Virus record (IMG/VR): IMGVR_UViG_3300012942_000092
Coordinates: 1 to 34,939 of that record
From: a virus
Taxonomy: Duplodnaviria > Caudoviricetes
Length of the DNA: 34,939 nucleotides
Direction: 5' to 3' (one strand)
Shown here: positions 1 to 34,939 of the stretch, in pieces
How the letters are laid out: the number at the start of each line of letters is the position of its first letter
Numbering within the stretch: position 1 is the first letter of the stretch
Made by a program: the position numbers and the translations under genes
The notes under the pieces: model-generated
Database searches by the model: none
Seen by the model: the letters and a program-made list of their open reading frames with translations, nothing else
What the model was told of the DNA's origin: nothing

Positions 1-192
1 ATGCTATGCAAATTTTTCGGCTACCAAACAATCTTTGAGTATGGTACAAAAGAGATTAGATGCCATCTTACTTTTGTGGATCCGGATTGCCCAGCAGGAA
101 TTAAAACGGCCAGACCCTTGCACGTGGACAAAGAAGGCGAATTAAAGGAAGAGCCTTTTATAACAGTGATACCCAGTTGGCTGGATAAGTAA
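1..192 (+). CDS. hypothetical protein (possibly 5'-truncated)
   Basis: 63-aa ORF at the window edge, followed directly by a terminator-like hairpin; no recognised motif. Confidence 0.5.
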   Translation: MLCKFFGYQTIFEYGTKEIRCHLTFVDPDCPAGIKTARPLHVDKEGELKEEPFITVIPSWLDK

Positions 193-229
193 TAGAAAGG
201 GTGCCTTATTTCAGGGTATCCTTTCTATT
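191..229 (+). terminator. intrinsic terminator-like hairpin
   Basis: aatagaaagggtgcc...gggtatcctttctatt imperfect inverted repeat right after the stop of 1..192. Confidence 0.65.
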
Positions 230-250
230 TATGGCGAAATCGCCACAATT

Positions 251-278
251 AAAAAAGCCCCTACCGGGAAATAGAGGC
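251..278 (-). terminator. intrinsic terminator of the late/lysis transcript
   Basis: minus strand GCCTCTA-loop-TAGGGGC followed by TTTTTT. Confidence 0.65.
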
Positions 279-359
279 ATCCATTAAATTGTACATCGTA
301 AAATGTGAGCTGCCCAGACATAACCAAGTTAAGGCCGAACAGCAATCAAAGGTAAGGAA

Positions 360-944
360 TTATAGCCAACCTGCATCTTTTCTTTCTATCATAGCCAGCA
401 ATGGAGCGCAGCCGATTTGCTTATCTACCAAAGTAGCACTGAATACCCCGTCATAGGCGTACTTTCCCTTAGTATACCATTGAGTATAAGACCACAGATA
501 AGGACTATTCATATCGTGATATTTCCGATAACCCAGGCCGTTGTATATCTCAAACAGATACAATGCTTCATTAAGTACCCAACCTTCTTTACCGTCCAGT
601 CCGTTTATTTTATCAGTTACTTTCATTTTAATAGCATCGATGGCTGATTCCTCCCAGGTATAAGGGAATTTACCAGACTTAGGTAATGCCAGCGGCCTAC
701 CTTTAGGATCGTGTGTAGTTCTTTTGGTGAGTGGGTCTCCGTTATGTAGGTGGGTTAAAAAGCTATATCCGGATTCTCTATAATGAATACAGGCAATAAC
801 AGCCCAAGGAAGCCCAGTAGCGGTGGCTACAGACTGATACCTTGCTTTGTTCTTAATAGCCTTGTCTGCCTGGTCAGAGACGGCCTTTTCGTCGGTTATT
901 TTCATGGCATCCCATAAGGAGGTGTAGTCATAGGGTATGATCAT
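360..944 (-). CDS. endolysin, lysozyme-like (COG5526-type)
   Basis: IHYRES, LHNGDPL, TWEESAIDA, YNGLGY, SPYLWS, GKY..DG motifs; last gene of the late operon. Confidence 0.85.
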   Translation of the reverse strand: MIIPYDYTSLWDAMKITDEKAVSDQADKAIKNKARYQSVATATGLPWAVIACIHYRESGYSFLTHLHNGDPLTKRTTHDPKGRPLALPKSGKFPYTWEESAIDAIKMKVTDKINGLDGKEGWVLNEALYLFEIYNGLGYRKYHDMNSPYLWSYTQWYTKGKYAYDGVFSATLVDKQIGCAPLLAMIERKDAGWL

Positions 945-948
945 TGGC

Positions 949-1236
949 TTAATCTTTTATTTCTGGAATATCAACTGTCTGCCCTTTCAAGTCATGGGTG
1001 CAGTCATTTAAAAACTGAATCTGGCCATCTCTGATAAAGGAATGGCAGATAGGTGTAGATGGATTGGCACCGCCTACATTCCATAATAATGATGGCAAAG
1101 CAGTGGGTTTGTCCAGATCTTTATTAAACTCCCATACTGGGCCAAATTCAGGATTTGTATTTATAGGATGTTCTATTTTGCAGCCTGGACAAAAGAACTC
1201 ATAATATCCGGGCATTTCCTCTTTTACTTTTGGCAT
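949..1236 (-). CDS. small Cys/His protein, DUF6527-like
   Basis: CPGC..H, W.FN.D..KPT..PS, CHSFI.DG.IQFL.DCTH pattern. Confidence 0.7.
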   Translation of the reverse strand: MPKVKEEMPGYYEFFCPGCKIEHPINTNPEFGPVWEFNKDLDKPTALPSLLWNVGGANPSTPICHSFIRDGQIQFLNDCTHDLKGQTVDIPEIKD

Positions 1237-1814
1237 TACACTAGTTTTAATAATTTTAATATTTTACTCCATCCACCAGTAGCCAGGGATAGTAAAGGCT
1301 TCTTAAATACCAGTACGCCCACTGCAATACAAGCCCAGACAAAACGCCAGTTAGCCTTACTAGTTTTCTTTTTTTCGGCTTTTAGGTTCGATTGGTATAA
1401 TTGTGCGTTATGTATCGAATCTGCCCATAACCCGGCTGATTTAGCCTTGTATTTAGCTATTGAATCATTTGCTTGCTGTAATGCCCTGCCATCGATTACG
1501 GTATTGGTAACAGTTTTGCGCAAAGTGTCGTGTACTGGATAAGGCTTAGTTATAAACACTGTATCATTTCTGCGTACAGTATCTGGAGCGGGTGCGGGCT
1601 GTCCAGGTAAAAATAAAGTATCTGTTACCGTGGTACTATCATTGATACATGGATGCAATCCCTGCCAATACATTCCCAGCTGTGCAAATGCATCTTGGTT
1701 GGATAACGCATTGTTTACAACTTCCTGTGTCTGCCTTTCGGTGTGACAGCTGGACAGAATTAGTAGCAGTAGGAATATCCAGCCAGACATATCAAATAAT
1801 TTATTTCGTTTCAT
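1236..1814 (-). CDS. lipoprotein, candidate spanin (u-spanin-like topology)
   Basis: hydrophobic leader ending in lipobox LSSC, plus C-terminal hydrophobic segment FVWACIAVGVLVF; located in the lysis cassette. Confidence 0.6.
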   Translation of the reverse strand: MKRNKLFDMSGWIFLLLLILSSCHTERQTQEVVNNALSNQDAFAQLGMYWQGLHPCINDSTTVTDTLFLPGQPAPAPDTVRRNDTVFITKPYPVHDTLRKTVTNTVIDGRALQQANDSIAKYKAKSAGLWADSIHNAQLYQSNLKAEKKKTSKANWRFVWACIAVGVLVFKKPLLSLATGGWSKILKLLKLV

Positions 1815-2241
1815 CTTTCTGTTTTTTAGGTCCGAAAATCTTTTTAAATATCCCTCTATGCGCCCAATCGATAGAATCCTGCCTTGCCTGAGCTAACGAA
1901 TCTGCATATAAGCGCTGTAACCTGTAATAGGTATCTTTATCTACCATTGCAGGTAGCGGCCTGTATTTCGTTCTGTAAACAGCTACAGTATCATGCTTTA
2001 TAAGCCGGATCACTTTTGTTTTTACGCTAATAGTCTTGTGTCGGCGTTTCCGTTTGACCTCTTTTAATAGCTGCTGTGTTGAATCGTATGAGAGTAAAAA
2101 ACTGTCTACATAGTTCGCTTTGTGTTCAACCCGTAACGAATCGTGCCTAATCTGATTATAGGCTGTTTTTTCAGGCCAGAATAGCGCCAGGGCTATTGTT
2201 GCCCCAGCTACTGCTATTATCTTTGTTATTAAGTGTTTCAT
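1801..2241 (-). CDS. N-terminally anchored membrane protein (i-spanin-like?)
   Basis: single N-terminal TM segment (IIAVAGATIALALFW); overlaps the lipoprotein gene. Confidence 0.5.
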   Translation of the reverse strand: MKHLITKIIAVAGATIALALFWPEKTAYNQIRHDSLRVEHKANYVDSFLLSYDSTQQLLKEVKRKRRHKTISVKTKVIRLIKHDTVAVYRTKYRPLPAMVDKDTYYRLQRLYADSLAQARQDSIDWAHRGIFKKIFGPKKQKDETK

Positions 2242-2558
2242 TTTTTGCCCTCCTTTAAGTTTTTTACTTCCTGGTTTGTGGCTTGTTGTTTAAAATAAAG
2301 TGACATGAATAGTCCGCTGATACTGTCTATTTTCTTTTGTTGTCGTTCGATTGTAAAGTCCTTTTTACTTTCTCTTAATTGCCCGTCTTCAATTTGTTTG
2401 TCTTTGTCATGAAGCAAAGCTCTTTGATAAAAAAGCAGCGTTGTATAAAGGACCATAAGCACCCACCAAAGGAAAGAACCTCGATATTTTGAAGCCTTTG
2501 CGGTTGCAGGTGGAAGTTCTTCTTTTGCATCCTCTGGTAGTGTAATTGGTGGTGGCAT
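2238..2558 (-). CDS. small membrane protein, possible holin
   Basis: one TM segment (FLWWVLMVLYTTLLFY) plus coiled-coil; first gene of the lysis cassette. Confidence 0.45.
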   Translation of the reverse strand: MPPPITLPEDAKEELPPATAKASKYRGSFLWWVLMVLYTTLLFYQRALLHDKDKQIEDGQLRESKKDFTIERQQKKIDSISGLFMSLYFKQQATNQEVKNLKEGKK

Positions 2559-2576
2559 AGGTTAGGATTTTAATTG

Positions 2577-5500
2577 TTATTCATTGTACCAGTAATATAT
2601 TCGAGAATAGATCCAATTAGATCCGTCAAAAAAGAACTCGGTTTGATTTGAGAATGTCGCAGAATCAGAATTTTGAAGGCCGAAATTATATTTGACATTT
2701 ACTGAGCTAGCAATTTCTCCCTTTACGCCATTTATATCATGTCCATTGCCTCTAACAATCACAGTATCTGGATTCCCCCATGCATGAGGATAAACCACCT
2801 TTACATACCGTCCAGGTTTGGGATGAGCGGGTAGATCTATGTATGTAGTAGATGCCGAATCTGCATAAGTCGATATAAGCGAAATACCATCTTCAACAAC
2901 ATAAGTCGTTGCTACGGATAAACTTTTTGTGCCTATATGCAAGCCACCTCCAAACAGAGTATTGAAGTAGCCTCCATAGGAAGCCGATGATCCGTCTGCA
3001 TCAGTTGTGCCATCCACTCCTAAAATGGCGGCGCTTATGCCGTTAAGGCCATTGTTTCTCCCGAATAAAAGCGCTGCTATTGAAGCGTTATTTGTTACCG
3101 AAAATGAAGGCAATCCAGATACATTGCTACCATTGGTAAAAATACCCGCTGAGGTCATTTCTGAATATCGGTTATCCCCTTCAACATCCCTGGCAGAGAA
3201 TCCGGGTCTATTTTCGCCAGAAGATTGCATAAACCCAACACCTTTGCCGATCCTTGCCAGCGCTTTAGATGCAGGATTAGCCTCTTCTGATGCCGTTGTA
3301 CCAGCTGGCCAAAAGTCAATTTCCGCATCTTTAGCCTTAAGATAAGGAACAGAATAAATCCCTGAACTATTTGGGGCTTCGCTTGCTAGTTCTCCCACAA
3401 TCAGCTTTTCAATTCTGGCATAATCTGCCAATAACAACCCAGTAGCAACGCTTTCAAAGTTGGCTCCAATTGAGTTCCAATAGTCTGTATTTGTTGGAAG
3501 CGTCCCTGCTGGGATATTCCCAGCATCCACACGGGTTAAATAATAAATGTTATCAGTGTATTTAACAGCTTCTACAAGTAAATCGGTGCCATGATATACT
3601 GTACCCGAATCCCAAAGACCTCGATAAGTGGGTGTAGGTCCATTGTCACCTTTAGGGCCACTTAGCCTCGTAGCTGCACTCCAATTCGTCACCAAAGCAC
3701 CAGCTGCCGTTTTAGTTGCGGTGGTCATCCATAGATATTCCAATAATCCTACAGCAGGTTGTGCAGTAGTCCAACCCGGAGGATTGGCATTGTCGTCGTC
3801 TAGTGTGGGTGCGGCAGTTGGCGAACCGTTTTTAGCGAATCTGTGTTCGACGTAGTTGCCAGTTGGACCAGTGGCACCATCGTTGCCATCCTGCCCATTT
3901 TGACCATCACTTACTATGGGAACTACCTGTTCATCGAGTAGAAACGAAGTTCCACCTGCTAAATACATCTGAACTTTAAGAGACTTAATACCTGCACTTG
4001 GTGTATAAGCCTTTGAAGATTCATTTGCTGGGCTGGTGTATTTGGTTGTGTAGCTTGTGCCGTTAGCGCTTTCTTGAATAATAAATCTACAAGCATAAGC
4101 TACTGGTGCAGTGGATCCTGTTTGTGACCGCCCCATCACGGTTATAGAAGCGGGAGTATAAACCCCAGCTGCATTTTTAGCAATTGCGGGTACTGAATTA
4201 ACCAGCCAGTAAGCGGTTGCATTTTCCCCGTCACTACCGTCTAAGCCCTTCCATGGAGACCAGGTGTATTTGCCTGGATCAGAACTATCAGCCGATGTAT
4301 TATCAATATATTGGCCGATAAAAGTCTTATTCGTACCGTCGGTGGTTGAGAATCCAGCCGTACCAGTGTTATTTGTTGCATAGGCTATGTGAAGGTATTC
4401 AGTTGTGCCGTCGTTTCCTTTTACCCCAGGTATACCCTGGTCGCCTGGAATACCTTTAGTCTCCATCCAGGTATATTTGCTTGGATCGGTAGAATCTGTT
4501 GGCGAATTATCTACATAAGTACCAATAAAAGACCGCCCCGTCGCATCAGAAGTAGAAAAGCCACTAGTACCCGTATTATTATTGGCGTATGCTGTATGGA
4601 AGTATGTGCTAAGACCGTCATCGCCTTTAGGACCTTGTATGCCTTGATCGCCTTTCTGTCCAGGTAGTCCTTGCTCACCCTGAGCCCCCTGCGAACCTTG
4701 ATCGCCTTTTGCCCCTTGCTTTGATTTGGATAATACAAACCTTTTTGTAATGGAGCTATAACCGGATCTGGTGGCCGTTAGATCAACGTAACCGGTATCG
4801 GTTGTCATCGCTGTAACAGCGTACACCTTCCCAGACAAAGAGCCGGTAACACCAGCTGACTTTGCAGCAGTGACAGCCCAATTAGCGCTATCATTAACGG
4901 CGCCGTTGTAGATCACCAATTCAGTGTTAGCTCCTGTAAAATTGCCATTATTGCCGTTTACGTCCGTAGGGATCGTGTGACTTTCATTGGTTAGTACGCC
5001 TATAATTGCATTTTGCCCTGCATCGCCTTCCCATTTTTTCCATTTATATTTAGTTGGATCGGTAGAATCGTTAATGTCAAAATCGACGTATTGGCCTATA
5101 AATGCTCTATCAGTAGGATCACTTACTGAAAAATCTAAAGATCCTGTTATATTATTAGCATAGGCAATATGTAAATATTCCGTTTTACCATCTTGCCCAA
5201 TGCCTGGTATTCCTTGGTCTCCCTGGATTCCTTTCGTAAGATTCCATTGATATTTTGAAGGGTCTGTGCTATCTTCAGCAATGAAGTCTACATAAGCACC
5301 TGTATAAGCTTTGTTGCCCGGCGTTTGTGTAAACCCGCCGCCTGTAATAGTGTCGGCATACGCTACATGAAAATAAGATGTTTTGCCATCAGCGCCCGGA
5401 GTACCTGGTACGCCTTGATTCCCGTCATCACCTTGAACGCCCTGAACCCCTTGTGGTCCTTGATCACCCTTATCACCTTTATCGCCCTTATCACCTTTAG

Positions 5501-7697
5501 CCGCTGATATCTGCCAATAATCGGTATCGGTGGGCGCTTTGTCATCAGTAGCAGTTTCACCAATATACAAGTAGGTTTGGCCATTATAGAATACCCGGTC
5601 ACCAGGGAAATAAGTCTGGCCAGGCACATAAGAACCACGGTCCAAAGGAACCGGACCCACAACACCGGGCGCGCGTTGAATTAATGTGCCATTTAGCGTT
5701 ACTGCTCGTTCGTTGCTGACATTCCAGTCAATACTTGAGCTGGCATCACCAAAAAAGAACTGATTTGAATCCAGGTCAAAGTAAATGGTCCCGTCTAAAG
5801 ACTGTATTCTACCTGCTGTAATGATCCGCCCATTAATTGAAGCAAATCCATAAGTAAGCCCTACGCCCCTAAATCCGTCCTGAACGTCATAGATGGCGCC
5901 CACACTAAGCATATAATAACCCGGAACGTCATCTACCAGTATTTGATCTTCACTAACAACCCACGTGCCTGTTAATGCTGTTTTTGAGCATTTGGCATAG
6001 ATATAATAAGGTTTGTCCAGATCGGGAATATCAAGATTCGCTGAAGGGATTGACCATGTAGATCCTAAACCGTCAACTTTTAAATTGTAATGGATCAGCT
6101 TTGTGGCCGTGAAAGCTGCGTTTAAATTATCGTTTGAGACTGTTACACGTCCGCCACTAAGCATAAATGCCTGACTTTTGGCACCCACTGACAACATCAA
6201 AGTCTCAATTGAACCAGGACGGAAATTACCTGGATCAAAATAATCTCCGGACGGATCAAAGATCAAATCCTGTAGCCTTAATTGATTCTGATAACCTCTG
6301 CGGTACCCATCTATTCTACTTCTATCCACTTGCCCAATCAGAGTACTATTTTCAGCATCTTTTGCAATCAGCCTTTGTACTAAAGTAGGTTCCACTTTAT
6401 CGGCAATAGTAGCTGTTATTTGATAAGGTCTGTATAGTGGATAAGAAATTGCTGTTACTCTTATTTGAGCATTGATACCCAGCTTAGTATCTACGATTTT
6501 AACCCGATCGCCTATGCCAATGCTAATACCTTTCTTTTTGGCGTTGATCGGATCTATTTGCAGTCCATAAGCCACACGAGGCACGCTGTTTTCAGCCAGG
6601 TATTCAGTTGCCCGGGCTAGTAATTCAGCTTCAGCAGCTGCTACGTAAGATGGTGGCATCAGAATATCTAACAGTGAATAAGTATCACCGACACGGGCGG
6701 TCCTTAGATCGTTGGGATAAGTGTAACCAGTATCGTCGGTATACGGATTAAATTTGATTGTTTTAGTAACAGGATCGTACCCATTTGCGGCTATCTCAAA
6801 CGTCACACCTGCGAAATCACCGTCTAAGAAAGTAATCTTTGCAGTCGTACCACCAATCAGATAGTCATTAATATTAAAATCTAGGGCGGAATCAGTAATG
6901 CTCAAGCTACCTTCACCCACGGCCGTAACTTTACCTTCTCTATGAGGATATATATCGTCAAAATTAACCACGCCTTCTTCAGTACCGTATAAGTCTGTAT
7001 TTTGGGTCAATGGAGCGCTTAATCTCAATCTTTTACTTCCATAGGTGTAATCCAGGTTCTTATCAGACCCAAAAGCATATAATTTTGTAACGATGTTTTT
7101 ATCATCGATGTTTTTTCTAGTAAGCTGATATAATCCGTTCCCTTGTCCGTATTGAAATCTCAAGTTGGTATCAGCACCTGCTTTTTTCACTAGATGGACT
7201 TCTTTATTATTTACCCAGTATTCTAACCCAAATTGAGTGGCAATTGTATTTAAAGCTTCTCTGCATTTTACATTTGAAAAAGAGAAGTTTTGTACTGGCA
7301 TATCATCCACTTCACCGATTGTCCAGCCTGGGTCAAGTTCATTCATGTTGTCCACCCATAGCTGTAAAATATCATTTGGAGTGGCTGCATTATAGTCAAA
7401 TTCTGCATCTCCTTCATCCATAAAGACTTTACTGTAAGAATTGTAAATCGGTGATTCAAATGAGCAGCTATACGTGAAGGTATTTGTACGGTCGACTTCC
7501 GGAGGTAAGTTTAAAGTAAACTTAACGCCAGCATAAGTAATGTAATCGCCTTTTTTCAAATCTAGCGGTACCGCTGATTTAAATTGACACGCCACCTTAT
7601 GTTCTGCCATAAGGGAATGAGTGAATGTCGCTATGCCATCGGCTGCGATATTCAGGGTTAAGTGTTCGGCGGTATTTCGGTATATGGTTAGGGTCAT
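2577..7697 (-). CDS. large tail tip / host-specificity protein with collagen-like repeats
   Basis: N-terminal phage tail (Tal/endopeptidase-like) region (TKLYAFGS.KNL, FDDIYP.R.G), GXY runs, four YxHxAYA...DSTDPxKYxW repeats, aromatic CBM-like motifs. Confidence 0.85.
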   Translation of the reverse strand: MTLTIYRNTAEHLTLNIAADGIATFTHSLMAEHKVACQFKSAVPLDLKKGDYITYAGVKFTLNLPPEVDRTNTFTYSCSFESPIYNSYSKVFMDEGDAEFDYNAATPNDILQLWVDNMNELDPGWTIGEVDDMPVQNFSFSNVKCREALNTIATQFGLEYWVNNKEVHLVKKAGADTNLRFQYGQGNGLYQLTRKNIDDKNIVTKLYAFGSDKNLDYTYGSKRLRLSAPLTQNTDLYGTEEGVVNFDDIYPHREGKVTAVGEGSLSITDSALDFNINDYLIGGTTAKITFLDGDFAGVTFEIAANGYDPVTKTIKFNPYTDDTGYTYPNDLRTARVGDTYSLLDILMPPSYVAAAEAELLARATEYLAENSVPRVAYGLQIDPINAKKKGISIGIGDRVKIVDTKLGINAQIRVTAISYPLYRPYQITATIADKVEPTLVQRLIAKDAENSTLIGQVDRSRIDGYRRGYQNQLRLQDLIFDPSGDYFDPGNFRPGSIETLMLSVGAKSQAFMLSGGRVTVSNDNLNAAFTATKLIHYNLKVDGLGSTWSIPSANLDIPDLDKPYYIYAKCSKTALTGTWVVSEDQILVDDVPGYYMLSVGAIYDVQDGFRGVGLTYGFASINGRIITAGRIQSLDGTIYFDLDSNQFFFGDASSSIDWNVSNERAVTLNGTLIQRAPGVVGPVPLDRGSYVPGQTYFPGDRVFYNGQTYLYIGETATDDKAPTDTDYWQISAAKGDKGDKGDKGDQGPQGVQGVQGDDGNQGVPGTPGADGKTSYFHVAYADTITGGGFTQTPGNKAYTGAYVDFIAEDSTDPSKYQWNLTKGIQGDQGIPGIGQDGKTEYLHIAYANNITGSLDFSVSDPTDRAFIGQYVDFDINDSTDPTKYKWKKWEGDAGQNAIIGVLTNESHTIPTDVNGNNGNFTGANTELVIYNGAVNDSANWAVTAAKSAGVTGSLSGKVYAVTAMTTDTGYVDLTATRSGYSSITKRFVLSKSKQGAKGDQGSQGAQGEQGLPGQKGDQGIQGPKGDDGLSTYFHTAYANNNTGTSGFSTSDATGRSFIGTYVDNSPTDSTDPSKYTWMETKGIPGDQGIPGVKGNDGTTEYLHIAYATNNTGTAGFSTTDGTNKTFIGQYIDNTSADSSDPGKYTWSPWKGLDGSDGENATAYWLVNSVPAIAKNAAGVYTPASITVMGRSQTGSTAPVAYACRFIIQESANGTSYTTKYTSPANESSKAYTPSAGIKSLKVQMYLAGGTSFLLDEQVVPIVSDGQNGQDGNDGATGPTGNYVEHRFAKNGSPTAAPTLDDDNANPPGWTTAQPAVGLLEYLWMTTATKTAAGALVTNWSAATRLSGPKGDNGPTPTYRGLWDSGTVYHGTDLLVEAVKYTDNIYYLTRVDAGNIPAGTLPTNTDYWNSIGANFESVATGLLLADYARIEKLIVGELASEAPNSSGIYSVPYLKAKDAEIDFWPAGTTASEEANPASKALARIGKGVGFMQSSGENRPGFSARDVEGDNRYSEMTSAGIFTNGSNVSGLPSFSVTNNASIAALLFGRNNGLNGISAAILGVDGTTDADGSSASYGGYFNTLFGGGLHIGTKSLSVATTYVVEDGISLISTYADSASTTYIDLPAHPKPGRYVKVVYPHAWGNPDTVIVRGNGHDINGVKGEIASSVNVKYNFGLQNSDSATFSNQTEFFFDGSNWIYSRIYYWYNE
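4245..5500 (-). repeat. four ~55-aa repeats interspersed with collagen GXY runs inside the tail protein
   Basis: YFHVAYAD, YLHIAYAN, YFHTAYAN, YLHIAYAT, each ending DS(T/S)DP.KY.W; GDKGDKGDKGDQG run. Confidence 0.85.
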
Positions 7698-9097
7698 AAT
7701 AATAAAGATTGCGGGTTGGGATCGTAATTGAACTGAGGATCAAGTAGTGCAAATCTGCCAATAAGAAAGTCGATAACTTGGCCTACATTTGATAATATCC
7801 TGTGGTTACCATCAGCACCCCACAAGTCGATGTCGTCTTTCCACAAATCGTACGGATACGTGCTGGACAATTCGCTGAAAAATGGCTGCAAAAATTCGGC
7901 ATTAAAATATTTGTTTCGGAGTTCGGCATATCTTGCATCATACCTTCCTTTGAATCCAGCCAATGACTTGACATACATCAATGAAATTTGCCAAAACGGA
8001 TCATTTATATCTGAGTACATTTCAGGGCCTACAATGTCTCCCCATAAAGGCGCTTCATGTCGAATCCCAATTGACCGATCCATGTCGTACAGACACGGCC
8101 ACCATACAAGTCCATCATAAGTAACCAGATTCATATTTTTAACTCGATTATCAGTACACCAGAAGACCAACATAATTAGGAAATAATCAATTACTGCATC
8201 AATTTTTAAGTACTGATCAGCGTTGGCGGTAAAATCAGATTGAGTCGAGGTTTGCACGAATTGTATAACTCTGGTTAGTGCATCCTGGGTTTCCTGAGGT
8301 GCCGTAACGTCAAATTTAGGGTTCTTGATATCCCATTGGTCAGCCCTATACCATGGTGCAGACGGAGGAAATGCGTAAAAATTTTCCGCACCAGCCATTA
8401 TCTGTAAAACTTCGCCTTTGTCCATGTTGAAGTTTTGGCGCTTCCTGGACAAATTCCAGCTATAAAGACCTTGGTAGTCTCCATTTACATACAACTCACA
8501 CGCAAAGCCGTCAATAACACCCCTTGCGCCCGAGTCTTTAATTTTTTTAATTGGTAGACCTCGACTGTAGGATACAGACCAGGGGAACGCCTGACTTTGT
8601 GGACGTGTTTCCCAAACAAGCTTTGCAATCCTTGCAATACCTATATCTCTGACGCCCAGCACATCACTATAGTTTGATTTCAAATGAAAGCTATCAATAC
8701 TTACCCAATCACCAAACTTGATCTTAAACTCATCTTCATCAATATTTAATAGGTCGATTGAATAACTTTTTTTAGGGTTCCCCAATGATGTAGCGCCTTG
8801 CCATTCAACGTCGGCCAGCTTTGTAAATACAGTGCCGTTTTCGTCGTTATATTTCAATACCATTCTTACTGGCAGATCTTTACCAATCCCTGTCATGTCG
8901 CCAAACAATTGAACTTTTGCAGCGGTTTGCTTTGGCCTGGCAACGATAGCACTTTTGGCACCAGTAAAATCCCTTCCGCCCATTTCGAGCATTGGGAACC
9001 GGAAAGATTTGCCATCCTTATTGGAGAATGGGATCCAGCTATCTTGATCCGGCGTTCCGTCCGGGAGTTGATTTATTTTCTTTGCCTTAACTGCCAT
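7694..9097 (-). CDS. CotH-family atypical protein kinase
   Basis: KKSYSIDL, LKSNYSD, ELYVNGDYQGLY, IDYFLI..DNRVKNM, W.P.LYDMDRSIG, RYAELR motifs typical of CotH. Confidence 0.8.
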   Translation of the reverse strand: MAVKAKKINQLPDGTPDQDSWIPFSNKDGKSFRFPMLEMGGRDFTGAKSAIVARPKQTAAKVQLFGDMTGIGKDLPVRMVLKYNDENGTVFTKLADVEWQGATSLGNPKKSYSIDLLNIDEDEFKIKFGDWVSIDSFHLKSNYSDVLGVRDIGIARIAKLVWETRPQSQAFPWSVSYSRGLPIKKIKDSGARGVIDGFACELYVNGDYQGLYSWNLSRKRQNFNMDKGEVLQIMAGAENFYAFPPSAPWYRADQWDIKNPKFDVTAPQETQDALTRVIQFVQTSTQSDFTANADQYLKIDAVIDYFLIMLVFWCTDNRVKNMNLVTYDGLVWWPCLYDMDRSIGIRHEAPLWGDIVGPEMYSDINDPFWQISLMYVKSLAGFKGRYDARYAELRNKYFNAEFLQPFFSELSSTYPYDLWKDDIDLWGADGNHRILSNVGQVIDFLIGRFALLDPQFNYDPNPQSLLL

Positions 9098-9100
9098 ATC

Positions 9101-9478
9101 TTATATTTGAAACTTACCGCAAGTTTTAGCCTGCTGTAATTTTTGAAGGATCATATCATTTACGATTACCGGGTGTGTGCTGGCCATGGACTGGAAATAA
9201 TCAAATTCACCCTGCATGGTCAGTTCGTCGAAACAAAATCCCTCTGCATTGGTATCCACATAGCTTCCGTCGCTTTTATTGACGATTGTTTTATTGTCAG
9301 CGACTAGTTCTTTGTCGAAGGGTTTTAATACCGGATTGTCAATCTCACTACCATTATCATCCACTGGAAGTATGCGAGTGTAAACGGTAACCGTTTTTCC
9401 TTCAAGATTATAGGTAAGCGCTCTTACCCGAGCTTCCAACTTAATGCCCATTATTGGGTCTAAACTTATTTTTGTCAT
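9101..9478 (-). CDS. hypothetical tail-region protein
   Basis: 125-aa ORF tightly packed between tail genes. Confidence 0.7.
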   Translation of the reverse strand: MTKISLDPIMGIKLEARVRALTYNLEGKTVTVYTRILPVDDNGSEIDNPVLKPFDKELVADNKTIVNKSDGSYVDTNAEGFCFDELTMQGEFDYFQSMASTHPVIVNDMILQKLQQAKTCGKFQI

Positions 9479-9479
9479 G

Positions 9480-10595
9480 TTATACGATTGTAGAGGTTAT
9501 TTTATGTTTGGCACCCGCATTGTCAATATAAAAGAGGTCTGTTCCGTCATAGTTTATTGCGCCTTTTACAACAGGGTTTTGGGCCTGCACGCCTGGTGTG
9601 AAAGCGAGCGGAGGCATAGTTGCCGTACCGGCGGGCAACTGATTATCTATTGCATTAACGGATCCAATACCCAAAACTCTTAATGTTAGATTTTCTGATG
9701 GAAGCCAATCATTAAAGGTCCCAGATCCGTGAAATCCTAATGAGTTATAAGAAACGCCACCTACACGGCTCAGTACAGCAGGTATCGACTTCCAATTTGC
9801 AATTGTAACATTTCCATATTGTGTATATACGCTTTGAATAAAGTTTCCCATTCCTGTGTTGGAGGCCGTATACCGAACTTCCAGGTATGTATAAGAAGAG
9901 TATACTGCATTTGAGATAAATTTACTAATATCAGGAAAGCCGATTGCCAGCATATGGTCTTTATCAGCATGGAAATATGTGCTGGTGCCATCTGCGTTTA
10001 ATTGCCAAGGGTATATTTCATATTTTCCTTGCACGGCATAGTCGCTTAAAGACTGGATTGAATCCTCTGTATACCCTCCTAACACCTGCGAATAACACAA
10101 ATCTATTTGTATTAATCCGGAAATAATTTCCCATAATGACCATAAATTTTTATCACCAGGAGATGATCCACTTTGCTGATCTATCGCACCTCTCGGGAAG
10201 ATACCTCCTGGGTTATAAGATCTGCTGACTACTGTATTTTTAGCACCTACAAAGACTATCGATTGATGTAAAACCGCCCCATCTTGTGTAACTATTAATA
10301 ACAGATTGTTTGGCACCCAAATACCTCTTTTTATACCAAAAGGACTAAAGGGATATCTGTTATTTTTAAAAATAGTCTTATCAAGCGTATAGTATCCAGG
10401 AGACGTAATTGTATTCAAACTTATATTATCGGGTATCATAGGCGCATCAGCTGTAATTTTTGCCAGGTTCGTTTTCATATCCTGCATCCCCAACCTATAC
10501 GCCTTCCCGTCCTGATCTCCCAAAACAAACAGCGGATCTACTACTGCATTGCCATCATCCAGCTGATTAATCTTTTTTCCTTTTATATCTGGCAT
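9480..10595 (-). CDS. minor tail / fibre-like protein
   Basis: follows Dit; N-terminal KKINQL module; SLNTITSPGYY knob-like motif; C-terminal GAINYDGTDLFY. Confidence 0.6.
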   Translation of the reverse strand: MPDIKGKKINQLDDGNAVVDPLFVLGDQDGKAYRLGMQDMKTNLAKITADAPMIPDNISLNTITSPGYYTLDKTIFKNNRYPFSPFGIKRGIWVPNNLLLIVTQDGAVLHQSIVFVGAKNTVVSRSYNPGGIFPRGAIDQQSGSSPGDKNLWSLWEIISGLIQIDLCYSQVLGGYTEDSIQSLSDYAVQGKYEIYPWQLNADGTSTYFHADKDHMLAIGFPDISKFISNAVYSSYTYLEVRYTASNTGMGNFIQSVYTQYGNVTIANWKSIPAVLSRVGGVSYNSLGFHGSGTFNDWLPSENLTLRVLGIGSVNAIDNQLPAGTATMPPLAFTPGVQAQNPVVKGAINYDGTDLFYIDNAGAKHKITSTIV

Positions 10596-10637
10596 ATCTT
10601 AATTTTTTTATTGTTATTCGTATCCCCTAATGGGTTG

Positions 10638-11162
10638 TTATTCGTATAGTAAAAATTCACCGTCTGCATCACTCAAATACTCACCGCCTTCATCTGATCC
10701 TGTATCTATTAATGGATACACTGTGTCATTGAAGAATGGAAAGTCATCAATGAGGGATAGCGTGAATTGGAGTATGGTTGTGCCGTCTTGGTTATAATAT
10801 GGTGCTGGGTTGTCCATGCTTGCCATATCATCGTAGAGCAATTTAAACTCCATTCCTAAAGGCGGAACTTCTAAGATGAAATAACCGCACGTTCTTATAT
10901 AATTTATGAATGCATCATAGTTTAACCAGGCTGCAGCGGATGTATTACCATGAACCGCACAGGGAATAGAAAGGCTTCTGGATCCAAAATTAAGTGAAGA
11001 AACATCCCTTTCGGTACCGTCCTGGTCATTCCATGGCTGAGCTAAATTTTCCTTTCTTTTAGGCGCCTTTAAAAGTTCTTTGTATTGACCTTTTAAAAAC
11101 AGAAGGTGCCATGTAACCCAAGCATCCTGATCGTTTATTATTATCCTGTTTGGAAAGTTCAT
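10638..11162 (-). CDS. distal tail (Dit-like) protein
   Basis: immediately after the tape measure; ELLKAPKRKE, W.DQDG.E motifs typical of this position. Confidence 0.7.
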   Translation of the reverse strand: MNFPNRIIINDQDAWVTWHLLFLKGQYKELLKAPKRKENLAQPWNDQDGTERDVSSLNFGSRSLSIPCAVHGNTSAAAWLNYDAFINYIRTCGYFILEVPPLGMEFKLLYDDMASMDNPAPYYNQDGTTILQFTLSLIDDFPFFNDTVYPLIDTGSDEGGEYLSDADGEFLLYE

Positions 11163-14100
11163 GATACGCCTCCTATATCTCTAAGAGATTGACTTTTAGT
11201 ATTATTAATTACCTGATCCAGCTTTTTGTTAGTAACTGCTACATTATCAGCGGTGTCTTTGGTGTTTTTCTCAATATTTTTCAAATAGTTCATGTTTTGA
11301 ACTAAATAATCATTGGATATTTTCACCTGCGAAACAATGTTTTTGGTCTGGTCAAGATTATTTCTAAATAAGCCGCCTAATTCGCTAGCCTGGTCCTGAG
11401 TTATGCCTTTGATTTGACCAGAAAGGGCAGAGGATTGATCAGAAGCTTGATTTAATTCAGGGAAAGCTTGCATAGCAGCATCATAAGCCTGGGTACCGTA
11501 TGCAATAGCATCTTTTAATTGACTTTGTAATACTTGTATTTCGTCAGCAGTGAGCATCCCGCCGTCGTTCTGATTAAAATCGCTAAGGAACTGGTCCATG
11601 ATTTTTTTAACCGGGCCGCTGATCAGAGAATCTTTAATGCTGGCAAAGATTGAATTTGATAATATGGTATTTATGTCATCGGAAAAGTCTTCAAATGACC
11701 TCTTGCCGGCCTTTAATCCGTCGACAATGGATTGAGCGATTGAATCAGATGTTGACCCTGCGAATGTTTCAGCTATCTGTTCGTTCAAATCTTCCAAAGT
11801 AGAACCCAGCGCGACCGCTTCATCGTTCGCCTGTATGAAAGCATCAGCATATTTTTTGGTACGGTCGTCCAGTTCACCAGTTAACTCAAGCATTTTAAGA
11901 TAATCTGCAATTTGCTGATCGGTCATGCTTCCGTTAATCCCTAAATCTCCATACTCTTCTACAACTTTTGTTTTTTTGCCGATTCCGAAAACACCTCCAT
12001 ACTTTTCCTTATGTCTACCGGTAATTTGTTGCCCCGTGGTTATTAAAAACCTTTTGTAGTCTTCTAAATCGTTTTTGTTACCTTGTTGTTTGGTTTTGAT
12101 TAAATCTCTTTGGGCTGCTAGCTCTGCAAGGGTTCCTTTTACAATACCGTCTTGAATATTCATTTGTTCCCGCAAATACTGGTTGTATTGTATTTGCCCG
12201 ATATTCATTTGATCTTGGGCATCTAAAAGCTCCTTCTGGGCTTTGATGGCAGATTCTTTTGCTTTAGAAAACATTGAAAATATAGACCCAATAAGTCCTA
12301 AGCTAGAAGATACTATACCTGTGGCGTTCCCTGATGCAATAGAAGCGCCTAATTCTGCACCTGCTGAAACAAGGCTTCCCATAGTGTCCAATGTATCGCC
12401 TAGAGATTCATTTAAAGAAGATATGCTTTGCCCAATAGAAGAAATTTCACTACCTATCTGGCTTAATCCTTCAAAGACAGCTGAAATTTTCCTTTTTTGA
12501 AGTTCCTCTGCCGATAAGTTTAAATCATGAAGTTTAATAAGGATTGCTTCCAGATTTTTTTTGGCTTCTGGATCTTTCAATCCATCCAGCGCTTTGCTTA
12601 TATTAGAATCGTTATCTGAAAGATCTTTTATTTTCCCATAATCTGCCTGTACGTCGCTAACAAACTTTGATATTATATCTTTAGCGGAGCTGTATGTATT
12701 TTCAAGGTTTTTTAAATAATCTTCCTGCCTTTGCTGATCAATTTTATTATTACTTAGATTGGCATTTGCGATATCAAAATTGGAGCTGTTTGGATTGTTC
12801 AATACAGCGTTATTCTTTTCTTTTGCGATATCCGCTTTGATATCGGCTATCCGGTTTGCATTGCGTAATAAATTGTTTGTAAAGGAGTTATCGGACTGTG
12901 CATTTTTATTATTCGTTTCTGCCCAAATTGTTCTGATTTTCTGGGCTAGATCAGAATCAATATTTTCTATCTTCTTTGCGTAATCTTCATAATTTTCACC
13001 ATTGATGTTTAGTGCATCCTGGACTAATTTTGGATTAATGGCGGGATTTGATTTGGCTGCAGCATCTAAGGCGGTCTTTGTCTGTGATTGACCCTGGAGG
13101 TTCTGTAGCTGTTTGGTAAAGGCTAAAAAAGAATCACTGTCAGGGCTTAGGTTGGCCAGTTGCTCTTTTGCAAAGTTTTGCTGTAATTCTAATAATCTGT
13201 CAACCTGATCTTTTTCGTATGTCTTTTTTAAATCATCTTGTTTTTTAAGGGAATCAGCGTTTATCTTTTCGATCAAAGCAGCGTTGTTCTTCGCGCTGTT
13301 TATTTCTGCTTTCTTTTGATTGTCAAGTAATTGTAACTTTAATTGAAGTTCTTCTGCGGATCCTTGTTTTACATTGTCAAGTTGCGCCTGAATAGCATCG
13401 GCCTGATCTTTTAATTTCTGGTCGTTGTATTTGACTTGTGCATCCCTATCAGCTTTTAATTTGGTAGCCTGTGCTAATGAAATTTGACCAGATGTAACAT
13501 TAGGATTAGATACTGTATTATTATACTGTGCCTGATTTAATTTTAATTGGGCGTTCAACCAGTCTTTAGATCCTTCTTTGGCTATTGTTACTTTGGCTTT
13601 CCAGTAGTCAGTATCAGAAGACAAAGCTCGTTCCTGGGATTCTTTACTGAACGCAGCGATATCAGATTCTCCTTTAGATTGGGAGTTGACGTACTCGTTA
13701 TAGAACTGATTCAATTTATCGGCTTTGGAGTTTAAAAAAGCGGCGTGATCATCAAGTATTTTTTGATCTTTTTGAGCGGCTTCCTTATCAACTGTTAAGT
13801 TCTTATTCGTCAGGTCTTTAGTATTCTGATTGAAATAATCAGTAGCTTTTGCAGTTGCTTTAGCGGCTTCCTGCCTGGCTTTTAAAACCTGTACATAAAT
13901 ATCTTGTGACGGATCGACACCATTAATTTTAAGCTGTTCAAGTGCGCCCTGCTTTGTTAGGTCATTTACATTTTGTTGTAATTGTAAGATTTCCTGCCTG
14001 GACTTGCCTTCTGCTTTGGCAATATCCAAAGCGTGTTGTGCTGCATTTACCCTATCGTCACTGATGGACTTCTGCAGATTGGAAACCTGGTTTAAGTAAT

Positions 14101-15688
14101 CGGCTGATTTTTTAAGAACATCATTCAGTCGTTCTTGTGCTTTTGTTGCTTTGTCAGCACCAGAAGTAAATAAGGCGAATGCTCCTATAACGGCTGTTAT
14201 AGCTATTAATACAACTCCTACGGGGTTTGCTTCCATAGCAGCATTTAAAGACCATTGTGCGGCTGTGGCACCTTCTGTGACTGCAATTTCGGCTTCTTTG
14301 GTAACAATATTTGCATTTTCGGCTGCCGTGTTTTCTACAGTGGCTACATTGCCAGCCGTCTGGGCAGTAGTTCCGGATTTAATAGCTGCATTCTTTGCAA
14401 GCAAGTTTCTAACGTAGACGTTTACTGCGCTATCTTTGTTTAGAACTTGTGCCAATTGTTGAACACCCATTAACGTGGCCATGGCACTGGTAGTAACTTT
14501 GATTATTTGCTGTGCCTTTTCGTTATCGTCAGTAAATAACCCTATAACACCGCTGGCAGCGGTAAAAGCGCCTACTAAACCTTGTACACCTTGGCTTAAT
14601 GCATCAAATACTTTTGTGTTCGATGCCTGTAATTTTATCTGCTTGTTTACGTTCTGGATAGAATGTTCAAGTAAAGTAGCTCTGGCTATATCATCCTGAT
14701 TGAAAATACCTGCTGATTGATCAGAAGCTATTTTATTCCTTAATTGACGGTATTCAGTGATAATATTCACGCCTTTTGTAACTACTTGAGATTGCTCTTT
14801 GATTTGAGTAGTCAAATCGGCTATTTGGTTACGCATTTGGCCCCCGATTTCGGAATCGGCACGCTCCGCATCTGTCAGGTTGCTATAAGCCGTTTTTAAG
14901 GCTGCAAGGGCGGCTTTTTTCTCCTTTAATGTATTAGTCTGGAGGTTCTGTAAGTTTAAAGAGGTTTCCTGTACTGCTGTCTGGTTTTTGATTTCAGCCC
15001 TTATCTCTTCCTGTGCTTTTTTAAGGGCGGCGGTTGCCTGAGTGTATTCTTTCTGGTCGATTTTACCAGCAGCAAAAGCAGCAGACAACCTTTTTTGCGC
15101 GGATTCTGCCTGACTTAAGGCCGTCTGCATATCCACCAGGTCTAAAACATACTGTTTTGTTTCCTCATCAAGCGACGCAAAGGCCGTTTTAGCAGCAGAT
15201 AAGGTTTGCTGCATGGATTCGCTTAGAATGGCATTTAAGTTACTGGAAGGCCCCCTTGTAGGTCGTTCTATATTCTTGCCTTTTGTCTGGATAGCAGACA
15301 TACCGTATTGATTTACAACTGATTGCAGTTCTTTTAATTGCTCTTTAGAAAAGTCAACAACCTTTTCGATTTTGGCTTTTTCTGTTTGCACAAACCCATC
15401 AGGTAAGATAGTGGTAACACCTTTGCCCTGGATCTCTTTTTGTGCTTTTTGCGCTTCCTGGACCAATGAAGCGTTCATTTTAGATTGAGCTTGTGCGACT
15501 TCCTGTGCTACTTCTTTTTGAACCTTAACGGCAGTCTGACCTACTTCTTTAATGGTAGCTTCTAAAGCAGTTGAATCAATTCCATTAGCACCTAGCTGCG
15601 AAAGAATCTTGTCGATATTCTTTGCATCTAAAGTGAATTTTGATAAGTCAATTCTGGCATTCCACTGTAAACTTCTATCTTCTGCCAT
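11159..15688 (-). CDS. tape measure protein
   Basis: 1509 aa, Ala/Gln/Lys-rich helical protein with AQWSLNAAMEANPVG motif and hydrophobic segments; lies after the tail chaperone. Confidence 0.92.
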   Translation of the reverse strand: MAEDRSLQWNARIDLSKFTLDAKNIDKILSQLGANGIDSTALEATIKEVGQTAVKVQKEVAQEVAQAQSKMNASLVQEAQKAQKEIQGKGVTTILPDGFVQTEKAKIEKVVDFSKEQLKELQSVVNQYGMSAIQTKGKNIERPTRGPSSNLNAILSESMQQTLSAAKTAFASLDEETKQYVLDLVDMQTALSQAESAQKRLSAAFAAGKIDQKEYTQATAALKKAQEEIRAEIKNQTAVQETSLNLQNLQTNTLKEKKAALAALKTAYSNLTDAERADSEIGGQMRNQIADLTTQIKEQSQVVTKGVNIITEYRQLRNKIASDQSAGIFNQDDIARATLLEHSIQNVNKQIKLQASNTKVFDALSQGVQGLVGAFTAASGVIGLFTDDNEKAQQIIKVTTSAMATLMGVQQLAQVLNKDSAVNVYVRNLLAKNAAIKSGTTAQTAGNVATVENTAAENANIVTKEAEIAVTEGATAAQWSLNAAMEANPVGVVLIAITAVIGAFALFTSGADKATKAQERLNDVLKKSADYLNQVSNLQKSISDDRVNAAQHALDIAKAEGKSRQEILQLQQNVNDLTKQGALEQLKINGVDPSQDIYVQVLKARQEAAKATAKATDYFNQNTKDLTNKNLTVDKEAAQKDQKILDDHAAFLNSKADKLNQFYNEYVNSQSKGESDIAAFSKESQERALSSDTDYWKAKVTIAKEGSKDWLNAQLKLNQAQYNNTVSNPNVTSGQISLAQATKLKADRDAQVKYNDQKLKDQADAIQAQLDNVKQGSAEELQLKLQLLDNQKKAEINSAKNNAALIEKINADSLKKQDDLKKTYEKDQVDRLLELQQNFAKEQLANLSPDSDSFLAFTKQLQNLQGQSQTKTALDAAAKSNPAINPKLVQDALNINGENYEDYAKKIENIDSDLAQKIRTIWAETNNKNAQSDNSFTNNLLRNANRIADIKADIAKEKNNAVLNNPNSSNFDIANANLSNNKIDQQRQEDYLKNLENTYSSAKDIISKFVSDVQADYGKIKDLSDNDSNISKALDGLKDPEAKKNLEAILIKLHDLNLSAEELQKRKISAVFEGLSQIGSEISSIGQSISSLNESLGDTLDTMGSLVSAGAELGASIASGNATGIVSSSLGLIGSIFSMFSKAKESAIKAQKELLDAQDQMNIGQIQYNQYLREQMNIQDGIVKGTLAELAAQRDLIKTKQQGNKNDLEDYKRFLITTGQQITGRHKEKYGGVFGIGKKTKVVEEYGDLGINGSMTDQQIADYLKMLELTGELDDRTKKYADAFIQANDEAVALGSTLEDLNEQIAETFAGSTSDSIAQSIVDGLKAGKRSFEDFSDDINTILSNSIFASIKDSLISGPVKKIMDQFLSDFNQNDGGMLTADEIQVLQSQLKDAIAYGTQAYDAAMQAFPELNQASDQSSALSGQIKGITQDQASELGGLFRNNLDQTKNIVSQVKISNDYLVQNMNYLKNIEKNTKDTADNVAVTNKKLDQVINNTKSQSLRDIGGVS

Positions 15689-15957
15689 TATTCAATAAAT
15701 TTTAGAATGTCGCTTGCTGTTTTGGCTTCAATAACTTCTTCTTTTTCTTTTTCATCGAAATCGTAAGATGGTATTGTGGCTAGTAACATTCTTAGTTTGG
15801 TATAACTGATTCCTTTTTCTATATATTCAGGTGTCCAGCTGAAATAATGTGCTGCGTTTCCGATAAACGCAAAGAGGCTATTTAGCTCCCCTCGTCCTTT
15901 GGATTCATCTGCATCAGATTTACGTTTCTGATTAAGATTATAGAACTTATAAAACCC
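15688..15957 (-). CDS. -1 frameshift extension of the tail assembly chaperone (gpGT-like); not in the ORF track
   Basis: slippery G GGT TTT at 15957..15951; the -1 frame is open (...GELNSLFAFIGNAAHYFSWTPEYIEKG...LKFIE) to a TAA that overlaps the tape-measure ATG. Confidence 0.75.
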   Translation of the reverse strand, partial: GFYKFYNLNQKRKSDADESKGRGELNSLFAFIGNAAHYFSWTPEYIEKGISYTKLRMLLATIPSYDFDEKEKEEVIEAKTASDILKFIE

Positions 15958-16349
15958 GTTACATCTAATTGGTTTAAAATGGCTTTATAGGCTTCTTTTA
16001 GATCGTTTGAGTTCATATATCCTAGTATCCGTAAAAGCTCACTATCCGGTTCCTGATCGCTGTTTAAGATGGCATAAGCCACAATCTTCTCTAGTTGACT
16101 TCCATTTGCTACCAGAATGTTATAAGTGGAGGAAATCATACTGGAATCAGCTTTGACTTTTTCAGGATCAATCTTTAAGACTTCACGGCTGATTCTGATC
16201 ATTGAATGAAGGCAAAGCGGATTGATAGTAAATTCTTTCCTTTCAGTTTCTGTGATTACTTTTAAGAATTTTCGCTTTTTAACTGGATAATCCACGTGAA
16301 ACGAATATGATGGGCTTTCTAAGATTACGTCTGCTGTTTCTTTAAGCAT
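15882..16349 (-). CDS. tail assembly chaperone (gpG-like)
   Basis: position between tail tube and tape measure; contains the slippery site. Confidence 0.8.
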   Translation of the reverse strand: MLKETADVILESPSYSFHVDYPVKKRKFLKVITETERKEFTINPLCLHSMIRISREVLKIDPEKVKADSSMISSTYNILVANGSQLEKIVAYAILNSDQEPDSELLRILGYMNSNDLKEAYKAILNQLDVTGFISSIILIRNVNLMQMNPKDEGS

Positions 16350-16362
16350 AAATGGTTTTTAT

Positions 16363-16395
16363 AAAAAACCCTCCCTTATCGAAGGAAGGGTTTTT
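16363..16395 (-). terminator. terminator after the major tail protein gene
   Basis: aaaaaccctccctt...aaggaagggttttt inverted repeat flanked by A/T runs. Confidence 0.7.
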
Positions 16396-16417
16396 ATCCT
16401 TTTTAGATTCTTTTAGA

Positions 16418-16954
16418 TTAGGCTGTGGGAGCGTCCGTTACTTTAATCCATTTAGCGGTTGCGTGTGGCAGACCGGTCGTTGGATCAACAGGATTCAGGA
16501 TATCGCCTTTTACGTGGATCAGTGGCAAACCGCTACGCTGGAATTTCCATTCAAACGTAAAGTTTACATTCACACGTGCCAGTTCGATTTTAGAACCATC
16601 TTTCATTGTGATTGCTACGCTTTGTTCGGTAGGTTCGTCTGGTCCAGGTGACCATGAATCCGGCGCTCCGCTCGCACCAGGAGTGACGGTACCGCCGCAA
16701 ATCTTCTTCATTTGAGCAGCGTTCTTTGCATAGAAATCGATATCCAGCTCTTTATCACCAGGGATAGTGACAGCGAAATATGGATCGTCTGCAATTTCTT
16801 GAGGGAATGGCGTTTTGGTTCCGTCTGCTTGTGTAATGACGGCGGTGTCTCTTACCGGATCGTCAACATCAACAAGATCAGTTCCCATGCCACCGTCTGC
16901 ACCTACAGGGCCCATTTGTAAGGAGGCCATACTGTATTTTACTTTAATTGCCAT
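16418..16954 (-). CDS. major tail (tube) protein
   Basis: 178 aa, position, ADGGMGT motif, followed by a terminator. Confidence 0.8.
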   Translation of the reverse strand: MAIKVKYSMASLQMGPVGADGGMGTDLVDVDDPVRDTAVITQADGTKTPFPQEIADDPYFAVTIPGDKELDIDFYAKNAAQMKKICGGTVTPGASGAPDSWSPGPDEPTEQSVAITMKDGSKIELARVNVNFTFEWKFQRSGLPLIHVKGDILNPVDPTTGLPHATAKWIKVTDAPTA

Positions 16955-16973
16955 AAGTTTTGGTTTTTCTAGG

Positions 16974-17390
16974 TTAATAATTGGGGTGGCCGTAGCGCAC
17001 CATAATATTCAAATAATGTTCTTTTAAATCCGGCTCTTCAAACGTTGTTAGCTTGGTAATCCAAAATAAAATATTTTCTGTGAAAGTGTCGTCTATCAAG
17101 GGTATAACAATGGCCGATATTCTATCAATAGTCTCATTATCCGGAAGGGATTGATTAACACCGTTAATTTCTTCTGAAAAATCCTGCACATGAATATTTA
17201 CATTGATGTATCCTTCTTGGAGTCCAGCCGGGATATTGGCTAATGGAACAACTACAACATCCTGCTTTTCGTCGCCTGCGTTTACTGTTTTGCGTTTACC
17301 TTTTTGAACTGATCCGGTAATTTGGGTTGTCAGTTCAGGAACTTTCAATAATTGATATAAAGCAGTAGCGGCTTGATTTGGGGTTATCAT
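16974..17390 (-). CDS. tail terminator-like protein
   Basis: position; QEGYINVNIHV..D motif. Confidence 0.65.
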   Translation of the reverse strand: MITPNQAATALYQLLKVPELTTQITGSVQKGKRKTVNAGDEKQDVVVVPLANIPAGLQEGYINVNIHVQDFSEEINGVNQSLPDNETIDRISAIVIPLIDDTFTENILFWITKLTTFEEPDLKEHYLNIMVRYGHPNY

Positions 17391-17836
17391 AGTTTCTTTT
17401 TAAGCCTTTCGAGTGATTCTTTAAGTAGTTTCTCGGCGTGTAATGAACTGCCAGAAATAACATCGTATCCTTTTGATTCAACAGCTGCAGCATATTCCAT
17501 CCCAGCAACAACTACAAGGCAAAATCCACTTTGGGGTAAGTCTTCAAATTCCATTGCAACGTCATATCCTTGTTGTTTACCTTCTTCTGTTTCACCAGAG
17601 AAATCATCAAAAGCAGGTTTGCCGTCTCTAAATACGATGTATCCAATTGAACTTCTTAAATTACCTGTTACGTCACCAAATCCAGGAGGTTTAGGCTGAC
17701 TTCTAGCCATGGCTACAAATTCATCACCGACCATCTGAAAGCGCTCTAAAATGTCATTCTCAATACGGTCTATATCGTCTTTGACCTGTTTTAATAGATC
17801 AGTGACTTTAAATTTTGGTGTGAGTTTTAAACCCAT
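17387..17836 (-). CDS. HK97 gp10-like neck / tail completion protein
   Basis: DVTGNLRSSIGY and AGMEYAAAVE motifs. Confidence 0.8.
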   Translation of the reverse strand: MGLKLTPKFKVTDLLKQVKDDIDRIENDILERFQMVGDEFVAMARSQPKPPGFGDVTGNLRSSIGYIVFRDGKPAFDDFSGETEEGKQQGYDVAMEFEDLPQSGFCLVVVAGMEYAAAVESKGYDVISGSSLHAEKLLKESLERLKKKL

Positions 17837-18153
17837 AGCCGGTTGTTTAATTGGGAGCCGATATCGATCATTTTCACAGTCAGGTTTTTAACTATCCCCC
17901 TGATCGTTACTCGAATCTGATCACCTTCTTTTAAATCCCATTTAGGAAGTGGTCCGTAAATGGTAGCGAAATAATAAATTCTGGTGCCATCGATTCCGGT
18001 TTTAAAGGCATTCTGCTTTGCAACCTCTACCCGGCAATTACCAATACTTATCCACGAAGGTGTACCAGGCACCCAGTCGCCATTTTCGTTTTCATGGCCG
18101 CCGGTTGTTTGATAGACTTCTAAATAGTGAGGATATTGCTTAGGGATTACCAC
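17827..18153 (-). CDS. head closure / head-tail joining protein
   Basis: size, position, ENGDWVPG..W...G.CR motif. Confidence 0.65.
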   Translation of the reverse strand: MVIPKQYPHYLEVYQTTGGHENENGDWVPGTPSWISIGNCRVEVAKQNAFKTGIDGTRIYYFATIYGPLPKWDLKEGDQIRVTIRGIVKNLTVKMIDIGSQLNNRLWV

Positions 18154-18479
18154 ATTGAAGACTTATCGGTGATCACTGGTTTTGTTCGGTACTTGCTGAT
18201 CAGATTATTACAACCTGAATCATTAGCCAGGCGTTCCATGTATTTGGCCTTATTTGCTCTATCGTAAGAGATTGAATAGCCACCTTCTGATGTTTGAGCT
18301 ATCCCTATGCCGTCCTGATCCAAATGGTTTAAGGCAGCGCCATAAATCCCACACTTCAAAGTCTGGTTTGTAGGGTCCCAAGTTCCATTAGGGTCTATAC
18401 CGTCAAATTCGAGTAAGTCTCTAGCTTCATTGTCGCTGACGTCGCCGGCTAGTTTTAAGAATGCCTGTAGATTGGTCAT
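18147..18479 (-). CDS. head-tail adaptor
   Basis: SEGGYSISYD and ITDKSSMW motifs; position after the capsid genes. Confidence 0.65.
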   Translation of the reverse strand: MTNLQAFLKLAGDVSDNEARDLLEFDGIDPNGTWDPTNQTLKCGIYGAALNHLDQDGIGIAQTSEGGYSISYDRANKAKYMERLANDSGCNNLISKYRTKPVITDKSSMW

Positions 18480-18841
18480 TTTTGCTCAACAAGTTTCAGG
18501 TTGATACACTTTTCCAGCCTTTCTTTTGTGAAGTGGCTAACATCCTGTCCGATGCTCCAGGTCTTATTAAAGTCGCTGGCATCTCGGAAAGGAGAAACAA
18601 CTACAAAATTCTTTTCAGATTTGCCTTTTGGCTTTTCAGCTTTTTTGGCTTCATCTACTTTGGGAGGTGTTACAACTTCACTTTGAGATTCTGTAGACTC
18701 TACTGAATCACTTGGTTTTGTCACTTCTGGAGGTGTTGCAACCCCTGAATTTTCATCAGGGGTTTGGTTAGCAACAGCTTTTTTGGCTTCATCTACTTTG
18801 GCTTGAGCAGCAGCCAGTCTTTCTTTTACTTGCTTATTCAT
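18476..18841 (-). CDS. hypothetical head-associated protein with internal duplication
   Basis: KVDEAKKA occurs twice; low-complexity linker. Confidence 0.7.
   Translation of the reverse strand: MNKQVKERLAAAQAKVDEAKKAVANQTPDENSGVATPPEVTKPSDSVESTESQSEVVTPPKVDEAKKAEKPKGKSEKNFVVVSPFRDASDFNKTWSIGQDVSHFTKERLEKCINLKLVEQK
18637..18801. repeat. 27-bp perfect direct repeat
   Basis: cagcttttttggcttcatctactttgg at 18637..18663 and 18775..18801. Confidence 0.9.
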
Positions 18842-19932
18842 TATGCTTGCACGGTTGTAGAATCGATCATATAGATCTCATCAACGTTAGAAATCACAGG
18901 TACTACACGACCCTGGGCGGTTGTGAATTCAGCCAGAGAAGGCGTGTTTGTGCTGTATTTACTTACCAGCATGTACTGGTCTACGGTTTGGTAAACCACG
19001 CCAGCAACTGGGCGTTTTGCTTCTGCAAGGCTGGCCCACTGGAGATCACCAACGATTTCGTTCTGCAAGAAAATTACAGAACCTGCTTGCCATGGGCGGA
19101 TGGTTTTCTTTTTGCCGTCTTTTTCGATTTTGACAGCGCGGTCAACTACATCGAAAACAAAACCGTATTTGGCAGAAACGGCCTGATTGAACTGATCAAC
19201 GGTAGGAACTGGGATAAGTGATTTATCGCCGTTCCATCCCTGAGCCCAGCCTAAAGTAGCTTTAGCCTCATCAGTTTTCAAGATATTCTGCATAGTGGCT
19301 TTGTCAAGCATCACAACAGAAGGTGAGTTTCCGTCTTCAGCGGCTTTCTTGCCGACGGTATTTTCGATATCGGCCAAAGGAGTAGAGGTAGTATCACTCC
19401 ACACTTTGGATACACCGAATTTGTTTTCAGCCAGGTAGCCGTAATCTACACGGACGCCGGTGCCGACATTTTCGGTATCTTCTACCAGGGTAACACCGCT
19501 GGAAAGGCCCCGCAAGAACATCAGCTCCAATCTTTCGTACATACCTCCGATTACTCTTGGGGTATCTTTGAAGATTTCAACAATGATTTGTTCTTTAGTG
19601 CCTCCGCTGGCAATGAGTGTGTCCAGATTAGTTAACTGGCTTTCGTTCATTTTCAGCATGATACCCAACTTAGTGATATCACCGGTTGCGGTTGAGATCT
19701 TATCCCTACGTTTTAAAGGCAGAGAAGAGTCCATGGCCACGACATCGGCAGCTACTAAGTAGTTGGATGCGCTGATAGATTCCCATTTACCGTTCAGGGA
19801 AAATTGGGGACGTAGCATCGTTTTGTAACGATAACGCAGCGGCGTTTTGGTGTCGTTTAATTTGCTGGTAACCCTGATTACCACGCCAGGTAGGTTATCT
19901 TTAACCCACTTTAAAAATAATGATTCGTTCAT
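18841..19932 (-). CDS. major capsid protein
   Basis: 363 aa; AADVVAMDSSLPLK.R and RVDYGY motifs; follows scaffold and decoration genes. Confidence 0.88.
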   Translation of the reverse strand: MNESLFLKWVKDNLPGVVIRVTSKLNDTKTPLRYRYKTMLRPQFSLNGKWESISASNYLVAADVVAMDSSLPLKRRDKISTATGDITKLGIMLKMNESQLTNLDTLIASGGTKEQIIVEIFKDTPRVIGGMYERLELMFLRGLSSGVTLVEDTENVGTGVRVDYGYLAENKFGVSKVWSDTTSTPLADIENTVGKKAAEDGNSPSVVMLDKATMQNILKTDEAKATLGWAQGWNGDKSLIPVPTVDQFNQAVSAKYGFVFDVVDRAVKIEKDGKKKTIRPWQAGSVIFLQNEIVGDLQWASLAEAKRPVAGVVYQTVDQYMLVSKYSTNTPSLAEFTTAQGRVVPVISNVDEIYMIDSTTVQA

Positions 19933-19935
19933 AGG

Positions 19936-20595
19936 TTAGTCCTCCCGGAAGTCTATTAAAGGCAGTGCAGTCTTGATTGCAGACAGAATACTGTCATAAG
20001 AAAACTGTGCAGCTTTAGGGTTAACGGTTCCCCTTACCAGAATACCGGCAAAGGCTTTACTAGTGAGAATGGAATTAATTAGCACACCTGCATAAGTGTG
20101 ACCTGCAGGTAATGTTCCGTATGCACTTGCTTTGGTATCGACTACATCGACAGCCACGGCAAAGCCAGAGCCGTCACCGCCAATATTGGCAGCATCGGCA
20201 CTTAAGGAATCGCCTGATGCATATCCAGTTCCAGCCACGGTCAGATCAACGGCTGTTACTTTACCGCCTGCTACAGTGATGTTTGCTTTAGCGCCTGATC
20301 CAGTACCGCCAGTTAAGGCAACATCAGAATAAGTGTCGTCGGCAGCATAGCCAGATCCAGCAGTGATAGTGCCAAAACCCAGGATAGCTCCGGATCCAGT
20401 CACAGGAAAGGGTTTTAATTCGCCATTGGAAGTCTGCTTGATGATTGGGTGCCCGGCCTGAATTGTATCAAGTGGGAAACCTGTCACATCCAACGTGCGA
20501 CCGCCGCGAATAGACTGGAAATTGTCAACTATGACAATTGAGTCCAGCTCGGAGTCAACAACAACAGGGGTGTTGTTTAGGTTAGCGTACGCCAT
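19936..20595 (-). CDS. head decoration protein with a Gly/Ala/Thr-rich insertion
   Basis: GGRTLDVTGF..AGH.II and LPAGHTYAGVL..GIL.RGTVN flanks; directly upstream of the major capsid gene. Confidence 0.7.
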   Translation of the reverse strand: MAYANLNNTPVVVDSELDSIVIVDNFQSIRGGRTLDVTGFPLDTIQAGHPIIKQTSNGELKPFPVTGSGAILGFGTITAGSGYAADDTYSDVALTGGTGSGAKANITVAGGKVTAVDLTVAGTGYASGDSLSADAANIGGDGSGFAVAVDVVDTKASAYGTLPAGHTYAGVLINSILTSKAFAGILVRGTVNPKAAQFSYDSILSAIKTALPLIDFRED

Positions 20596-20612
20596 AAGGT
20601 TAGTTTTTAAAA

Positions 20613-21275
20613 TTACATGAGTAAATCTCCGATGGTGTCAAGCTCTTTTTCTGACAGTCCTGTTTTTACGGTAGAATTACCATTTACAGGTGCTGGCATA
20701 CCGCCTAATCCATCGTCGGTTGTTTGCTGTGCGATCTCACCGGCTTTATTCAGTTTTGCTTCTACAAAAGCGTTGAAATCATCATCATCAGCAAATTGCT
20801 TTGCCTCGAATAGTTCCAAATAGCTTTCTTTGATTACTTCTGGTAAGCCTTTTACTTCGCCCAGCTTGGATTCAAAAACTTGTTTCCGTGTGCTACCGGT
20901 CCTCTCTGCTTTTAGGCTGATCACTTCTTGGGCAATCTTGGTAACAGCTTCTAATACGACCTTTAGTTCTGGATTTTCTACTTTTGTTTCCGTTTTTTGT
21001 GGATCAGGATTTGCAGGAGGTTCTTTCTTTTCTTCATCTGCGCCCTTAGCTTCGGGTTTTAACTCCTTACGTAAGTTCGCAATTTCGGTACGATGTGAAT
21101 CGCTTAAAGATTGGATCATTTGCAGTTCTTCGTCGACCCCGTCCACGGCGGTTTCGATATCTTCTTCCTTTTCAACCTTTTTTGCCAATTGAGCGGCCTT
21201 AAGTTCAAGGATTTTTGCGCTTAACCCTAAGTGCTTATACTTAGTTTTAAGCATGGCTAAGATTTTTTCTTTCAT
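20613..21275 (-). CDS. capsid scaffolding protein (start probably MKEKIL at 21275)
   Basis: charged helical protein upstream of decoration/capsid genes; the ORF-track start at 21317 overlaps a promoter-like box. Confidence 0.7.
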   Translation of the reverse strand: MKEKILAMLKTKYKHLGLSAKILELKAAQLAKKVEKEEDIETAVDGVDEELQMIQSLSDSHRTEIANLRKELKPEAKGADEEKKEPPANPDPQKTETKVENPELKVVLEAVTKIAQEVISLKAERTGSTRKQVFESKLGEVKGLPEVIKESYLELFEAKQFADDDDFNAFVEAKLNKAGEIAQQTTDDGLGGMPAPVNGNSTVKTGLSEKELDTIGDLLM

Positions 21276-21313
21276 GAAAAATGTTAGTTTTGGTTGCGGA
21301 TTATTCCGATATA

Positions 21314-21346
21314 ACAAAGTTCAGGAAGGATAGGCGGTAGGACAAA
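21314..21346 (-). promoter_or_regulatory. variant Bacteroidota promoter (TTTG-N20-GAACTTTG) for the capsid operon
   Basis: CTGAACTTTGT is also found upstream of the portal gene (27456..27466). Confidence 0.5.
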
Positions 21347-21506
21347 TTAGCCAATGTAGGAACGTGCAGAATTATATTTAAATGTTATAACCTCGGTGAC
21401 TGGTATGATTTCCGATTTGGCTAATTGTTTTTAATTCATTATGACGTCGCACAAAAAAGACCTTACAAGAATGAAAGGGCGTACTAAACCATAAAAATGA
21501 GAACCT

Positions 21507-23567
21507 CTAAAAATATTTTCCGTTTTCTGTAAGCCAATCCGGTGTTGTTTTCCAACCTTCCATACGTTTTTTATTGGCTTTTATCCAGGCCTGTGCGGTT
21601 TTGGGAATCTTTGTAATGTATTTGATTTTAGGTTTCTTTTCGGATATCCCTAAATTGAAGTCTGACATAGCTTCCCTTTCTGCAATTGAGCAAAGAATGG
21701 GAACTTCATAGCAAATGCAGTTACTGCCCCAGGTACACTTACCATTTCTCCTTACATAAAGTGTGTTGTTCTTTTCTAATGTCAAGTCATAAACCATTCC
21801 ATCATAAGGAATCAATTCTTTATCGTACACTGTAGTTGTTTTGGAATGGCATTCGTGTATTTTAATTAAGTCATTATTAATTGTGTATACACCATTATTA
21901 AACTCCTGCCTTTTACCTTTTGTTTTATCTATCGAAAAAGATGGCCGTTTCCCTATTTTTAATAACAACTCTCCCAATTGGCCGGCCATTATTTTGGATG
22001 AAGTAAACATCCATCTGTCTGGGCGCTTAGGAATGAATGAACCTCCTCTGTTCCCGACAAATGGATTTGGCTTTCTGATTGACCCATCGCAAGAAATAAA
22101 CGCATTCAGGAATATTTCAATTTGCCTTGGGCTAGAATTCATTATTTCTTCTGGAACAAACTTATCTGGCGACTTGCCGAATTGTGACAAATAATAATAA
22201 AAATCATTATCGTGAGAATGAAACCCATCATTCCGGATTGTGTATTTTACCCCAATTTTATCAAGACATTCTTTTATTTCCGCTCTATTTAACTCATCAT
22301 TGCCTTTCATAGCCGCAATACCCCATGCCGTTCTTGATTGAATAACTGCGCCATCAGTCAGGTAATACCCCATAAATTGACAAAACAAATCGAATCCGAT
22401 TATGTGATTTCCTATAACCATATTCCTTTGATCTGGTGCTGAATATTCAGATGACCTGTAGAAGTGACCCTTCCCTTTGGTCATTTCATCTGCCCTTCTA
22501 TGGGAAATGAACTTCTTTGAATGAGGGCTTATAACAAACATTGGGTGACCAGGGGTTACAACCATATCAAAAAAAGCATTTTTAAAATGAACCATATTGC
22601 CGATATAGTTATTTGCATGTGTTTCAATGCATTTTACATACTCCAAATTTTTGGTTTCTGTGTTTAACGACAAAATCATTTCGCCAATTTCTACGTCTTT
22701 AAAATACCTCCACCCAGATTTAGTATACACTTCGGTTTGGTCGTCATAACAGTTTACATGCCATTTCGTAAAATTAAACTCTTTCGGGTACTTGCCTGCT
22801 AAATTATCGCACATATCATATTTCGGGTGTGATATAGATGTTTTGACTTCTTTTCCGATTATCCACCATTTGCCCTGCATCTGCCTGTAATCATTGGCTA
22901 AATAAGCCTTGTTGATCTCATTCCTGGCAGTTCTGTAAGCGTTCTTTTTCGGGTCTTTATATACTCCTGGACCGCTGGACTTCATGGCACCTTTACGGTT
23001 GGTGAGCGCCGCTTCTCGAAGGTCTTTAGAAAGCTCTCTGGCACTTCTACCTGTCTTCAATCCTTCGGTTATCGTTTCTTTAATAAACTTCCTAGCGGAC
23101 TTTTTCCATACACGACTGGATAAGTTCAGGTCTTTTTTGATAAATTGCCTAGCTGCAGCTTCTGATCCGGTACCGTATGCTTTCCGGATCCTTCCAAAGT
23201 TCGATTCCATATTATCAGATACGGATATCGGCTTGATAGGCGGCTTATCTCCACCAAAGGCGGACTTCTCCACCAAATCAATCTTTTGTTCTGATAATGC
23301 CCAGGATTTAATGGCGCCTTTCTTAATTTCAAGGCCAATACGACCTGTGAGCGTGTCTAATATGGTTCCTATTTTTTCCTGTACATACTTAGGCAGCGTT
23401 CTGTTATTGACTAACCTAGCCCTGGCAGAGAAATAAGCCACGTCGGTATAAGCCTGGTTGATCAGCTCAACAATACGAGCCATGACCGCTTCTGAAATAC
23501 GAATGTTTTTGCGTTCGTAGTCCTTTATTAAGTCCTCTAACGTGTATTTGGTCTTGGTCTTAGGCAT
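21507..23567 (-). CDS. MuF/SPP1 gp7-like minor head protein interrupted by an intein
   Basis: GRSARELSKDLR, GPGVYK...NAYR.ARNEIN, CD.LAGKYPK.F.F..WHVN|C.C motif split by the intein. Confidence 0.85.
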   Translation of the reverse strand: MPKTKTKYTLEDLIKDYERKNIRISEAVMARIVELINQAYTDVAYFSARARLVNNRTLPKYVQEKIGTILDTLTGRIGLEIKKGAIKSWALSEQKIDLVEKSAFGGDKPPIKPISVSDNMESNFGRIRKAYGTGSEAAARQFIKKDLNLSSRVWKKSARKFIKETITEGLKTGRSARELSKDLREAALTNRKGAMKSSGPGVYKDPKKNAYRTARNEINKAYLANDYRQMQGKWWIIGKEVKTSISHPKYDMCDNLAGKYPKEFNFTKWHVNCYDDQTEVYTKSGWRYFKDVEIGEMILSLNTETKNLEYVKCIETHANNYIGNMVHFKNAFFDMVVTPGHPMFVISPHSKKFISHRRADEMTKGKGHFYRSSEYSAPDQRNMVIGNHIIGFDLFCQFMGYYLTDGAVIQSRTAWGIAAMKGNDELNRAEIKECLDKIGVKYTIRNDGFHSHDNDFYYYLSQFGKSPDKFVPEEIMNSSPRQIEIFLNAFISCDGSIRKPNPFVGNRGGSFIPKRPDRWMFTSSKIMAGQLGELLLKIGKRPSFSIDKTKGKRQEFNNGVYTINNDLIKIHECHSKTTTVYDKELIPYDGMVYDLTLEKNNTLYVRRNGKCTWGSNCICYEVPILCSIAEREAMSDFNLGISEKKPKIKYITKIPKTAQAWIKANKKRMEGWKTTPDWLTENGKYF
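21720..22751 (-). mobile_element. intein with LAGLIDADG homing endonuclease (344 aa)
   Basis: starts CYDDQTEV; block B TPGH; FMGYYLTDG and FLNAFISCDG; ends VYDL...WGSN followed by Cys+1. Confidence 0.9.
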
Positions 23568-23806
23568 TACTTAGTTGCAAATAAGGATACAGGCGGCATA
23601 CTTATACCGCAAACTTTAAGATAAATAGGCGCTCCGGCCTGAATGGCTAGTACTTCCTCCGGTGTAGGCTCCCAGGCTGTCATAACGAACGGCAATCCAT
23701 CTTCATCAGTACCTCTAAGAGCGTGTACGGATCCACATTGTTCGTCGGTTATATCTTCAGGGCGGGTTAATATTACATTCGCCCCTTCAAATTTTATTGG
23801 TGTCAT
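23567..23806 (-). CDS. hypothetical phage protein
   Basis: 79 aa, translationally coupled to the MuF gene; W.PT.EE...I..G.PIYL..G..MPPV pattern. Confidence 0.75.
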   Translation of the reverse strand: MTPIKFEGANVILTRPEDITDEQCGSVHALRGTDEDGLPFVMTAWEPTPEEVLAIQAGAPIYLKVCGISMPPVSLFATK

Positions 23807-23811
23807 GATTC

Positions 23812-24072
23812 CTAATTTATTTTATAGTCTTTTTCTGATGTTAACTCAAATGATTCATATTCAGCTTCTCTATCAAAGAATGATACCTTATAAGCAAGCC
23901 TGCCACTACGTACAACAATGCCAGTAACGATTAATCTGTTTTGATCCGGATCTGTTTTTGCATACACAAATGATTCTATTGGAAAGGCCGGATTTAGCAT
24001 GATTGTGCCATCACTGAAAGAATTATAATCAGGTACACTATCAGAACTGTTGCTATGTAGATTAGGTTCCAT
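23812..24072 (-). CDS. hypothetical protein
   Basis: co-oriented, tightly packed; VY.KTDPDQ..IVT motif. Confidence 0.7.
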   Translation of the reverse strand: MEPNLHSNSSDSVPDYNSFSDGTIMLNPAFPIESFVYAKTDPDQNRLIVTGIVVRSGRLAYKVSFFDREAEYESFELTSEKDYKIN

Positions 24073-24085
24073 TTGCGGTTAGTCA

Positions 24086-24721
24086 TTATTGAAGTTTCTT
24101 AGCTTCTTTTAACAATAGGTCTCTAATGTATGTGATATCAGACGCTATTTTGCGCCCGTCATTCAGGACTATAGTAAGCATATCGGTACTGCTGTCGAAC
24201 TCAATTTGCTTGTATGTGCTTCCAGGCTTTTCCATAGTGTTCCCATGATAGTAATAATATTCTGGATCATTTACACGTATGTACCCGTTTTTGTCGGGGA
24301 TTTCACTGTATAGGCCATGGCTGCAATTCATAAAAGGCACGCCGCCAATGGTTCCGCTTTCTTTAATGATTTCACCAGGTACAATATCCTTCGCATCAAT
24401 AGTAACCGCTTTCCCCTTTGCTTTCTTTTTCAGGCGCTTGACATCTTTGTCAATGCCACGAACGACTTCATAAAGAGATTGCAAACCGGAATCTGTGTTG
24501 TTGGACTTTTTTCGGTCTGCAATAGCATCGTTTAATAGCCCGTTTATATTGGTACAAGTACACTGTGTTCTGACGTCCAAACGGGTTAATTCGATATCCA
24601 CCTTGTCCAATCTCTTTTCCAGCGGTGACCGGTACAACTTCCTTAATGCCAGGCCGATTAAACCACCTAAAAACATTGTGATAAATACGCCTAAAAGGAA
24701 TGCGAATAATTGAGGGTTCAT
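24086..24721 (-). CDS. membrane-anchored hypothetical protein
   Basis: N-terminal TM segment plus coiled-coil. Confidence 0.7.
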   Translation of the reverse strand: MNPQLFAFLLGVFITMFLGGLIGLALRKLYRSPLEKRLDKVDIELTRLDVRTQCTCTNINGLLNDAIADRKKSNNTDSGLQSLYEVVRGIDKDVKRLKKKAKGKAVTIDAKDIVPGEIIKESGTIGGVPFMNCSHGLYSEIPDKNGYIRVNDPEYYYYHGNTMEKPGSTYKQIEFDSSTDMLTIVLNDGRKIASDITYIRDLLLKEAKKLQ

Positions 24722-24999
24722 GATTTTGTAATTCTTTCGTTTAATTGTAATTTGATTTTAAGGCTACTAAGTTTACTCATTGCCCTACTAACATTGAACT
24801 GTTTTGCATCGAAATAGGATTGATAAATAATTAGTTGAGTCTCTTTTGAAAGATTACCCATTAAATTGGGGATCTCTACATAATTATTGTATATTATATC
24901 TTCCAAAATGTTAATAATTTCTTCACGAAATATATTGGATGGTATGAATGCTGATATATTTTGTAGCTTTTCGAGTAGTACTATCCTTGCTGTAGTCAT
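24718..24999 (-). CDS. hypothetical protein (AT-rich)
   Basis: ATGA overlap with the next gene; A-rich start context. Confidence 0.6.
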   Translation of the reverse strand: MTTARIVLLEKLQNISAFIPSNIFREEIINILEDIIYNNYVEIPNLMGNLSKETQLIIYQSYFDAKQFNVSRAMSKLSSLKIKLQLNERITKS

Positions 25000-25008
25000 G
25001 ATTTTGTT

Positions 25009-25374
25009 TTAAAAGGATCTCAAAATGCAGCTTCCTACTTTCTTTTGCCTGACAATAGTCTTGTCGCCTGATTTGTTCCACTTTTGCCGGCCAGTTGATT
25101 GCAAGTATTGGCCGTATTCTTTGGGGCGCATACCTGACCCTTTCCGGTCTCTGACAGGATAATACCTCTGTTCTGCCATTGTATCGGCCTTCCTTTCTAC
25201 CTTTTTAGGTTGTTCTTTGGCCGCTTGAGCTTGTTCCGTAATGGCTTGATTGGTTTCTGCACTGGCATTGTTTGTAGCCCAACCAAAAGCGCCTAGAGTA
25301 AGGCCTAACATTGCTAATTTGGCTATTGTTTGGGATCCTAACCCTTTCAGTTTTCTTTTTCTTGATTTTGGCAT
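25009..25374 (-). CDS. hypothetical protein with signal/anchor sequence
   Basis: basic N-terminus, hydrophobic stretch, ASA|E possible cleavage site. Confidence 0.65.
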   Translation of the reverse strand: MPKSRKRKLKGLGSQTIAKLAMLGLTLGAFGWATNNASAETNQAITEQAQAAKEQPKKVERKADTMAEQRYYPVRDRKGSGMRPKEYGQYLQSTGRQKWNKSGDKTIVRQKKVGSCILRSF

Positions 25375-25394
25375 TGTTGGTTTTATTTTTTGGT

Positions 25395-25610
25395 TTAATA
25401 ATAATCTTCCATAAAGTCGCTGTCATCCATACCCCATATAGCTACCACGAACATACCTGCAACAACGGCAATCGAAAGGGCCAGCATGGACCATGGAATA
25501 AAAACGATCCACCATGACCAGGCAATTACATTAAAGAGCTTCAGGGCAATAAAGACGGTTCCCAGTATAAGTGTGCTGAAAAGCGTGAGGATTGTTTTGT
25601 CGGTTGACAT
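25395..25610 (-). CDS. small multi-TM membrane protein
   Basis: FIALKL..VI.WSWW.VF.P.W pattern; hydrophobic throughout. Confidence 0.75.
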   Translation of the reverse strand: MSTDKTILTLFSTLILGTVFIALKLFNVIAWSWWIVFIPWSMLALSIAVVAGMFVVAIWGMDDSDFMEDYY

Positions 25611-25857
25611 TATTTTTTGGTTTTGATGAACGTTTTAAAATCCGGTTTTATGCAGGCCCGGCAACTGCGGCACTCCAGATGCCATATTGCAAATGGAAAA
25701 AACAAAAAACCTTTTTAAAAGTGGGGTATCGTATTACTCCAATACCATGGGTGAAACTCAAAATATCTTCGGGCGCTATATCCACTCTCATTTACTTCAA
25801 TTTGGCCTTCATTGTTTCAGATTAAGATCCAATAGCGCCCTCTCTCTTATAGTGTTG

Positions 25858-25929
25858 CGGAGGGTATCGGATTCGAACCGATAACAACGGATAGACAATC
25901 CGTGATGATAACCATTTCACCAACTCTCC
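25858..25929 (-). tRNA. phage tRNA-Asp(GUC), atypical
   Basis: cloverleaf: GGAGAGT/ACCCTCC acceptor, GTGA/TCAT D-stem, ACGGA-TTGTCTA-TCCGT anticodon arm, ATCGG-TTCGAAT-CCGAT T-arm, discriminator G. Confidence 0.8.
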
Positions 25930-25990
25930 ATAAAACCCCCTCTATGTAGAAACATTGGGGGTAAAATTCAAATATTCATGTTCAACACAA

Positions 25991-26032
25991 CAAATATATT
26001 AAGAAAAATAATAACTGACAAATAGTAAGTTA
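25991..26032 (-). promoter_or_regulatory. promoter of the tRNA/accessory island, overlapped by an 18-bp shared motif
   Basis: TTTG (26022..26019)-N20-TATATTTG (25998..25991); TAACTTACTATTTGTCAG at 26032..26015. Confidence 0.7.
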
Positions 26033-27442
26033 ATCTTCTTCTTCATTTTGTTGGTCGTCGAGCGCTTCTGCTGAATTTGCTTCGGTTTCAAGCCTTGTAA
26101 CTTCTTCTTCTGCATTGTCTACTAATGGGTTAAGAGAAACAGCAGTTTGGCGGCTCATAATCTTATTGTTGACAGCAGATACCAGGTTTTCTATTGTGTC
26201 AGTATCAGAACCGATCATGTAAGGGGTAACTATGTTATCGATAGCCAGATTTAAAATCGTTGTTGCGTATGGCTTATTCATGAGCGAAAGGAAGGCCAAT
26301 TGAATGTTTGACCGCCTGGTCAGATAGCTATCGAGTATCTCCATTTTGTTCTGAACTTTCAAATGTGGGTCCATAAACAGCAACTTTAACGATGTTCCGG
26401 AAGCTGCACTACCAATGCCTTTAACGGATTCAAAAGAGATATCCGGAGTTTGAGTAAGTGAGAATATCTGTCTTAAAAGGGTCTCGATCTCCAGCTTTAA
26501 AGATTCCGGTGACCTATCCCATGAAACATATTCTGCACTGGCTGGCTGATCTTGACCGTCTATAGCTTGTAACAATCTACCTGCAGTACCTTTCTTTGGC
26601 ATTGATTCTATCTGGCCATTGATCAGCAGGAATGGACTGGAAAAATAGTCGTTCGTGTCTCCCAGGTTCGATAAGATTGTTTCTAAGCGGTCTATCAATG
26701 TCTGCACCCTGTAATATTCTGGATGATCCTGAGTAGCGTAAACAATTGGGATCTTCTTGATCACTAAAGGAAGTTCCGGTTGATCTTCCACCCAATCGCT
26801 TTCGTCTTTCTTCCAACGGAAATAACTTTCACTGGTCCAGGTCTCAAAGAAATCAATTGTTTTTTCACCTGACTTCATTTGAAAGGCACGGGAAAACGCA
26901 ATCATTTTACCGTATTCATCGAAATAAGGATAGAGTGTGTCACCGTTTAAAGGGCTGAATATCTTGCATTTAAGCTCATTAGGTGATTTGAAGCCGTACC
27001 GTTCATTGGGATCCGTTTTAGCAGTGTACCAATATTCTGCTACTTCTGTAGCCGTAAACAGAGACCTTGCAACCTCTCTGTTTATAGAATCGATCTTATT
27101 ATCCTTGTTGATACGGCTGATGGCTTTCATAATGCTGTCTACTATGTCGCCTTCAATGGATGGCTGCAGCTTGACTTCATTACCAAACATAAAAGCTACC
27201 GCCCGTTCAATTATGGTCCATTGCAGAGCCAGCGCGGTGCGACAAACGGATAAAGTAACTGGATTGCCGTTTTCGTCTTCTGATTGCTTATCCCGGCGGA
27301 TGGTCACATCCATAATGTCATGGCCTTCCGGGTCTATTTTCTTTTTAATATCCTCAATATCTGGTTGATCTTTCTGTCTGCCACTTTTAAGGGCGGAGAT
27401 CTGATCATCTATTGAGCCTTTTAAAATATCTTTGATGTCCAT
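26030..27442 (-). CDS. portal protein (SPP1 Gp6-like)
   Basis: 470 aa after TerL; LYPYFDEYG, DTNDYF, TQTPDISF, SG.SLKLLF.D.HLKV motifs. Confidence 0.92.
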   Translation of the reverse strand: MDIKDILKGSIDDQISALKSGRQKDQPDIEDIKKKIDPEGHDIMDVTIRRDKQSEDENGNPVTLSVCRTALALQWTIIERAVAFMFGNEVKLQPSIEGDIVDSIMKAISRINKDNKIDSINREVARSLFTATEVAEYWYTAKTDPNERYGFKSPNELKCKIFSPLNGDTLYPYFDEYGKMIAFSRAFQMKSGEKTIDFFETWTSESYFRWKKDESDWVEDQPELPLVIKKIPIVYATQDHPEYYRVQTLIDRLETILSNLGDTNDYFSSPFLLINGQIESMPKKGTAGRLLQAIDGQDQPASAEYVSWDRSPESLKLEIETLLRQIFSLTQTPDISFESVKGIGSAASGTSLKLLFMDPHLKVQNKMEILDSYLTRRSNIQLAFLSLMNKPYATTILNLAIDNIVTPYMIGSDTDTIENLVSAVNNKIMSRQTAVSLNPLVDNAEEEVTRLETEANSAEALDDQQNEEED

Positions 27443-27455
27443 AAGCGTAGTTTGT

Positions 27456-27466
27456 ACAAAGTTCAG
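27456..27466 (-). promoter_or_regulatory. CTGAACTTTGT box upstream of the portal gene
   Basis: identical 11-mer upstream of the scaffold gene. Confidence 0.45.
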
Positions 27467-27523
27467 TTAGTTGTTTTGCGGCAATCATTTGTTATTCATT
27501 AGATTAGACGTAAGTATATAATT

Positions 27524-28822
27524 TTATGCCCACGGGATTTTAGAGTTTTTCGGGGTTCGTTTACCTGCCAGTTTTCTAACTATATATCTGATGGCATCCC
27601 AGCTGTGATTAAACTTATCGATAGGAATGCCGGCCTTTTTATCGTTCCACTTATAGTTTTTGGCTTCCATAATTACATTGGTGCTGCGGGGCGTGATAAT
27701 GATCTCATAATCATTTATTTGGGCTATGCCGGCACGAATACTATCAGGGCCTTTTTCGCACTCGATAATATTTAATCCTTTCTTTCTTAAATCGGATATC
27801 AAGCGGCCTTCTGCTGAATCAGCCACTATCAAATCATTAGGTGTTCTGATCCTGCTTTTATTGACATTGAGAATATCATCGGTGCTTAAGTGTTTGGTGT
27901 CGTAGTATTCCTCGTCGATGTAAAGCCTGTTTAGTTTCTTATCGATGGCCACACGAATAAGCGTATCCGGATCCACAGACCAACCATAGTCCTGGCCATA
28001 TCCATAAGGAATATTGTTATCGAATTCTCCCAATCTCCAGTTACGAATACAGGCGCCTTCTGCCATATCTGCCCAGCGGCCTATAACAGTAGTGGCGTAC
28101 TTAGAAAACTGGAACTTCCTTTTGTCTAGCTTGCCGTTAATATCGGTACACAATTCAATGGATTGTTCACGGATCTGTAATATCTTACTAAGCCAATCTG
28201 GATGGACGTTCTCTATATTGTCCAGGTAAGTAGTATGGATATGTAATACATCCGGATGGGTGCTGATCTGAACATCTACACCGTCAATTTCAACAATCTT
28301 GTGTGTTTTCTCGATATAGCGTTTGTAAATGAAGTGTTCAGCATCGGTAGGGTTCATCAGAAGGATGATCCTGTTTTGTACCCCCTGCTGGCGTATAGAA
28401 AGCTCCAGCTTCTCAAAATCATCTTCTGACTGCCATTCCTCCATTTCATCACCAATGAAGGTCGTAAGCCCCTGAATGGACTTCAAATTGGCCGTCTGGT
28501 TACCAGATGACGTTTTGATACCCCTGAACATGATTTCAGAGCCGGAAAACAAATTCTTAATGTCAGTTTTGGTGATACTGAACTTGTCAGCCGTATTATC
28601 CATATCTGGCCCCATCTTTTCTTTGAACTCTGGGATAACCGATATATCAGCCGCTGCCATGGTATAACGGGCAAACAGCATCTTATGCCCCTTTTCAAAA
28701 GAAAGGCGCTCTATAAAAGTGGAAGCGTTGAACGATTTAGCGGAGCCACGGCCACCGGTAATTAAAACAATTCGCTTGTCACTTGTATAAAGAGGCTTGT
28801 ATGGGTCCTGGACCTGGATCAT
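27524..28822 (-). CDS. terL: terminase large subunit, PBSX family (start probably MIQVQ at 28822)
   Basis: Walker A GGRGSAKS, Walker B FIGDE, MNP, nuclease QDYGWSVDP, ADSAE, NHSWDAIRY. Confidence 0.95.
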   Translation of the reverse strand: MIQVQDPYKPLYTSDKRIVLITGGRGSAKSFNASTFIERLSFEKGHKMLFARYTMAAADISVIPEFKEKMGPDMDNTADKFSITKTDIKNLFSGSEIMFRGIKTSSGNQTANLKSIQGLTTFIGDEMEEWQSEDDFEKLELSIRQQGVQNRIILLMNPTDAEHFIYKRYIEKTHKIVEIDGVDVQISTHPDVLHIHTTYLDNIENVHPDWLSKILQIREQSIELCTDINGKLDKRKFQFSKYATTVIGRWADMAEGACIRNWRLGEFDNNIPYGYGQDYGWSVDPDTLIRVAIDKKLNRLYIDEEYYDTKHLSTDDILNVNKSRIRTPNDLIVADSAEGRLISDLRKKGLNIIECEKGPDSIRAGIAQINDYEIIITPRSTNVIMEAKNYKWNDKKAGIPIDKFNHSWDAIRYIVRKLAGKRTPKNSKIPWA

Positions 28823-29358
28823 TTTTCTTCCGATACCTGTCCCGACATAGCTAATAGCCACTTATCAGGGGAGATGCTACCAGTCACAGACGCTTTGACA
28901 TCCTGCTCTACACGGTCTTTATAGCCATATTTGTTTTTAAGGACAAACTCGTCCATACGTTCACCAGAATAGATCAATCTATACTCTAAGGTCTCCTCTA
29001 TAATGCCTATACGGTCGGACACGTTAACGTTATCTTTAAACTTTTGCTTCCATTCTGACCACTGTTGTTTTGTCACTCCATGAATAAGCCGGACCTCTCC
29101 AATCAATTTTAAGTCATTGGCTCTCACTGGGTTATTATTTGCCATACCTGTAGTATCGGAAATAATCGTTTCCCAGATCGCATTTAGCTTTTCCATTACT
29201 TTGTCTTCGGTCCATATCTCGGCTGCTTTGTTACCTGGCTTAAATGGGGTCAACTGTGGAGGTACTTTTCCTTTCTGTACTGGCTTTTTTGGTGTTTTCT
29301 TACCTGGCTTCTTTGCAGCCTTTTTAACCACCTTTTTGGGTGTAGTTTTGGTGTTCAT
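28819..29358 (-). CDS. terminase small subunit (start probably MNTKTT at 29358)
   Basis: overlaps the TerL start; FKPGNKAAE.W and F.LKNKYGYKD motifs; the ORF-track start at 29454 would cross a terminator. Confidence 0.75.
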   Translation of the reverse strand: MNTKTTPKKVVKKAAKKPGKKTPKKPVQKGKVPPQLTPFKPGNKAAEIWTEDKVMEKLNAIWETIISDTTGMANNNPVRANDLKLIGEVRLIHGVTKQQWSEWKQKFKDNVNVSDRIGIIEETLEYRLIYSGERMDEFVLKNKYGYKDRVEQDVKASVTGSISPDKWLLAMSGQVSEEK

Positions 29359-29379
29359 AAGTGTTTTGGTTAGGTTATT

Positions 29380-29404
29380 AAAAAAGAGGGCGATTAAGGC
29401 CCTC
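29380..29404 (-). terminator. intrinsic terminator after the Arg-rich micro-ORF
   Basis: GAGGGC-CTTAATC-GCCCTC-TTTTTT. Confidence 0.8.
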
Positions 29405-29413
29405 TGTGACAAA

Positions 29414-29497
29414 TTAGCTGCCTTGTGTTGAGCGGGATGCTCGAACTCTGGCACGAATCTGTCTGCTTGTTAAGATCTGTCCACGTCTACGTCTCAT
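29414..29497 (-). CDS. 27-aa Arg-rich peptide MRRRRGQILTSRQIRARVRASRSTQGS (not in the ORF track)
   Basis: ATG with A-rich leader, TAA then terminator; fills the gap between 29516 and the terminator; 9 Arg and no acidic residues. Confidence 0.7.
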   Translation of the reverse strand: MRRRRGQILTSRQIRARVRASRSTQGS

Positions 29498-29515
29498 AAG
29501 TTAACGTTTTAATTG

Positions 29516-29887
29516 TTAGGAAATATCTGATAAGTCTACCAGCTTTTTGTTGATCCGGAAAGCGCCTGGTGCTTTTTTATCCGGTTCAGTTATTTCTATC
29601 CCCAGTTTCTTTGCAAATGCTTTTCCATCGATATATTGAGGATCAGAAGGGGTAATGCCTAATTTATTGTAGAACTCCTGCAGTTGCCTTGAATTGTTGA
29701 AAGTGATCACTGCAAAATAATTCGCATCTACATTGTCTTTGAAAGTATCTTTTTCCTTTTGAGCTGCTTTGCTGAATTCGGTTGTTAATTCGCTTAGTTC
29801 CTCTTTGCAGTCCTGTTCAATGTTACCGCCGACCACTTTCTTTGGTTTTTGCTTTAAAGCGTTCTTTGTATCGAATTTAAATGCCAT
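29516..29887 (-). CDS. hypothetical partner of the PAPS-reductase-like gene
   Basis: overlaps the end of the PP-loop gene; F.VITF....Q...F...LG...YIDG..FAK.LG pattern. Confidence 0.7.
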   Translation of the reverse strand: MAFKFDTKNALKQKPKKVVGGNIEQDCKEELSELTTEFSKAAQKEKDTFKDNVDANYFAVITFNNSRQLQEFYNKLGITPSDPQYIDGKAFAKKLGIEITEPDKKAPGAFRINKKLVDLSDIS

Positions 29888-30566
29888 ATCGTTTTAATTC
29901 AACATCGATTAATGGGAAAAATTGTTTTAGTTTCTCGTAATCATCTGGGAAGTGATCTTTTAATGGCTTTATAAATCTATAGTCTAAGCCATCGAATGAT
30001 TTACCCCAGATCTTATAATCTACTGGCAGCTTAATGCCAGAGTCTTTGATTTCTTTTACCAGGCGTTCGATATTCCAGTCATAAACAGGAAAGAACGTTT
30101 TTCTATTCTCGTTGACCGCGCCAAATTTGTTGATTGAGCGCCACCTATTGAGCGAATCAGAAGCCCGTACGCCTATTGCTGCCATTACATTATCTTCTAA
30201 ACCCAGGTCATCTTTTACATAGCCGTTTACGTCATCGTTATCAAAATTGGGTAATTGCATTTTCTGAATGATTGCCCAGGATAATTTTGACTGAAATAGC
30301 CCACTGTTTAGATGTTTGTAAAGCATCTGATTAGGAACTCTGATTATCTTTGTTCCCATGACCTCTTCATAGTAAGACAAAGATTTGTTTATAAAGTCTA
30401 AATCCGGATGCAAGTAGTGGTAAATTGGTACAATCTTATGGAAGTATTTCCTCAGCTGGATATATGAAGCGATTGCATCTTTCCCACATGAAAACCGCAA
30501 AAGACAGACACCGTTTAACCGTTCTGCCATTTTCTCGCAAAGTTCCTCACTTGTTTTGTATTCCAT
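29877..30566 (-). CDS. PAPS-reductase-like PP-loop protein (start probably MEYKTS at 30566)
   Basis: FSCGKDA PP-loop, GVRASDSLNR, FPVYDW, LPVDY..WG.SFDG motifs. Confidence 0.8.
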   Translation of the reverse strand: MEYKTSEELCEKMAERLNGVCLLRFSCGKDAIASYIQLRKYFHKIVPIYHYLHPDLDFINKSLSYYEEVMGTKIIRVPNQMLYKHLNSGLFQSKLSWAIIQKMQLPNFDNDDVNGYVKDDLGLEDNVMAAIGVRASDSLNRWRSINKFGAVNENRKTFFPVYDWNIERLVKEIKDSGIKLPVDYKIWGKSFDGLDYRFIKPLKDHFPDDYEKLKQFFPLIDVELKRYGI

Positions 30567-30568
30567 AG

Positions 30569-31012
30569 TTAAAACAGACACGGTTTGCACTTATCTGTAT
30601 TGATTGTCAATAATTTAGATTCTATTTCCGGAAAAATTTCCTCTACCTGCTTTCTTAAGTCGTACATGTCATTTTTTAACCAGGCACGTACTTCTTTGAA
30701 CATAACTGAACAATTACTTTCTTTCATGCCTATTTGCTCCGCTACTGCTTTGCATAAGCCTTGTTTGAGTGTAAGCGCCCTATTATCTTCTGCATACATT
30801 TTAGGATGATATTTCTTGAATACGACAGCAATAAACGCCCGTTTATCTGTATAGCCCAGTGAATCAAAAGCCTCCTTAATAGTGCTAACCCTGTGAACAT
30901 CCAAAGTACAGCGAATCTTAGATAATTCGGCCATTGCTTTGGTATATGCATCAGGCGCCAGGCACTTTAATAGTCTATGAGCTGAACTATTTTCCTTTCG
31001 AGATAATGCCAT
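30569..31012 (-). CDS. hypothetical, possible DNA-binding late regulator
   Basis: own promoter; GLCKAVAEQIGMKESNCSVMFKEV is HTH-like. Confidence 0.55.
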   Translation of the reverse strand: MALSRKENSSAHRLLKCLAPDAYTKAMAELSKIRCTLDVHRVSTIKEAFDSLGYTDKRAFIAVVFKKYHPKMYAEDNRALTLKQGLCKAVAEQIGMKESNCSVMFKEVRAWLKNDMYDLRKQVEEIFPEIESKLLTINTDKCKPCLF

Positions 31013-31028
31013 CTGTCAAATGTTTACA

Positions 31029-31070
31029 CAAATATAGTTTAATTATTGCTATCTGACAAATGGTAAGTTA
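31029..31070 (-). promoter_or_regulatory. promoter of the pre-terminase cassette, overlapped by the 18-bp shared motif
   Basis: TTTG (31060..31057)-N20-TATATTTG (31036..31029); TAACTTACCATTTGTCAG at 31070..31053. Confidence 0.7.
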
Positions 31071-31310
31071 TAAGCCCAAATAAAAGCGTAATTCGTTTGC
31101 AATAGTATCATCTATTTGCATCTTGCCACGACCGTTAACATACTGAAATTCAATATATTCACTATCAATTATGATCTTTGCGTTTACCTCTTTGAAGATC
31201 GTGATATATTCAAGCATTTTGTTAAAAAATTCATATTCACCATGCCACCAGGCACCGCAATATTTTTGCAGATTCGCTTTTACTATTTCCCGTTTTTGCT
31301 TCTTTGTCAT
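31068..31310 (-). CDS. hypothetical protein
   Basis: co-oriented 80-aa ORF. Confidence 0.6.
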   Translation of the reverse strand: MTKKQKREIVKANLQKYCGAWWHGEYEFFNKMLEYITIFKEVNAKIIIDSEYIEFQYVNGRGKMQIDDTIANELRFYLGL

Positions 31311-31340
31311 GATTCACCGTTTAAATACAAATACCCAAAT

Positions 31341-32246
31341 CTAAAGTTTGATTGTGTTCAATTCTTTAATTAATCTCTTGGTGGCCCATTGGGCATTGCC
31401 AGTGATCTTTCTTTGCCAGGCTTTGTTAGTGGGAGACCATTTGAAGGCGTTCTTTTTCATGAGTGCAATAACTTCTGTTGCCGGCTTGCCTTCAAAATAA
31501 AACATGATCCTGTCCAATTCTCCGTTTTCTTCCACTTTGAACCAACTGCTTTCAATTTCATTTTTAACCCCACTATTCCGATTATCAACCTTTTGCTGCA
31601 GTTCTTTGACCCGCTGCTCCAGACGTTTTATGTTCGCTAGATTATTAGTTAACTCAAATGTAGCGAATCCATAAGCGCAACAATGCCCAGGTTTTTGCAG
31701 CTCTTGAGCGACCGGAAAGATCAATCCAAGTTTCATTAATTTTTCCGTGCAGTCAGCACCTTTGGACGCTCTGATGATTTTATTGGCAGTTTTCATCATT
31801 TCTTGATTCTTGACACGCTGAGCCAGTTCGTTTTGGGCTTTTGCCAAGGTGCTATCAATCGTTACCGGCGGTTGGTAAGATTTTATGATTCTGCTTTTCA
31901 CTTTATCTACAACTTCCATAAATTTTTGGTAAGCAGCATGTTCACGGTCATTTGCCTTTTGCGCTCTTTGTACTGGAAAATTTGAGCCACCAGTTATAAA
32001 CGAACTAATACAATTGCTCTTTGCCGATAACCAGGCAGCGAAATACTTTTCATAAACTTCCTGGAAGTTCGCTTCATCGTCTCCGCTATCTTTGCCCCAC
32101 TTTGCGGCTTCATTACTAATTTGATCCAAATATTCCTGTAGCTCAATGGCGTGTTCTTCAATAACTCGTTTGCCGACTCTTTGCGGATCCATATGAATCC
32201 CGCTGTGCGCTCTTATTGCCTGTTCTGCGAATCTTTCTAATAACAT
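31341..32246 (-). CDS. DUF3560 / polyvalent-protein-associated-like protein
   Basis: SSFITGGSNFP, LTNNLANIKRLEQR, DRI..YF.GKP...MKKNAFKWSP..KAWQR pattern. Confidence 0.6.
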   Translation of the reverse strand: MLLERFAEQAIRAHSGIHMDPQRVGKRVIEEHAIELQEYLDQISNEAAKWGKDSGDDEANFQEVYEKYFAAWLSAKSNCISSFITGGSNFPVQRAQKANDREHAAYQKFMEVVDKVKSRIIKSYQPPVTIDSTLAKAQNELAQRVKNQEMMKTANKIIRASKGADCTEKLMKLGLIFPVAQELQKPGHCCAYGFATFELTNNLANIKRLEQRVKELQQKVDNRNSGVKNEIESSWFKVEENGELDRIMFYFEGKPATEVIALMKKNAFKWSPTNKAWQRKITGNAQWATKRLIKELNTIKL

Positions 32247-32285
32247 TTCTTATAAGTTTTTGATTTTTAATAAAGCTGGCAAGAA

Positions 32286-32639
32286 TTAATCTTTCCAGAT
32301 AACTTCAATATCGACCATGTTTTTAACTTCATGATTTACAATATATTGGCAAAATTCATAATCCTTCTTAAAGAATTTTGCATCGTTTTTGCATTCAATT
32401 GTAAAGATCTTTTTGATCCATAACCCAGGCGCTTTATTTACTTCTACCAGTTTGGCAAGCTTTAATTCAACTGTAAGTCGATCTTCGTTATAACGATTAC
32501 CCGCTATTTGAGCCATCTCAAATTTTAAATATTCCTGATCATGAACCAATCTTTTTGCTATAACTACGCTTTGGACCTGTCCGTGCTCGTTAGTTAATAC
32601 ATCACCTGGGAAAATATCGTTTATTTCAAATTGATTCAT
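32286..32639 (-). CDS. hypothetical protein
   Basis: co-oriented 117-aa ORF with A-rich leader. Confidence 0.65.
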   Translation of the reverse strand: MNQFEINDIFPGDVLTNEHGQVQSVVIAKRLVHDQEYLKFEMAQIAGNRYNEDRLTVELKLAKLVEVNKAPGLWIKKIFTIECKNDAKFFKKDYEFCQYIVNHEVKNMVDIEVIWKD

Positions 32640-32677
32640 TGTTTTAAGTTTTTAAGTTTTTCTGGCAAGCAATCGAA

Positions 32678-33154
32678 TTAATAAGCCAATACCCGTCCAC
32701 CTGTTTTAATAGCCTGGGAGCCATATTTTGCTCTTATTTGGCCAATCTCGAACGTTTTACCTTTGCCAGTAGATTTATATTCAGCTGGCCTATAATACCA
32801 CATCATTTTTTTGCTAGCCCAATAGAACCCGTTCGCTTTCAAAACCTCTTTGTGCATTCGAGTATTACCAGATACCCAGATCCAGGACCCGCAAACCTCG
32901 ATTTCGATACCTGAAAGATTAATAATTGCATTAATAATGTCTTTGTACTTTACTGATTCGTTTGCTTCAAAATCTCTTTCCTGCTGACTGAAATTCGAAC
33001 CGCTTAATATTTTTGCAGTCATAAAAGCATACTGACTGTTTAACATCTGCATCATTTCAGTTGAGCCGCCTTTATCTGGATGGAATTTTAACGCAAGCTT
33101 TCTGTAAGCTGCTTTTAATTGTTCGATTGTTTCAATGTTTGAAAAGAATGTCAT
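32678..33154 (-). CDS. J-domain (DnaJ-like) protein
   Basis: LKAAYRKLALKFHPDKGG with the HPD motif; C-terminal GSWIWVSG..LK..GF.W..KK.MWY domain. Confidence 0.85.
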   Translation of the reverse strand: MTFFSNIETIEQLKAAYRKLALKFHPDKGGSTEMMQMLNSQYAFMTAKILSGSNFSQQERDFEANESVKYKDIINAIINLSGIEIEVCGSWIWVSGNTRMHKEVLKANGFYWASKKMMWYYRPAEYKSTGKGKTFEIGQIRAKYGSQAIKTGGRVLAY

Positions 33155-33182
33155 GATATTAGAATTTATTTGTGATTAACAA

Positions 33183-33200
33183 TAACTTACTATTTGTCTG
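33183..33200 (+). promoter_or_regulatory. third copy of the 18-bp motif, inverted, in the leader of the J-domain operon
   Basis: TAACTTACTATTTGTCTG. Confidence 0.6.
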
Positions 33201-33237
33201 TTTCAAGTGCAAACCTTGTTTTTTGCTTTTGATATAT

Positions 33238-33269
33238 CAAAGATAAGTAGTTCAGTCAAATGAACCAAA
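33238..33269 (-). promoter_or_regulatory. promoter of the J-domain operon with a GTTC-N8-GAAC palindrome in its spacer
   Basis: TTTG-N20-TATCTTTG; gttcagtcaaatgaac at 33250..33265. Confidence 0.7.
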
Positions 33270-33276
33270 TAAATTT

Positions 33277-33311
33277 AAAAAAAAGCAGCAATTATTTTCT
33301 AATTACTGCTT
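33277..33311 (-). terminator. terminator after the small HTH gene
   Basis: aagcagcaatta...taattactgctt hairpin with a T-run on the minus strand. Confidence 0.65.
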
Positions 33312-33333
33312 AATGTATTGACAATCAATGATA

Positions 33334-33519
33334 TTATTTTTTCTTCTTTTCTTCTATTTTCCCCAAAAAATCATCTTTTACGTATAATATATAGAATCTA
33401 CCAAAGCTTTTCACGTCCAAAACATCTGGAATTGCTCTTTTCTCTCTTATTAATCTACAGACATATGAAAGAGAAACTTGCTTTTTATCAGCATATTGCG
33501 ATGGAGTTATTTCTGTCAT
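33334..33519 (-). CDS. small HTH DNA-binding protein (Xis/Cro-like)
   Basis: ITPSQYADKKQVSLSYVCRLIRE HTH pattern; adjacent to the integrase. Confidence 0.7.
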   Translation of the reverse strand: MTEITPSQYADKKQVSLSYVCRLIREKRAIPDVLDVKSFGRFYILYVKDDFLGKIEEKKKK

Positions 33520-33536
33520 TGGGTAAATATTTAGGA

Positions 33537-33570
33537 CAAAGGTAATAAAAGTTCATTAGACAGAACCAAT
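33537..33570 (-). promoter_or_regulatory. promoter of the HTH gene with a second GTTC-N8-GAAC palindrome
   Basis: TACCTTTG at 33544..33537; gttcattagacagaac at 33551..33566. Confidence 0.6.
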
Positions 33571-34698
33571 TTATTTTTTTCCGGTATCGGTTTTTTTAAT
33601 CCTGTCCAACATCTTTTTTTGAAGATCTGTGTTTTCTATTCTGGCATAGATCCTGGCTATTTCTGGTGAATCCCCAAGCAGCTCCGCTACATCATCAACT
33701 GATAAGCCCCTTTTAATCCACATCATAGCGAATGTGTGCCGGCCAGAATGGAACTTTACTGTTTTTGGGAAAGGTATGCCAGCGTCGCCGCAAATGGCTT
33801 TTACTGTTTCCCGGGCATCCTGCTCAAATTCCATAAACGGATGATCTTTACAATATTCGAGGATTTTATCCAATGGATCATAAATAGGGGAGGACACTAT
33901 ATTTCCGTTCTTTTTTGCCCTTAAAACAATTGTGCTTCCTTTTACTGATGTGTCATAATTAAATGCTTTACAGTCACTTATTCGATATCCAGTGTAACAA
34001 GAAAGGAGAAAATAATAACCTGTATTCTTTTTTGCTTTATTTTTTAAAGGCTTTACAACGTCATAAAAATCTAGCACTTGTTGCTCTGTCAAATAAACCG
34101 GTATTTTTTGTTTGACAGTTGGCCTTTTATATGCAGCATATTGTTTTTTATCAATCAGTCCTTTTTTCTCTGCAGCATTTAAAAAGGAAATCACCATGCT
34201 CATTTTGGTAAGTACGGTCGCATCCTGCCTGCCGGTCCTGATATGTTTCTCAAATTCCTGCAAAAATTCAATATCTATATCAGAAAATGTAACATTGGGC
34301 CTGAATTCTAATACAAACTTCAAAGCACTCTTTAAATGATTGATTCTTAATTCTGAAAACTTGCCTTTATGTAATTCGATATGGCGGTTTACAAATTTCT
34401 CAAAATCCGCCCCTTTCTTTTCTTCAAAATCTTCTTTGGTTATATTCTTGCCATTAAACACCGCGTCGTTGATTATTTTCTCCACCCGGCTTTTTTCTTT
34501 AATCAAGGTGGCATTATACTGCACTGCATTGGCATGCTTTACTATTTTTTCTCCATTGAACTGAGATTCCAGGACCTTAATGGGGGTAGGGATCACATAA
34601 ACTTTCCTATTTATGATCGCCTGGACGTAAATTTTTACCATTTTGTCTTTAGACTTGTGTCCGGCCTTGAATTTTACTGAGAAGTTTTTGATAAACAT
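33571..34698 (-). CDS. int: tyrosine integrase (start probably MFIKNF at 34698)
   Basis: arm-binding-like N-terminus, SAM-like core, TGYRISD, FHSGRHTFA, C-terminal Tyr (RIYA); next to a tRNA 3' end. Confidence 0.92.
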   Translation of the reverse strand: MFIKNFSVKFKAGHKSKDKMVKIYVQAIINRKVYVIPTPIKVLESQFNGEKIVKHANAVQYNATLIKEKSRVEKIINDAVFNGKNITKEDFEEKKGADFEKFVNRHIELHKGKFSELRINHLKSALKFVLEFRPNVTFSDIDIEFLQEFEKHIRTGRQDATVLTKMSMVISFLNAAEKKGLIDKKQYAAYKRPTVKQKIPVYLTEQQVLDFYDVVKPLKNKAKKNTGYYFLLSCYTGYRISDCKAFNYDTSVKGSTIVLRAKKNGNIVSSPIYDPLDKILEYCKDHPFMEFEQDARETVKAICGDAGIPFPKTVKFHSGRHTFAMMWIKRGLSVDDVAELLGDSPEIARIYARIENTDLQKKMLDRIKKTDTGKK

Positions 34699-34788
34699 TG
34701 CTGAATATTTGATAAACAAGATAAACAATTTTTGTGTAAATCTGTGATTTTGTGTGATAATTTGTGGTGCCTAACTGGCTGAAAATGA

Positions 34789-34818
34789 AAAAGATCAACG
34801 TAAATACGTTGATCTTTT
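34789..34818 (-). terminator. terminator downstream of tRNA-Arg
   Basis: perfect 13-bp inverted repeat aaaagatcaacgt/acgttgatctttt. Confidence 0.8.
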
Positions 34819-34819
34819 G

Positions 34820-34893
34820 TGACCCGGATTGGATTCGAACCAATGGCCTACTGCTTAGAAGGCAGTTGCTCTATCCAGCTGAGCTACCGAGCC
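34820..34893 (-). tRNA. tRNA-Arg(UCU), probable integration site
   Basis: GGCTCGGTAGCTCAGCTGGATAGAGCA-ACTGC-CTTCTAA-GCAGT...GGTTCGAATCC-AATCCGGGTCA cloverleaf. Confidence 0.95.
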
Positions 34894-34939
34894 ATTTAAC
34901 GGGTGCAAAAATATAGGTTTCAATGTGAAAACCCAAAAA

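What the first reader, a model, noticed from the sequence alone, without database searches (positions are those of the whole stretch)
7694..10595. CotH-family kinase in the tail module, sharing an N-terminal module with a fibre-like neighbour: a possible virion-displayed protein kinase
Seen: the 467-aa protein begins MAVKAKKINQLPDGTPDQDSWIPFSNKDGKSFRFPMLEM and the 371-aa protein begins MPDIKGKKINQLDDGNAVVDPLFVLGDQDGKAYRLGMQDM. They share KKINQL.DG, D, DGK..R..M..M over about 40 aa and are unrelated after that. Both lie between Dit and the tail-tip gene, and the kinase stop overlaps the tail-tip start. The kinase keeps DN..KN and YD.D motifs and has no signal peptide. Established: CotH is an atypical kinase that phosphorylates Bacillus spore-coat proteins. 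Inference: the shared N-terminus is a docking tag that loads interchangeable cargo, here a kinase, onto the tail, to modify virion proteins or host surface/periplasmic targets.
Basis: partly seen in the sequence, partly recalled or inferred. Interest (0 to 1): 0.8.

Follow-up and report, generated by a model that had tools for sequence, protein, structure and literature searches.

The report
Plug-in kinase for a phage tail
A Bacteroidota-type phage carries, among its tail-tip genes, a compact CotH-fold kinase with intact catalytic residues whose first 40 residues match those of a neighbouring fibre-like protein, so it is likely bolted onto the virus tail and would most likely act on the host surface, a reaction not yet tested.

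Summary
Observation confirmed. ORF467 (7694-9097, minus) is a CotH-family kinase: Pfam E 8e-22; its model matches B. cereus CotH at Z 35; catalytic D316/N321/D338 are intact. Its first ~40 residues match those of the fibre-like ORF371 (16/37 identical; 0 of 20,000 shuffles). It belongs to a large phage-type CotH clade (2,443 clusters at 50% identity) with a fixed Q100/K140/Y337 signature where cellular CotH has R/non-K/W. The clade recurs in tail modules of unrelated phages, fused to several virion anchors such as BppU_N. In related prophages the comparable gene carries esterases or peptidases. Close relatives keep the tag and flanks while cargo bodies diverge. Virion display, substrate and docking partner (perhaps Dit's extra C-terminal tail) are inferred; only two cargo types carry this exact tag. 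Papers already note unstudied phage CotH domains, and this scan reported CotH tail proteins many times on other DNA. New here: a minimal tagged form, the Q/K signature and a candidate Dit socket. New variant of a known kind; interest 0.5.

The parts
7694..9097 (-). ORF467: CotH-fold kinase (residues ~45-460) behind a ~40-residue N-terminal tag; phage-type Q100/K140/Y337 signature; catalytic D316, N321, D338
8978..9097 (-). N-terminal ~40-residue tag of the kinase (candidate virion anchor)
   Evidence: low confidence in the monomer model, pLDDT 42-51
9101..9478 (-). ORF125, no family; its start is conserved in close relatives; possibly a fibre chaperone or adaptor (inference)
   Evidence: no hits; 9333-9509 shared
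9480..10595 (-). ORF371: fibre-like protein with the same tag, a pyocin-knob-like region (~50-161), a variable middle and a conserved C-terminal 50 residues
   Evidence: (structure rows mostly tail fibres, all under the Atlas bar)
10476..10595 (-). N-terminal tag of ORF371; the only part of the gene's 5' side shared at 80% or more with relatives in other runs
10638..11162 (-). Dit-like distal tail protein with an extra acidic C-terminal tail of about 28 residues (candidate socket, inferred)
   Evidence: likeness to other Dit tails not significant
2577..7697 (-). Tal/tail-tip protein with collagen-like and BppU-like repeats; its start overlaps the kinase stop
11159..15688 (-). Likely tape measure protein (size, composition and position; no family hit in Pfam)
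   Evidence: same position as annotated tape measure genes in related phages

Best explanation
ORF467 is a CotH-fold kinase with intact catalytic residues, encoded between the Dit and tail-tip genes, that is likely hung on the tail tip by the 40-residue tag it shares with the fibre-like ORF371 and would most likely act as an enzyme-type receptor protein, phosphorylating a host surface or periplasmic target. Shown: fold, catalytic residues, shared tag, gene position, and membership of a phage-type clade that recurs in tail modules. Inferred: (1) the tag anchors both proteins to the baseplate, perhaps on the extra C-terminal tail of Dit; (2) the enzyme is active, using K140 in place of the Arg of cellular CotH to hold ATP; (3) the target is on the host envelope (protein or glycan), with ATP from the periplasm or from lysed cells. 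My odds: active enzyme about 0.85, virion-borne about 0.75, host-envelope target given both about 0.6.
For: Fold: Foldseek 5JDA E 2e-17; Z 35.1, rmsd 2.8 A over 334 residues, next fold Z 11.8. Catalytic D316/N321/D338 are kept in 165, 166 and 166 of 166 homologues not picked by a motif. Clade members are fused to BppU_N after Dit-Tal in Lacticaseibacillus phage R3.3. They lie between baseplate and tail-collar-fibre genes in a P2-like Klebsiella prophage and two genes after an M23-peptidase tail gene in Lactobacillus phage JNU_P11. Tail-fibre PHROG hits lie N-terminal to the kinase in 4 of 6 IMG/VR proteins scanned. In Sphingobacteriales prophages with a related Dit, the comparable gene has a hydrolase hit in 7 of 11 scanned (SGNH/GDSL, SASA, M14, alpha/beta; 5 above cut-off), and a CotH protein (P0112) carries their N-terminal module (E 6e-13). 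Another prophage has a CotH gene and a neighbour sharing a different N-terminal module (14/32, 0 of 10,000 shuffles). Many cellular Bacteroidota CotH hits begin with signal-peptide-like stretches (seen by eye), so the fold probably works outside the cytoplasm.
Against: No virion proteome or assay was found. An ATP source outside the cell is unproven (periplasmic ATP is recalled, from no call). The only characterised relative phosphorylates its own structural neighbours (passages of PMC7821199), which favours rival 1. Homology between this tag and the Sphingobacteriales cargo N-termini is not significant (hhalign probability 0.6-3%), nor is that of the Dit tails (E 6.4, rank 13 of 1,607). In 50 of 72 IMG/VR loci the CotH gene is followed by an LRR-like gene that this window lacks, so partners differ. 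The adenine-stacking Tyr142 of B. cereus CotH aligns to a non-aromatic position in the profile (low certainty).
Confidence: 0.4

Rival explanations
1. Assembly kinase. The tag brings the enzyme to the baseplate inside the infected cell, where ATP is plentiful, and it phosphorylates the neighbouring fibre, ORF125 or Tal to mature or arm them, as B. subtilis CotH does for CotB and CotG.
For: B. subtilis CotH is built into the coat and phosphorylates coat proteins. It solves the ATP problem. Kinase and fibre bodies both diverge fast in relatives (39% and 32%), which fits enzyme-substrate co-divergence. A fixed LRR-like neighbour in 50 of 72 viral loci could be a dedicated substrate.
Against: No CotB/CotG-like serine-rich tract in the window's minus-strand proteins (at most 9 Ser in 30 residues). 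The domain usually ends the protein (30 residues or fewer after it in 179 of 242 rows) behind a long N-terminal part (over 200 residues in 165 of 242), the place of receptor-acting domains. Comparable genes in related prophages are surface-type hydrolases.
Confidence: 0.3
2. Not virion-borne. A late-expressed cytoplasmic enzyme (superinfection exclusion or counter-defence) whose tag is a relic of recombination with the fibre gene.
For: Other phage kinases act inside the cell, and a HipA-like kinase sits among head genes in Gratiaviridae. No direct virion evidence.
Against: The tag is kept across five kinases whose identity to ORF467 falls to 36-53%. Clade members are fused to BppU_N and fibre domains.
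Confidence: 0.15
3. Virion-borne binder or non-protein phosphotransferase. The kinase pocket binds a phosphorylated or nucleotide-like surface ligand, or moves phosphate in a reaction other than ATP-dependent phosphorylation; the Q/K swap reflects a changed chemistry.
For: The clade differs from cellular CotH at three active-site positions without exception at two of them. No ATP source is needed.
Against: Near-total conservation of D316, N321 and D338 fits standard kinase catalysis.
Confidence: 0.12

Closest known systems
Bacillus CotH spore-coat kinase (B. cereus 5JD9/5JDA; B. subtilis CotH; Pfam PF08757)
   Same: Fold (Z 35, 334 residues). Catalytic Asp, Asn and metal-binding Asp: D316/N321/D338 align to chain positions 224/229/247 of 5JD9, and the 22-23 residue Asp-Asp spacing equals that of B. 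subtilis D228/D251.
   Different: Q100 for the Arg of the RG motif, K140 where B. cereus has Asn, Y337 for Trp245. Encoded in a phage tail module with an anchor-like tag. No serine-rich substrate nearby.
Large phage and DGR-target proteins with a CotH domain (category f1 of PMC5758913; PC_00012 of bioRxiv 2020.04.01.020958; domain group 3 of bioRxiv 2024.11.15.621889; phage G gp353; BT-TP2 gp44)
   Same: gp353 and gp44 share the Q/K/D/N/Y/D signature and fall on the phage side of the tree. Called unstudied in PMC8008677.
   Different: Those are 2,000-residue lectin/LRR proteins, often beside a reverse transcriptase. ORF467 is only tag plus kinase, and no reverse transcriptase was seen among the window proteins scanned.
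Modular receptor-binding proteins: conserved N-terminal virion anchor plus exchanged enzyme or binding domain (passages of PMC10684548)
   Same: Conserved N-terminal module, divergent body, two genes sharing one anchor.
   Different: The cargo is a kinase fold, not a depolymerase or esterase. This anchor matches no Pfam, PHROG or solved structure.

Membership tests
CotH kinase family (PF08757) | Profile match above the curated cut-off | tested here: met
   78.5 bits vs 23.8, E 8.3e-22
CotH kinase family (PF08757) | CotH two-lobed fold | tested here: met
   Model pLDDT 90; 5JDA Z 35.1; Foldseek E 2e-17
CotH kinase family (PF08757) | Equivalents of PKA D166, N171, D184 | tested here: met
   D316, N321, D338
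CotH kinase family (PF08757) | Adenine sandwich by two aromatics (Tyr142, Trp245) | tested here: inconclusive
Cellular (Bacillus-type) CotH subgroup | Basic residue (Arg) in the RG motif and Trp before the metal-binding Asp | tested here: not met
   Q100 and Y337 here; cellular-type rows have R or K in 21 of 24 and W in 24 of 24
CotH kinase family (PF08757) | ATP-dependent Ser/Thr phosphorylation of proteins | not testable with these tools
   needs an assay
Phage receptor-binding or fibre-type virion protein | Gene in the Dit-Tal tail-tip module | tested here: met
Phage receptor-binding or fibre-type virion protein | N-terminal anchor shared with another tail protein | tested here: met
   shared with ORF371; ORF371 being a fibre is itself a lead
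Phage receptor-binding or fibre-type virion protein | Anchor belongs to a known baseplate-binding family | tested here: inconclusive
   no PDB or PHROG match; weak Atlas lead to DUF685 at 0.86
Phage receptor-binding or fibre-type virion protein | Present in virions and acts on the host surface | not testable with these tools
   needs virion proteomics and assays
DGR-target CotH proteins | Multi-domain protein with C-terminal variable lectin and a neighbouring reverse transcriptase | tested here: not met
   467 aa, kinase ends the protein; no reverse transcriptase among 29 window proteins scanned; the record is about 35% complete by its own estimate

The most novel reading that the evidence does not exclude
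Tailed phages of several phyla carry a distinct Gln/Lys-type kinase as a virion-borne 'writer' enzyme that phosphorylates the host envelope at adsorption, in the slot where others carry esterases. In this lineage it plugs by a 40-residue tag into a C-terminal tail of Dit, a socket shared with the fibre.
Probability: 0.3. Interest if true: 0.85.

Novelty: new variant of a known kind. Interest (0 to 1): 0.5.

Why it matters
The phage protein kinases discussed as characterised in PMC8008677 act inside the cell; the CotH type is called unstudied there. A clade of 2,443 clusters keeps a kinase active site on tail proteins, so some common step of infection or assembly uses it. Most members are long fibre fusions. 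This one is tag plus kinase with a confident model, a practical construct for the first assay of the clade. The Q/K signature gives a simple marker for telling phage-type from cellular CotH and two obvious mutants.

Tried and rejected
Complex prediction of three copies of the kinase tag with the last 35 residues of Dit gave no answer (score 0.11, mark 0.32); it is no evidence either way.

Searching for more carriers of the tag: a region search found only the query. tblastn of both tags against 50,697 phage records gave nothing below E 3. A degenerate DNA pattern gave 0 hits in viral contigs, 25 in genomes and 27 in metagenomes; all were chance, apart from two loci that are the window's own contig. 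The profile found no convincing match in 401 Bacteroidota genomes (3 partial hits, E 0.002-0.006, not examined further) or among 3,015 stored ORFs and proteins beyond its own members.

A Fisher test of Dit tail against cargo module is not used: modules were called by eye and the loci are related. Leave-one-out recovered 7 of 13 cargo N-termini strongly (mostly near-duplicate pairs), 2 weakly, 4 not.

The AlphaFold model of ORF371 was too poor to search (pLDDT 36). ORF125 matched no family nor a positional analogue. Single-protein searches of viral contigs with the kinase, Dit and Tal found no confirmed relatives. Promoter and terminator scans were at chance level, and the long repeats listed show no inversion sites around the cassette. 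No RNA holder listed. No run other than the possible source covered the kinase gene at 80% identity. A frameshift or mis-called ORF is rejected by full-length homologues. A degenerate pseudokinase is rejected.
Full report
Setting. The window is a partial phage record. Its minus strand holds terminase, SPP1-type portal, head morphogenesis protein, major capsid, a likely tape measure gene, a Dit-like gene, three genes (371, 125, 467 aa), a Tal/tail-tip gene and likely lysis genes; an integrase lies at the far end. The Tal N-terminus matches 69 phage records, nearly all of Bacteroidota hosts, and the Dit was found in 19 of 301 Sphingobacteriales genomes and 1 of 301 of the Cytophagales sample. 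A Bacteroidota host is therefore likely.

Observation. Coordinates, motifs and the 4-nt overlap with Tal are correct. The two N-termini share 16 of 37 residues; 0 of 20,000 shuffles reach the score of 79, and the next best of 630 window pairs is 38. The tag also begins four more kinases (P0002-P0004, P0026) and both ORF371 homologues (P0171, P0172). The five tagged kinases form one branch (SH-aLRT 100, quick tree of 57 rows that I chose).

The kinase. Pfam CotH matches at E 8e-22. The AlphaFold model (93-row alignment, pLDDT 90; residues 1-40 at 42-51) matches B. cereus CotH at Foldseek E 2e-17 and Z 35.1, rmsd 2.8 A over 334 residues, with PI4 kinase next at 11.8. D316, N321 and D338 align to the CotH catalytic positions. 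They are kept in 165, 166 and 166 of 166 protein hits with a domain of 300 residues or more, and in 241, 242 and 242 of 242 rows when loci are added (6 short rows of 248 dropped). A pseudokinase is unlikely.

A phage-type signature. All 166 rows have Q100 and K140, and 161 have Y337. Among 24 cellular-type hits from Sphingobacteriales and Flavobacteriales genomes, position 100 is R in 19, K in 2, S in 1 and missing in 2; position 140 is never K; position 337 is always W. I called these cellular from their signal-like starts by eye and did not check their surroundings. The tree separates 20 of them from 37 phage-type rows (SH-aLRT 100). B. cereus has Arg and Asn at these places. K140 ends a strand before a long helix, where canonical kinases keep their ATP-binding lysine (recalled). 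So the basic residue appears to have changed places; this is inference, as I could not inspect coordinates. The 72 viral loci were found with a pattern containing this lysine, so only the 166 protein rows test it.

Where the clade sits. There are 2,443 clusters at 50% identity and 15 of 50,697 phage records. I opened five: after Dit-Tal as a BppU_N fusion in Lacticaseibacillus R3.3; in the tail region of Lactobacillus JNU_P11; between baseplate and tail-collar-fibre genes in a P2-like Klebsiella prophage; before a reverse transcriptase in BT-TP2; and in phage G beside a phosphoesterase with an Mtd_N match just under the cut-off, outside an evident tail cluster. Four of six IMG/VR members scanned have tail-fibre hits before the kinase. 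In 50 of 72 viral loci an LRR-like gene follows (7 loci end there; one of two members scanned hit an LRR family). The window lacks that gene.

ORF371. No Pfam, PHROG or NCBIfam hit. Atlas neighbours are mostly tail fibres, with a pyocin-knob-like match over residues 50-161, all under the tool's bar. Against P0171 it is 78% identical in the tag, 32% in the middle and 80% in the last 50 residues. 'Fibre' is a good lead, not a result.

Close relatives. Contigs from two studies other than the possible source share Tal, Dit and tape-measure DNA and the first 33-40 codons of ORF371, then run on as other sequence. One contig (run X5) bridges the cassette with 932 letters for 986 in the fibre and 1,612 for 1,621 in the kinase slot; a run X7 contig shows the same 1,612. 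By contig and protein length these genes are probably P0171 and P0026 (inference), that is a diverged fibre and a kinase 39% identical, next to a Tal start 92-93% alike. This is fast divergence of the same cargo, not a swap. Other contigs (X2, X3, one in X5) have a different gene end before Tal, which I could not read further.

Candidate socket. The window's Dit has about 28 extra acidic residues that the single-domain Dits of TCUEAP3 and a Porphyromonas prophage lack. Of 20 Sphingobacteriales Dit loci, 13 have such a tail and 7 do not. The 13 carry, after Tal or between Dit and Tal, a gene whose start looks by eye like the tag; 7 of 11 scanned have hydrolase hits. A profile of those starts hits one CotH protein, P0112, at E 6e-13 among 1,855 N-termini and nothing significant in the tail-less loci. 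Against this, the profile does not significantly match the window's tag (E 6; hhalign probability 0.6-3%), and the tail profile ranks the window's Dit tail only 13th of 1,607. Locus L206 gives an independent case of a CotH gene and a neighbour sharing another N-terminal module.

Mechanism. Most likely the tag loads the kinase on the tail tip beside the fibre, and the kinase acts on the host envelope (0.4). An assembly kinase acting on the phage's own tail proteins is close behind (0.3): it needs no outside ATP and mirrors B. subtilis CotH, but no serine-rich substrate is evident. A cytoplasmic effector (0.15) and a binder or other phosphotransferase (0.12) remain.

What is in print. I saw passages only. 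PMC8008677 says a CotH-family domain is occasionally seen in phages fused to a hypervariable lectin and is unstudied. bioRxiv 2020.04.01.020958, bioRxiv 2024.11.15.621889 and PMC5758913 note it in DGR targets. PMC12189002 and PMC7821199 gave the CotH residues, and PMC10684548 the modular RBP scheme. The original structure paper was not held. Ten searches showed no test of a phage CotH, no stand-alone tagged form and no Q/K signature; the library lacks most subscription papers, and I read no supplements, where virion proteomes (phage G, for one) may list such proteins. This scan holds 26 notes with all the words CotH, kinase, phage, tail, fibre and none on a close look-alike of this protein.

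Verdict. Real, and a clean minimal example of a widespread, noted but untested class. New variant of a known kind; interest 0.5.

Noticed in passing
window 21507-23567 (-): Head morphogenesis (MuF-like) protein interrupted by an intein with a LAGLIDADG-like domain.
   Followed up: no
window 949-1236 (-) and 360-944 (-): A DUF6527 gene (Cys/His-rich, 95 aa) sits between likely lysis genes and a 194-aa endolysin-like gene that has no family hit.
   Followed up: no
window 19936-20595 (-): 219-aa gene just before the major capsid gene with hits to fibre and virion structural families; possibly a head decoration protein.
   Followed up: no
L001-L072, gene after CotH (for example L007:11552-12688): An LRR-like 250-380 aa gene follows the CotH gene in 50 of 72 viral loci, and a similar gene follows it in L206; candidate substrate, chaperone or partner.
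   Followed up: partly
L174 (G512), genes between Dit and Tal: Two cargo genes and a 75-aa gene share yet another N-terminal motif in a locus whose Dit has no tail; looks like a second plug system (by eye).
   Followed up: no
L206:reverse 8867-13933 (G690): A 92-aa gene, a 693-aa CotH gene, an LRR-like gene and a 529-aa gene sharing the CotH gene's N-terminal module lie among head-neck genes.
   Followed up: partly
L074:5484-14254 (phage G gp352-gp353): Purple-acid-phosphatase-like gene next to the CotH/lectin/LRR gene; the pair is in earlier notes of this scan.
   Followed up: no
L048:4514-6688 and 9056-11116: Two CotH genes in one viral locus, each followed by a DUF285-family gene, on either side of lysis genes.
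   Followed up: no
window 9097-9104 and 10595-10602 (-): Both tagged genes are preceded by the same few bases before the start codon, a trace of common origin or a shared translation signal.
   Followed up: no

Follow-up and report, generated by a model that had tools for sequence, protein, structure and literature searches.

A predicted PP-loop enzyme, a ParB-tail-like helper and a small tail-tagged basic peptide form an apparently undescribed phage module beside the terminase genes

The DNA analysed here (the window) is a 34.9-kb fragment (34,939 nt) of a tailed phage with an integrase, as identified by family scans. Its host was probably a member of the Bacteroidota akin to Niabella, because the nearest named relatives of its PP-loop enzyme occur in Niabella (76–79% identity). 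Features lying before the terminase genes are listed in Table 1; on re-check, the coordinates given in the initial annotation were all confirmed. TerL lay directly after TerS and matched Pfam Terminase_3. The enzyme and helper genes overlapped by 11 nt, and the peptide (27 aa, 3.2 kDa) contained 9 Arg, 4 Ser and 2 Thr and no Asp or Glu. Sulfate-assimilation and ParB genes had been described as absent nearby, and indeed neither was matched when the 42 window ORFs were compared with PHROGs.

Table 1. Features of the pre-terminase locus (positions in the window)
Feature	Position	Strand	Basis
Bacteroidota-type promoter, resident in the pre-terminase operon and not specific to the module	31029..31060	minus	consensus match
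147-aa pre-TerS gene; resident in the phage lineage, outside the module	30569..31012	minus	ORF and family comparison
Predicted PP-loop enzyme, 229 aa, ATG at 30566	29877..30566	minus	PHROG 2302, fold, motifs
Helper, 123 aa	29516..29887	minus	homologues; PHROG 9353 matches among members; ParB-like C-terminus profile match
Arg-rich 27-aa peptide, tail STQGS; predicted substrate	29414..29497	minus	conserved tail, selection
Intrinsic terminator-like hairpin with U-run, between peptide and TerS	29385..29405	minus	hairpin scan
Terminase small subunit (TerS)	28819..29358	minus	PHROG 606 (E 0.003); directly before TerL

A sigma-70 scan of the window was not above chance (20 sites found, 23.2 expected). 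The Bacteroidota-type promoter consensus is TTTG-N19-21-TAnnTTTG; the sequence 31060..31029 fitted this consensus. Four such matches were present in the window against 1.03 expected (4 of 100 shuffles reached 4), all intergenic and on the coding strand. Of the 10 enzyme-less control loci checked, four had the same pattern at the 147-aa family gene or a short distance upstream of it. Eight of nine Bacteroidota-type relatives examined had a hairpin no more than 60 nt past the peptide stop.

The 147-aa protein had been called “regulator-like”, a label for which no family support was found: it had no match in Pfam, PHROGs, NCBIfam or PDB (best E 0.17 in a search of solved structures). Its relatives sit before TerS in phages without the enzyme, so the gene was placed outside the module. 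Sixteen control loci were picked by TerL similarity, 12 of them with upstream DNA. The enzyme and helper were found in none of the 16, in which the only match to the strict peptide-tail rule (see below) was one antisense ORF. Controls with upstream DNA carried before TerS a gene for a product of 120–147 aa that aligned weakly with the window's 147-aa ORF; the 10 look-alikes aligned, all of the same synteny, showed 16–20% identity and 4 invariant columns. The 147-aa profile also matched upstream genes of loci L001 and L082 and enzyme-less loci L249 and L261 (E ~1e-3). Between this gene and TerS, the slot was empty in seven control loci and held a ParB-like gene in four. Since the controls keep the 147-aa-type gene and, in four of 10, the promoter pattern, with the slot empty or ParB-like, the module is, as judged from this comparison of loci, three genes (enzyme, helper and peptide) plus the terminator in a swappable slot. 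The four-gene cassette of the initial annotation thus retained its enzyme, helper, peptide and terminator, and its “regulator” and promoter went to a resident operon.

The window enzyme matched PHROG 2302 (E 9e-18) and nothing in Pfam or NCBIfam, PAPS reductase families included; a sequence search of solved structures with the enzyme profile also gave no match. Its nearest defence model was the PADLOC SspD model (E 1.2e-5, residues 23–215). The predicted structure (pLDDT 95.7) had a Rossmann-like PP-loop fold, closest among solved folds to FAD synthase (Z 13.7, rmsd 3.0, 160 residues aligned), with CysD (Z 12.5, rmsd 3.4, 154 aligned) and APS/PAPS reductases (Z 12.4–12.5) near by; Cap9 scored Z 9.7, and CysH-type folds stood 3–4 Z above QueC/Cap9. 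In a Foldseek search TtuA, GMP synthetase and TilS came out on top, their E-values being similar, so the assignment to a CysH/FAD synthase/CysD/SspD-type PP-loop subfamily is of moderate confidence. The nearest folds are those of adenylyltransferases, and the enzyme is predicted to be an ATP-pyrophosphatase acting as an adenylyltransferase or ligase. Its conserved motifs were S26-x-G-K-D and G132-x-R-x-x-D-x-x-x-R141. The PP-loop motif SxGK[DE] was intact in 108 of 109 homologues, and the residue after it was Ser in 76 and Ala in 44 of 121, being Ala in the window. G132, R134, D137, R141 and F191-D192-G193 were near-invariant in the family, with no cysteine among them. No conserved cysteine was found in the catalytic core: columns with at least 15 Cys were only 10, 21 and 27 (71, 29 and 52 of 121 homologues). 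The C-terminal catalytic Cys tail of CysH is ECGLH; a tail of this kind was absent from the enzyme, no Cys column lying past residue 27 in the 121 homologues. The enzyme branch comprised 461 clusters (50% identity) at E up to 1e-30 and 1,179 at E up to 1e-10; clades were taken from a quick tree. In viral contigs, 431 of 599 pattern matches were confirmed as members of the family; a single-sequence locus query of these contigs gave no match and an alignment query retrieved the loci.

A helper homologue was present in 164 of the first 167 loci; for the later representatives the figure was 104 of 115, a set that includes short contigs. In 8 of 150 representatives the helper was fused behind the enzyme. 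PHROG 9353 was matched by 25 of 74 helper members. The helper profile matched the C-termini of the ParB-like proteins of phages RAP44 and LR1 (E 7e-5 and 4e-5). A ParB N-terminal profile matched only these two loci (L165 and L166) among the 115 representatives, and that domain was absent from the fetched flanks of all 113 loci in the window's clade. By profile comparison, the helper is similar to the C-terminal domain of ParB-like proteins of phages and lacks the nucleotide-binding domain of ParB. Fold searches with the helper returned nothing above Z 2.7 and nothing meeting E 0.001, atlas structure searches returned unnamed phage clusters only, and no PADLOC defence-system model was matched.

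Conservation of the peptide was scored among 115 representatives, of which the 91 with at least 500 nt after the helper were counted and the rest excluded. The strict rule, set after the first loci had been viewed, called for a basic 18–65-aa ORF with a tail of the type R-[S/T/A]-S-G-[S/T]. Such an ORF lay within 700 nt downstream of the helper in 41 of the 91 dereplicated loci, against 0–1 per shuffle (10 shuffles) and 1 on the opposite strand; anywhere in the locus the count was 49, against 0–7 in ten shuffles. A looser rule gave 57 of 91, and reading by eye added 20, so that the micro-ORF was kept beside the enzyme homologues in 77 of 91 loci overall, the outcome of a check proposed in the initial annotation. 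No peptide was detected within the fetched flank in the other 14. In the window, the 27-aa ORF was the only one on either strand to fit the strict rule.

The 27-aa ORF belongs to a real gene family, and the peptide gene is under purifying selection. A Shine-Dalgarno-like site (best start chosen) preceded 111 of 122 distinct peptide genes. In 34 disjoint equal-length pairs, picked at 60% identity or more, pN/pS was 0.18 and third codon positions took 191 of 276 changes. Among the changes listed for the related contigs of run X2, one was inside the peptide gene, and it was synonymous. A structured RNA in place of a peptide was rejected, there being no Rfam match near threshold and the codon-position pattern being that of a protein; the folding z-score was −3.05 over a 151-nt stretch that includes the terminator. 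The peptide was annotated in phages Cafasso (gp168) and CA1NRNZ and missed in Pm86, BigBern1, VanLee and RAP44.

N-termini and lengths of the peptides varied, and the tail alone was fixed. Over 100 peptides of 23–62 aa, R occupied position −5 in 68, S/A/T position −4, S position −3 in 78, G or S position −2 in 55 and 31, and S/T position −1 in 84; five chance ORFs had been removed from this table, which is partly circular as the filter used the same traits. Asp and Glu made up 0.7% of residues, Lys was absent from 78 and Cys from 98 of the 100. A Niabella aurantiaca prophage peptide had the same STQGS end as the window peptide. Peptides relocated to an upstream position or onto the opposite strand kept the tail (L023, L036, L038, L090 and L097), and five loci held two peptides with matching tails and different bodies. 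The terminal residue was Ser/Thr in 60 of 77 peptides; of the 17 others, about 11 had 1–8 extra residues past a normal-looking tail, and ends were atypical in the cultured phages Cafasso, VanLee and CA1NRNZ. Tail type tracked enzyme clade, a descriptive result as kin share labels. Of the roles offered for the peptide in the initial annotation, substrate of the enzyme is favoured over free protamine because the fixed tail follows the enzyme clade. A fixed nucleophilic Ser at −3, mirroring the Cys tail of CysH, was rejected, as the window peptide has Gln there. A back-translated search for the tail pattern without the enzyme gave 120 loci, nearly all off-frame chance matches; it yielded one known module locus (L363), 17 basic enzyme-less candidates that were unconvincing as genes, and one unrelated IbrA-type neighbour.

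The named hosts of the module belonged to Bacteroidota, Bacillota, Actinomycetota, Pseudomonadota, Verrucomicrobiota and Myxococcota, and many carriers were prophages in bacterial genomes. The proposed link with packaging held: a terminase gene lay within ~3 kb in 58 of 73 loci, 34 of them found with our own profiles and 24 with PHROGs (86 of 103 candidate ORFs scanned in this step). The remaining 15 comprised three with a head protease, four with unnamed terminase-like families and eight with no such match. TerL proteins beside the module fell in PHROG 2, 9, 15 and 38, and end-capping of packaged DNA is not favoured, as terminases of several types accompany the module. In the ParB-bearing sister clade (LR1-/Lactobacillus-type), all 14 distinct loci carried 1–3 basic proteins of 35–170 aa with dissimilar bodies and Gly-Gly, Ser-Gly or Gly-His tails, a pattern that would be expected of a transferable C-terminal tag.

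An alternative role offered for the enzyme was anti-restriction modification of phage DNA, to which k-mer tests lent no support: no short motif was cleared from the gene-bearing DNA of the window, BigBern1, CA1NRNZ, Pm86 (first 50 of 56 kb) or Cafasso. Restriction-type palindromes were still strongly avoided in Pm86 and RAP44 (GATC in RAP44, 2 observed and 236 expected). RAP44, of the ParB clade, also had a 1,264-nt GGA/TCC gap near its module, and a CG-poor gap in Cafasso was an intergenic stretch. Complex prediction, run with the 32-aa Niabella copy and not the window peptide, gave weak support (0.37 against 0.00 for the best control). Its runs scored 0.02, 0.37 and 0.47, with at least 6% of contacts in common and a peptide pLDDT of at least 38. 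Among 157 solved pairs, 116 reached the mark used, as did 2 of 215 mismatched pairs; only 18 of the 157 solved pairs, and both mismatches, did so at 0.60 or below.

Because a C-terminal tag is fixed on basic bodies that otherwise vary, recurs in paralogues and is inherited along with a PP-loop enzyme that is intact, the enzyme probably carries out covalent chemistry of some kind on the peptide tail. The best reading of that chemistry, which we put forward tentatively, is ATP-dependent ligation of the tail to phage DNA. The predicted ATP-pyrophosphatase, likely bound to the ParB-tail-like helper, would recognise the fixed tail and, by way of an adenylated intermediate, ligate it to an acceptor, for which phage DNA in the course of packaging is the likeliest candidate. 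Two chemistries fit: (i) the C-terminal carboxylate of the peptide would be adenylated and then form an amide with a base amine, or (ii) a DNA phosphate would be adenylated and then attacked by the hydroxyl of a tail Ser/Thr. The Gly-Gly tails speak for activation of the carboxylate, the extended tails and the CysH-type fold for hydroxyl attack, and strict use of the terminal carboxylate is disfavoured by the 17 of 77 non-Ser/Thr ends and the atypical cultured-phage ends. The tail would be kept in place on DNA by the Arg-rich body, and the adduct may shield or mark the genome after injection. We infer ATP use, covalent chemistry and the identity of the acceptor from these features.

DNA as acceptor is favoured by the terminase slot, the ParB-tail helper, the likeness to SspD and the basic body, and disfavoured by the lack of motif avoidance, the continued avoidance of palindromes and the steric cost. 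Modification of DNA while it is being packaged has been predicted for ParB-terminase loci (PMC4738411), and activation of a DNA-modifying enzyme by phage ParBs depends on the ParB C-terminal domain (PMC13229309). The PP-loop enzyme Cap9 joins a nucleobase to a protein terminus, a precedent (bioRxiv 2025.04.06.647259). DNA-phosphate adenylation is proposed for DndC/SspD/TdpC-type enzymes. Several observations count against the ligation reading. A cleared motif might be expected of a bulky sequence-specific adduct, and its lack counts against one; adducts of 3 kDa would have to pass portal and tail; and a standard kit sufficed to sequence VanLee DNA to 1,488-fold coverage (PMC8320454), a weak sign against dense adducts. 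The Ala, not Ser, at the sixth PP-loop residue (window and 44 of 121) and the 14 of 91 loci without a peptide in the fetched flank were also counted against a ligase. The host-type promoter and the terminator before TerS fit non-late expression as well.

It is possible, if rather doubtful, that the tail instead receives a small group (AMP on Ser/Thr, amidation, cyclisation or a nucleobase) or is joined to a phage or host protein. The peptide would then be packaged and ejected and would condense DNA or counter defences, in the manner of a RiPP or of ubiquitin and with no link to DNA. The same tail, selection and paralogue evidence serves this account; the retention of Ser/Thr even where it is not last suits a side-chain mark, the lack of motif avoidance agrees, and Cap9 and QatC are PP-loop enzymes acting on protein termini. 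However, self-cyclisation is unlikely because Lys and Cys are absent from 78 and 98 of the 100 peptides and N-termini and lengths vary; no conserved protease, transporter or amidotransferase neighbour was seen among the neighbourhoods inspected, and DNA is the acceptor suggested by the slot and by the ParB-tail helper. Less likely again is a peptide that acts as a non-covalent subunit, activator or protamine-like packaging aid while enzyme and helper put a small metabolite-derived mark on phage DNA. The slot and helper, the SspD similarity, the tolerated tail extensions and the peptide-less loci would suit such a role, but a short tag on dissimilar bodies of 23–170 aa, repeated in paralogues, exceeds what DNA condensation needs, and the neighbourhoods inspected showed no donor-supplying gene that accompanies the module.

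A prophage-expressed toxin-antitoxin or defence unit, in which the basic peptide is toxic by binding nucleic acid or ribosomes and enzyme and helper neutralise it by tail modification, is improbable: the host-type promoter, the terminator past the peptide and the many prophage carriers would fit it, but the place at the terminase genes is near-constant, the promoter pattern is common to module-less relatives and the helper matches no defence-system model. DNA phosphorothioation or other sulfur transfer, or an auxiliary sulfate-assimilation enzyme as the database label “PAPS reductase” suggests, is very improbable: the PHROG label, SspD match and CysH-type fold speak for it, and against it stand the missing core cysteine and catalytic Cys tail, the lack of a Pfam or NCBIfam PAPS-reductase match for the window protein and of sulfur genes among the 42 window ORFs, and peptides mostly without Cys.

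Judged from comparative sequence, the three-gene module is real, widespread and apparently undescribed, with its chemistry predicted. The literature listings searched held no description of the peptide or the module; Iyer et al. 2013 may cover such loci. No described counterpart of the anatomy was found, and the chemistry is the part we deduce. The module may, though we hold this with less than even confidence, be a ligase system, widespread among phages and using neither ubiquitin nor E1, by which basic peptides and small proteins bearing the tail tag become covalently linked to the genome during packaging; on that same tentative reading, peptide-armoured DNA would be a new kind of DNA modification and the five residues a portable tag. 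The “PAPS reductase” label in phages is often read as a sulfur-metabolism helper, and this branch lacks sulfur chemistry; the tiny tagged peptide is usually missed by annotation. If the tail is ligated, this would be an undescribed phage conjugation chemistry, possibly a peptide-DNA link against host defences, and would provide a short tag for ligation that is portable. Cultured Gordonia, Bifidobacterium and Lactobacillus phages allow tail ligation to be tested directly.

Among known systems, the DndC/SspD/BrxP/TdpC phosphorothioation enzymes share a CysH-type PP-loop domain with the module enzyme and act on DNA (PMC12914056, PMC10853773). Unlike them, the module has no conserved cysteines or desulfurase and is phage-encoded with a peptide. 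No DndD/SspC/BrxC-type P-loop NTPase was matched among the window neighbours, where TerL was the only P-loop enzyme. IbrA carries a DUF3440 C-terminal extension; the window enzyme, of 229 aa and with no Pfam match, has none. Cap9-CdnD (type IV CBASS) and QatC-QatB also use a PP-loop enzyme and acyl-adenylate chemistry for conjugation at a protein terminus, but they are of the QueC subfamily, have a zinc site, act at the N-terminus and add a free nucleobase, whereas the module has a CysH-like enzyme and a peptide conserved at its C-terminus. FAD synthase, the ATP sulfurylase CysD and the APS/PAPS reductase CysH have the closest folds (Z 12.4–13.7, rmsd 2.7–5.2), with 7–16% identity to the module enzyme; their substrates are metabolic small molecules, with no peptide or helper. 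Tail activators of RiPP and ubiquitin-like systems include lasso cyclases, MccB and E1/ThiF, and TtuA-TtuB. Like these, the module pairs an adenylating enzyme (predicted here) with a small neighbouring gene whose terminal tag is fixed, and has paralogous precursors, and, as in RiPPs, a ribosomal peptide gene under selection is co-inherited with a putative modifying enzyme. It differs in that a leader/core layout, an RRE, a protease and an exporter were not seen, in the lack of Asp/Glu and of a beta-grasp fold in a 27-aa basic peptide, and in its enzyme subfamily. The phage ParB-terminase (ParB-Tls) loci, including the “PAPS reductase + ParB-like nuclease” of RAP44 and LR1 (PHROG 424/2302 with PHROG 9353), share the pre-terminase position; in RAP44 and LR1 the enzyme is homologous and the C-terminal part of ParB is homologous to the helper. 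They too carry basic tail-tagged ORFs; the module differs in lacking the ParB N-terminal domain (fetched flanks of 113 loci) and in a tail that ends in Ser/Thr where theirs ends in Gly.

Six small unannotated ORFs (25610..23567) were found within the head operon, downstream of the promoter that followed the portal gene. The weak matches of the MuF-like protein listed in the table were to PHROG 85 (residues 268-347) and a DnaB model (residues 463-556); an intein or a fused extension within this protein is possible. The gene run upstream of the pre-terminase operon included a 301-aa protein matching PHROG 19458/6744 and a DnaJ-domain protein, and its genes look like early anti-defence-type genes, a role that we infer.

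Further features of the window
Feature	Coordinates	Strand	Evidence
Bacteroidota-type promoter, immediately after portal gene	26022..25991	-	Match to consensus
MuF-like head morphogenesis protein, 686 aa	21507..23567	-	Weak matches resembling intein regions
Gene run upstream of pre-terminase operon	31341..33154	-	PHROG matches, DnaJ domain
Second Bacteroidota-type promoter, ahead of this run	33269..33238	-	Match to consensus

Among the homologous loci, L003 encoded a different, second PP-loop protein with SGGKDS (2083-2778) immediately upstream of the module of PP-loop enzyme, helper and Arg-rich peptide. In L107, the peptide was not found after the helper, where a HigA/HigB-like pair (assigned by eye) stood on the opposite strand (4050-4700). 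Four enzyme-less control loci (L249, L250, L256 and L261) carried a lone ParB-like gene (232-264 aa, PHROG 17622/940) in the same slot upstream of TerS, and no enzyme adjoined it.

Basic ORFs were also seen in ParB-bearing relatives. In phage RAP44, the PP-loop gene and an ASCH-like gene (assigned by eye) flanked a basic ORF of 44 aa that lacked annotation (L166, 2270-2480), near a 1,264-nt stretch without GGA/TCC (28652-29916 of the RAP44 record). In Lactobacillus-type phages (L263-L285), one to three dissimilar basic proteins with a common Gly-ended tail were encoded between the PP-loop and ParB-like genes, and some of these loci had an additional Gly-tailed basic protein before TerS.
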